A stretch of DNA of 64,000 nucleotides, taken from contig NC_086129.1 in NCBI RefSeq assembly GCF_963921235.1, forward strand, positions 20,460,001 to 20,524,000, given 5' to 3'. The first letter of the stretch is position 1; each line of letters begins with the position of its first letter. Positions 1-64,000 of this stretch are shown here, piece by piece. The position numbers and the translations under genes are program-made. Under the pieces are notes generated by a model. That model worked only from the letters and a program-made list of their open reading frames with translations. It did not search any database and had not been told where the DNA came from. The stretch is from Mobula hypostoma (Eukaryota).

Positions 1-1130
1 GATGTTATCACCAATCCGTACAGATTGTGGTCATCCGGTTAGGAAGTCGAGGATTCCAATTGCAGAGGGAGGTACAGAGGCCCAGGTTCTGTAACTTCTC
101 AATCAGCAGTGTGGGAATGATGGCATTAAGTACTGAGCTATATTCGATAAACAGCATCTTACATAGGTGTTTGTATTGTCCTGGTGGTCTAAAGCCAGGT
201 GAAGAGCCATTGAAATTGCATTTGCCATTGACCATTTGTGGTGATAGGCAAATTGCAATAGTTCCAGGTCCTTGATGAGGTAGGAGTTCCGTCTAGTCAT
301 GACCAACCTCTCAAAGCATTTCATCACTGTTGATGTGAGTGCTACTGGGCGATAGTCATTAAGACAGCTCACATTATTCTTCTTAGGCACTGGTATAATT
401 GTTGGTTTTTTGAAGCAAGTGGGAACTTCCACCCTTAGCAGTGAGAGGTTGAAAATATCCTTGAATACTCCCACCAGTTGGTTGGCACAGATTTTCAGAG
501 CCTTACCTGGTACTCCATCAAGACCTTTTGCCTTGTGAGGGTTCACTCTCTTTAAAGACAGCCTAATATCGACCTCTGAAACAGAGATCACAGGGTCATC
601 AGGTGCAGCAGGGATCTTCACAGCTGTAGTTATATTCTCCCTTTCAAAGCGGGCATAGAAGGTGTTGAGTTCATCTTGTAGTGAAGCATTGCTGCCATTC
701 ATGCTATTGGATTTCACTTTGTAGGCAGTGATGTCTTGCAAACCCTGCCAGAGTTGTTGTACATCCGATAAGGCCTCCAACCTTGTTCAAAATTGTCTCT
801 TCGCCCTTGAAATAGCCCTCTGCAAATCATACCCAGTTTTCTGGTACAGGCCTGGGTTGCCAGACTTGAATGCCACAGATCTAGACTTCAGCAGACAACA
901 TACCTCCTGGCTCATCCATGGCTTTTGGTTTGGGAATGTACAGTAAGTCTTTGTAGGCACACACACATCTACACAGGCTTTAATGAAGTCAGTAACAACT
1001 GCAGCATACTCATCCAAGTTCGAAGATGAATCCCTGAATACAGTCCAGTCCACCGATTCAAAGCAGTCCTGTAGGCACTCCTGTGCTTCCCTTGTCCAAA
1101 CCTTCTTGGTCCTCACTACTGGTGCTTCTG
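1..1130 (-). mobile_element. Rex1/Babar-type LINE fragment (linker and N-terminal RT), broken by stops and frameshifts; continues off the left edge
   Basis: ORFs 787-1116, 103-780 and 8-235 give WTREAQECLQDCFESVDW, KAKGLDGVPG, CFKKPTIIPVPKK...LNDYRPVALTSTVMKCFERLV and QFAY, typical of Rex/Babar ORF2. Confidence 0.9.
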
Positions 1131-3283
1131 GCCTATAGGTGCCAATTCTTCAATGTAGTTGTTGTTGTTCCTTTTCATGCACATTGGGCAGCATTTTTGC
1201 CATTTCTGTAGCATTTTGACTGTTTTTTCATGATGCTCAATGCTCAGCACAGCACAGATGGAAGGGGCCGGCCAGATGAGAACTCAACACCACTCACCTC
1301 AAAGCCCGGTGCTGATGCCACTACACCTCTGGATGGCTTCCATGGAGTAGGAGGTGTTTTACGGAATGTGTTGAAGCACACTCAAGGTGCTGAGCTGGTT
1401 GCAGTTGTATAGACGGGAGCATGGGTAACCCTTGGGATGTGGCTGTGAGTACTAGTGTAGAGCAAAGTGTGTGAGTGTTTGATGAATCATGGGGAATGGC
1501 TAGAAGTCCAGAGTACAAAAGATGGTTGCCTCATTGGTACTGTGTGGAGCAGTGTGTGAGAGACTTGTTGATGGGTTTATTCACCTTGACCATGTAGAGC
1601 GTCCTCCAACGTTCTTCCTAACTGTCTTCCTATACTGGGAGTGGTAGTGGTGACCAACAAGTTATTTATTGTTCTGATCTATATTGCTTTAGAATGGTTC
1701 CTGGTGGCATCCCTGTCCGCTGGATAGGGAGTAACTCACCCAGCTTCTTTATTTACACTATTCAGGGTCAAAAGTGAAATCAGGGAACTCACTCACATCC
1801 CTGCTTACCCTTGACTTGTTTCCAATCTCTAAATTCTAGTAAAAACCACTAGCAATAAATGGTCGCCATTAATTCCAGGCCACTTCAGCTGATGGCACTG
1901 GCTCTGGATGTGGTTCTATATAATTATGGGCTAATGTTCTGAAAGGGCGGTGGTCACTAGCTGCCATAGTTCCACAGTGATAACTGAAAACAACTTAGGA
2001 AAACAGCTTGGAGTTTCCTGATTTCTAAACCTACTACAATCTGCCTTTGAGGATGTGAAATATTCCTGTTGCTTGAAAATCCATCCCTATTCTGGCTGAA
2101 AAGCTTCAGGGACGCAACTTGTCAGGCTTGTGGATGATCTGTTGCAGAGTGTGATGACTCTCTCTGCAAACATATAGCTCCTGCCAGCCCGCTTCTTTGC
2201 CTGTTCTCTATGTATTCATGCCTTCAATCCAGGCTTCCTTATCCACCTCAAATAAATTTATAACTTGACAGAAACTAATTAGTTTAACATCCTCAATGAT
2301 TTCCCCTCCAATGAACATAATCTAACCAACAGCAAATCTTCAGGCATTAGCACCCAAACACCGGGTATCATTTTCAATCCCCTCCAGGACCTGCCACTCA
2401 TAGGGACTGGAAATTAATGCAACACTAAAAAATAGGTCCAAAGCCTTTTTGAAAGAATAGCATGTAAACTGCCTCAGCACTGCAAACTAAAACCAAACAA
2501 CCTTTTAAATTGTTTGTGAAAATGTTGTGGGGGCTTGTTCAGCAACACTTCAGTGTGAGAGAAATGGAATGTTTTAATGCTGTGATCTTAAGTAAAGATG
2601 ACAAATGCATCCCCAAAGCCTACAAGCTCAAACTGTGCTAACCTGAAGGCTCTCTATTTGAATGCACACAACATTCAAACAAAATAAATGAATTAATGGC
2701 AAACATAAAACTGAATGAAAGTGATCTTATAGCTATAACGAATGGGGCAAAGACAGTGGAAAGAAGGAACATAGTCTGGAAGATCACAAAGTTGAATTGC
2801 TTTCAGATTTGGATTCAGATTCAGATTCATTTGTTTATCACACGCGTTTTTGTCAATAACCAACACAGCCCAACGAGGTGCTCACAAGTGTCATCAAACA
2901 CACGCACGCATTCCTCCAAACCCGCGACAGGCCATCCTGAGCCTCCAGCATCCAATGCACTCAGGGCCTCGCGAGTCCATTGGGCCTTCGACTCGCAGAC
3001 ATGCTGACCCAGGGCTTTGGCCTTCAGGCCTCAACACCAAGCTTCAGGCTTCAGTCTTCGGTATTGATCCAGGGCTCATCAATGACGATGAATGAGGACT
3101 CAGAGACCACAGATGAGCATCATCTTGATCAGAATTTGTGGATATTTGCTTATTATCATGCTTTCCAGTGAAAATAGGAAACAGCAAGGGCCAGAAACAT
3201 CAGTGTGTGATTGTAGGGTTGTAATAAAGTACATAGCATAAATCACGAAATAAGAGGTCATTTTACTACAGTAACACAGTAAT

Positions 3284-3690
3284 CATAAGAACATAAGAAA
3301 TAGGAGCAGGAGTCGGCCATCTGGCCCATCAAGTCTGCTCCACCATTCAAGAAGATCACGGCTGATCTGGCCATGGACTCATCTCCACCTACCTGCCTTT
3401 TCCCCATAACCCTTAATTCCTCTACTATGCAAAAATCTATCCAACCTTGTCTTAAATATATCTACTGAGATAGCCTCCACTGCTTCATTGGGTAGAGAAT
3501 TCCACCGATTTGCCACTCTCTGGGAGAAGCAGTTCCTCCTCATCTCCATCCTAACTCTACTCCCCAGAATCTTGGGGCTATGTCCCCTAGTTCTGGTCCA
3601 CCTCCCACTGGAAATGACTTTTCTGCCTCTATCTTATCTATTCCTTTCACAATTTTATATGTTTCTATAAGATCCCCTCTCATTCTTCTA
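3284..3690 (-). mobile_element. CR1 LINE 3' end, 5'-truncated
   Basis: (TTCTTATG)n tail seen as cataagaacataagaa; similar to the CR1 3' end at 17039-17447. Confidence 0.85.
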
Positions 3691-3699
3691 AGGTCATGG

Positions 3700-5480
3700 G
3701 GGACCTTAATCTATACACACACTGAGAAAATCAGGAGTTGGTGCGGATGACAAATTAATGAAACAGATTTTCAAAATCACAGGATCTAGTGACCTAGACC
3801 TTGACGTTCTGAATAAGGTGGCGATGGAGACAGGGGTTGCATTCATTGTCACCTTCCAGAATTCCAGACACTCAAGAACATTTCCCAGATCTTAGAAAGC
3901 TGTAATTAAAGTTGCACGATAAGGGGGAGAGTGAAACCAAAGAGCTATAGGCAAATTAGCCTGAAATCTGCTGAAGGAAAACACAAGAATCAGTTATTAA
4001 TAAAGTGCTAACAAGGCACTTAGAAAACATTAATAGAATGGGGCAGAGTGAACAGAAAGTTATGAAAGAGAAATCACTTTGAACATCTTTGTTAAAGATT
4101 TTTCAGCTTGTACGTAGCTAAATAGATATGGGTGAATGAATAGATAAAACTTCAGCGAACCTTTAATACTAACAAAATTACGCCACAGGAGATCAGAATA
4201 CTCCAGAGAAACAAAGACTGGTGAAAGGACATAGAAAATAGACTGTTGGATTAAACGCTACATTTTGGAGTTCAGAGGTAGGGTGCTGCAAAGATCTATC
4301 TAGGGCCTCAGCTGCTCACAATGTTTATCAATGATTAGTTAAAGAGGCCAAGTGTGATATCTCCAAGTTTGTTGATGGTGCAAGCCCAGATGGCAGTCAG
4401 TGAAGGAAGCAGGAGATATAAGTGAATTTCAGCAAACAGGAAAATATATGGTAAATATAATACATTGTGGTGAAAAGAAGCCCATCCACATTGTAGAGAA
4501 CATAGAAAGGTCAAGTATTATTTAAATAGTTTAAAGGCTGAACACTTTTCAGTGAGATCTAAGTGTCATTATATACAAGCAACACACATATAAAATGCTG
4601 GTGAACACAGCAGGCCAGGCAGCATCTCTAGGAAGAGGTACAGTTGACATTGCGGGCTGAGACCTTTCGTCAGGACTAACTGAACAAAGAGATAGTAACT
4701 ATCTCTTCTATCTCTTCCTCTTGCTATCTCTTCTTTCAGTTAGTCCTGACAAAGGGTCTTGGCCCGAAACGTCGACCGTACCTGTTCCTATAGATGCTGC
4801 CTGGCCTGCTGTGTTCACCAGCATTTTTTGTGTGTGTCGCTTGAATTTCCAACATCTGCAGATTTCCTCGTGTTTGTGTCATTGTACACAAATCACTTGA
4901 AATTAACATTCAGAGACAGCAAGCAATTAGGAAAACAAATGATATGTTGTTCTTCTCTGAAGAAGGATTTGTATGCAATTGTAAAGTATTTTGCTGCAAT
5001 TACATTGAGCCCTGGTGAGAATATGCCATTCAGGTCTACCTGAGGGTGGATGTACTTGCCCAAGAGAGCAAGCAACAAAGGCTCATCAGTTTGATTCCTT
5101 GAAGAAGAAGATTGTCCATGAGAAGAGACTAAACTATGTCCAAGAGGTTGGAAAATTGGGTACTATTCTCATTGAACTACAAATTCTGAAGAAGCTTGAC
5201 AGGGTAGATGTGAACTCAATTCTTCTCCTGGCTGGGAGGCTTAGAACTAGAGGTTAGATTTTGAAGGCAGGACATTAACTTCAGAATAGAAATTGGTGGA
5301 TCTATGGAATATTTTACCTAAAACGGCAGTGGAGAGTCAGTACTGAGAACATTTAAGAAAGGAACAGGTAGGTTTTTCAATATTCTGCGAATAAAATGTA
5401 ATGGGTTTAACGCAGGCAAGTGGTGCTGAAGGATAAGAATGGCCATGAGTGGAATGGCCTTCTAATTCAAATTTTTTATA
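3700..5480 (+). mobile_element. Old degraded CR1 LINE (RT region), interrupted by a PLE insertion
   Basis: Remnants such as atctccaagtttgttgatgg and LKKLDRVDV...GRLRTRG (ORF 5015-5257); CR1-like 3' end near 5440-5480. Confidence 0.65.
4579..4875. mobile_element. PLE terminus as an inverted pseudo-LTR pair (hairpin with arms of about 120 bp) containing hammerhead remnants
   Basis: 4579-4700 is the reverse complement of about 4725-4845; flanked by imperfect 16-bp TSD gtgtcatt(a/g)ta(t/c)acaa at 4563-4578 and 4876-4891; matches the terminus of the PLE at 37617. Confidence 0.85.
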
Positions 5481-6459
5481 TTTTTATATTTTATATGGCA
5501 CTCCACTCAAGCGTGATCAAGTAAAATTTTACACAGCACAAGAGAGATGAGAGAGCAGGACAACCAAGCTTAACCACAGAGGCAGGTTAAGGGAATAAAC
5601 ATGTTAATACACGACTTTTGAAAGGATAAATACACTAAAACATCTCTTAACCAAAAGGACTGAATTATACTCTTGAGTTTAATGGCTAAGTGGAACAAAC
5701 TAAATATTTGGGTAGAATGCAGACACACTATGAAGCGTTGGTCAGAAAAACCGAAGCATATCAAAGAAAAGCCAGTGGAATTGGCAGTGAAGGTGTTCAT
5801 TAGAAGGATTGAAAGGGAATATAAAATAGAGCTAACCCAGAAAAACATTATCCGTTAAATCTTCAGTGATGTGAGTAAAATAACTTGCAGAAATGTATTA
5901 TAAGGGAAGGAGATTGTATTTGATGTCAAAATGTAGGTTAAAAGGGAAATGTCAAGTCCTACCTAATCAGACGCGTTTGAAACCATTGGATTTTTATGAC
6001 AATCCAACAGTTTTCATGACCACTAACCTTGGTGCCCGCTCACGTGAGAGTAGATTTATTAAATCATGCAATCTCTTACTGTGAACTCACAACAACTGAA
6101 ACTGCTAGTTTCTTCTTGTAACCACGGTGGGAAAACTTAGCTGTAGAGGATAAGCAATCCTCTATAACATCAATAAAAAAGAACTCCTTCACCTCAGTAA
6201 GAGTGCAATCAGATGAGAACTGTAAAAGATGCAAATGACTTCAGGATGAGCATACATTTAATAAATATTCATAATAATTATTTCCTCCAACTGTTCACAT
6301 GGAATGGAATGAAGTCATGAACCCAAGCAGGCCTACATACCAAATAAAATCAATGAGGTGATAACAAACATAATAAATGTTTTGGACAGAGTAAATGGAC
6401 TCATATAAAATGTTTTTTTTCCAAAAATAAATGGTGAGATGGTACAGTATATGTTTGTC

Positions 6460-6640
6460 TTGTGTGTGTGTGTGTGTATGTGAGAGAGAGAGAGTGTGCA
6501 TACACATTTAAGTGTCTCCATGAATGGTGTTTGTAGTGTGTATGTGTATCAATACTGAGCATGAATCTGGGTATGTGTGTGTGTGTGTGTGAGTGTGTGA
6601 GTGTGTGCATGTCTGTGTGTGCAAGTGAGTGTAAGCAGTG
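6460..6640. repeat. (TG)n/(GA)n microsatellite cluster
   Basis: Directly visible dinucleotide runs. Confidence 0.9.
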
Positions 6641-7066
6641 ATTGGGTGGTGGGAGAACCACCCACAAGGACGAACAAGAACATCAGGAGATGCTGACTAG
6701 TGAGGCAGTGATGCTCGTGCAAGGTATCCTCACCCACACAGGACTTTGGTAATGCTGAACTCGGAGATTTTCTGTCCAATTGGAATTCATTTCAATTAAT
6801 CCTGGTTCACACACTAAATGCCAGTTTTTCAGATGTTACAGACAATTAAAAGAAGAATTCCAGCAAACTGACTAAGTTGAAAGAGAATGTAGGAACTGAG
6901 GAGTGGTGAGTGGAAAGGGAACACATTCTCAAGCATTTTCCGTGAGTTAGATGCAGAACCTTTGAGATTTCTGAATCATTAGATGGCAGATTATCAGGGT
7001 TTTAGGTTCAGGATATGCTAACGTGATTCTATATACAAATAGCGAGACAAACAGCAGTCTCATTGG

Positions 7067-7164
7067 AACACACACAAAATGCTGGAGGAACAACAGGCCA
7101 GGCAGCATCTTTGGAAAAAAGCACACTGGACATTTCGGGTGAGGAAACTTTGGCAGGACTGTGC
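7067..7164 (-). mobile_element. PLE-terminus mini-insertion of about 98 bp with a degenerate hammerhead
   Basis: Similar to the PLE 3' end; TSD ctcattgg at 7059-7066 and 7165-7172. Confidence 0.7.
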
Positions 7165-7513
7165 CTCATTGGTTTTGCTTTGGTTTCATGGTTCCATCAG
7201 CAAGTGCCCCATATCTCCAAGAATTCACAACATGATTGCCTGCTGCTTCAGCTTTTCTGTGAAATCCTGGAGTTGCAGTCAACTAGTCCTGCTTGCAGAC
7301 TGTGAAATTTAAATTCTGGCCTTCTAGCCTTAAGCATCCAATGTGAAAGTGCAAAGTTAAGTCTATTTACACTTACAGTGGGAACCACACAAGCAAACCG
7401 TGCCAGGTTGGACTCACACAGGGACAGCTGCTGCATTCATTTTGATGGAGAGGAACTGCTAGGGTGGACTAAAGATTAAAGGTACAAAGGTACAATTTAG
7501 TGTCAGAGAAATG

Positions 7514-8676
7514 TCAGAATCAGAATCGGGTTTATTATCACCGGCATGTGATGTGAAATTTGTTAACTTAGCAGCAGCAGTTCAATGCAATGCATAATCT
7601 AACAGAGAGGAAAAAAAATAAATAAAATAATAATATTAAATAAACAAGTAATTTGATTGCATATATTGAATAGATTAAAAAATGTGCAAAAACAGAAATA
7701 CTGTATATTTTAAAAAGCGAGGTAGTGTCCAAAGATTGAATGTTCATTCAGGAATCGGATGGCAGAGGGGAAGAAGCTGTTCCTGAATCACTGAGTGTGT
7801 GCCTTCAGGCTTCTGTACCTCCTATCTGATGGTAACAGTGAGAAAGGAGCATACCCTGGGTGCTGGAGGTCCTTAATAAAGGACGCTGCCTTTCTGAGAC
7901 ACTGCTTCCTAAAGATGTCCTGGGTACTTTGTAGGCTAGTGCCCAAGATGGAGCTGACTAGATTTACAGCCTTCTGCAGCTTCTTTCGGTCTTGTGCAGT
8001 AGCCCCTCCGTACCAGACAGTGATGCAGCCTGTCAGAATGCTCTCTACAGTACAACTACAGAAGTTTTTGAGTGTATTTGTTGACATGCCAAATCTCTTC
8101 AAACTCCTAATAAAGTATAGCCGCTGACCTGCCTTCTTTATAACCTCCTCAGAGATCTTGACACCCAGGAACTTGAAACTGCTCACTCTCTCCACTTCTG
8201 ATCCCTCTCTGAGGATTGGTATGTGTTCTTTCATCTTACCCTTCCTGAAGTCCACAATCAGCTCTTTCATCTTACTGAAATTGAGTGCCAGGTTGTTGCT
8301 GTGGCACCATTCCACTAGTTGGCATATTTCATTCCTGTACGCCCTCACGTCACCACCTGAGATTCTACCAACAATGGTTGTATTGTCAGCAAATTTATAG
8401 ATGGTATTTGAGCTGTGCCTAGCCACACAGTCATGTGTATATAGAGAGTAGAGCAGTGGGCTAACCACACACTCCTGAGGTGCACCAGTGTTGATCGTCA
8501 GCGAGGAGGAGATGTTATCACCAATCTGCACAGATTGTGGTCTTAGGAAGTCGAGGATCCAATTGCAGAGGGAGGTACAGAGGCTTAGGTTCTGCAACTT
8601 CTCAATCAGGATTGTGGGAATGATGGTATTAAATGCTGAGTTATAGTCAATGAACAGCATCCTGACATAGGTGTAT
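7514..8676 (-). mobile_element. Rex1/Babar LINE 3' half (RT C-terminal part)
   Basis: ORF 7788-8753: [43 protein letters not shown]; (ATTCTG)n tail at about 7514-7526. Confidence 0.92.
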
Positions 8677-9445
8677 ACAATATACATCCTGAAATGCTTT
8701 TTCTTTGCAACCATCCACGAAAACAGAGGAGTGCCCCAAAGAATAAACAACATTTAAATGTTAAAACTCCAAATTCCCTCCCAGCTCCCCTCTCCCGCAC
8801 GTAAGTGGCAGTGAGCAACAATTCCTCCTCCACCCACCAGAAAAAAAAGCATTGGCACTGCCACAGAGCACTCAAGCGTGAGCAAAGCAACAGCAAACAC
8901 ATAGACTCGCAGTTACCCCAAAGACTTCATATTTCACTCGTTATTTGACATAGCACAGGTTCTCTCTCTCTCCCTAATAAGGGAGGAAGGGGTGTCTCCA
9001 TTTTCCCAGTGAGTGGGGAGATATAACAAACAACTCGCTGGTTTACAATGTTAAAAGTCCGCTATGTCACATTTTTAGAGCTTTGTGCTCAAAACACTGG
9101 GCGCACAGTCACAGATATCCCGACTCCCACGACGACACACGGGTCTCCTGTCATGGCACCGAGTCTCAACCTGCCCGTCTCCAGACTTCCCGAGATCCCA
9201 GGCTTCCAAATCCGGGCTGGATTCTGAGGCCGAGCCTTTGGCGTGCTGAGCAACAATGGCTGGTTGTGAAACCCTGATAGCGGGTTCCATTCCAGCAAAG
9301 AACCGTAGTCAGCATGTAACTCCAGGTCAGGGTCTTCAAAAGAACCCTGAAAGAGAAAAATAGAAATACTAAAGATGGAAATAGAGCTGTTTTCGAAGAT
9401 GCAAGCAAAGGAGTCGTCGTTAGGTGCCATTAACCTAAGCTCCGC
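8677..9445 (-). mobile_element. Non-coding interspersed repeat (non-autonomous LINE-derived element) that hosts the Rex insertion; its 3' tail is at about 7475-7513
   Basis: Short-repeat tail (aaaggtac)2 to the left of the Rex copy and a CpG-rich 5' region; no credible protein. Confidence 0.45.
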
Positions 9446-9957
9446 TTTCTTTAGCTGCCTCAGTTTACAAGATAATTTGAAGTACTGAACAATTTTGTCT
9501 TATTTGAAAAAATTTGATTGTGGCTGAGCTGAAGGAGGGATGGACACCAGTTTCTAAAATCACAGCTACAGGGTTCATCCGGAATCATCAGCCAGTGTTG
9601 TCATTTACGTTTTGTCAGGATTTGTGTTTTATGTTTTGGGGTGCTTGATGTTGGAAGTGTTTACTGCCTGTTCCTTGAGAAGGTGCTGTTGAGTCACTAG
9701 AGCTGAGCAGCTTGCTCAGTTTCATCAGGAGACAAATCCATCGGTAGGTATGAGTCATACGTTGGCCAAGCAAACTAGGAATGGCACATTTCCTCCCCTG
9801 AATTGGACCAAGTGGGTTTTAAACAACAAGTCAAGAGTGCATGGCATCATGATTACGAAGTCTGTTGTTGTAATTGAACAACCTCCACAGCTACCACGGT
9901 GAGGTTTGAACACAGGCTTTTTGTCATGTAAGTCCAGGCCTCCAGGTTCCTTGACAC

Positions 9958-9959
9958 AA

Positions 9960-9993
<34 letters not shown>
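9958..9993. repeat. (CA)n microsatellite at the end of a PLE
   Basis: Directly visible run. Confidence 0.9.
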
Positions 9994-9995
<2 letters not shown>

Positions 9996-11780
9996 GGAAT
10001 TCAGCAGGTCAGGAAGCACCTATGGAAATGAATAAACAGCTCACATTTTGGGCCAAGACCCTTTATCACGACTAGAAAAGAAGGGGGAGGACACCAGGAT
10101 TAGCATGTGGGGGGAGAGGAAGGAGAAACAAGCTAGAATGTGATAGGTGAAGCCAGGAAGCCAGGTGGGTGTGAAAGGTAAAGGGCTGGAGAAGAAAGAA
10201 TCTGATAGCAGACAAGAGTAGACACTGGGAGAAAGGGAAGAAGTGGGGGCGGGGGGGGTGGGTGTGGAACCAGAGGGAGGTGAAAGGTAAGTAAGGAGAA
10301 GAGATAAGAGTCTAGAATGGGGACTAGAAGAAAAGGGAAGGGGAAGGAGAAAAGAAAAAAAGAAAAATTATTCACGTCATCAGGTTAGAGGCTACTTTGA
10401 CAGAATATGAGGGGTTGCTCCTCCACCCTGAGGGTGGCCTCATTGTAACAAAAGTGGCCATGGACGGACATGTCGGAAAACAAACGGGGATAGGAATTAA
10501 AATGTTTGGTCACCAGGAAATTCTGTTTTCAGCAGATGGAGCAGAGGTGCTCGACAAAGTGGTCTTCCAATTTATGTCTGGTTCTACCAAAGCAGAGAAG
10601 GCTGCATCAGGAGCATTGGAAGGACTATTTGGGCCCTGAACGGAGGTGAGGGAGGAGGTGAATGGACAGGCGTAGCACTTCTGCCAGGAAGGAGATTAAT
10701 GAGGAGGGACAAATGGACAAGGAAATCACAGAGGGGGCATCCCTATGGAAAGCGGAGCAGGCTGAGGAACTAATGATGTGTTTGGTGGTAAGATATTGCT
10801 GAAGATGGTGGAAGTTGCAGAGAGTGATGCCTTGGAAGCAGAGGCTCATGAGGTGGTAGGTGAGGACAAGAGGAACTCTATCACTGTTAAGGCAGTGAGA
10901 AGATGGGCTGTACGAGGATGTCTAGGAAATAAGGAGATGCGGATGAGGGCAGCATCAGTGGCGGAGGAAGGGAAAGCCTATTCTTTGAAGAAGGAAGACA
11001 TCTTTGATGTTCTGGAAAGCAAAGTCTCATCCTGGGAACAGATGCAGCAGAGCCAAAGAAACTGAAAAAAGGGAATAGCATATTTGTAGGAGACAAGGTG
11101 GGAAGAGGTATAGTCAAGATAGCCGTGGGAACCGGTAGATTTATAAAAAAATGCTGGTCAACAGTTTGTCTCCAGAGATGGAGACAGAGAGATTGAGAAA
11201 GGGGAGAAGGTGTCAGAAATGGACAAAAAGTGAATTTAAGGGTAGGACGGAAGTTCAAGGCAAAGTTGATGAAATTCACGAGCTCAGCATAAGCACATGA
11301 AGCAGCACCAATGCAGTCATCAATGTCGCACAGAAAGAGTTGGGAGAATTACCATGGAAGGCCGGGGACATGGACTGTTCCACACAGCCAACAAAAAGGC
11401 AGGCATCGCTAGAGCTGATGCGGGTGCCCATGGGAGTGAGAAGAGCTGAAGAAGAAATTGTTGAGGGTCAGGACCAGTTCTGCCAGATGGAGGAGGGTGG
11501 CGGTGGAGGGGAACTGGTTGGGTATTTTGTTAAGAAAGAAGCAGAGGACTTTAATGGCTTCTTGATGGGGGATAGAAGTATATAGGGAATGGACATCCAT
11601 GGTGAAAATAAGGCGGTCAGAGGGGGAATTGAAAGTTTGAGAAGCATTACAGATGTAGGTGGGAAGGGACTAAACGAAGGGTGATAGAATGGAGTCAAGG
11701 TATGTGGACACGAGTTCAGTGGGACAAGAGCAAGCAGAGAAACTGGGCTCACCCAGACAGTCAGGTTTGTGGCTCTTGCA
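9994..11780 (-). mobile_element. Degraded PLE (terminus, GIY-YIG remnant, RT), 3' part
   Basis: MDVHSLYTSIPHQE...LAELVLTLNNF (11409-11600) and NFINFALNFRPTLKFT; colinear with the PLE at 37617-40374. Confidence 0.88.
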
Positions 11781-11782
11781 TA

Positions 11783-12411
11783 TGTAAGACTCGCTTTGCC
11801 TAGTGGCATGACCTCGGGGGTGGCACCCCCTACCCGGCCAAACTTTAGCACTCTCGTTTGGGTGGATGCTGCGTGTTGTGTCCCCTGTGTAACATCAGTA
11901 CCCGGAAATAACATTCAGTCTACAACGTGCGGTTAAGCGATTAAGATTTTATATTTAAGTATGGGGTTAGTAGAGAAACAAAAGAAAGGGAAAACAAATA
12001 AAAGGCACCAGTAATCTCATAAACACGTCCAGTGCACAAATGTTGGAGCTCATGGATTCCCTTTTGCTGATCCTCCTTCGCTCATCATTGACCCCTGGGC
12101 TCCCGCCCCGTTCCTAGGCCCAGCGGGTCCGGCAACCGTCTCCTCAAGCCACGTCTTCTCTCTTCATCCTCCTCGCGCCTTCTCCTCCAAGCCCACGCAA
12201 ACTAACAGCTTTCACACAGACAGAAAGAGTAACATCTATCCCAATTGGTTAGCAAATGAATATAGGTCCCGTTATCATTAATTATAACCCAAACACACTG
12301 CTACAGAAAACATTACCTCATCAGTTAACATTAAAGAGAAGCCATTTCATTATACACTACAGAGAAGCCATTTCATTATTAGCAAGTAACATGAAAGAAG
12401 AAACCCTTTCA
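11783..12411 (-). mobile_element. Solo LTR-like element (TG...CA)
   Basis: Starts tgtaag and ends tttca; internal direct repeat agagaagccatttcattat; interrupts the PLE; no matching TSD. Confidence 0.55.
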
Positions 12412-15319
12412 GATGTATGATCTGTCTTTGATTTTCATGGGTGAAAAGCGCTAGGTTGGCCTTATTTCAGAGCATTGTGTAAGAAGACCATGAAATGTTT
12501 CTTCATGAAGAAGAAGGAAAGTGGAGCTAAAGGAAGGAAGAGACGAAAGTTGGAGGCGGAGGAAGCCAAGAAGTCGAGCAAGTTCTTCATGCCCTTCTTT
12601 GAAATGCCCAGAACAAGTAGTTCGACACATTCTATGGAGTCGCCTGCACCTGCTACAAGTTTGTTAGAATCCAAAGGTGGATCAAGTACAAATATATCAC
12701 AAGCCAAGGAGGAAGTCAAGTCAGGTAAATCCAAGTATGACGAGATTCAGAGTGAGGCTGCCACAGAGAACGCGGACAGGAGGGGAAGATGATGGTGGAG
12801 GTGGTGATGTTGAGTTTATTGACGAGATTTTACCTGACGAGATTGAACCTGACGACACTGAACCTAGTGAACTGAGTGGTGTCAAAGAGCCTCGAACTGT
12901 CATACCAGAAGTGATTGAACAGCGTGACATTGGACTTCTGAAGTTCGACAAGGATACTGGAAAAGCAATTCTGCCTGACGCGTTGAGAACAGAAATAATA
13001 AAGCTGGGTTCAAAGTATTTTCAGAACACTGAGGGGTCTTTCCTACCAACAAATAACCGCTCAATGAACAAAACTTGGTTCAGGAGGAAATTGGGAAATG
13101 GCCGTGGTGAGGAAGTGACTCGCTCATGGCTGGTCTATTCCCCTTCTAAAAAGTCTGCATGTTGTATCTGTTGTCTTCTCTATTCCCGGTCAGACCATCA
13201 ATCCTCATTGGAGCAGGAAAGTGGATTCAACCAGTGGAAAGCACCTGAAAGGATTAGAGTTCATGAAAATGCCAAGAATCATCGGGAATGCTTCACACAG
13301 TGGAAAGAAATGGAAAGAAATTTAGCTGGAAACAGGAGTTATTGACGCGGTATTTCAGTCACATATTGAGGAGGAAAAGCAGAAGTGGTGTGATATCTTG
13401 ACGAGAATCTTTCACTGCATAACATTCCTTGTGACTCAGAACCTGGTTTTGTGAGGACACAGGGAGTCACTTCAGCTAGACGATGACTCCAATGTGGGAA
13501 ATTTCCTTGGCTTACTGAAACTACTGGCCATCACTGAGCCTGTCATAAAAGAACACCTCACTCATTTGGAAAGTCATCCTGGATCCACGTCTTATCTTTC
13601 ACCGGGTGTCCAGAACGAATTCATTCACATGATGGCATCCACTGTTTGCCAGAGTTTACTGAAAAGCATTTGTAAAGCCAAGTACTATGGTCTCATGTTC
13701 GACTCGACCCCTGATCAGCCACACCGTGAGCAGATGTCAGAAGTAGTGAGGTATGTGGAAGTTGATTTTGAGAGGAAAGCAGTCCGTGTTAGAGAGCCCT
13801 TCCTTTGTTTTATCGAGATAAGCCAGAAGGATGCTGAGAGCTTGGTTGAAGACATCTTGAAACAGCTAGAGAAGGACGAAATGGAGCTACAAGATTGTTG
13901 GTCACAGTGCTATGATAATGCCGCTGTGATAGCTGGACACAGAGGTGGTGTTCATCAAAGAATAAGTGAGAAAAATAACCTGGCAGTGCTTGTGAATTGC
14001 GACAATCACTCACTCGACTTGGTGGGTGTACATGCAGCCAAGCAGGATACAATGATGGTCACGTTTTTTGGAACCATCAAAGCTCTCTACATGCTTTTCT
14101 CTCTTTCAACTCAGTGCTGGGAAAAACTCAAAAAAACTGTGTCTGTGGTTGGTAAGTCGGAGTCCGAAACCAGGTGGAGTACAAGGACAGAAGCAGTGAA
14201 GCCCGTCAAGTACCTTGAGGAGATACTTCAAGTTCTCCAGGACATGATAGACAATGAAAATAAGAACAGTGAAACAAGAAGTGATGCAAGGCCGCTGTAC
14301 AACCTCATGTTGAGTTACGATTTTCTGATTTTGCTAGGATTTTGGAACAAAGTACTCATTCGCATTGACCGTATTCGAAAGAGGCTGCAGGATCCTAGCA
14401 TGAACATCCATGATGCTGCCCTGAATTTGAAAGCCCTCCGAAATCATTTTTATGATGAAAGAGAAGTGCTGGCCAGTGAGTCACTCGAAGAAGGAGTCGG
14501 TCTCCGTCAAGAATGGAATATTGAAGTTGAAAGACGTCGGAGACAAAAGAAACGAATGGCTGATGAGAACTCGAGAGACGCTGGCTTAACAGCTAAGGAG
14601 GAAATGGAAAGAGTCATGAAGGGAACACTCGACCGTCTTCACAGAGAAATGGACGAAAGATTCACTCGTTTGCAGACACTGACGCCAAGTTTGGGTTCCT
14701 TCTCGATGTTGAGGACTGTGTTACGGCGCCGACAGTATCGACCTAAAGAAGTGCGAAAATTTGGGCGAATTGTACAGCTCTGATGTTGATGGACAGCAGC
14801 TATATGAAGAAATTTTGGATTGCAGAATGTTGCTATCAAGGCTGGTTAACATGAAAATATCAAGACCTGAAGAGCTTCTTGAACTTATGGTTCAGTATGG
14901 AGATGAGAGTGTCTTCCCCAATCTTCACATTGCTATTCAGATAATGCTAACCATCACAGTTTCCATCGCCAGCTGTGAGAGATCATTCAGCAAGTTAAAG
15001 CTAATACTTTTGCATTTGAAAGCCTCCACGGGTCAAGGCAGACTCTGTGATCTTGCTCTGCTGAGTGTAGAAAGAGAAGAAACTGAAAAAACTGACTTTG
15101 ATCACATCATAGACCAATTTGCATCAGTGAAAGCAAGGAAGGTGCAGTTATAATTTTCATGTAGTACCATAATTTATTAATTAAAAGATTAATGAGCTTG
15201 ACTTGTATTTTTGAGCTGATATTATGGTAAAGCTATATCAAAGATGGGTGTCAGATGTTTGGACAGGGGCGCAATTTCAGTGCTTGCCATAGGCGCTATT
15301 TTCTGTAGATACGCCCCTG
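12412..15319 (+). mobile_element. hAT DNA transposon (Tip100/ZMYM1-like transposase, disrupted); 3' TIR present, 5' TIR missing
   Basis: ORFs 12475-15153: RSWLVYSPSKKSACCICCLL (TTF-type Zn finger), GNFLGLL...YLSPGVQNEFI, DSTPD, CYDNAAV, ETRW and SIASCERSFSKLKLI (hATC dimerisation); end reads CAGGGGCGTATC on the minus strand. Confidence 0.92.
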
Positions 15320-16060
15320 GTAGTGCAAGGCAAGGGAGCTATGAGTTTGGTGGCAGTGAATGGGAGATCTCCAGAGTTGATGAAGTTAGTGATAGTGTTG
15401 GAGACTATGTTCTGATGGCGTGGTGTGGGGTCTTTTCAAGGGGTAAGCAAGAGGAAGTGTCCAAGAGCTGCCACCTGGCCTCATCAAAGTAGAGGTCAGT
15501 GCTCCACTCTACAACAGCACCCCCTATGCCTGTGGGTTTGATGATAAGGTTGGGATTGATGCAGAGAGAGTGAGGGGTGCAGTGTGATCAGGGGGAGTAA
15601 GATTTAAGGACGAAGAGGAGTACTGAAGTTGAGCCGGTTGATGTCTCATCGGCAATTAGAGATGAAAAGGTCCAGAGCAGGCACAGAACCAGAGTGGGAT
15701 GTCCAAGAAGAGGAGGATGGTTGGAGACAAGAAGAGGGGTCATTGGTATGGGGTGGGGAATTCTGGATAAGAAGTGGGCTTGGCGATGGAAGAAGAGATC
15801 AGCGTCGTAGTTGGCATGGAACTCACTGAAGTTCATGCGAAGGGGTGACAAAGGTATGGCCCTTGCTGAGGACAGAATGTTCTAACTCACAGAGGGGGAG
15901 GTTGGAGAGAATGGTGATGACATGGTAGAGATTAGAGCTCGGATAGAAGGGGGAAAGAGGGCTGGTGGTGTCAGAGGAGAGAGGATGTCTCCAGATTCTT
16001 AGACCGTGAATTTAGCCACTGTACCCCTAAAATATTCGCCACAGAGTTCCAGACCAGTTT
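15320..16060 (-). mobile_element. Degraded PLE, 5' continuation of 9994-11780
   Basis: Colinear with 39520-40200 of the near-complete PLE (gtagaggtcagt..., cccttgctgaggacaga). Confidence 0.8.
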
Positions 16061-17038
16061 CTTTCAGTAAACTCCTGCAAAGAGAGTGTGGTCTTTCTTC
16101 GGAGGTGAGGGTAACTTCCCAATGAGCACAAATTCTGAGGCCATGTAATTATTACCAGAAATAGGCTTGAGGGTCTTCTGTACAACACTAACCGAAACAA
16201 TATCAGTCAGCATGGGCTTGTCTGTTCAAACAATATTCTCAGTTTCACCTAGGAAATAACGAGCCAAAACAGGTCTTTTGTGATGGTCTGTCTCTGATGT
16301 CTATTAATTAAATTCAAAGCTGGGAATATAGAGAAAACCATCTAAAGGTAGAGTTAGATTCAGTAAAAGGTGGTGGGAGGAATTCTGCTTCTCATTCAGA
16401 GAATTGGTTTGGAAATTCAATGTAAAACGGTCAGCTTTGCAGATGATACCAGACAGAGAAATAAATTACAATTAGGGAAGGATTCTAGGAATTATAACAC
16501 GAGTTGAACAGGATTTGCAAATCTGCAAGATCACTGCTGATGAAATGTAATATATGTAATTATAAAATGTAACACATTGGAACAAGCACCCTGTGTAGAA
16601 ATACAAAGGATGAAACAAAGAGACTGTAGGAGTCTGAACAGACTCATTGCTAAAGACGTTGAACCAGAGTAGTCAAAAGAGCAGAATATAGTATATGGTT
16701 AAATCCGGTTCTAATCACTAAGATGTAAAGGTTTTTCATTACCCTGATTTCCCCTCTTGTACTTTCATTTAAAGTAATAATGCATGTTATTTTTTTCCTT
16801 TTTCATTAAGAACCTCATATACCATTATCAAGTTACTTTGTGAATCATAATTGTACTCTCTTAACTCCAAAAATACTCAACCTTATTACTTGAGATTATG
16901 ATGTGATGGCTAGGAGCAGGACAAAGGGAAGTAGCTTACAAACATGTGAGGCCAACATTAAAAAGTTATCATCATCACCAGAAGGACAAAAATTTGCTCT
17001 CATTAAGGAGAAAATAAATACTACAACAGGGAAAGGAT

Positions 17039-17447
17039 TAGAAACATAGAAACATAGAAAATAGGTGCAGGAGTAGGCCATTCGGCCCTTCGAGCCTGCA
17101 CCACCATTTATTATGATCATGGCTGATCATCCAACTCAGAACCCCGCCCCAGCCTTCCCTCCATACCCCCTGATCCCCGTAGCCACAAGGGCCATATCTA
17201 ACTCCCTCTTAAATATAGCCAATGAACTGGCCTCAACTGTTTCCTGTGGCAGAGAATTCCACAGATTCACCACTCTCTGTGTGAAGAAGTTTTTCCTAAT
17301 CTCGGTCCTAAAAGGCTTCCCCTCTGTCCTCAAACTGTGGCCCCTCGTTTTGGATTTCCCCAACATCAGGAACAATCTTCCTGCATCTAGCCTGTCCAAT
17401 CCCTTTAGAATCTTATACGTTTCAATCAGATCCCCCCTCAATCCTCA
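17039..17447 (-). mobile_element. Young CR1 LINE 3' end
   Basis: ORF 17136-17441 MRGDLIETYKILKGLDRLD...FFTQRVVNLWNSLP; (TTTCTATG)n tail. Confidence 0.92.
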
Positions 17448-19220
17448 TTGGAGGATGGGACATTAGAATCCCTCTGAAGAGATGAATTAAGAGGGGCTGA
17501 ATGGCTGCTGTCATCTCCAATTTGCTTTTGCTCTTGATTTCATTGATCTTGACTTCTGTAGGGCATCTTCCATTTCATTTTGTGCTCTGAGATAAGTACT
17601 ATCAAGCCATCTGCCCAATTAACTTCAAGCAACTTAATCCTGGTTATGATCAATTCATATGGAAGCATTTACTCCAGTGGAATTGTTCCGATGACATGTC
17701 TAACAATGACTACTGCACCTTGGCATCATTTCCAATATTACACAGCTGTAATGTATTTATTTATATCAGAGTCCTCAGCCTATCCTGACTTGTTCTTAAT
17801 TACTTTCCATCACCTGGCATTAATGAAATAATTTTCTTGCTTCCACTGCACCTGTTCACAATTCTTTATTCCACGTGTTTTGATATTTTAAATCAGATTT
17901 TTACTTTTCATCAGCCATATCTGATATTTGTCATCATTTCTTCAAGGACACTTATCATTTCTTATAAGATGCATCTTCCCTGTTAAATTGAGTAACCTTC
18001 AGCTACACATTATATTTTATGATTCAAAGAAATTTTAATAATAGCCTGTCCAATAATTATATTTCTTTTCTTCATCTCCAGTTCTTCTCGAAACTATTTT
18101 CAATTTGCTATGTCCCTCCCAATAAACTGAGATGCAAATATTGCAATGCACAGACTCCGTCAATTCAAGGTTAATATTGAACCACATTTCCCAGATTCTA
18201 AATGTTCAGAATAGCAACTGATAAATATGCATCTTTCACTTAATACATTTAGCATTTACACAGAGGCTTTTAAAAGCCCTTATTTCACGCACCAAAAGAG
18301 TTTCCTTATTACTAATCTGCTTTTCCTGCCCTGAAATGATTTAAGTTGTTTTTCAAGCAACACGAGCATTTCTGCATCCACAGTTACTCTGGAGTGCCCA
18401 AGAAATACAGACAACATGCCTCAGCAGTCTCATTAGTTTGCTTAATATGTCCCATTTGATTAAATCAATAATTCAGATTTTCTTTAATATTTGCTGTTGC
18501 CTAGTGGTTTCCTCTTTCTCCTCCTATCTGAATTTCACTTTAACCAAATTCCAAATGCCACTCTGTAGATTTGCACTGCTCTTTATGCACAGTTCACTTT
18601 TTGATTCACTAATTAATCAGTGAAACAAGTTGGTTCGGGAATTGACTCACTAGAAGATATCATAGCTCATCTTGTTTGCCTTCAACTACCTTGGGTGTTA
18701 GCTGTTAAGAAATTCTGGTAATCAATCTTCAACTTAACGGATCCAGACCCCAAGGGACATAAATTCCACTAGTAGAGAATTTTATGGACCACTTTCAAAA
18801 TCATCTGCCCCTCTTAATTATTCAAAATAACTCAAAAGGTTCTTGAATGAACCTGCACAACTCTAATCCTACCTCAACAACAGAACACTATGGACCACCT
18901 CTTGCACTACCATAGGTGTTTTCTGGTTGTGTTTTGTTTGGGCTAATGTCTTATTTTGCACAGTATTTTTCTTCACTGTCTGGTGTAATTTGAGTAGGAT
19001 TGGAAGAAGTTGAATCCTTGTGGGTTGAGTGAAGAAACTGCAAGGGTAAAAGGATCCTGAAGCAGTTACATACAGATATGCGAACAGCGCCTGGGATGTT
19101 GACAACAGATTACAACGGGAAATAGAAAGGGTGTGTCAAAAGGGCAATGTTATGATACTCATGGGAGATTTCAACATGCAGGTTGATTGGGAAAATTAAG
19201 TTGGTATGGATCTCAAGAGA

Positions 19221-20111
19221 ACGACACACATCAAAGTTGCTGGTGAACGCAGCAGGCCAGGCAGCATCTCTAGGAAGAGGTGCAGTCGACGTTTCGGGCC
19301 GAGACCCTTCGTCAGGACTGGATAAGTGCGGAGGGAGTGGAGAGCAGAACGTTCGGAAGGAGTAAGGTTGGAATGGGAACGAGGTGCAGTGAAGTCGAGA
19401 CGGTTGATGTCCCGTTGGCAGTTAGCAATAAAGAGATCCTGAGCAGACAGAAGACCAGAGCGGGGTGTCCATGAAGAGAAGGAGGGTTGAAGATGGGAGA
19501 AGGGGTCATCGGTGGGGGTGGAAGAATCCTTGCCAAAGAAGTAGGCTTGGAGACGGAGACGGCGGAAGGAGAGTTCCACGTCATGACGTACACGGAACTC
19601 ACTGAGGTATGGGCAAAGGAGGACAAAGGTGAGGCCCTTACTGAGGACAGAGCGTCCTGCCTCAGACAGTTGAAGGTCAGGGGGGATGGTAAAGACCCGG
19701 CACGGATGAGAGCTGGGATCAGAGGGGGGAGGGGGGAGGCTGGGGGTGTCAGTGGAGAGGGGAGGGTTGGAGTGAGAGGAAGATGGAGCCTCTGAGGGCC
19801 CAGGAGCTGACGGCGGGATCTGAGGGAGACGGGGTTGCAGAGTGGTGGTGGGGGAAGGGGAGACGGGAGTCACAACAGCAGCACATAAAGACCCGGCCTG
19901 GAGTTCAAGGCTGGAGTCGCAGTTGGTGGTTGCGCAATCGCTTTGAAGGTGTCCATGGTCGTTGCTGGAGTCCGGGTTTTGAATATACCCTGAGGTGTTG
20001 CAGCTGGCGAGATCAATGGCAGGGGCCGCAATCTGAAGTCCATGCCTGCTAGCGTCAGGGCCAGTAGGCTCTGGGGTCTGCAGATGTAAGATCTTGCGAT
20101 CTTTGCGATCT
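19221..20111 (-). mobile_element. Internally deleted PLE: N-terminal coding region fused directly to the hammerhead-bearing terminus
   Basis: ORF 19196-19873 is close to the N-terminus of ORF 38252-40294; TSD tcaagaga at 19213-19220 and 20112-20119. Confidence 0.9.
19283..19320 (-). ncRNA. Minimal type I hammerhead ribozyme (intact core)
   Basis: Minus strand reads CAGUC-CUGACGA-A-GGGUCUCGGCCC-GAAA-CG-UC-GACUG: stem I CAGUC/GACUG, conserved core, stem II, palindromic ACGU helix III and GUC cleavage triplet. Confidence 0.85.
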
Positions 20112-22824
20112 TCAAGAGAGTGAGTTTGCTGAATGCCTACAAGATGGCTTTTTAGAGTGCCTTGTCGCTGAGCCTACCAGGGGATCCGCTATACTGGATT
20201 GGGTGTTATGGAATGAACTGGAGGCAATCAGGGAGATTAAGGTAAAAGAACCCTAAGGGAACAGAGATCACAATATGATTGAGTTTAACTTGAAATTTGA
20301 TAGGAAGAAAGTAAAGTCTGAGCAGTATTTCAGTAGAGTAAGGGAAATTACAGTGGTATGAGACAGAAATTGGCCAAAGTAAGTTGGAAGGAGATGCTGC
20401 CAGGGATGACAGCAGAGCAGAAATGGCTTGAGTTTCTGCGAAAAATGAGGAAGGTGCAGGATAGATGTATTCCAAAAACTGAGAAATACTCAAATGGCAA
20501 AATAGTGCAACCATGGCTGACAAAGGAAGTCAAAGCTAATGTAAAAGCAAACGAGAGGGCATACAACAAAGCAAAAAATAGTTGGAAGACAGGGGACTGG
20601 GAAGCTTTTAAAAACCTACAGAAGGCAACTAAAAAAATCATTAGGAGGGAAAAGATGAAATATGAAAGCAAGCTAGCAAAAAATATCAAAGTGGAGAGTA
20701 AAAGCTTTTTCCAGTATGTAAACAAATAGAAGAGAGATGAGAGTGGATATAGGACTGCTAGAAAATGAGGCTGGACAAATAATAATAGGGGACAAGGAGA
20801 TGGCAGATGAACTAAATGAGTATTTTGCATCAGTCTTCACTGTGGAAGACACTAGCAGTGTATCAGATGTTGAAGAACGTGAGGGAAGAGACGTGAGTGC
20901 AGTTACTATTACAAAGGAGAAGGTGCTCAAAAAGCTGAAAGACCTAAGGGTACATAAGTCACTTGGACCAGAGGAACTGCACCCTACGGTTCCACTCTTT
21001 AAGAAAGGTGGAAGGCAGCAGAATGGAAATTATAGACCAGTTATCCTGACCTCAGTGGTTGGTAAGATGTTAGGGTCCATTGTTAAGGATGAGATTATGG
21101 AGTACTTGTTGACACAGACAAGATAGTACAAAGTTAGCAGGATTTCCTTAAGGAAAAATCTTGCCTGACGAAACTGTTGAAATTCTTTGAGGAGATTACA
21201 AGTAGGATAAAGGGGATGCAGTGGATGTTGTATATTTGAACTTTCAGAAGGCCTTTGACAGGGTGCCACACATGAGGCAGCTTACCAAGTTAAGAGCCCA
21301 TGGTATCACAAGAATGTTATTGGCATTGTAGAGCATTGACTGATTGGTAGGAGGCAGCAAGTGGAAATAAAAGGATCCTTTTCTGGTTGGCTGTCAGTGA
21401 GTAGTGGTGTTCCACGGGGATCGGTGTTGGGACTGCTTCTTTTTATGTTGTATATCAATGACTTAGATGATTGAATAGATGGCTTGTGTGCCAAGTTTGC
21501 AGATGATGCAGAAAATAGTGGATGGGCAGGTTGTGTTGAGGAATCAGGTAGGCTGCAGAAGGACTTAGACAGATTAGGGAAATGGGCAAGAGTGTGGCAA
21601 ATGAAATACAATTTTGGAAAATGCATGGTCATGCACTTTGGGAGTAGAAATAAATGTGCAAACAATTTTTGAAATGGGGAGAAAATCCAAAAATCTGAGA
21701 TGTAAGGGATCTTGGGAATCCTTGTGCAGAAGATCCTAAAGTTTAACTTGCAGGTAGAGTCAGTGGTGAGGAAGGCAAATTCAATGTTAGTATTTATTTC
21801 AAGAGGTCTAGAATACAAGAGCAAAGATATGACGCTGAGGCTTTATAAGGCACCGGTGAGGCCTCACCTTGAGTATTGTGAACAGTTTTGGGTTCCTCAT
21901 CTCCAAAAAGATGTGCTGGCATTGGAGAGGGTTCAGAAGGATGATTCCAGGAATGAAAGGGTTATCATAAAAGGAACGTTCGATAGCTCTGGGTATGTAT
22001 TCACTGGAATTTATAAGGATGAGGGGGGATCTTATTGAAACCTTTCAAATGTTGAAAGGCCTAGACAGAGTAGATGTGGAAAGGACGTTTCCATGGTGGG
22101 AGAGTCTAGGACAAGAGGGCACAGCCTCAGGGTAGAGGGACATCCATTTAAAACAGAGATGTGGAGAAATTTCTTCAGCCAGAGGGTGGTGAACTTGTGG
22201 AATTTATTACCTCAGGTAGCTGTGGAGGCCAGGTTGTTGGGTATATTTAAGGCAGAGCTTGATAGGTTCATGATTGGACACAGCATCAAAGGTTACAGGG
22301 AGGAGGCTGGGGAGTGGAGCTGAAGAGGGGAAAAAAAGGAACAGCCATGATTGAATGGCAGAGCAGACTTGACGGGCCAAATGACCTAATTCTGCTCCTA
22401 AGTTTTATGGTCCTATGTATAATTTATATTCTGTGTGGAGTCTGAAATTATGTGTCTGTGATACTGCAGCAAGCAAGTTTTTCATTGTGTCTGTACCTCA
22501 CTGCACTTGTGCATGACAACAAACTCAATTTGAAATGATATACTTGCCACAAGTAATGTCTTAAATTACCAATGTGTTGCACTCCAAAATGTTACAGGCA
22601 ACCTCCTATATATTCGGAATCAACTTCTCGGATGCAAATGAATTCTCTCATCCCTGTAAATGTATCATAACCAGATCTTGTCTCAAATGTATTGGGGTTA
22701 AACTTTCATCTCATTATCCAGACATAAAATAGGGAATGGAGAACAGACAATTAGTCAAACAAAAATAGCAAGTGTTTGAAATACCTACTAGGTAAGACAG
22801 CAACTGTGGAGAAAGAAGTAACAT

Positions 22825-23240
22825 TGGTGTAGTTAGTTAGATCTGCTACTTCACATCTCCAGTCATTCAGGTTCAGTCTTGAACTCTGGCGCTGCTTCCA
22901 TGGAACTTGCATGTTCTTCTCACAACTTTATAAGTTTCTGGTTTTCTCTCACACTCCAAACATGTGCAGGTTGGTATGCTAATTAACTACAATAAATTGC
23001 CTCCAGTGTGTAAGTCTTTGGTAGAATCTGTGGGGGGAGCTGATGAAAATTTGGAAGAATAAAATTGGATTAATATACTGTAAGTAGGTGGTTGATTGTC
23101 AACATGACCTTCATAGGGCAGGGGTTCCCAACCTGGGGGTCCACAGACATCCCCCCCCCCCCCAGTTAATGGTAGGGGTCCATGGCATAAAAAAGTTTCG
23201 GAACCCCTGTCTTAGGCCAAATGAATTGTTTCCATTCTGT
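22825..23240 (+). mobile_element. Degraded tRNA-derived V-SINE (HE1-like), interrupted by a MITE
   Basis: Box B-like caggttcagtctt followed by ttgcatgttcttc...ttctctcacactccaaa central domain. Confidence 0.55.
23119..23209. mobile_element. 91-bp hAT-Charlie MITE
   Basis: TIRs caggggttcccaac and gtttcggaacccctg; 8-bp TSD with central TA (tcataggg / tcttaggc). Confidence 0.85.
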
Positions 23241-23254
23241 ATGATCCTCATAGA

Positions 23255-25915
23255 GTTATTGACTACTACAGCAAGAAAAACAGGCCCTTTGGCCCATCTA
23301 GACCATGCTGACCTGATCTTCTGTCCCATCTACCTGCACCGGGACCATATCCCTCCAAATATCTTCCATCCATATACCTATCCAAGCTTTTCTTAAATAC
23401 CAAAGTGTGCTCGCATCATCTAACTTTTTCACTGGCAGCTCATTCTACACTCGCACTCCCCTCTAAGTGAAGAAGATCCCCTTCAGATTCTCCTTAAGTG
23501 TTGCAATTTTCACCCAAAACCTATGATGTTTAGTTCTTGTCTCACCCAACCTCAGTGGGAAAAGCCTGCATGCATTCATTGTAAATATACTCCTCATAAT
23601 TATGTAAATGGCCATAAGATCTCCCCTCATTTTCCTGTGCTCCAAGGAATAAGGTCCTAGCTTATTCAACCTTTTCCTGTAACTCAAGTCCCCAAGTCCC
23701 ACCAACATCCTTGTAAATTTTCTCAACATTTTTTCAATCTTATTGATATCCTTCCAATATATAGTTGACTAGAACTGCACACAATATTCCAAATTGGGCA
23801 ACACCAATGTCTTACATAATTTTAACATAACATCCCAACTCCTGTACTCAATACTTTGATTTATTAAGGCCAATGTGCCAAAAGCTCTCTTTATGACTCT
23901 CTCTACCTGTGACACCACTTTCAAGGAATTCTGGACCTGCATCCCTAGGTCCCTCTGTTCAACGGCACACCACAAAGCCCTGACATTCAGGTTGTGCTCC
24001 AAAAGTGCAGCATCTCACTCTGTATTAAATTCCATCCGGCATTTTTAAACTTATTTTTCCAGCTGGTCTCGATCCTGCTGTAAGCTTCAATAGCTTTCCT
24101 CACTGTCCACTACACCCCCAATCTTGATGTCATCCCCAAATTTGCTGATCTAGTTTACCTCATTTTAATCTAAATCATTAATATGGATGATAAACCACAA
24201 TGGACCCAGAATCAATCCCTGTGGAGCCTCGCTCGTCACAGGACTCCAATCAGAAAGACAACCATCTACTACCACTCTCTGGCTTCTCCCGTGAAGCTAA
24301 TGCTGAATTTGATTGACTGCTTCATCCTGAATGCCGAGGCTATTAAATGTTTGAACCAGACTCCCATGTCGGACTTGGTCAAAATTCCATGTAGACAATG
24401 TTCACTGCCTTCCCTTTGTCAGCCTTCATGGTAGCCTCCTCAAAAATCTCTATGAAATTGTTTAGCCATGGTAAAGACATATGGAAGGTCCCTAATCAGG
24501 CCCCGTCTATTTGAATACTTATAAATGCTTTCACCTATAATGCCTTCCAATAATTTACCCATTAATGATGTGAGGCTTACCAACCTATAATTTTCTGGCT
24601 TATTCTTAGAGCCTTTCTTATACTATAGAACTACATTAATTATCCTCTACTCCTCTAGCATCTCCCTTGTGACTAAGGACATTTTAAATATTGCTGCCAA
24701 TTCTGCACTAGCCTCCCACAAGGTCTGAAGGAACTCCTTGGCAGGCCATAGAGATTTATCCACCCTAACTTACCTCAAGGTAGCAAACATCTCCTCCTCT
24801 GTAATCTGGATACAGTCCTTGACTGCACTACCCTTTTGCCTTACTATTATTGTGTCCTTGTCTCTCTCCTGTGTAAATACGGATGCAAAAAAAAAATCAT
24901 TCAAGTTCTCTTCCATCTCTTTCGATTCCATGCAAAGATGATCACGCTGATTTTCAAGAGTTTCAATTTTGTCCCTTGCTATCCTTTTCACTCTTAACAC
25001 AGCTATGGAATACCTTGGGATTCTCCTTCATCTTGCCTGCCGAAGGAACCTCATATCTTCTTTTAACCCTCCTGATTTTGGTCATGTGCGCTGTCTTGCA
25101 TTTCCTATACTCGTCAAACACCTCATTTCTATATGCTGTTTATACCTGTTATACACCTCCTTCTACTTCTTTACCAGGGCCACACTATCCCTCAATAACC
25201 ACGGTGTCCTTAACCTGTTAGCCTTGATTTTATTCTAAAAGGAACTTTCAGATTCTGTGCTCTCAATATAGCATCTTTGAAAGCTTCTCGCTTAACAATC
25301 ATCTGTTTGTCAGAAACCACCCAATCCCAGTCCACACCTGCCAGATGTCTTGTGATGCTATTAAAATTGGTCTTCCTGCTACTTAGGACCTTAACCAGCA
25401 GACCAGTACTATTGTTATCCATAACTAGTGGAATTATGATCACTAGATACAAAGTGTTTCACCACACACACTTCTGTCACCTGCCCTGGCTCATTCCCTA
25501 AGAGGAGACGCAGTATCAAGTATTTTCTAGTTGGGACCTCCACATATTGATGAAGGAAACTTTCCTGAACACAATTGACAAGCACTATCCCATCCAATCC
25601 CTTACCAATATGGAAGTGCCAGTTAATATGTGGAAAGTTAAAATCACCTACTGTCACAGCCTTATATTTTTTGCACCTGTCTGCTAACTCTAGAGTAAAC
25701 CTAGAGGAAGACCTCAGCTTACATACATCAGAAGCATAGCTAGGTGGCTACACATCGAGGAAATGGAAGTCATCCAAAAAACGAAGGATAGATCTATATG
25801 GAAAACCATGGTCACCAAAGTCCGCATCGGATATGGTACCTAGACATTGTAACCAGACTGCTAACTCTACAAATTTATTCCTCTACATCCCAACTGACTA
25901 TTGGGTGATCTATAA
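23255..25915 (-). mobile_element. CR1 LINE ORF2 (EN-RT), degraded
   Basis: VGDFNFPHINW, FFASVFTQE, QRDLGMQV...RAFGTLA and RKMRGDL in ORFs 23463-25657. Confidence 0.88.
25693..25857 (+). mobile_element. RTE-clade LINE extreme 3' fragment inserted in CR1
   Basis: Translates KPRGRPQLTYIRSI...KDRSIWKTMV...GT*; 12-bp TSD ctgctaactcta at 25681-25692 and 25858-25869. Confidence 0.8.
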
Positions 25916-26602
25916 TATTTATTTAGTTAAGGATACAGTGTCGATCAGGCCCTCCTGTCCCTTCAAGCCACACCACCCCAGCAAACCCTGACAACCCCAA
26001 TTTAACCCTAGCCTAATCACAGGACATTTTACAATAACAAATTAACCTACTCTGCTTCTCACGTCTGTCTCCATCAAATCAGAATTGTCCACGGCCCCTA
26101 TTTAACAGATACGATATCATTTCACCGGAGAGCGCGCGCTGCGTCGCGCTGCCATCTTCTCCTCCCGCCTATATATAGCTAAGGTGCCTAAGACTTTAGC
26201 ACAGCGCTATAGTAATTTTATGTATTGCACGGTATTGCGGCAAAAAAAAACAAATTTCATGACATATGTGAGGGATAATGAACCTGATTTTGATGTGGTT
26301 ATTTGTTGTGGACTGAGTGTGGGAAGGGGTGCACGGAGAGGGGAATCAATGGTTCGGAAAAGGGTAAGGGAAAGGGGAGGGTGGGGGAACACCAGAGAGA
26401 CATTCTGTAATGATCAATAAACCAATTGTTTGGAATCAAATGACCTTGCCTGGTGTCTCAGGGCTGGGTGTGTCTGCGCCAAGCCCTGGCCCTGGCACTC
26501 CTTCTCTGTCACCTGTCCCACACCTCTCCACTCTTACCATTCACAACATCCTTTCCTCCCACCAGGTTTACAAACTTGCTCTCCGATCCATGTTGACAAA
26601 TA

Positions 26603-26665
26603 CAGTACTGTGCAAAAGTCTTAGGCACCCGTGTTATATATTTGTGCCTACGACTTTCAGTACTA
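26603..26665. mobile_element. Tc1/mariner-like miniature inverted repeat
   Basis: cagtactgtgcaaaagtcttaggcac...gtgcctacgactttcagtacta; a related arm lies at about 26183-26210. Confidence 0.55.
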
Positions 26666-28233
26666 TTGATATGTCAACACAATGGCTGTTACTTTGAGAA
26701 ATATCCTCACATGCTGGAAATAATCTAATTTATTCTGTGTAACCAGCTTACTTGAGGGAACACCTGGAGAGTTCAGTGTAAGAACATTATTTAATGCATT
26801 ATTGAAAAGGCAACTTACTTGCAGACTTGTTAAGTGCCTCATTGAAGTCCAGTAAGTATTTCAAATCAAAGGTTTAAGATTGTCCTGCTTGAGGACAATA
26901 CAGCAAGAACATGTAAAATATTGCACTTCCTCCATCCTTCTCCAAAGCAATTTTACAAGTAAACATTCTGTTATACAAACTGCACACAGGCTGACAGCAT
27001 ATGTACTAAGTATACAGTATATACTGTGTATAGGTGGCATATACACTGCATCCAAATGTAGTATAAAATGTATCAAACACATCTGGTGGTGCATGAAATT
27101 CTGACAATATACTCTCATGGACCTAATAAGCACCGTATAATAGCGTATATAGTCAGTGTACACTTACTTTAATGGGAGATAAGCCACACTGTCAAGGCCA
27201 AATTTTTTTCCCATCCCTAAATATCCTTAAGAAGAGATTAGACTTGATAAGTAGTTGGATCATCTCTTTTTAGAAGTCATTCTTGCCTCTGTCATTTGCC
27301 ACTTTTCAGTTTGCTCCTGAATGATGCATAGACTTGGTTGCATGCAAGCATAGGCTGCTTCATTTGATGAGGGTTTGTAAATAAGATTATATATTGTGCA
27401 ATGATCTCTACATTTGACTTCACAATGGGAGGAAAACTAGATGGTTGGACCTTAGACACTGGATGTGTCTAAATGATGTACTGAGGCTGAGATGATTGAT
27501 CTTCATCAACTATAACCAGCTTCCTTTATGGGAAATAGGACTGTCCCATTGCTTGTTATTCTAATGCTTTCCACTAACTGCATTTTCCACTGAGCTTCTT
27601 GATGCCCCCTGATACCAGTGGCAGTCACTTTCCCCTCACATCTGGTAGTCAGCTCTTTGGTCCAATTTTGTCTGTGATCATTTCTGGAGCCAGTGATTCT
27701 GGCAAAGTACAAACGGCACACCACTAAGTTGTTTATTGTTGACTGAACACTGTTTGTTATCACTGTGGTTTATTTACTGCATTTCAACTACTATTCCTCT
27801 GACCACCTTTATTCACATTCCTGAAATTCAAGCACATCAGGCAAAAAGCTTAAACCATTCCTGTGGTGTCATTTTCCTATTAATATTTTATATTTTCTGT
27901 TACATCCTCTAATCCAATTGTACATATCCTGTTATATTGCTATTTTATCATATTCAAAGACCCAGGAGAAAATTTACCATCCAATAAACTGAAAAATCAT
28001 TATCCTCTAAAACTGATCTAAAGTTCCCAATTTCATCCAACATCACAATGCATTTTCATTTGCTTTTGCTTCAGCTTCTCAGGGCCTTATTTCTAAAAGT
28101 ATTTCGCTGTCTGTGCCCTTTCAAGATTGTACTAAATCAAGGCACTAGTTGAAGAGCATTAAGTACATTTAGTACGACAGTCTCACACTTGTCTGACAGG
28201 ATAATAGTTTTGACCTGGGCTGGAATTTGTGGA

Positions 28234-28328
28234 ACACACACAAAATGCTGGAGGAACTCAGCAGGCCAGGCAGCATCTATGGAAAAGAGTACAGTCGATG
28301 TTTCAGGCTAAGGTCCTTCAGCAAGGCA
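28234..28328 (-). mobile_element. PLE-terminus mini-insertion of about 95 bp with a degenerate hammerhead
   Basis: TSD gaatttgtgga at 28223-28233 and 28329-28339. Confidence 0.75.
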
Positions 28329-28499
28329 GAATTTGTGGACTGAGATGTTCTAATATAGGTTTTATTCCCTGGATAAATAGCATTGTACCTGAACATCAGG
28401 AATAAATTTGCTTCTTTAAATGAGAATTATTTTTATCAAGTGGTTGAACAGGAACCCTTGTCGTTAAATGTCATCAATGTGTATTTCATTAGGAATGTG

Positions 28500-29002
28500 A
28501 TGACATTTGGTATGTCACCTAATTACTATGGATATGTGGTGGAGAGCATTCTGGCTGTTGCATCACTACCTGGCATGGAGGCTGTAATGCACAGAATCAC
28601 AAGAGTCCCCAGAGTGTTGTAGCCTCCAGTTCCATCTTGGGTACAACCTTCCCCATTATCAAGGACATCTTTAAGAACTGGTTTCTCAAGAAGACAGCAT
28701 TCATCACTCAGAGCCATCTAACATCTGGGGCATGCCTTCTTCTCATTACTATCAACTGGGAGGAGGTGCAGGAGCCGAAAGACCCATGCTCAACTATTTA
28801 GGAACAACTTCTTCCCCTCTGTGATTAGATTTCTGAACAGTCCATGAACCCATGAATGCAATCTCATTGTTCATTTCTGCGCTGTTTATTTATTTTGTAA
28901 TTTTTTTAAATCTTATGTCTTGTTGCTCTGCACTGCTGCACAAAATAACAAATTTCTCATTATATGTTATAGTGTTCATAAATCTAATTCTGATTCTGAT
29001 TG
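28500..29002 (+). mobile_element. Degraded Rex/Babar 3' end
   Basis: YVVESILA motif; (ATTCTG)n tail. Confidence 0.7.
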
Positions 29003-32000
29003 ATTTTCAGAGTAGAAGGGAGAGTTTGCTCTGTATCCCTCATCCCCTAGAAGCTGAGAAAGTTTCTTGAATGGCTTAACTCTTGGTGGTTGCAAAGGTA
29101 TACTCAATGTCAAGCTGTGGTCATCTTAGACCTACTAGGCATTATCCATCCATCAACTCCTTACCTGCAAAGATCATTCCACATTACTCAAAGGGTTAGT
29201 TTCACATTAAACAGAAGTGCAAGAGGATATGAAGTGGGAACAGAAAAAGGACCTGTAGCTCTACCATTCAATTTTGAAGCTGATCCGTCAACTCGTCCAG
29301 TTTCCTCCTTTCTTCCTACATCTCCTGATCCACATCGGAATCCATCTATATATCTTCTCAGGTTCAAATTTACACAGTAACTGAGCATCAGCAGCTCTCA
29401 GAGGCAGAGAATTCCGAAGATTTACAATTCACTCACTGAAGAAATTGTTCCATATCTCCGTTTTATGCAGCTAACCTGAGGTTACCCATCTATACAAATC
29501 TCATTTTAAATACCCCACCACCGTCCTGTTCCAGTTTCTCTGACAGAATATGGAAAACAAGGAGGCAATTAAAATAAGATTAGGATAGATGGGTGCATAA
29601 TGATTGGGCAGACTTGATGGGCCAAAGGGCCTTTTTTGGAAGTTATAAATCTCCACAACTTTATGAGAACACTCACAGCATCCATCCTTCAAGACATTCT
29701 CAGAATACAAAAGGCTAAAACCTGCTTTAATTTGCCCAGAGGTTCCATGCAATATTGTTAGCCTTTATCACCCCACAAGTGTTAGAGAGATGGGAACCCA
29801 TCCATCACCCTGCCAATGGAAGACAAAGCACTCAGTTGTCTACTGCACTCTGGTCTTGTACTTATCATATCCAGTGGCAGATCTCAAGCTTGCTCAATCT
29901 CCCCAGTAACAATAATGAGAAATATAATAACCCCCCAATCTGTACCACATTAGACCTTCTGCACAAGCAATTCTATTTAAAGCAGCTATGAAGGAGAAAA
30001 GGTACATTAATTTGCATTACCTTTTAACTTGCTGAATTTAGTTAAAAGTTAATTGTTCAAGTATTTTTTCATTTATATATTTATTTTATTAAAATTTTAA
30101 TAAATGTAATATTTGCAATTGAACAATTGATGTTCAATTGTCTCAAATGTTAGGAATATTCAGAAGAATCCAAAATCCTTGATTGGTTGGACAGCTGGTG
30201 AGATATCTGGTGGTGTGACTTTGACAGTCATTAAAGTTCTATTTCGCTGTTTGGAGACTGTGTCCATCCTGACTTGACTACATGACACCATTACATTACA
30301 TAGTGCCTCTCACCAAGCACTGCCTTAACCAGTTAGTAGTGAAGTGGCTTTCAGTTAGATAACATTGGCACAGCCATAAAAGGTAAATTGGCCCTTATGC
30401 CAAAGATCAGCAGGGAGCATGGACCTCTAATTCAAACAATATTGTGAATCTACACTACATCACAGCCAAAGCATGTATCCTTTCTTCAACAGATACCAGG
30501 TGCATCTTTCAGTAATGCTATTGTTTGTGCTCTCCAAACAACCATGCAATAAAATCTGACACTTCCTTTACCTCTGTTCACTTTGCAAAATGAAGTTGGA
30601 GAATGCTGAATATTCTCACCAAGTCAGTCAGTATCTATATAGAGAGAAGAACAGCAAATGTTTCAGGTTGACAAACTGTTGTAAGAAATTTTAACTATGC
30701 CACTTTCATCACAAATTCTGCCTGACTGTTGGAATGTTTTCAGCATTTGTTTTATTTCAGATCGGTAACATTTTGCTTTTGGATTACTTTCAGTCTTTTG
30801 GATTTTGTCTACGAGGACATCGGCATTCCTCTGAACACTGGGGTTTACAGGTCTCTCATCAGCCTGGGTCTTTGAGTCCACTGGAGAAGTCAGAGGCCCA
30901 ATGTCTGCGAGTCTGAATCCACTGGAGGCACTTTTCAGCTGCCCCTCATAGATTCTTAGCTTATGTTGGTTGTTAATGCAAATAATGTGTTTCATTCTAT
31001 GTCTTGATGTATGTGTGATTAATAAATGAATCTGAATCTGATTCACCTGTCATTGATACGGACTGAAAATAGCTGAGCCACTTTCAACACCAGGAAACGA
31101 CTCATTTATTCTTGCTTCCTGTTGTTCTCATTAAGCAATCTCTAATCCATATTACACTGTCCCTGTGAGCCCTGTGTGTTGCCTTATCAAATGCAGATCC
31201 AATTCTATTACATTCTGTTATGCCCTACAAAAGACTCTATTAGACTTGTCATGCACAATTTCCTTTTTGTAAAACCATATTGACTCTGCCTAATCATATA
31301 TATCTTTCCCAATGCCCTGTTAACACTTCTTTAAGAATGGATTGTAGCAGCTTCACTGCAACTGATGTCAAGTTAACAAGACTACCATCTCTTATTGTCT
31401 TCTTCCTTCATTTCACAAAGTGCCACCAGACCATAAGACATAAGAGCAGAATTAGGCTAACTTTGGCTTCTCTTTTCCTTTTGGGGTATTTGAGGAAGCT
31501 CTTGCAGCATGTTTTGCTTCTTATATTTGGCTGGTTCATGCTTATTTTATATCATTGCTCTTTCTAGTTTTTTTAATCAGTGGCTTCTAAAACTCTCTTA
31601 ATCTTCGAGCTTATTAGCTTTCACTTCTGTAACTCTTTAGTCAACCAGGAATGGACTATTTTAACCATGATGCTTTTATTTTTCAAGCTAATGTATACAA
31701 TTAGAAAACAATTATTTAAAACTGATCATTTTAATCTCATTTCTCAAATTACTTACAACTCACAACAACCCATCCCCATACCCATGTAATTGCATTCAGC
31801 GGTAAGTTTATTATTCTTAACATTGACATTGAGTGAGTCACTCTCTATCTCAATGTAAATTGCATTGTATTATATTTGTTCTTCTACAGGGAATCCTGCA
31901 AAATTAGATGACCTAATCCTGTTTTACCACACAAGGCAGGATCTAAGTTAGTCCGTTATTCTCCAGGCTACATAACTCCAGGAATCTGCTCTGAAACTGT

Positions 32001-33394
32001 ATTACGAATTCAGTTTTCGAATTGCTTTTGCAAATTTGATTTGTTGGAAATATTAGCTGCACCCACCACCCATGATCATTGTATTACCTTGGTGAACTAA
32101 GTTCCATTTCAGCAGAAAACTTTTCCTCATCCTTGATTATCGCCTTGGTTGTGATCACCAGAAACCACAGGCAACTGTGAAAAATAAACAGCATTGCTCC
32201 TCCTGAGGTTCACATTTGAATTGCATTGCGATAATGGATTTAGTCATGAATCAAAAATCCTATTATCCACATCTGGTAAGAGGAGATGTTCTAATCATGA
32301 TCATCTGAAAAGAAGACTGGTCTCATTGATGTTACCACAGGGAAAGTTAACCGTTTTCTTGCATGGTCAAAGATCTCTTCCCCCAAAACAGCATCAACCA
32401 CTCAACATGGCTTTTTCACCTCACTAAAGCCTTTGACTCCATGAAGTATTGTCATCAAATTCAGCTGTCAACGGAAACTCAACACCATCTTACATTTGCT
32501 TAATGGTGTACGTGAGTCATGATCCTAACCAACAGAGCCAATCCCCATGAAGGCTTCTGTCATAGAAAGCTGCATTGTGGCCTCAATTTTTTTAAGATCT
32601 ATTTTGCCGCATCACTGTATCTCACCTCCATCAAACTTCCCATGAGTGTTGTCAATCACCAGAATTTATGCAGGACTGTTCCACCTTCAGAGATTAGACT
32701 TCAGAACTAATGTCTCCCCAATCTCATTAGTTCAGCCGCTGTGTGCAAACAACACTTGCAATTGTGTGCACTCAGAGCCCATTGTAGGCTTTTTTCACTG
32801 AAGCTAACAAAAGGGTGGGCATTGCATCCAACATCTGCAAGAGAAAGGTTCTCAACTGCCCTATAGCATTTAACAATATGATCACCCAATAATGGAATTA
32901 TTTGGAGTGACACCTGAGAAAGCGTGGAACAGTCCTTTCACAGTAGATACGACTTACTTTAAGCAGAAGTCGATGATGAAATTTACCACTGCCTTTGGTG
33001 AATTGAGAAAGGGGATTCATATGCCCTCAATGAACTTCAGGGTTGCATATGGTGACATATATGTACTTTGTTAATAAATTTACTTTGAACTTTGAAAGAG
33101 GTATGTGAAAATCAAGTTCTCAATCCCGGCCAAAAATATATTGTCAACTTGGCACCAGTGCTCTACTGAGACCGGGATTACCTAATGCAGACACCTCAGG
33201 GCACTGGAAAGGTGCCACAAAATCCTCTAAATTCACTGGTAGTATATAAAAACCAGTATTAGCATGTTCTTCTGGGCGAACATTTCCAGAGTCTCTGTTT
33301 GCTGGTTCTTTTGGGTTGGTTATGTCATTCAGAGTCTCTCACCAGTCTCCTAAAATGCAGATTCTACTCTGGATTCTGTCACAGGAAGAGATGT

Positions 33395-33930
33395 CAAGTT
33401 CAAGTGTAATTGTCATTCAAACATACACATGTAAAGCAGTAAAACAAAACAGCTTTTCTCTATGCCCAAGGTACAAATCGCAGTATATACAGTCAGTGCA
33501 TACACACAGCATGTATATTTATAATAGCACATATCATCACAAAAAATTACTTTAGCACGTTCCTGAGTGGCATGGCCTGAAGCTTGATGGTGCATGGATG
33601 CTGTCCTGAAGCCATGTTTCTGCAAGAACAAGTACAGAGCAATTCCTCACCTCTTCCTTGGTCAGCCGCAGACAAACGCAATCCAGCCTGTCTTCCACAG
33701 AGTGAGCACTGGAGAGCAGCATTGGTGGGAGAGCTGTCCTGGGTGGCTGTAACACAAGATGTCGTGGCATGAGGGCTTGGTCCACAAAATAACCAAAGCC
33801 ACGCAGCTCCCCTGCCATCGGTCTCACCAATGAACCGGACTTGCAGTACTTTATATTACCAATGTTCAACTTGCAATCAAAAGACAAATGTTTAAGAGAC
33901 ACAATTGCACCATTCATTGGGCCTAGACAG
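33395..33930 (-). mobile_element. Rex/Babar-derived fragment with an endonuclease remnant
   Basis: LRLTKEEVRNCSVLVLAETWLQDSI in ORF 33552-34073; short repeat tail near 33395. Confidence 0.55.
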
Positions 33931-35434
33931 GCTGCTGTGACCAAGCATGGCACCATCTTCCAGGTGAAAGAGCGAAAAAAGATCAAACTTCCTTGGAAAA
34001 GCACAAAATCCCGGTGATTGTTAGGCAGAAGAAGCATTTGGAGATAGCACTGGGAGCCTTGCATTGGAAGCAAACAGAAGCAAACACAATGGCATCCTCA
34101 ATCACAGAACCTGTAAATTTAGAATGGAAGCAAGTCATTCTTAATCTGAAAGGATTACCAAAGAAGACAAAGTATTGCATTGGATATAGTTCTACTAGAA
34201 ATGAAGTCATGTTGTTTTTTGTATTGTGTTGTAAGAAGTATGCTATTATGTTGTTTCCATTTTGTTGGTATTTCTTACATTATAGTATTGACTGCAGATT
34301 AAAAGTCTCTGGATCATCACGAAACACACTATGGAAATTGACCTTCCTTTCTGGATTTGGGACAATATAAATCTGCAGCCAAAAGTTTGAAAGGGTTTTG
34401 TGACAGACTGAAGCAGTCAGGGATTTGCAAAAGGAGTTAGATAAAAGCTGGAAATGAACTACAGCTAGAGATAAAATTTAATAGAGGCAAGTGAAAGGAT
34501 TGCCCATTAGAATGAAAAATGGTCAAATACTTGTACAAAGGATGATGTAGAAATCGCAATTGAAGTGGAAACAGGTCTGGGCTGATAGTACACTTGATAT
34601 TTAACATGTCAAATCACTCTGGAGCAGCTATAAAACAAATAGATTGCTGAAGTACATTGTTAAATCAGTTGAGTAGAAACTGCAGGGTGTCAAGCTTCAA
34701 TATTACAGTGCTCTGCTCAGGCTCCGATGGGTAGCCAGCCCAAGTCTGGTCAAGCCAAGTGAGCTGAAGAGTTATAAAAGGAATCTTGTGTTGAATGATT
34801 AAAGAGCAAAAATGACTGCGATGTGTTTAACAGGCCTGGATGAGATGAATGTGTTTCATTACTGAAGGGGGCTCTGCCACATGAGGGCTTGTCTTAGTGG
34901 TAAGGTGTGGCAGTTTGTCTGCGAGTTTCAGAGTCCGGGGCCAAGGGCTGGAGGCCTGAAGGTGATCTGCCCTGGGGTTAGAGGCTTGGGTGTGTGAGGG
35001 TGGGAAGGGTCTTGTTTTGCTGCTGTTGTCTTGTTTCATTCTGTTATTGTTGATGATGCTGCTAATGTTGCTGTGTGCTGTGTGTTGTGCTATTGTTGTG
35101 TTGAACATTGTGGGCATGCTATGTTGGCGCCAGAATGTGTGGTGACACTTGGTGGCTCTCCAGAGCACATCCTTTAATGTGTTGGTTGTTAGTGGAAACA
35201 ATGTGTTTCACTGCATGTTTTACTATCTACAGTACATGTGATAAGTAAGTCTGATCTGATCTGCATTTCCTTTTCAAGTTGCTATCTCACCTTGTCCAGG
35301 GACAGGGCACTGGGTAACACCACACAGGCTTCCAGGCAAGTCTGCTTACTGACAGAGCTTTTTAGGAGAGTGGGAAACAAGGAACTGTGGTGGGAGAGCC
35401 ACACTGCAGAATGAGAGATTCATTCATTTAATCC

Positions 35435-36940
35435 CATAGAAACCATAGAACCATAGAAACTACAGCACAGAAACAGGCCCTTTGGCCCTTCTTGGCTATG
35501 CCAAACCATTTTCTGCCTAGTCCCACTGACCTGCACACGGACCATATCCCTCCATACACCTCCCATCCATGTATCTGTCCAATTTATTCTTAAATGTTAA
35601 AAAAGAACCCGCATTTACCACCTCGTCTGGCAGCTCATTCCATACTCCCACCACTCTCTGTGTGAAGAAGCCCCCCCCCCATGTTCCCTTGAAACATTTC
35701 CCTCCTCACCCTTAACCCATGCCCTCTAGTTTTTTTTTCTCCCCTTGCCTCAGTGGAAAAAGCCTGCTTGCATTCACTCTATCTATACCCATCATAATTT
35801 TATATACCTCTATCAAACCTCCCCTCATTCTTCTATGCTCCAGGGAATAAAGTCCTAACCTATTCAACCTTTCTCTGTAACTGAGTTTCTCAAGTCCCGG
35901 CAACATCCTTGTAAACCTTCTCTGCACTCTTTCAACCTTATTAATATCCTTCCTGTAATTTGGTGACCAAAACTGAACACAATACTCGAGCTTCAGCCTC
36001 ACCAATGCCTTATACAACCTCATCATAACATTCCAACTCTTATACTCAATACTTCGATTAATAAAGGCCAATGTACCAAAAGCTCTCTTTATAACCCTAT
36101 CTACCTGTGACGCCACTTTTAGGGAATTTTGTATCTGTATTCCCAGATCCCTCTGTTCTACTGCACTCCTCAGTGCCCTACCATTTACCTTGTATGTTCT
36201 ACCTTGGTTTGTCCTTCCAAAGTGTAATACCTCACACTTATCTGTATTAAACTCCATCTGCCATTTTTCAGCCCATTTTTCCAGCTGGTCCAAATCCCTC
36301 TGCATGCTTTGAAAACCTTCCTCACTGTCCACTATACCTCCAATCTTTGTTTCATCAGCAAATTTGCTGATCCAATTAACCTCATTCATTCATTCAGATC
36401 ATTGATATAGATGACAAATAACAATGGACCCAGCACTATGGCACACCACTAGTCACAAGTCTCCACTCAGAGAAGCAATCCTCTACTACCACTCTCTGGC
36501 TTCTTCCATTGAGCTAATGTCTCATCCAATTTACCACCTCTCCATGTATACCTAGCGACTGAATCTTCCTAACTAACCTCCCATGCGGGACCTTGTCAAA
36601 GGCCTTTCTGAAGTCCATGTAGACAATATCCACTGCCTTCCCTTCATTCACTTTCCTGGTAACCTCCTCGAAAAACTCTAATAGGTTGGTTAAACATGAC
36701 CTACCACGCACAAAGCCATGTTGACTCTCCCTAATAAGTCCCTGTCTATCCAAATACTTGTAGATCCTATCTCTTAGTACTCCTTCCAATAATTTACCTA
36801 CTACCGATGTCAAATTTACCTGCCTATAATTTCCCGGATTACTTTCAGAGCCTTTTTTAATGAACGGAACAACATGAGCTATCCTCCAATCCTCCGGCCC
36901 CTCACCCGTAGATACCGACATTTTAAATCCCCTCTGCATT
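35435..36940 (-). mobile_element. Young 5'-truncated CR1 LINE (RT)
   Basis: ORFs 36514-36939 (QHGFVRGRSCLTNLLEFFE, YMDFRKAFDKVPH) and 35712-36389 (SKFADETK); (TTCTATGG)n tail. Confidence 0.95.
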
Positions 36941-37616
36941 CAAACTTTGAATGGGTGTGGTATAGGCTGATGACACTGCTCACTGTTTTTCTCATTAACC
37001 TTGCTGAGCCTGTCAAGGAAGTTTTAGATGACAGAAAACTATTTATATGAACTGGGGATGTGTACCTCACATTGTCAAGCAGCATTTAACTGAGATAAAT
37101 GGGCTTTCATGCTTGCTTGTGGAGCCAACATCTTGCAGTTGGGAATGATACTGAGGAACGTTGAGAGACAAATGCATTTAGTGGTCTTTGCACATAGATC
37201 ACTCATTTGCAACAATTCTAAAAAAATTACATCAGGCTAACCACATTTATAGCACTATTCAGTACAAATTCTGTCACAGTGCAGGTCACTGGTCCAACTA
37301 CAGGGTTTCGACTATGGCGGGGTGAGACAGTAGATGGAAGAAGAGCTAGTAGAATGATTCTTGGAGAAAGAACCCCAGTACTCAGTCTGAATGCTCACAT
37401 ACCTTAGAACCACGCTGACTTTGCAGAACTGGCAGAGGGATGAATTGCAAACAAGGTGCTGGTGCTTCCAGTTTAATGGGTCAGGTAGGAGCTGGCATTA
37501 CATGCTGTATAAGAGTAGGAATAACTTGGAAGTCAGGAGCCATTTTATCTCCTTTGGGGTGTCTTAAGTCACCTGAATGGCCCGTCAGCTAGTGTGGACA
37601 GCTTAGAAGAGATCAG

Positions 37617-40374
37617 CAACATACATCAAAGTTGCTGGTGAACGCAGCAGGCCAAGCAGCATCTGTAGGAAGAGGTGCAGTCGACGTTTCAGGCCGAGAC
37701 CCTTCGTCAGGACTAACTGAAGGAAGAGTGAGTAAGGGATTTCAAAGCTGGAGGGGGAGGGGGAGATGCAAAATGATAGGAGAAGACAGGAGGGGCAGGG
37801 ATAGAGCCGAGAGCTGGACAGGTGATAGGCAAAAGGGGATACGAGAGGATCATGGGACAGGAGGTCCGGGAAGAAAGACTAGGGGGGCGGGGGTGACCCA
37901 GAGGATGGGCAAGAGGTATATTCAGAGGGACAGAGGAAGAAAAAGGAGAGTGAGAAAAAGAAAAAGGTTGGAGGCTACCCAGATGGAATATAAGGTGTTG
38001 TTCCTCCAACCTGAGTGTGGCTTCATCTTTACAGTAGAGGAGGCCGTGGATAGACATGTCAGAATGGGAATGGGATGTGGAATTAAAATGTGTGGCCACT
38101 GGGAGATCCTGTTTTCTCTGGCGGACAGAGCGTAGATGTTCAGCAAAGTGGTCTCCCAGTCTGCGTCGGGTCTCGTCAATATATAAAACGCCACATCGGG
38201 AGTACCGGACGCAGTATATCACCCCAGCCGACTCACAGGTGAAGTGATGCCTCACCTGGAAGGACTGTTTGGGGCCCTGAATGGTGGTAAGGGAGGAAGT
38301 GTAAGGGCATGTGTAGCACTTGTTCCGCTTACACGGATAAGTGCCAGGAGGGAGATCAGTGGGGAGGGATGGGGGGGACGAATGGACAAGGGAGTTGTGT
38401 AGGGAGCGATCCCTGCGCAATGCAGAGAGAGTGGGGGAGGGAAAGATGTGCTTAGTGGTGGGATCCCGTTGGAGGTGGCGGAAGTTACGGAGAATAATAT
38501 GTTGGACCCGGAGGCTGGTGGGGTGGTAGGTGAGGACCAGGGGAACCCTATTCCTAGTGGGGTGATGGGAGGATGGAGTGAGAGCAGATGTACGTGAAAT
38601 GGGGGAGATGCGTTTAAGAGCAGAGTTGATAGTGGAGGAAGGGAAGCCCCTTTCTTTAAAAAAGGAAGACATCTCCTCGTCCTGGAATGAAAAGCCTCAT
38701 CCTGAGAGCAGATGCGGTGGAGACGGAGGAATTGCGAGAAGGGGATGGTGTTTTTGCAAGAGACAGGGTGAGAAGAGGAATAGTCCAGATAGCTGTGAGA
38801 GTCAGTAGGCTTATAGTAGACATCAGTAGATAATCTGTCTCCAGAGATAGAGACAGAAAGATCTAGAAAGGGGAGGGAAGTGTCAGAAATGGACCAGGTA
38901 AACTTGAGGGCAGGGTGAAAGTTGGAGGCAAAGTTAATAAAGTCAACGAGTTCTGCATGCGTGCAGGAAGCAGCGCCAATGCAGTCGTCGATGTAGCGAA
39001 GGAAAAGTGGGGGACAGATACCAGAATAGGCACGGAACATAGATTGTTCCACAAAGCCAACAAAAAGGCAGGCATAGCTAGGACCCATACGGGTGCCCAT
39101 AGCTACACCTTTAGTTTGGAGGAAGTGGGAGGAGCCAAAGGAGAAATTATTAAGAGTAAGGACTAATTCTGCTAGACGGAGCAGAGTGGTGGTAGAGGGG
39201 AACTGATTAGGTCTGGAATCCAAAAAGAAGCGTAGAGCTTTGAGACCTTCCTGATGGGGGATGGAAGTATATAAGGACTGGACATCCATGGTGAAAATAA
39301 AGTGGTGGGGGCCAGGGAACTTAAAATCATCAAAAAGTTTAAGAGCGTGAGAAGTGTCACGAACATAGGTCGGAAGGGATCGAACAAGGGGTGATAAAAC
39401 AGTGTCGAGGTATGCAGAAATGAGTTCGGTGGGGCAGGAGCAAGCTGAGACAATAGGTCGGCTAGGACAGGCAGGTTTGTGGATCTTGGGTAGGAGGTAG
39501 AAACGGGACGTGCGGGGTGTGGGAACTATAAGGTTGGTAGCAGTGGATGGGAGATCCCCTGAGCGGATAAAGTCCGTGATGGTGTGGGAGACAATGGCCT
39601 GGTGCTCCTTAGTGGGGTCACGATCGAGGGGTAAATAAGAGGAGGTATCCGCGAGTTGTCGCTGTGCCTCGGCAAGGTAGAGGTCAGTACGCCAGACTAC
39701 AACAGCACCCCCCTTATCGGCGGGTTTAATAATAGGGTTAGGATTAGTGCGGAGGGAGTGGAGAGCAGAGCGTTCCGAAGGAGTGAGGTTGAAATGGGGA
39801 CAAGGTGCGGTGAAGTCGAGACGGGTGATGTCCCGTCGGCAGTTAGCGATAAAGAGATCCAGAGCAGGCAGAAGACCAGAGCGGGGTGTCCATGAAGAAG
39901 AGGAGGGTTGAAGACGGGAGAAGGGGTCATCGGTGGGGGTGGAAGAGTCTTTGCCGAAGAAGTAGGCTCGGAGACGGAGACGGCGGAAGAAAAGTTCCTC
40001 ATCGTGGCGAACACGGAACGCGCTGAGGTGTGGGCGAAGGGGGACAAACGTGAGGCCCTTACTGAGGACAGAGCGTTCTGCCTCTAACAGTTGAAGGTCG
40101 GAGGGGATGGTAAAGACCCGGCACGGATGAGAGCTGGGATCAGAGGGGGGAGGGGGGAGGCTGGTGGTGTCAGTGGAGAGGGGAGGGTTGGGGTGAGAGG
40201 AAGATGGAGCCTCTGAGGGCCCAGGAGTTGATGGTGGGATCTGAGGAAGACGGGGCTGCGGAGTGGTGGTGGGGGAAGGGGAGACGGGAGTCACAATAGC
40301 AGCACATAAAGACCCGGCCTGGAGTTCAAGGCTGGAGTCGCAGTTGGTGGTTGCGCAATCACTCCTAATGTGAA
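37617..40374 (-). mobile_element. Near-complete PLE (Neptune-like: RT, Cys linker, GIY-YIG), one frameshift near 38680
   Basis: ORF 38252-40294: KPADKGG, FYLLPKIHK, MDVQSLYT, GVAMG, RYIDD; ORF 37713-38672: CKRNKCYTC, VIYC...LYIDET...EH; 14-bp TSD ttagaagagatcag at 37603-37616 and 40375-40388. Confidence 0.95.
37678..37715 (-). ncRNA. Minimal type I hammerhead ribozyme in the PLE terminus
   Basis: UAGUC-CUGACGA-A-GGGUCUCGGCCU-GAAA-CG-UC-GACUG. Confidence 0.8.
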
Positions 40375-41103
40375 TTAGAAGAGATCAGTGCCAGTTCCTG
40401 ACTGACACAGGGATTGTTATAGTTAGGAATTAGGATGTGATACCATATAGACACGACCTCCTGATACTTTTTCAGTTGCCGGGACATTCTTTTCAACTAC
40501 TTGTGGGATGTGATCACCTTCGGCATTTATTGCCCATCCCTAATTAACCTTGAATCGTGGAGGAAGTTAAGAAGCAACCACATTAATGGGTCTAGAGTCA
40601 CATATGGCCCAGACCTTGGCAGATTCTTCTCGCAAAGAGAGTTCGCAAACAATGCTGTGGTATGCTGAGATTCATACTCATGCCTTCAGAATAGATGTGT
40701 GGATAATAATTCAGCAACTATGTCACGAGATGACAAGTATTTCACCTCCAGCACTGAGCCTATTTTCACCTTGTTTCCCCCTGACTGTGAAGAAAAGGTC
40801 AGATGGCGGGCAAGCAGGGATATCTGTTTGAAGGGAGCAGCAGGATTAATGGACCATCTGGTCCTGACTGGTCTCATTTTCACATGGCCTGCATAGTGGG
40901 CAAGGTTGTGAGCAATCAGAAGCTGGGACTGCCCCGTGGAGAACTGGTCTGTGCATTACTATCCTACCTTACACTTACAATAACAGAGGAAACCATTTAG
41001 TCCATCACGTCCCCGGCTGTGTTCAGGACAGTCATCCCACTTGGTTCCATTTACGCCCTGTACCCATGAAACCCATGCATGACCATCAACTTCCATTTTG
41101 TGC

Positions 41104-41249
41104 AACACAGGAATGATGAAGGGTCTCAGTCTGAGAAGTTGACTGTTTACATAGATATTCCATAGATGATGCCTGGCCTGCTGAGTTCCACCAGCATTTT
41201 GTGTGTTGCCTGGACTTCCAGCATTTGCAGATTTTCCCTTGCTAATGAG
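41104..41249 (+). mobile_element. Short PLE-terminus insertion (degenerate hammerhead plus tail)
   Basis: tgatgaagggtctcagtctgagaagttgact...gctgagttccaccagcattttgtgtg; candidate TSD cttccattt at about 41090 and 41250. Confidence 0.65.
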
Positions 41250-43002
41250 CTTCCATTTCATGCCTTGTGATCATTTATTTACAATAGGAGTAATGTACAA
41301 TATCTAGGTAACTTATCAGCACTTGCTTGGGATGTGGAGACAAAGCAGAGTGCCTGGAGGAAAGACAACGGATTACAGAGAAAACCCAGGGTCAGAATCA
41401 TTTCCACATGCCTGGAGCTGTGAGGTAGCAGCACTACCTGCTGCATAAGCCCACCGCCTGTACACGCACACGGCACAGCATCAACACATTCACCAACTAC
41501 TGCCCAGCATTTGACTGACCCCCTTTCGGCTGCAGCCCTCTGACAGTTGTGAAGGTAATTTGAACAGATCTCATTCATTCTGCTCACCAGCCCCTGCTTT
41601 CATCAGGGTAAGTTGCCCATTGCAGCTGCAGAGCACTGGAAGAAAGAAAAGACTCTTGCTCATGTTGTTTACTTGGCTTTCTGACCTGGCCGCCTCTCTC
41701 CAAAGAATTAAGCACAAAATGTGAACTGACACATTAACACAGCTGGAGCTGACACTTAACCACATTCAGATAGAATATTAACAACAGCCTCCCCACCATA
41801 AATCCACCCCTCAGCACTCCCACCCCTTTCCATTTTGGGTTGAGTTCAATGATATAATGTATGACTTAGGAAAGCAAAGGAAGATGAGAAGTGGATTCCT
41901 GGCTCAAAATCAACACCACAATTTCACCAGGAGACACTTATTGCTTGTCAGCCCTTGCTCCATCACTTCCGCCCTCTCCCACCTTTATATATTGGCTATC
42001 TCCTTTCTTTTTTTCCATGAAGGGTATCAACCCAAAGTGTCAGCAATCTATTTCCCTCCATAGTTGCTGCCTGACACACTAACCTCCTTCATTTGGGTGT
42101 TGCTCCAGATTTCCAGCATCTGCAGAGTCTTGTGTCTTCATCACAACAAAAATGTTTTACCGGGGTTTCTGGATCTTACATTATAATAATAATTACAAGT
42201 GCAACTCCATCAACTGGAATTGGCATTGATTTATTATTGTCATATATACCAAGATACAAAGAAAAACTTAATTATCATGCCATCCATTCAGATAATTTCA
42301 AACCAGAAGTACATTGAGGTAGTACAAGGGGAAAGTAAGATTGAAGAGATTAAAAAGTAGCTCTGCCAGCTGATCTGCACAGGATTGGCCAAGGACTCCA
42401 TCCAAGCCAGATACCTTCCTCCCTCAGTTTGCTTTCCAGAACGCTGATCTGATACCTACAATAGTGTCTGTGGGTACGAGTGCATTGAAGGATATTGGTG
42501 TCATTTCATTCATCTTCTGTTCAAAAGGTTCATAAGATGCAGTGAGCTTTAGTCTACCAGTTTAAATTATAGTATCTTTAATTAACTTTAAAAGCACCAT
42601 TGGATGCTGGTGGTGCTATTTAAAAGCAAGTCTTTCTTTGTTTTTATGGCTGAGAGCTTTAGGAATGCTCATGTGCACAAGAAGGGGAAATGTCAGCTTG
42701 GCATCTGCTCCTTGCATCCCACACTCACATCTGTTTCCTTATGAATCTTGGCAATAACTGGCTCTGTGTGTATTTCATCAATGTTACAATGCAGACACTC
42801 CACCGCATAGATAATACTTCGACCAATATATTGCCTCTATATTGGAAAGAAAACTTCATCTGCAAGCTTTCTGTTGAAATGCGTGGAGTAGGAAGAAAAA
42901 AAATCTAAAATAATTTACTCTTAATTCCAAATTGTTCCAGTTGCACAAAATTCTAAACATGTTTGTACTTTGGAATTCTGTTCTGTTGAAATAATCTCTC
43001 TT

Positions 43003-43165
43003 TGTCATGGTCCGGTCCATGAAGTCTGCATTCCGATTCACAGTCTGGTCCATGTTCCTTATTCCAGGTTTTCCAGTTTTCCCCAGTTTCTGTTGAGGCC
43101 GCTGATTCACGTTTGGGCTGGCTTCATAAATACCTTCAAGATTCAGCCCCTGGCTGTGGCTGTGG
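43003..43165 (+). mobile_element. 5' portion of an LTR of the same family as 56637-57626
   Basis: tgtcatggtccggtccatgaagtctgcattccg matches tgtcatggtctggtccgtgatgtccgcattccg; TATA-like cataaata at about 43124. Confidence 0.75.
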
Positions 43166-44345
43166 TTTTGGTTGGCTGAGCGTGGAGAGGTGAGCTGGGA
43201 GTGTGTGTTGGAAGCAATGGGTCGAGACGACTGACTGGAAAATGGCAGAGAGAGAGAACATCAAGGAAAGAGCCAAGCTGTTAAAGGAAGTTTTTGGCGA
43301 GAGTGGAAGTGAACTAGAGATGGAGGTTGGCGGGAAAGAGGAATGGAATGGAAAGAGGAAGAAAAGAAAGCAGAGGTACGGGATATCAAACTCTGAGGAG
43401 TCAGCGGATGATCAAAACAGGACAGCAAAACAATGGAAAGGAGATGAGGTTAAAGTAATTATAAAACTAAACGAGGACGGGGAGTCTTTTGGTGATTGGA
43501 ACCCGATTTGTTTGACGAAGATGCTCAACAAAATTATAGGCAAGATTAAAAGAGCAAAGATTTTATGAAATGGATCGCTATTAGTGATTTGTCGGGATAG
43601 TGCTCAGCAAGGCAAAGTGATAAGATTAAATAAAATAGACGGCATATAAGTACAATGCTCAATACTCAACAATAGAAAGTGGACTAAAGGAGTTATTTCG
43701 GGGATACCAACAAAAGTTACTATGGATGAGATTAAACAGAACAGAAAAGGAGCAAAAATTATTGAGGTCAAATGTTTGAAAGTCACAAGAAACAGGAAAA
43801 AGTGTGATAGTTTATCGGTAATGATTAACTTTGATGAAGAGAGATTGCTAACTAACGTTTACTTTGGGTATATGTGTTATGTGGTTAGAATGTATATACC
43901 ACCGCTCCTAAGATGCTATAAATGTCAGAAATTCGGGCACATTGCAGCGGTCTGCAGAGGAAAACAAAGATGTGGGAGATGCGCTGGAAAACATGAATAT
44001 GGGAAATGTGAAGCGGGAGTTAGGCTGAAATGCTGCAATTGTGGCAAGGAACACAGCGCAGCTAATTGAGGGTGCATTTATAGCAACAAGGCGGCTGAGA
44101 TACAATATGTAAAAGTAACTCAAGGAATCAGTTATGCAGAGGCAGTGAAAGAATTTGAAGAAAAAAAGGTTGTCAAGCAAACAAATACAGGGAATAATAA
44201 ACTGTTGAATTGTGAGAGATGTAATATGAAAAATAAGGATACACTGACAATGAGTAGAAAGGACTTCATACTTTTTAATGTGGATGCAATTAATTGTTCA
44301 GCGCAAACAAGCAAAAGAACTGAGAAAATTAATATTATCGTCAAG
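43166..44345 (+). mobile_element. I/Nimb/Jockey-group LINE 5' end and ORF1 (gag-like, three CCHC knuckles), disrupted and 3'-truncated
   Basis: KGVISGIP and YIPPLLRCYKCQKFGHIAAVC...CGRCAGKHEYGKC...CCNCGKEHSA (ORF 43722-44069); in-frame stops. Confidence 0.85.
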
Positions 44346-44782
44346 GAAAAGGAATTTGTTGCAAAGTGAATTACCTACATTCAGATTATAAAATGAAAAC
44401 ATGGAAGCAAATGAAGAAGAACTCCAAGGTCTCAGTAAACAACTGCAGGCTATGATCCAAGAAAAGGAAAACCTGAAAAAGCAGATAGACTTGGAAAAAC
44501 AAGAAGTTTAAAAGTATAACGTGCAATAATTACTATTCTTTAACAAGATGATTTTAGTCTTACAAGTGATGTAGATGAAATCAATGTAATTGAGGTAATG
44601 CAACTATACGAAAACATGTGACATAATTAGGGAAGAATAGCAGTTTGCGGCATTATCTAATAAGCGCAATCAATCTTCAAATATAAAGTTGCAATACAAA
44701 ATGGTGACGCTCAAATTTTAAGGTTACAATAAAATCAACGTTTATTCAGTCTGCAGCTGATACACTGAGGTGAACAGTGGAT

Positions 44783-45295
44783 TTACCCCAGCACAATGGT
44801 AGACCATCCACCAGGTGGGACTCTCTTGCGCCTTACTGGTTCAGTTTGAGCAGACTCTACTGGCCCAGGCACACACTCTCCTTTCTTTCCCTGGGCTTCC
44901 ATTTGGTTTTCAGTTTCGGAGGAACCTGAGCTATTTTCACCTTTCCCAGTTGCGATATCCGGAGTTTTGGGAGGTATTTCCACAATGTCAAAGATGCCAC
45001 TTGCCTTGCCACCAGGAGGATTTCTCCGTTGCTTTCGATCAGGTGTTTCAGTGGTAGCTGCTTCAAAGATACCACTACTTTTTCCACCTGGCGGGTTCCT
45101 TCTTCTAGCCACAGGTTGATTTTGCAATGGTGGCCCAAAGATATTGGATGCGGTTTTGCTTGGACGGGAATGCACTGGTTTGGCATTTTCCTCCAGCCCC
45201 AATGAGATACTGGATTCACCACCTGGAGGCTGCATCACCCTGGAACTGCTGCGATCCTTGGAGTCCAGGTCTTGGTTGGTGGTTGTCTTGCTCAT
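44783..45295 (-). CDS. JPT1: Jupiter microtubule-associated homolog (HN1/JPT family), intronless retrocopy 1, 170 aa
   Basis: MSKTTT..SSRVMQPPGGESSISLG, ASNIFG, two NPPGGKxSGIF repeats and C-terminal PPGGWSTIVLG; AATAAA at 44741-44746. Termini resemble JPT1 and internal repeats resemble JPT2, so the paralog assignment is uncertain. Confidence 0.85.
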   Translation of the reverse strand: MSKTTTNQDLDSKDRSSSRVMQPPGGESSISLGLEENAKPVHSRPSKTASNIFGPPLQNQPVARRRNPPGGKSSGIFEAATTETPDRKQRRNPPGGKASGIFDIVEIPPKTPDIATGKGENSSGSSETENQMEAQGKKGECVPGPVESAQTEPVRRKRVPPGGWSTIVLG

Positions 45296-45502
45296 GTCTT
45301 CCGATCCGCAGATGAGATACCAAACTATTGATAGGTATAATAACCACCAGGTTATTACGTACATTTAGGCTGCTATTGATACAATACCCAAAGGAGTCCT
45401 GTAGAGGTTACATCTGATGATGCTATGCCATTGTTACACTTCATGATGTCAGCAAACATCACAATGAACTCAAGACCTGCTTAAGGTGTGTGATTAAAAT
45501 TA

Positions 45503-45940
45503 GTAGCCTCCAACCTGATGGCATGAACATTGACTTCTCTAACTTCCGCTAGGCCCCACCTCCCCCTCGTACCCCATCTGTTACTCTTTTTTATGCACAC
45601 ATTCTTTCTCACACTCTCCTTTTTCTCCCTCTGTCCCTCTGAATATACCTCTTGCCCATCCTCTGGGTCACCCCCCCCCGTCTTTCTTCCCGGACCTCCT
45701 GTCCCATGATCCTCTCGTATCCCCTTTTGCCAATCACCTGTCCAGCTCTCGGCTCTATCCCTCCCCCTCCTGTCTTCTCCTATCATTTTGCATCTCCCCC
45801 TCCCCCTCCAGCTTTCAAATCCCTTACTCACTCTTCCTTCAGTTAGTCCTGACAAAGGGTCTCGGCCTGAAACGTCGACTGTACCTCTTCCTATAGATGC
45901 TGCCTGGCCTGCTGCGTTCACCAGCAACTTTGATGTGTGT
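45503..45940 (+). mobile_element. PLE 3' fragment (438 bp) inserted in array unit 1 only
   Basis: 12-bp TSD tgattaaaatta at 45491-45502 and 45941-45952; empty sites in units 2 and 3; hammerhead at 45844-45881 carries a CUGACAA core mutation. Confidence 0.93.
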
Positions 45941-46694
45941 TGATTAAAATTATCGTCCGGTCTGCAGAAAAGTATCTTGGTATTAAAGGAATTAGGTGGA
46001 AAGAAGTCAAAGAAACGCTGAATGGAGAATCCAACAGTTCACAGGCAGGGGAGATAGAATCTTAATGGCAACATATTTATCGCAAATGGTCAAGAATTTA
46101 AGAAATGTTTCAGAACTTAAGGAAAATCCTCAGATTATATGGTTGAAGCCCAGGGTAAATGTACAGAACTCCAAAAACAAATAGCTGCACCCGACAAGAA
46201 CAACTGTGAGTTGGAAAAGAGATTGGAAAACGGAGGAAATTATTACAAGGATACAAAAAGAAAAGGAATTTGTTGCAAAGTGAACTATCTACATTCAGAT
46301 TATAAAATGAAAACATGGAAGCAAATGAAGAAGAACTCCGAGGTCTCAGTAAACAACTGCAGGCTATGATCCAAGAAAAGGAAAACCTGAAAAAGCAGAT
46401 AGACTTGGAAAAACAAGAAGTTTAAACGTATAACTTGTGATAATTACTATTCTTTAACAAGATGATTTTAGTCTTACAAGTGATGTAGATGAAATCAATG
46501 TAATTGAGGTAATGCAACTACACGAAAACGTGACATAATTAGGGAAGAATAGCAGTTTGCGGTATTATCTAATGAGCGCAATCAGCCTTCAAATGTAAAG
46601 TTGCAATACAAAATGGTGACGCTCAAATTTTAAGGTTACAATAAAATCAATGTTTATTCAGTCTGCAGCTGATACACTGAGGTGAACAGTGGAT

Positions 46695-47207
46695 TTACCC
46701 CAGCACAATGGTAGACCATCCACCAGGTGGGACTCTCTTGCGCCTTACTGGTTCAGTTTGAGCAGACTCTACTGGCCCGGGCACACACTCTCCTTTCTTT
46801 CCCTGGGCTTCCATTTGGTTTTCAGTTTCGGAGGAACCTGGGCTATTTTCACCTTCCCCAGTTGCGATATCCGGAGTTTTGGGAGGTATTTCCACAATGT
46901 CAAAGATGCCACTTGCCTTGCCACCAGGAGGATTTCTCCGTTGCTTTAGATCAGGTGTTTCAGTGGTAGCTGCCTGAAAGATACCACTACTTTTTCCACC
47001 TGGCGGGTTCCTTCTTCTAGCCACAGGTTGATTTTGCAATGGTGGCCCAAAGATATTGGATGCAGTTTTGCTTGGACGGGAATGCACTGGTTTGGCATTT
47101 TCCTCCAGCCCCAATGAGATACTGGATTCACCACCTGGAGGCTGCATCACCCTGGAACTGCTGCGATCCTTGGAGTCCAGGTCTTGGTTGGTGGTTGTCT
47201 TGCTCAT
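46695..47207 (-). CDS. JPT1: Jupiter/HN1-family intronless retrocopy 2, 170 aa
   Basis: Intact ORF with the same motifs as copy 1 and 4 aa differences; downstream AATAAA conserved. Confidence 0.85.
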   Translation of the reverse strand: MSKTTTNQDLDSKDRSSSRVMQPPGGESSISLGLEENAKPVHSRPSKTASNIFGPPLQNQPVARRRNPPGGKSSGIFQAATTETPDLKQRRNPPGGKASGIFDIVEIPPKTPDIATGEGENSPGSSETENQMEAQGKKGECVPGPVESAQTEPVRRKRVPPGGWSTIVLG

Positions 47208-48158
47208 GTCTTCCGATCCGCAGATGAGATACCAAACTATTGATAGGTATAATAACTACCAGGTTATTACGTACATTTAAGCTGCTATTGATACAATACC
47301 CAAAGGAGTCCTGTAGAGGTTACATCTGATGATGCTATGCCATTGTTACACTTCATGATGTCAGCAAACATCACAATGAACTCAAGACCTGCTTAAGGTG
47401 TGTGATTAAAATTATCGTCAAGTCTGCAGAAAAGTATCTTGGTATTAAAGGAATTAGGTGGAAAGAAGTCAAAGAAACGCTGAATGGAGAATCCAGCAGT
47501 TCACAGGCAGGGGAGATGGAATCTTAATGGCAACATATTTATCGCAAATGGTCAAGAATGAAAGAAATATGTTTCAGAACTTAAGGAAAATCCTCAGATT
47601 TTATGGTTGAAGCCCAGGGTAAATGTGCAGAACTCCAAAAACAAATAGATACACCCGACAAGAACAACTGTGAGTTGGAAAAGAGATTGGAGAATGGAGG
47701 AAATTATTACAAGGATACAAAAAGAAAAGGAATTTGTTGCAAAGTGAACTATCTACATTCAGATCATAAAATGAAAACATGGAAGCAAATGAAGAAGAAC
47801 TCCGAGGTCTCAGTAAACAACTGCAGGCTATGATCCAAGAAAAGGAAAACCTGAAAAAGCAGATAGACTTGGAAAAACAAGAAGTTTAAAAGTATAACGT
47901 GCAATAATTACTATTCTTTAACAAGATGATTTTAGTCTTACAAGTGATGTAGATGAAATCAATGTAATTGAGGTAATGCAACTACACGAAAACGTGACAT
48001 AATTAGGGAAGAATAGCAGTTTGCGGCATTATCTAATGAGAGCAATCAGCCTTCAAATGTAAAGTGCCAATACAAAATGGTGACGCTCAAATTTTAAGGT
48101 TACAATAAAATCAATGTTTATTCAGTCTGCAGCTGATACACTGAGGTGAACAGTGGAT

Positions 48159-48671
48159 TTACCCCAGCACAATGGTAGACCATCCACCAGGTGGGACTCT
48201 CTTGCGCCTTACTGGTTCAGGTTGAGCAGACTCTACTGGCCCAGGCACACACTCTCCTCTCTTTCCCTGGGCTTCCATTTGGTTTTCAGTTTCGGAGGAA
48301 CCTGGGCTATTTTCACCTTCCCCAGTTGCGATATCCGGAGTTTTGGGAGGTATTTCCACAATGTCACAGATGCCACTTGTCTTGCCAGCAGGAGGATTTC
48401 TCCGTTGCTTTCGTTCAGGTGTTTCAGTGGTAGCTGCCTGAAAGATACCACTACTTTTTCCACCTGGCGGGTTCCTTCTTCTAGTCACAGGTTGATTTTG
48501 CAATGGTGGCCCGAAGGTATTGGATGCAGTTTTGCTTGGACGGGAATGCACTGGTTTGGCATTTTCCTCCAGCCCCAATGAGATACTGGATTCACCACCT
48601 GGAGGCTGCATCACCCTGGAACTGCTGCGATCCTTGGAGTCCAGGCCTTGGAAGGTTGTTGTGCTGCTCAT
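48159..48671 (-). CDS. JPT1: Jupiter/HN1-family intronless retrocopy 3, 170 aa
   Basis: Intact ORF starting MSSTTTFQGLDS, closest to the canonical HN1 start MTTTTTFKG; downstream AATAAA conserved. Confidence 0.85.
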   Translation of the reverse strand: MSSTTTFQGLDSKDRSSSRVMQPPGGESSISLGLEENAKPVHSRPSKTASNTFGPPLQNQPVTRRRNPPGGKSSGIFQAATTETPERKQRRNPPAGKTSGICDIVEIPPKTPDIATGEGENSPGSSETENQMEAQGKRGECVPGPVESAQPEPVRRKRVPPGGWSTIVLG

Positions 48672-49699
48672 GTCTTCCGATCCGCAGATGAGATACCAAA
48701 CTATTGATAGGTATAATAACCACCAGGTTATTACGTACATTTAGGCTGCTATTGATACAATACCCAAAGGAGTCCTGTAGAGGTTACATCTGATGATGCT
48801 ATGCCATTGTTACACTTCATGATGTCAGCAAACATCACAATGAACTCAAGACCTGCTTAAGGTGTGTGATTAAAATTATCGTCAAGTCTGCAGAAAAGTA
48901 TCTTGGTATTAAAGGAATTAGGTGGAAGGAAGTCAAAGAAACGCTGAATGGAGAATCCAACCGTTCACAGGCAGGGGAGATGGAATCTTAATGGCAACAT
49001 ATTTATCGCAAATGGTCAAGAATTTAAGAAATGTTTCAGAACTTAAGGAAAATCCTCAGATTTTATGGTTGAAGCCCAGGGTAAATGTGCAGAACTCCAA
49101 AAACAAATAGATGCACCCGACAAGAACAACTGTGAGTTGGAAAAGAGATTGGAGAATGGAGGAAATTATTACAAGGATACAAAAAGAAAAGGAATTTGTT
49201 GCAAAGTGAACTATCTACATTCAGATTATAAAATGAAAACATGGAAGCAAATGAAGAAGAACTCCGAGGTCTCAGTAAACAACTGCAGGCTATGATCCAA
49301 AAAAAGGAAAACCTGAAAAAGCAGATAGAGTTAGAAAATCAGCAATCTTAAAAGTATAATGTACAATAACTACTATTCTTTCTTTCTTTTTCAATCTTTT
49401 TATTAATTCCATAGAATGAAAACATAACAAAGCAAAATTACAAGTAGTAAGAGATACATTGTTACATTTAAGATGAGTAATTGTAAAACCAAATAGTGAA
49501 AATTAACAAAGCTCCCAATCGTGCAGAATAATAGTGAATAATACAAAGCAAAAAAAAACTGAAGAAAAATTTATTATTTATTATTTATGGTGCAACTGTA
49601 ATGAAAACCAATTCTCCCGGGATCAATAAAGTATGACTATGACTGTGACTATGACTATTACCTCAATTACATTGATTTCATCTACATCACTTGTAAGAC

Positions 49700-50550
49700 T
49701 AAAATCGTCCTGTCTCTCCCTCGACCAAGGCTCTGCGTTCCTGTCTCTCCCTCAACCAAGACAAGGCTTCGGGGTCTCGTCCAGTCCTAGCGATGATCCA
49801 AGAACCCCATCCTGTCCAAGCCATGGCTTTGTGTTCTTGTCTTGTCCATGTGTCTCGCCCAGCCCAGGAGTACCTTGCCCAGCCCAGTGCTGAGGTTCCC
49901 TTGTCCTGTCCAGGAGTTTCACATCCAGTCCTGTTGCCTCTCCTCATCCTGTAGGCACGTCTTGTCGTCACTTAGTTCTGGAGTCCATGCCCGAGTCAAG
50001 TCCTAGGTTTTGGGTCTTTGCCCAGTCTCTGGCTCGGAGTCCATACCCAAGCCTCGAAGTACCCTCGCCTTGAGGATCCCGAGCCCCAACATGCCCTCGC
50101 CTCAGGGAACCCCAGCCCCATCATACCCTCGACTCGAGGATCCTGAGCCCCGTCATGCCCTCGCCTCAGGGAACCCGAGCCCCGTCATGCCCTCGCCTCA
50201 AGGAACCTGAGCCCCGAAATGCCCTCGCCTCGAGGAATCTGAGCCCCGAAATGCCCTCGCCTGGATCCAGGGTCTGAGCCCAAGTCAAGACCCAGGTTTT
50301 GGGTCCTTGTCCAGTCTCTGGCTCGGGGTCCTAGCCCAGGCTCCTAGTTCCAAGTTCCATGTCCCCATTCCACTATCCTAGACAAGTCCTAGCCCAGGCC
50401 CTGTATCCTTGTCTCATCCAGGGCCTGTGTCATGTCCAGCGTCCTTTCTTCCCCTCTCCCCTTGCTTCCTTGTCACGCCTAGTCCTGTTCCTAGTACTTC
50501 AGTGTCTGTGTCTTGCATTTGGGTCCGCTCCCAGTGCCCCCCATGTTACA
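49700..50550 (+). mobile_element. 3' portion of an LTR of the same family as 56637-57626
   Basis: End cttcagtgtctgtgtcttgcatttgggtc...tgttaca matches 57575-57626. Confidence 0.78.
50062..50261. repeat. 32-bp GC-rich minisatellite, about 6 copies, inside the LTR
   Basis: ccctcgcc recurs every 32 nt from 50062 to 50254. Confidence 0.92.
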
Positions 50551-51002
50551 CTTTCTGCTTTAATCACAAACAATCATTGCGCTCCTCAGAGTCAGTTTGC
50601 CTCTGTAGGGAGAAAACTTATACTGAACCCAGCCAATAAGTGTTTGCTTTACATGTTTCGGAGTAGATCCTCTCAATCATTGTGCATTTCCTGTAGGTCA
50701 CAGCCATTCCTGCAAGCCCCTATCCCTTTTTGTCTCTTTTCCTCAAGAAGTCTATTTTCTATCCATTATTATTTAACAAAAGTTGCCATTTGCTTAACCT
50801 TCTTATAAGCTCAGGAGTGATTGCATTATCCCTCTGCAGCTCTGAATTGCGATAGGTGAGTACAGAGAGGGTATTTGAGTTATCAACGCAAGTCTTCGCT
50901 AGCTGCGACGCACTTAAAGCTCCACCAACAGCAATCTGTGCCTTTTTGAAACTCAGATTCTCAACAAGCCTAACTGTTGGAAACAAGACAGCTTTGGGTC
51001 AC

Positions 51003-52015
51003 ATTGAATTGAATTGACTTTATTACTTGCATCCTTCATACACATGAGTAAAAATCTTCATGTTACGTCTCTGTCTAAAGGTGCAATATGCAATTTATCG
51101 TAATTTATAATAAATATTATGTACAACAGGATGGTCAATATAACACAGAAATACAGTTGTGTCAGCATGAATTAATCAGTCTGATGGCCTGATGGAAGAA
51201 GCTGGCCCTGGCTTTTGTGCTGCGGTACTGTTTCCCGGATGTTAGCAGGTGGAACAGTTTGTGGTTGGGGTGACTTCGGTCCCCAATGATACTTTATGCC
51301 CTTTTTTACACACCGGTCTCTGTAAATGTCTTGAATAGTGGGAAGTTCACATCTGCTGATGCGCTGGGCTATCCGCACCACTCTTTTCAGAGTCCTGCGA
51401 TTAAAGGAGGTACAGTTCCCATACCAGGCAGTGATGCAGCCAGTCAGGATGCTCTCAATTGTGCCCTTGTAGAAAGTCCTTAGGATTTGGGGGCCCCTAC
51501 CAAACTTCCTCAACCGTCTGAGGTGAAAGAGGTGCTGTTGTGCCTTTTTCACCACACACCTGGTGTGTACGGACCGCGTGAGGTCCTCAGTGATGTGGAT
51601 GCCGAGGAACTTAAAACTATTTACTCTCTCAACCCCAGATCCATTGATGTCAATAGGGGTGAGCCTGTCTCCATTCCTCCTGTAGTCCACACCAGCTCCT
51701 TTGTTTTTGCGACATTGAGGAAGAGGTTGTTTTCTTGACACCACTGTGTCAGAGTGATGACTTCTCCCCTGTAGGCTGCCTCATTATTACTTGAGATTCG
51801 GCCAATCAGTGTGGTGTCATCAGCAAATTTAATTAGCAGATTGGAGCCATGGGTGGCGACACAGTCATGAGTATACAGAGTGTAAAGGAGGGTGCTTCGT
51901 ACACAGCTCTGAGAGGCACCTGTGTTGAGGGTCAGAGGGGCTAGGTGAGGGAGCCCACTCTTACCACCTGCTGATGATCTGTCAGGAAGTCCAGGATCCA
52001 GCTACACAAGGCAGG
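51003..52015 (-). mobile_element. Rex1/Babar LINE 3' part
   Basis: ORF 51172-51744 VERVNSFKFLGIHI...[13 protein letters not shown]; (TCAAT)n tail. Confidence 0.9.
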
Positions 52016-52019
52016 GTGA

Positions 52020-52425
52020 ATCCCCACCTCCTCTTTGTACCCCATCCCTTATTAATTATTTTTTTTCTTTCCCTTTTTTTCTCTTTTTTTTCTCCCTCTG
52101 TCCCTCTCACTATAACTCCTTGCCCATCCTCTGGGTTCCCCCCCCTTTCTTTCTCCCTAGGCCTCCCGTCCCATGCTCCTCTCCCTTCTCCAGCCTCGTA
52201 TCCCTTTTGCCAATCACCTGTCCAGCTCTTAGCTCCATCCCTCTCCCTCCTGCCTTCTCCTATCATTTCGGACCTCCCCTCCACCTCCCACTTTCAAATC
52301 TCTTACTATCGCTTCCTTCAGTTAGTCCTGACGAAGGGTCTCGGCCTGAAACATTGACTGTGCTTCTTCCTATATATGTTGCCTGGCCTGCTGCGTTCAC
52401 CAGCATTTTGTCTGTGCGTTGTTTG
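52020..52425 (+). mobile_element. PLE 3' terminus with a decayed hammerhead (52323-52360)
   Basis: Similar to 45560-45940. Confidence 0.8.
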
Positions 52426-53044
52426 ATTTTTCATGCTATGAATCATAATATGTGAGGTCCATTGGGCAAAAGCCACAGATTAAACCCTGCTCACTTTACT
52501 CTGGCTGAAGATTCCACTAACTTCCTGTCCCTCCTCAACTTCAAGGTTCCAGCAAAGTCAATATGGAATAATGACCTTGCCACATTCACACTTTCTATCC
52601 TTCTCTCCACTATGCCAATCTGACCTCCTATCTGCCCCACCACGAATGCAGAGCATTCTCCAGTTTATCTGTATCTCCTGCTCTCCTTTGATTATTTACC
52701 TCTTCTCTGGCTTTGTGTTTGGTTGACTCCTTGGATGGGGTGGGAGGTGGGGACGAGTGCAATATATCCAAGTCAAAGCTGTATGACTATGTGGGTTGGG
52801 ACAGGGACACAGGAAAACTTTGAGGGAATATAGTAAAAATAGCTGCAAGCAATGGAAATCTAAAATAAAAAGGTTAAGAAATGAAAAGAGAAGCTAGATA
52901 CAATATCTGTCTTTTCACTTCTTCCCTTTTCCAAGATCCAGAGACCCAAAGAGTTCTTCTAGGTGAAGAGTAATTTCCTTCTACTGATTTGAATCTGGTG
53001 AAACGCATATGGTGTTCACAAAGTGGTCTCTTCTACATTGGAGA

Positions 53045-54790
53045 AAGGAAAGTGTCTTCAGATATTTCAAGAGTGAAGGAGAGGCGAGAGTAGATTGGAC
53101 CACCTGAAAATGATGCTAGAGAGGTAGTAAAGGAGGACAAGGTTATGGTGGACAAACTGAAATTATTTTGTGTTATTCTTCACTGTGGAAGACACAAGTA
53201 GTATGCAAGAAGTTCAAGTGTGTCAGGGGTAGAAGTGTGTGAAGTTACCATTGCTAGGGAGGAAGTGCTTGAGAAACTGAAAAATCTGAAGGTAGATAAG
53301 TCACCTGGACCAGATGGTCTACACCTCAGGGTTCTGAAAAAGGTGGCTGAATAGATTGTGGATGCATTAGTAATAATCTTTCAAGAATCAATTGATTCTG
53401 GCATGGTTCTGGAGGAATGGAAAATTGTAGATCTCACTCCACTCTTCAAGAAGGGAAGGAAGCAGAAGAAAAGAAATTATAGGCTAGTTAGTCTGATCTC
53501 AGTGATTAGGAAGACACTGGAATCGATTGTTGAGGATGTGGTTTCAGGGTACTTGGAGGCACATGATAAAATAGGTCAAAGTCAGCGTGGTTTGCTTAAG
53601 GAAAAGTATTGCCTGACAAACCTGTTGTAATTCTTTGAAGAAATAACAAGCAGGATAAACAAAGGAGAATGGGTGAATGCTGTGTATTTGGATTTTCAGA
53701 AGGCAAGGTGCCACACATGAGGCTGTTTAATAAGTTAAGAGCCTTTCCTTTTTTACAGGAAAGATATAGCATGAATGGAGCATTGACTGATTGGCAGCAG
53801 ACAAAGAGTGGGAATAAAGAGTGCATTTTCTGATTGCCTGCCTCTGACTAGTGATGTTTCACAGGGCTCTGTGTTGGGACTGATTCTTTTTACTCTATAT
53901 GTCAATGATTTGGTGATGGAATTGATGGCTTTGTGGCCAAGTTTGCAGATGACACAAAGTTATGTGGAGGGGCAGGTAGTTTTGAGGAAACAAAACAACT
54001 TAGAACAACTTAGACAAATTAGGAAAATGGACAAAGGAGTGGCAGATGGAATACAGTGTCAGGAAGTGTGTGGTCATGCACTTTGGAAGAAGAAATAAAA
54101 GCAGAGTAAATTTTCTAATTGGAGAGAAAATTCCAAAATCTGAGGTGCAAAGAGACTTGTTAATTTACAGGCTGAGTTGGTGGTGAGGAAGGCAAATGCA
54201 ATGTTAGCGTTCATTTTGAGAGGACTAAACTATAAAAGCAAAAATGCAATATTGAAACTTTATAAAGCACTAGTGAAGCTTCACTTGGAGTATTGCAAGC
54301 AGTTTTGGTCCCTTATCTAAGAAACGAAAGGATGTTCACAAAAAAAAGGCTTGTCATTTGAGGAGAATTTGATGGCTCTGGATCAGAAGAATGAAGGGGG
54401 ATCTCATTGAAACCTATTGGATGTTGAAGGTCTCGATAGAATGGGTGTGGAGAGGATGTTTCCTATGATGGAGGAGTCTAGGACAAGAGAACTCAGACTC
54501 AGAATAGAGGAGCATCCATTTATAAAGAAGATGAGGAAGAATTTCTTTAGCTGGAGAGTGGTGGATCTCTGAAATTCATTGCTACATGCAGCTGTGAAGG
54601 CCAAGTCTTTGAGTATATTTAAGGCAGAGTGATAGGTTCTTGATTTGTCAGAGTATGAAAGGAGATGGGGAGAAGGCAAGAGATTGGGGTTAAGAGGGAA
54701 ATGGATCAGCCATGAGGAAATGGTGATGCAGACTCGATGGGCCACATGGCCTAATTCTACTCCTATATCTTATAGTCTTATGATCTTATG
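53045..54790 (+). mobile_element. Degraded CR1 LINE (RT)
   Basis: DALVIIFQESIDSG...PLFKKG...NYRLVSL, QGSVLG and aagtttgcagatgac; CR1 tail cttatagtcttatgatcttatg. Confidence 0.9.
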
Positions 54791-55119
54791 GAAATTTAGA
54801 TTGGTTGACTACTTTGTGCAGCACCTGTGTTCAGTCTGCAGGGGCAACAGGGAGCTGCTTATAGCTTGCAACTTTAATTCTCCATCTTACTCTTTCTCTG
54901 AGCTATCTGTCTATGGCCTCCTTCACTATTGCAATAAAGCTGAATGGCACCTCTGAACTTTCTTCTGAATTCTACAGGGAACTTGCTTTCTCTGCATCAG
55001 AACATACTGTTTCTGTTCTAGATCACCCATCTGTAATTCCAGCTCCATTGCACAGCCAGACCTCCTGGGAATCTACCAAAGCTCTTCGTTTATCAGCTTT
55101 TGCCTCCCTTTCTTCAAGT

Positions 55120-55270
55120 TTGTTTTCTCTCTCTATCTCTCCTTTCCTCTTATGTCTGTCTCCCTCTCTTTCACTCTCGCTATCTCTCGCTCTTTCATTC
55201 TCTCTCCCTTTTCTCCATTTTTTCTCTCTCTTTTCTCTCCCTCTTCCTCTCTCTCTCCCTCTCTCTCTTA
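55120..55270. repeat. (CT)-rich low-complexity tract
   Basis: Directly visible. Confidence 0.85.
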
Positions 55271-56159
55271 ATGGCCACCTTCCCATCTTTTTTCTTTAAT
55301 ACCCATATGAATCTATCAACTGAATGAATCCAGCTACTGCAATACTACCTCATTCGACCATATTCTTCAATTTTGTTTCTTGTCTTCTCCCATCCCTTAA
55401 GAAACTTTCTTCCCTTTTCCAGTTTAGGGAAAGGATCTTTGATATAAAATATTAAATCTCCATCCACAGATGCAGAGTATTTCCAGCATTTTATATTTTT
55501 ACCTTAAGAGGATAGATGGGTCGAGTGAATGGGTAAGGATTAACAAATGGGACATCATGCAGAAAAATAAGGATTCATCCGCTCTGGTGGAAAAATAGAA
55601 AAACGGAGTTCTTTTGAAGTGATTGAAAGATTTGGTGTTCAGTGGACCTGGTGTCCTTGTTCACAAATCATTGAATGTTAACATGCGGATGAGGTAAGCA
55701 ATTAGGAAGACAGATTCTAAGAGAATTTGAGTACAATGTAAAAGCATCTTGCTACAATTATGTTATATTTATGACTGTCTGGGCTCATTCCCGACCGCCA
55801 GTGTTGTCTGTGTGTTGTTTTCACATTCTTCTCTGACTATGGGGGTTTCCCAGTGCTCTGGTTTGCTTCCACATGCAAACAATGTCTGGGTTGACAGGTT
55901 AATTGATCACTGTTGATACCTCTATCGCAGATAGGTGCCAGAGGGATCAGTAAGGAGATGAGTGCAGTTAAGTGCTTGATGGTCCGTGCAGATGCGATGA
56001 GCAGAAGATCCTGTTTCCACAATGGACTACCCCATTATGCTGGTCTCCCTACCTGAGTAAGTATTAAACTTGTAATAGAGTGAGTGCAACAAAGCCTCGC
56101 GGGATGGAGGGCTTACCATATGAGGGGAAGTGAAGCAAGCTCTGCCTTTATCATTAAGC

Positions 56160-59100
56160 CAGTGATTCCCAACAGGGGTGGTATGTGTCCTAAGGGGGTG
56201 TTAGGGGAAATAGAAGTTGTCGGGGGTGGGGGGATAGTAGGCGGCACCCTAACTTGAGGCACGACACCTGACCGACCATTAGTAAAGCAGGCACTTCCAA
56301 AAAAAAAAGGATGAGGCACTAGAACAAAGGAAGAGCCATAGCTTCGCAGGCGGTGAGCACTCGGAGTCACAATACATCTGAAACTCGGCAATCTCATCCA
56401 ACCTTATCAACCAAACAGACAAAATTTGGGGTGCATAAGTTAGCAACCAGGGTGCCCAGCAGTTCACCTTGACTCGTGGCATGGAATGGGTTCATGCAAT
56501 TTAACAGTTGGTAAGCCAAGTACACCCTCTTAACTTTCTCTACAGATCTATGGAAAACAGGTCACACAACAATACAGCACTGGCTGGAACCAAACGGTGA
56601 AATAGAGCCAATAGGTGAATATGCCAACCCCATGGATGTCATGGTCTGGTCCGTGATGTCCGCATTCCGGTTCATGGTCCGGTCCGTGGACTCAGGACTC
56701 TGGGTCTTCCTGCTGTCCTTTGTTTGTTTGAGTTAATCATAAGCACCTGATTCCCATCTTTGGGCTTGGAATATAAGTAGCCTTGGGGTTGAATATGGGT
56801 CGCTGGTTTGTCTCGTCAGTCCCCCTTGGAGCAACCTGCTGATGGAAGGCTAGTGAAACCATGCGTGATCTCTATGCCTGGCTGGAGGACCACTGCTTCA
56901 TGGACCCTTGTTACCACTCGTCAGAGTAGTCATTGTGGTATGGATTCAGCCGTTTCTGTAGTCAGCCAAGGTTGCTGGCTGCCCCGAGACTCAGAGCCAC
57001 CCTGGATTGAGCTCCTTTCCTGTCCCTTGCCTCTGTCGGGTAAGCCAGGTGGATTGCCGTTACCCTGCGGTTGGTTCTGTCCCTTCCTGTCCTTTGCCTC
57101 CGTCGAGTAAGCAGGCCATTTGATGTTACCCTGCGGTTGGGTCCGTCCCTCCCTGTCCTTGCCTCCATGGGGTGAAGTTCCACATCCTGCCCAGGAGAAG
57201 CTCCAAGAACCCAAGCCTCGAAGATCCCAAGCCTCAAGCCTCAAGAGCAAAGACCTCAGCCTATCTCCAGGCTCAGGCCTCTGGACCCCAGCCATGTCCT
57301 GTCCTGAAGCCATGTTATGTCCCTGCCTGGTTCTGGGGTCCGAGCCCGAGGTAAGACCCTGGTTCTGGGTCCTTGTCCAGTCTCAGGCTTTGAGTCGAAG
57401 CATTGTCTCCTAGTCCATGGTTTCTAGTCCTGATCCCGCTTTCCCTAACAGACTCGATGGGCCGAATGGCCGACTTCTGCTCCTTTGTCTTATGGTCTAA
57501 GTCTGCGTTCTTGTCCCTGCTCTTTGTCTGTATCCTGTCACGTCCCTACTCTAGTCAAGTCCTGTTCCTTATACTTCAGTGTCTGTGTCTTGCATTTGGG
57601 TCTGTTCCCAGCACCTCATCGTGACAATGGATTCCTCTTGAGATGTTCAAAGCAGCCTCAGCTTCATGCATGTGGCTAAGAACCATCTTTGGGGATTATG
57701 AGACCTTGTGTGATTGGTCAATTGGGCTAACTGGAATAATATAAAGGTAGCTTGCCGAACACCAGCTTTATCCTGACTAACATTCAGATTCTAATCTGAA
57801 TCCTTGTCAGTGTAATTTTCACTGTTATGGTTGCCTTTATCTTTGTTTCACCTTTATTTTTGTGTTAATACCATCATTCCACCCATGTCAACTTGCTGCT
57901 GTTGTCAACATCCTACAAGCGTTCCCAGTTTGTGTTAATTTTTAATTTTAATTTAGCCCTGTTAGTGATGGATAAATATGTATGGTGCGATTTCTATGAG
58001 TCTGAAGGTGGTGAAGCCTTGAATTCTAATCCTGCTGAGAAACAGAAACTACAGAAAGTGCGTCAATGCCATGTTATATGCCTGGAGTATGGTTTTATTC
58101 CATTCCTGTCAGATCAGCGACACCACATGTGTCTTATTTGTAATACTGTACTGTATAATGAAGCCACGAAACCATCAAGATTGCAGGAGCACTTCTATAA
58201 AAGACTCCCTGAAAAGGCTACTTATGGTATTACTCAGTTCCAGAAGATAAAAGAAGCATTTGAAAAGCATTGCACACTCAAGTCATTTGCTGAGAAAGCT
58301 AAAAATGACCTTAATAGTGGTCTCATTGCTTCTTATAACATTTCCAAAATGATAGCAAAGTGTGGAAAATCTCATACAATTGGTGAAAGGTTAATGATGC
58401 CTGCTGTATCAGAAGTGCTCACCACTGTTCTCAAAATAGATACCAATATTTTAAAATCAATTCCCCTGAGTAATAACTCTGTAGCTCATCATATTGACAA
58501 AATGAGTGAAGACATTGAGTACCAACTATGCACAGAGCTACAAAAAACAAATTTGAGATACAACTAAAATCTGAGTCAACTGTGTGAGACAACAAGGCAT
58601 TGTTAATGGCATATGTATGGTTTATCAAAAATGACGAAGTTTATGAGGAGATTCTCTTTTGTAAAAAGCTGAAAACAAATATCAATGGAGAATCTATCTA
58701 CAATGAGCTCAAAATATATATTGAGGATAAAAGTATTCCAATTAGGAACATGATTTCTTGTGCAACAGATGGAACACCATATATGACAGGTCACCATGCT
58801 GGTTTAGTGGCATTTATGAAAAAAGAAATTCCAAGTCTGTTTGCAATCCATTGTGTAATTCATCGTCAATATCTCGCAGCCAAAAATCTCAGCCAGCAAC
58901 TTCTTTCAAGCATGACTTGTAATATCTGCTATCAACAAAATTAAAGCTCATGCATTTAAAGAGCAGAATATTTCACCAATTGTGCCAAGATAATGAAGAG
59001 TTTGAATGATTGCTTCTTCACAATGAAGTGCATTGGCTGTCAAAAGGCTGCTGCTTAAAATGTTTCTTTGATCTTTTTGACACTGTGGTTGAATTTTTGC

Positions 59101-59250
59101 TCAAAGTCGACAAGAGCTTGGGAAACAAGATTGAACTTTTACATGGAGATGTGGCATACCTAGCTGATCTGTATGACAAAATGAACATTTGAAATATGTA
59201 ACTGCAAGGTGAGAATTTCAACTTAATCCAGGCAAGAAGTGCAGTGGAAT
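56160..59250 (+). mobile_element. hAT Charlie/Buster DNA transposon (disrupted transposase), interrupted by a solo LTR and cut off by a Gypsy element
   Basis: 5' TIR cagtgattcccaac preceded by cattaagc; ORFs 57893-59192: CLICNTVLYNEATKPSRLQEH, KSHTIGERL, IPLSNNSV, TDGTPYMTG, IHCVIHRQ and EVHWLSKG. Confidence 0.88.
56637..57626 (+). mobile_element. Solo LTR (990 bp)
   Basis: TGTCA...TGACA termini; perfect 5-bp TSD atgga at 56632-56636 and 57627-57631. Confidence 0.92.
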
Positions 59251-61185
59251 GTTGATCAACGGGAATCCAAGAGTGCTGTATGTCACGATGGGAAGTAGGA
59301 ATAGATGAAAAAAAAATGAAAAGAGGTGGGTGGAATGCTGTTGAGAGGCTGACCAGGTGGTTGTGGCTTCAGGAATAAAGTCACCTGGCATTTGTAATAG
59401 CTGCCCATATACCAGCTCTGCCATGGACAACTGGAGGTCATCTTTAGGAGCAGTTCTGAGGCCCAGCAGGACTCGTGGGAGATGATCATGCCAACACTCA
59501 TCAGTCAGGGAAGCCCTCAGAGCACACAGGCACCTGATGGTAGCCCCTAATAAGATCAACTTTGGAAAAAGATGAATTTTCCATCAAAACATGCCGAAAA
59601 GTCTTGGATGTGTGGGTCTGGGTAATGATCAGGTGTTGTGGCCTCGTTAAGACATCGGTAATCACCACATGGACGGCAACCACCATCGGATTGGGGGGCT
59701 ATTCGACTATCGTATAATACCAAGTCTCTCCATGTTGGTAAACAGCCTTGCGATTGCCAGCTTTTCTGGGTCCAGTCTACACACGCGGGCATGGACTGGT
59801 GGGCAAGTTGTGAAAATATGGTGTTCAAGCCCATGTTTTGTGATTTTTAGTGGAGAATGTGGGCTTGATGAGCTTTGGAAATTCAGCAAGCAGTCGAGTA
59901 AAGTCACTTGTGCTTGATAGAGTTGTTGCGGGGAACTTACTTGGGGGGGGGGAGGGTAATGACCCAAAGTCCTTGACATCCACAAGGCAGTAGTTCTTAA
60001 AATTGGTTTCCACACCTTGGGCACAAAGAAATCTGCATTGAGCAGAGGTCTAGCCACTTTAGCTAGGAACATTGCCCTCTGAACCTGCTGTGTCTCAAAA
60101 GTCTGGATCCTGCTGCTATTGGTGGTCTCCAGTGAGAATTCATCACTCTTTCCTTATGATCAATAGGCAGTGCTGGCAGGACACTTCAGCACTGGTGTCA
60201 CACAGGAAGCATCACCCTGAAAGGGTGTCTGTAATGACTAGTAGATGATCCTAGCAACTGAAACCCATGGTGTTCACAGACCTCTGATGTCCCGATGCGC
60301 TGGCACTGTTGAAACTGCAAGGCGGTCGGCACTTCCTAGTGTTCATACCAAAGCGAGCACAGTAAAAACACAGGCCTGGTGTCGCCTGTTTCTTAGCCTT
60401 GGGTATCCTTACGTTGAGGGCCTTTTTGACTGGGCTTATTGAGATAGAGAAACGAGGAGGAATTATTCACCATTGCCTAGCTGAGTGTAGACTATCAGCC
60501 ATCTTAGCAAGCTCCCTATAATCCTTCAGGGGTGCATTAGCGAGGGCTATGCAAACTTCATCAGGCATTTGCTACATGAAGAGATCTTTAAAAATAAAAC
60601 AGGGTTGGTGATTTCCTAGCATGTGGTCCATTAGCTCCAAAGACTTAGCATGGCTGAGGCCCAGGCAGGAGAGCAACTGTTTGGTGTTCTCAGAAGCGGA
60701 AAGTTTAAAAGTCTGTAAAAGGCGAGTTTTCAGCGATCAGTATTTATCATGTTCAGGCAGGTGTTCTAGTAAACTCACCACTCTCACAGCCTTAGAGTTG
60801 CTGAGCAATACTACCACATAGAAATCTTTGGTGTTGTCAGCAGAGATTTCTCACAGAGCAAGTTGGACCTCAGCATGTACAAACCAAATGATGGCATTTT
60901 GCTCCCAAACTCCGGCAGCTGCATTGGCTGACAAGTTCAATAACTCTGGAATCATCCTAGAGCATCAGGATCACCAATGAAGGTTTTTGCAAATGAAAAC
61001 AGCATGAGGCGTTTTATGTTTAAGAAGAACCATAACAACTCATTTATTGCACTCCAACACTGAACACAAAGTGGGGTAAAAACCTAATGTAATTATGTAA
61101 CCATGTCAGACCAGCCTCTTAAACTGAAATCCAAACTCAATGTCGGTGGTTGTGAATTATTTACATTTCACCCAATTACACTACC
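59250..61185 (-). mobile_element. Gypsy LTR retrotransposon, internally deleted (LTR about 60978-61185, PBS, gag, protease, RT N-terminus fused to integrase C-terminus)
   Basis: PBS-like ttggtgatcctga; LPEF-WEQNA gag; FLCDTSAEVS protease; RPCGDYRCLNEAT and FSKVDLIRGYHQVP RT; WHDHLPRVLLGLRTAPK...AELVYG integrase. Confidence 0.88.
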
Positions 61186-61233
61186 CGACAAATGCATTAA
61201 TACATAAACACTCATATGAAATTTGTGGAAATT

Positions 61234-61650
61234 CGTTGTGGCTATCCCTCGAGGTCGAGGATGATGGTCTTCGTTCTGAAGAAGTGGCCCACAGAGCAAA
61301 GACGCCTGTGCGTGTATTTGTTTAACGTGTACTTGATGTTGCACTCCAAGAAACACATGCTACTTCACAAATCAACCAACTGATTCTAATGGCATGGAAA
61401 CCACAACGATTGGAGCTGATGGATTTGTTGCAGCCTTCATCCGCCTTCACAGCCGTTGAGTTCGAAGTAACTTCGTCCACCTGTTCCACCGTTGAGGTCT
61501 TGGTTGGATTGTCTTTTGTCAGGGACCTCACCCTCGACCTTACCGCCATGGGTGACCCTACCAGGTGCATAGCTCCAGGCGGCATTGCTCTCGGGATCAC
61601 AGGACCACACAAGCTTCTCCACCACGACAAGGTGACAATCCACGGAGAAG
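61234..61650 (-). mobile_element. Non-autonomous bipartite RTE-derived element (RTE 5' module plus 3' tail)
   Basis: 5' gtcaccttgtcgtggtggagaagcttg...ggtagggtcacccatggcggtaaggtc resembles RTE/Expander 5' UTRs; TSD tggaaatt at 61226-61233 and 61651-61658. Confidence 0.8.
61506..61650 (-). ncRNA. HDV-like nested double-pseudoknot ribozyme candidate
   Basis: P1 CUUCUCC/GGAGAAG, P2 GGAUUGUC/GACAAUCC, P3 ACC/GGU, L3 UUGUCGU and J4/2 CAAAA, all in canonical order. Confidence 0.7.
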
Positions 61651-62527
61651 TGGAAATTATGTTTACCTTGGTGGGTGTCTAGAAATGACAGCCAAGTTAT
61701 CAAAATAAAGGGTCCATCACTCAGAACAATGGTAAGAAGAAATTTTTAGCGCAAGTATACTGATCTCTTGGAATCTTTTACCTAATAGAGCTGTAGTTCG
61801 GTCACTAATTTTTTTAATTGAGACATTGTCTGAGAATGTCATGATTTTTTGGCTAATAAGGAAAATGCACAGATATGGGATTGAGATAGAAGTGTGGTGA
61901 TGAGGCAAAAAGCCATCCATGATATTGTTTGTGAGGAGATTGCATGTTCTCCCCTCAACCTTGTGACATTCGTCTGAGTGTTGCAGTTTCCTCCCACATT
62001 CCAAAGACATATGGTTAGAGTTAATAAGTTGTGGCACCAGAAACTTGACAACACTTGCAAGTTGCCCAGCCCAATTCTTATTGATTTGATTTGATACAAA
62101 CAATGCATTTCACAGTATGTTTCAATGTACATGTGACAAATAAAGCTAATTTTTAAAATCTGCTCTAACACTTTGGGGATTCAGTGCAGATTCCATGGAG
62201 GTACCTGCAGGGACTAGAACAAGCAGCTGGAATCTGACCCAAATGTTGGTTGGGGAGGGAATTATCCCCACCCATTTTCCTGAGCTCAAAATATCCACTT
62301 CAAGATCCCTAGCAAGCAATTGACCTGCTGGGCCAAATGATACCAATCACCCACAGGACAATGTTCTTTTTGCACTGAAGTTTAATGAATTTAATTATAG
62401 ATTGTACTGTCAAGTAGCAAGTGGTTTTGCCTAGAAACTGGAATTCTAATTTTCTGTGTTAGACATGTGACCACTGAAACATCTCAAAAAGTTACAAAAT
62501 TGGGCAAAAACATGCTAAAAGCAATGG

Positions 62528-62628
62528 AAGCAAAACACATAAAAAATGCTGGTGAACGCAGCAGGCCAGGTAACATCTATAGGAAGAGGTACAGTCAACG
62601 TTTCGGGTCGAGACCCTTCGTCAGGACT
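62528..62628 (-). mobile_element. 101-bp PLE-terminus mini-insertion with an intact hammerhead (62593-62628)
   Basis: 13-bp TSD ctaaaagcaatgg at 62515-62527 and 62629-62641; AGUC-CUGACGA-A-GGGU-CUCG-ACCC-GAAA-CG-UU-GACU. Confidence 0.9.
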
Positions 62629-62642
62629 CTAAAAGCAATGGG

Positions 62643-64000
62643 GTGTTTGTGCAGGAGGAAACGACAGAAGCCAGCTTAGTAAAATTATATGAAGAGGTCA
62701 GGGCAGAAGAGAAGGAAAAGTGGAGGAGAGAAGCAGCAAAGGAGGGATCAGATGGGTGCTGGACACACGGGGAGGAAAGGGTCGTGGTGGCCCCACCCTG
62801 TATTAGGCAGATACTACTAAAGTTATATCATGGGGCGATGCATCAGGGAAGGCAGAGCATGATCACAGCCCTCCAGCAGGACTGGTGGTGGCCAGGGATG
62901 GGCGGGGATGTTGAGAAATTCTGCCACTGTTGTATCATTTGTGCCCAGCATTACCCTGGTAAGGGCAGAAAGCTGCAGCTGGCCAATCAGCCTTGGTCGA
63001 GGAGACCCTGGGAAAACATCCAGATAGACTTCACAGGGCCCCCGCCAAAAAGCAGGGGGAAGAGCTACTATCTTAGTAATTATGGATCACTTCACTCGGT
63101 GGGTAGAGGCTTTCCCAACAAGGGACTGCACTGCCCGCACTGCTGCATGGATCCTAGTCAGGAAATCCTCCCAAGGTGGGGAACCCCAGTTCAGGTGGAT
63201 TCAGATCAGGGAGCACATTTCACGGAGAAAGTGATGAAGGAAATGTGTCGACTGCTAGGGATTCGACAACGGTTTCACGTACCCTACCACCCCCAGAGTT
63301 CAGGGATGGTTGAAAGGATGAACCGAACAATCAAGAATGCATTATCCAAAGCTATAGCTGAGACAGGAAAGACATGGGTTGATGTATTACCAGGAATCCT
63401 GATGAGATTGCGTGCAACCCTGAACCGCACGTTGGGTCTCAGCCCCTACGAATTATTGACGGGGCGAGCAATGCGACTCCCTTATGGGGTAGTTACGGGT
63501 TGTGGGGAGCCTGGGGCTTACAGGGATAGAATGACCCAATATGCGAAAGACCTTTGTAACCAACTTAAAGTATTAAAGGACCGAGCGAAATAACAACAGC
63601 GAATCGCTGACCAGAGAGAGCCAGAGGGAAAGGGGATAGTTCTTCTGCAGCCCGGCAACCAAGTTATGGTGAGGGTGCTGCCGGAAAGTCCAGGGTTTGC
63701 CCCCAGGTGGATAGGACCACAGACAGTACTCTTAACCAATGATACGTGTGTCTGTGTACAGACTCAGCGAGGCAGCCAGTGGAAACACTGGACTCAGGTT
63801 AAAGCAAACAACTCACCCTCTTGTTGCTCCCACAGACAGAGTGGGGAACCAAGTGTACTCAGTAACCATGTAATTACAGAGAACCTAAGAGAGGAACACC
63901 AGCTGGCCATGCCAGACCTGACCACAGCTGATGAAAACATACCCGGAGAAAACGCAAAGGCAGAAAACGCTGAGAGCGTGGCAGAAGACACTGAGAGCGT
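62643..64000 (+). mobile_element. Endogenous retrovirus pol integrase (class I/epsilon-like), disrupted; continues off the right edge
   Basis: HHCC (LYHGAMHQG...CIICAQH), WENIQIDFTG, VDSDQGAHFT, YHPQSSGMVERMNRTIK; downstream PRWIGPETVLLT...WKHWTQVK C-terminal domain. Confidence 0.85.

What the first reader, a model, noticed from the sequence alone, without database searches (positions are those of the whole stretch)
44343..49381. Tandemly amplified array of three intact intronless Jupiter-family (JPT1/JPT2) retrogenes
Seen in sequence: in 64 kb where nearly every TE ORF is broken, three 513-nt ORFs are all intact. Each has the same ATG context (GGAAGACATG) and an AATAAA about 40 nt after the stop, inside a 1.46-kb tandem unit. 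Established: vertebrate JPT1 (HN1) and JPT2 (HN1L, an NAADP-binding partner of two-pore channels) are multi-exon genes built from PPGG repeats. Inference: a retrocopy was amplified into a young lineage-specific gene family, possibly germline-expressed. The protein combines JPT1-like termini (TTTFQG, SISLG, IVLG) with JPT2-like internal NPPGGKxSGIF repeats and has an unusual W in the last repeat (PPGGWS).
Basis: partly seen in the sequence, partly recalled or inferred. Interest (0 to 1): 0.8.

Follow-up and report, generated by a model that had tools for sequence, protein, structure and literature searches.

The report
Amplified JPT1 retrocopy array in devil ray
A devil-ray chromosome carries three tandem, intron-less, still-readable copies of the small microtubule-protein gene JPT1; they belong to a ray-specific family of at least nine such copies that changes its protein very fast, and it is not yet shown that any copy is used.

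Summary
Three intact 170-aa ORFs lie on the minus strand in about 3.45 tandem units of 1,464 bp (window 44343-49381). One unit carries a later 432-bp repeat insertion.

The genome is Mobula hypostoma. The ORFs are 5'-truncated processed copies of the multi-exon JPT1b gene, which spans 78 kb on another chromosome. All four parental introns are precisely absent, and 113 nt of parental 3'UTR, including the AATAAA, came along. There is no poly(A) tail and no target-site duplication.

They belong to a mobulid-specific family. M. hypostoma has at least 9 distinct copies, all on this chromosome, and the manta assembly has at least 3. RefSeq already annotates them as "JPT1-like/JPT2-like". This scan met the same family before, 3.3 Mb further along the chromosome.

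The protein has evolved at about the neutral rate:
- There are 29-33 differences from a parent that has not changed.
- Between window copies, dN/dS is about 1.
- Core PPGG motifs are eroding in some copies.

Even so, no copy has a stop or an indel (neutral chance about 0.002-0.08), and the 197 nt upstream are unusually conserved.

RNA support is almost nil, but the public RNA probably comes only from females, with no testis.

Verdict: a real retrocopy family, with coding function plausible (about 0.6) but unproven. The "JPT1/JPT2 mix" is inherited from the parent.

The parts
44343..49381 (-). Whole tandem array: a partial unit, then unit 1 (1,912 bp with its insertion), unit 2 (1,464 bp) and a partial unit 3, about 3.45 units in all
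   Evidence: Self-BLAST and repeat finder give 96-99% identity between units.
44783..45295 (-). Retrocopy 1 CDS (170 aa plus stop), 4 PPGG motifs
   Evidence: The exact protein is already in NCBI/UniRef.
46695..47207 (-). Retrocopy 2 CDS (170 aa plus stop), 4 PPGG motifs
   Evidence: The four parental exon junctions (after nt 56, 208, 336 and 376) are seamless.
48159..48671 (-). Retrocopy 3 CDS (170 aa plus stop). It has the ancestral-like N-terminus SSTTTFQGL. One PPGG is degraded to PPAG and SGIF to SGIC.
46582..46694 (-). 113 nt of parental 3'UTR carried by the retrocopy (same block at 44670-44782 and 48046-48158). It contains AATAAA 36 nt after the stop. Homology to the parent stops abruptly, with no A-run.
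   Evidence: 91.5% identity to the sawfish 3'UTR, higher than the CDS at 85%.
47208..47404 (-). 197-nt AT-rich block upstream of the ATG (same block at 45296-45492 and 48672-48868). Only about the last 3-10 nt are parental. It is the least variable part of the unit. It holds an acceptor-like site (47243-47228) and an in-frame upstream ATG that adds a hydrophobic 23-aa extension in copies 1 and 3.
   Evidence: 2/197 variable sites against 58/1137 in the rest of the unit, p=0.008. No homology to the GC-rich sawfish promoter or 5'UTR. for the acceptor and extension.
47405..48045 (+). Degenerate fragment of an abundant repeat (coiled-coil ORF remnants on the + strand), followed by about 110 nt of unknown origin. 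It is co-amplified with the retrocopy. The same piece lies at 45943-46581, 48869-49381 and 44343-44669.
   Evidence: RNA-run contigs of the repeat family cover it and diverge exactly at 47404/47405..
45503..45934 (.). 432-bp insertion of a dispersed short repeat into unit 1, after the amplification, with a 17-18-bp target-site duplication (TAATTTTAATCACACAC)
   Evidence: Other family members lie at 37625-37962, 52022-52405, 62539-62628 and elsewhere.
43203..44342 (+). Left flank: the same repeat element, with a CCHC zinc-knuckle ORF at 43722-44069, running into the first partial unit. It is a likely substrate for the unequal recombination that built the array.
   Evidence: The junction sequence ...GAACTGAGAAAATTAATATTATCGTCAAG matches the loose ends of the repeat-family contigs.

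Best explanation
Shown. A spliced mRNA of the Mobula JPT1b gene was reverse-transcribed and inserted on another chromosome, next to or into a LINE-like repeat. The parent is a 5-coding-exon gene lying next to an MRPS7-like gene. The copy is 5'-truncated to within about 10 nt of the ATG. It carries the whole 513-nt CDS and 113 nt of 3'UTR. The insertion happened in the mobulid lineage after its split from stingrays. A 1.46-kb unit (197-nt upstream block, retrocopy, about 110 nt of unknown origin, and a repeat fragment) was then multiplied. This window holds three copies and the same chromosome holds at least six more. Patchwork sharing of variants suggests exchange between copies.

Inferred. 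The tandem multiplication most likely happened by unequal crossing-over between flanking repeat copies. The copies still encode a JPT-like, intrinsically disordered, basic protein. Selection appears to keep the reading frame and the upstream block, while the protein sequence changes at or above the neutral rate. Fixed novelties include RRKR and W next to the last PPGG. This pattern is typical of young gene families with narrow, often male-germline, expression. The promoter is not parental. It would be the conserved 197-nt block, or an upstream exon spliced to the acceptor 34 nt before the ATG, as in one manta gene model.
For: Retrocopy origin: the sawfish orthologue has 5 GT-AG exons over 54 kb, and every junction is seamless in the window. 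The Mobula parent P0044 spans 78.4 kb on a 61.0-Mb chromosome, whereas the copies sit on the 49.6-Mb one. Other family members are 513-nt single-exon genes.

Lineage: the family is a 100/100 clade sister to the Mobula parent inside Myliobatiformes. Its stem is 0.15-0.2 substitutions per site against a parent branch of 0.

Frame kept: 29-33 amino-acid differences from the parent, 19 of them fixed, yet all 12 known proteins keep the 170 residues of the family with no indel. One manta copy has lost its ATG and is modelled as 205 aa. A neutral simulation gives a probability of 0.02-0.08 for the stem and 0.002-0.016 for a full lineage.

Upstream block: 2/197 variable sites against 58/1137 elsewhere, p=0.008. 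Its last 30 nt are also readable in the manta model P0040.

Presence in other species: DNA of a second and a third organism holds 0.47 and 0.22-0.27 of the CDS words.

An earlier scan report on three other copies found an excess of amino-acid changes.
Against: Nothing shows purifying selection on the protein. Among the window copies dN/dS is 0.41 (only 7 changes), 1.27 and 1.48. CDS variability (4.3%) equals that of the repeat fragment (5.9%) and the 3'UTR (5.3%). Changes hit columns invariant in 11 cartilaginous-fish parents as often as variable ones (p=0.22 and 0.56). They include the defining motifs: PPGG to PPAG or PPDG, and SGIF to SGIC. P0002 keeps only 2 of 4 PPGG motifs.

Transcripts: in four RNA runs the CDS is blank except for one 170-nt contig of depth 3. 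No RNA run holds more than 0.09 of the CDS words.

The copy has no parental promoter. The count of intact copies comes partly from a protein database that lists only intact genes. The low variability of the upstream block was noticed after the fact and could reflect gene conversion.
Confidence: 0.6

Rival explanations
1. Dead passengers. The retrocopy was never functional. It lies in a 1.46-kb unit that was amplified by unequal recombination of repeat-rich DNA, and its short ORFs are still open only by luck, gene conversion between copies, and reporting bias.
For: Omega is about 1 between copies, and the CDS diverges like its flanks. Family-defining PPGG and SGIF residues are being lost. There is no parental promoter and almost no RNA. 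ORFs of 513 nt survive 45 random substitutions without a stop in 15% of simulations.
Against: Zero indels and zero stops occur along a stem of about 28 substitutions plus the later branches. The joint neutral probability is 0.002-0.08. All six copies seen in unselected genomic windows are intact, three here and three in the earlier report. The upstream block is conserved. The family is retained in two species said to be about 20 My apart.
Confidence: 0.3
2. Non-coding use. The array is transcribed as a long or small-RNA precursor (piRNA or siRNA cluster, or part of a host transcript), and the ORF is irrelevant. It might regulate the parent JPT1b or the surrounding repeat.
For: The retrocopies lie antisense to repeat fragments in a tandem array, a layout seen in small-RNA clusters (established knowledge, not tested here). 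One manta model joins an exon 91 kb upstream to a copy. The non-coding upstream block is the best conserved piece.
Against: No RNA covers the CDS or the upstream block in the runs laid. Rfam finds nothing in 42500-51000. About 15% nucleotide divergence from a parent-type CDS (measured against sawfish) is poor for small-RNA targeting. This reading does not explain the preserved frame.
Confidence: 0.07
3. Assembly artefact. The three copies are one or two real copies multiplied by mis-assembly of long noisy reads.
For: The M. hypostoma assembly is based on Nanopore reads.
Against: Copies differ at 22 CDS sites and about 36 flank sites, with a coherent pattern. Unit 1 has a private 432-bp insertion with a target-site duplication. 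All three proteins are distinct, and further distinct paralogues exist in this and an independently assembled species.
Confidence: 0.03

Closest known systems
JPT1/HN1 of cartilaginous fishes (RefSeq 'jupiter microtubule associated homolog 1b'; Mobula parent P0044)
   Same: Same length (170 aa) with collinear alignment and no indel. The four PPGG-type motifs are present in copies 1 and 2. Identity is 81-83% to the Mobula parent and 75-78% to the sawfish protein. The 3'UTR block with AATAAA is shared.
   Different: The copies have no introns, no parental CpG/CCAAT promoter, and lie on another chromosome in many copies. The family protein rate is at least 30 times the parent's (stem 0.15-0.2 against 0). 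Fixed novelties include V164W, an RRKR cluster, T13K/G14D and F32L.
JPT2/HN1L, the NAADP-binding partner of two-pore channels (function from my own knowledge, not tested here)
   Same: The internal NPPGGKxSGIF repeats resemble JPT2. The parent's best bony-vertebrate hits over 60-64% of its length are JPT2.
   Different: Cartilaginous fishes have their own JPT2 (P0155, P0133, P0131 and others), which forms a separate 99/99 clade. The parent and the retrocopies are outside it. The RefSeq label 'JPT2-like' on these copies is naming noise. For example, P0017 ('JPT1') and P0018 ('HN1-like') are products of one gene.
Amplified retrogene families with germline expression, e.g. primate CDY (retrocopy of CDYL amplified on the Y chromosome; from my own knowledge)
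   Same: An intron-less copy of a multi-exon housekeeping-type gene, later amplified into a multi-copy lineage-specific family, with fast protein evolution.
   Different: Here expression, tissue and sex-linkage are all unknown. The unit is only 1.46 kb and includes a repeat fragment.
Single JPT1b retrocopy of the Atlantic stingray (P0054, Hypanus sabinus)
   Same: A single-exon (459-nt) copy of the same parent gene on another chromosome.
   Different: It arose independently. It derives from the exon-skipped 152-aa isoform, is a single copy inside an LRR gene, and is at least 90% identical to its parent's isoform (it falls in the same 90% cluster).

Membership tests
Jupiter/JPT family (Pfam PF17054) | Significant match to the family profile | tested here: inconclusive
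   The copies score 17-19 bits, E about 1e-3, below the 27-bit gathering cut-off. However, phmmer gives E=2e-70 to the sawfish protein, which does carry PF17054, with full-length collinear alignment.
Jupiter/JPT family (Pfam PF17054) | Small (about 150-200 aa) hydrophilic protein with repeated PPGG-type motifs | tested here: met
   170 aa, GRAVY about -0.95, pI 9.2-9.6. There are 4 PPGG motifs in copies 1 and 2 and 3 in copy 3. Paralogue P0002 keeps only 2.
JPT1 rather than JPT2 | Groups with the JPT1 orthologue, outside the JPT2 clade, and the parent shows JPT1 synteny | tested here: met
   The tree puts the copies with the Mobula parent. A separate 99/99 JPT2 clade contains cartilaginous-fish JPT2. 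The parent lies next to a Ribosomal_S7 (MRPS7-like) gene. That human JPT1 and MRPS7 are neighbours on 17q25 is from my own memory.
Processed retrocopy | Precise absence of all parental introns | tested here: met
   Four GT-AG introns lie after CDS nt 56, 208, 336 and 376 in sawfish. The window sequence is contiguous across all four. The Mobula parent spans 78.4 kb.
Processed retrocopy | Location away from the parent | tested here: met
   The parent is on a 61.0-Mb chromosome and the copies are on the 49.6-Mb chromosome.
Processed retrocopy | Poly(A) tail remnant at the 3' end | tested here: not met
   Parental homology ends 113 nt after the stop, with no A-rich run. The tail was either eroded or lost when the unit was formed.
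Processed retrocopy | Target-site duplications flanking the insert | tested here: inconclusive
   None is recognisable. The original borders are obscured by the tandem duplication. The only clear target-site duplication belongs to the later 432-bp insertion.
Functional retrogene | Transcription | tested here: inconclusive
   One depth-3 contig at 46604-46773 in one run, and no RNA run holding more than 0.09 of the CDS words. The public RNA of both species is from females, with no testis. The tool also warns that blank depth proves nothing.
Functional retrogene | Selective constraint on the coding sequence (dN/dS below 1) | tested here: not met
   Between copies dN/dS is 0.41, 1.27 and 1.48, and the CDS is as variable as its flanks. 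The 0.41-0.45 measured against sawfish mixes in the constrained parent lineage. A branch-specific test needs the Mobula parent CDS, which the tools would not deliver.
Functional retrogene | Open reading frame kept longer than chance allows | tested here: met
   The neutral probability is 0.002-0.08, depending on path length and indel rate. Database ascertainment is a caveat.

The most novel reading that the evidence does not exclude
The family could be a germline-restricted, conflict-driven or adaptively evolving ampliconic gene family, possibly on one of the X1/X2 sex chromosomes of Mobula. On this reading a JPT1 retrocopy acquired a new promoter (the conserved 197-nt block) and new protein properties: an RRKR basic cluster (a candidate nuclear-localisation or cleavage signal), a tryptophan beside the last PPGG, and an optional hydrophobic N-terminal extension. 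It would then be kept in many copies by selection for dosage or by an arms race, a cartilaginous-fish analogue of mammalian sex-linked ampliconic testis genes.
Probability: 0.12. Interest if true: 0.65.

Novelty: new member of a known kind. Interest (0 to 1): 0.36.

Why it matters
Retrocopy-derived gene families are a main route to new genes but are hardly described in sharks and rays. This family shows that devil rays made, amplified and kept a JPT1 copy on one chromosome (at least 9 distinct copies in one species, at least 3 in the manta assembly). The parent protein stayed identical between the two species while the copies changed about 18% of their residues.

It is also a practical warning. 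RefSeq labels the copies 'JPT1-like' or 'JPT2-like' as if they were ordinary paralogues. The retrocopy pipeline of the Vertebrate Genomes Project paper requires copies of one parent to lie at least 500 kb apart and removes retrocopies that originate from gene families with more than 5 paralogues (PMC13320880). Tandem arrays like this one may therefore be under-counted. If testis data show expression, the family becomes a tractable case of new-gene birth from an intrinsically disordered protein. If not, it is an instructive case of short ORFs outliving function.

Tried and rejected
1. Branch-specific dN/dS against the true parent was not possible. The look-up of encoding contigs gave gene spans but no DNA for M. 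hypostoma, the manta, Hypanus or Hemitrygon ('file too large'). Only sawfish DNA (L001) was delivered, so the stem omega is bounded rather than measured. From the 3'UTR block and the amino-acid counts I estimate it at about 0.8 or more.

2. The JPT1/JPT2 chimera idea is rejected, because the parent has the same make-up.

3. I looked for a poly(A) tail and target-site duplications of the retrocopy and found none.

4. I compared the 197-nt upstream block with the sawfish promoter and 5'UTR and found no homology. It is not repeated elsewhere in the window.

The pieces gave only a weak CCHC zinc knuckle in the left flank, so the repeat stays unclassified beyond 'LINE-like, gag-type ORF'.

6. Rfam on 42500-51000 gave nothing.

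7. RNA reads: the only read-laying run showed cover on the repeat fragment and not on the CDS. A CDS-only word search confirmed that RNA runs barely hold it.

8. Sex-linkage could not be decided. Two preprints give no chromosome sizes, and one has no supplements held.

9. A test for constraint by site class (invariant against variable parental columns) showed no signal. Multi-hit codons (5-6) match the random expectation of about 5 (my arithmetic).

10. Literature searches for JPT1 or HN1 retrogenes found nothing.

11. Structure prediction was not attempted, because the protein is low-complexity and presumably disordered.


Full report
**What is in the sequence**

The ORF listing finds three minus-strand ORFs of 170 codons plus stop, at 44783-45295, 46695-47207 and 48159-48671. 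Their products are 98% and 92% identical to the first copy.

The repeat finder and a self-BLAST show one tandem array from 44343 to 49381, about 3.45 units of 1,464 bp at 96-99% identity. Start-to-start spacing is 1912, 1464 and 1462. The long unit contains a 432-bp insertion (45503-45934) flanked by a duplicated TAATTTTAATCACACAC. That insertion belongs to a short dispersed repeat with other copies in the window. It entered after the amplification and shows that the units are separate loci.

No other JPT-like sequence is in the window.

**Whose genome, and is it already annotated?**

The three proteins are, letter for letter, in NCBI/UniRef. They cluster with RefSeq proteins of Mobula hypostoma named 'jupiter microtubule associated homolog 1-like' or '2-like', all on one 49,647,550-bp chromosome of GCA_963921235.1.

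- M. hypostoma has at least nine distinct family proteins: the three here plus P0001, P0037, P0039, P0042, P0002 and P0043.
- The manta assembly labelled M. birostris has at least three (P0038, P0040, P0041). A 2026 preprint calls that individual M. yarae.
- DNA runs of a second and a third organism hold 0.47 and 0.22-0.27 of the CDS words.
- This scan had already met the family 3.3 Mb further along the same chromosome (s1-142123 and s1-143035).

**Retrocopy origin**

The nearest non-family relatives are the single 'JPT1b'-type genes of other cartilaginous fishes.

For the sawfish Pristis pectinata I obtained the locus (L001). I rebuilt its CDS exactly from five GT-AG exons spread over 54 kb, with junctions after CDS nt 56, 208, 336 and 376. 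In the window the homologous sequence runs straight through all four junctions.

The true parent in the same genome is P0044. It is identical in both mobulids. It is a 170-aa protein whose gene spans 78.4 kb on a different, 61.0-Mb chromosome, next to a Ribosomal_S7 (MRPS7-like) gene. Two other family members are likewise 513-nt single-exon genes.

Homology to the parent type starts only about 3-10 nt before the ATG and continues for 113 nt after the stop, at 91.5% identity. The AATAAA 36 nt after the stop is in the same place in sawfish. It is therefore inherited, and parental homology continues about 70 nt beyond the end of that hexamer. After that, homology stops abruptly with no A-run. No target-site duplication is recognisable.

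Upstream, the sawfish gene has a GC-rich promoter with CCAAT boxes, whereas the ray copies have an unrelated AT-rich 197-nt block. The element is thus a 5'-truncated processed copy that lost the parental promoter. The precise loss of four introns is the proof; the classic end marks are missing.

**Anatomy of the unit and how the array arose**

Read on the minus strand, a unit has four parts:
1. The 197-nt upstream block.
2. About 636 nt of cDNA-derived sequence.
3. About 110 nt of unknown origin. A 57-nt piece of it recurs inverted at 49657-49713.
4. About 535 nt of a degenerate repeat lying in the opposite orientation.

Contigs from RNA libraries cover that repeat at depths of 20-300 and diverge from the window exactly at 47404/47405. 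This fixes the repeat border. The sequence they continue with is found at the left edge of the array, where a fuller copy of the same element runs into the first partial unit. That copy has a CCHC zinc-knuckle ORF at 43722-44069.

Copies of one repeat on both sides of the retrocopy are the obvious substrate for unequal crossing-over, which I take to be the amplification mechanism. This is inference.

Variants are shared in patches. Copy 3 has the ancestral-type N-terminus but shares the PPAG/SGIC patch with P0001, P0037 and P0002. The K/R polymorphism at residue 138 occurs in all four combinations with the N-terminal types. This suggests exchange between copies, as the earlier report also concluded.

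**Age and rate**

In maximum-likelihood trees the family is a 100/100 clade, sister to the Mobula parent (support 85/76 and 93/80), inside a 100/99 stingray-plus-Mobula group. The family stem is 0.15-0.2 substitutions per site and the parent branch is 0.

The copies share parent-specific Mobula states, such as ENQMEAQGKRGECVP. The retroposition therefore happened after the split from stingrays but before the two mobulids separated. The preprint puts that separation at about 20 My, citing Poortvliet et al. 2015.

The copies differ from the parent at 29-33 of 170 residues. The parent differs from stingray and sawfish at only 9 and 12. Nineteen differences are fixed in all 12 family proteins. They include V164W (PPGGW), an RRKR cluster made by two changes, T13K/G14D, G27E, F32L and S66R.

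**Is the protein under selection?**

*Signs against constraint*
- Between window copies, dN/dS is 0.41 (3 synonymous, 4 non-synonymous), 1.27 (4/16) and 1.48 (3/14).
- Over the three units, 22/513 CDS sites vary. This compares with 30/511 in the repeat fragment and 6/113 in the 3'UTR block.
- Fixed and polymorphic replacements hit columns that are invariant in 11 cartilaginous-fish parents as often as variable columns (p=0.22 and 0.56).
- Some copies have damaged the motifs that define the family: PPAG, PPDG and SGIC. P0002 keeps two of four PPGG motifs.
- The 0.41-0.45 obtained against sawfish includes the constrained parent lineage and is not informative for the copies.

*A rough bound on the stem*
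About 32 non-synonymous changes fall on the family lineage, giving dN of about 0.085. The total divergence of the co-copied 3'UTR block from sawfish is at most about 0.10. This puts omega on the family lineage at about 0.8 or more. It is my arithmetic, not a fitted model.

*Signs for constraint*
- There is not one stop or indel in any of the 12 proteins.
- A simulation with transition bias gives a probability of 0.30 of keeping the frame open while 19 residues change, and 0.15 for 30 residues.
- With 0.05-0.10 indels per substitution (the range seen in the units' own non-coding parts), the joint probabilities are 0.02-0.08 and 0.002-0.016.
- The 197-nt upstream block is the least variable part of the unit: 2/197 sites against 58/1137 elsewhere, p=0.008. 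It is identical between the two copies that differ most elsewhere.

*Caveats*
The database lists only intact genes. The upstream partition was chosen after seeing the data. Gene conversion can mimic conservation.

**Expression**

Contigs of four RNA runs laid on one unit leave the CDS and the upstream block blank. The one exception is a 170-nt contig of depth 3 in run X2, covering 46604-46773: the CDS end, the stop, the AATAAA and 48 nt beyond the hexamer. It has 3 mismatches, so it comes from a paralogue.

A CDS-only word search found DNA runs holding 0.8 of the words, but no RNA run above 0.09.

[quoted passage not shown] The manta RNA came from six organs of a female. No testis was sequenced. 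If the coded runs are those libraries, which is likely but not verifiable, the family is at most very weakly expressed in female tissues, and male germline expression is untested.

One manta model (P0040, 205 aa, spanning 91 kb) joins an upstream exon to an acceptor-like site 34 nt before a copy whose ATG has mutated. I cannot tell whether RNA supports it.

**Comparison with known families**

The copies are members of the Jupiter/JPT family by full-length similarity (E=2e-70 to a PF17054 protein). They themselves fall below the Pfam threshold, at 17-19 against 27 bits.

They are not JPT2. Cartilaginous fishes have a separate JPT2 that groups with bony-vertebrate JPT2 at 99/99, and the parent and its copies lie outside that clade. 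It is not a novelty of the copies. RefSeq's alternating '1-like' and '2-like' names are noise.

The nearest analogues by mechanism are amplified retrogene families such as primate CDY (my own knowledge).

I found no paper on JPT/HN1 retrocopies, and the mobulid genome preprint does not mention them. The Vertebrate Genomes Project survey of retrocopies required copies of one parent to be at least 500 kb apart. It also removed retrocopies that originate from gene families with more than five paralogues. Arrays like this one may therefore be under-counted by that pipeline.

**Verdict**

The structural claim is solid (about 0.95): a tandem array of JPT1b retrocopies belonging to a mobulid-specific family. 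Whether they are genes in use is open.

| Reading | Probability |
|---|---|
| Frame-preserving selection on a fast-evolving, narrowly expressed protein | 0.6 |
| Unused copies not yet broken | 0.3 |
| Non-coding use or assembly artefact | 0.1 |

This is a new member of a known kind of event. It is of moderate interest, and is already present in annotation and in an earlier report of this scan.

Noticed in passing
Hypanus sabinus protein P0054 (no DNA delivered): The Atlantic stingray has an independent single-exon (459-nt) copy of the exon-skipped 152-aa JPT1b isoform. It sits on another chromosome, nested within the span of an LRR gene. JPT1b has therefore been retrocopied more than once in rays.
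   Followed up: partly
window 45503-45934; also 37625-37962, 52022-52405, 62539-62628, 19230-19319, 4596-4823: A short dispersed repeat family. The copy in unit 1 has a 17-18-bp target-site duplication. Its last 90 nt match, at 90-96%, the roughly 100-bp 'hammerhead mini-elements' that another first-stage note places at 62528-62628. Rfam found no ribozyme in 42500-51000.
   Followed up: partly
window 46582-46694 against L001:57390-57502: The first 113 nt of the JPT1b 3'UTR, including AATAAA, are 91.5% identical between the ray retrocopies and the sawfish gene. That is more conserved than the coding sequence (85%), which suggests a conserved 3'UTR element in the parent gene.
   Followed up: no
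window 45296-45364 and 48672-48740 (minus strand): An in-frame upstream ATG in weak context would add a very hydrophobic 23-aa extension (MYVITWWLLYLSIVWYLICGSED, GRAVY +1.1) in copies 1 and 3. Copy 2 has a stop there. It resembles a signal or anchor sequence, but it may be accidental.
   Followed up: partly
window 49657-49713: A 57-nt piece of the unit (unit positions 1228-1284, of unknown origin) recurs inverted 276 nt beyond the right end of the array, at 96% identity.
   Followed up: no
window 50050-50262: A GC-rich tandem repeat of 32 nt, with higher orders of 64 and 96 nt, about 6 copies at 80-86% match, just right of the array.
   Followed up: no
window 48153-48581 (+ strand) and 46689-46949, 46727-46969: Long antisense ORFs (up to 142 aa) overlap the retrocopy CDS. 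They differ in length between units and look like by-products of the composition of the sense strand.
   Followed up: no
window 47405-47960: Contigs from RNA libraries of two species cover the repeat fragment of the unit at depths of 20-300. This LINE-like family is therefore abundant in those libraries, either as transcripts or as carried-over DNA.
   Followed up: no
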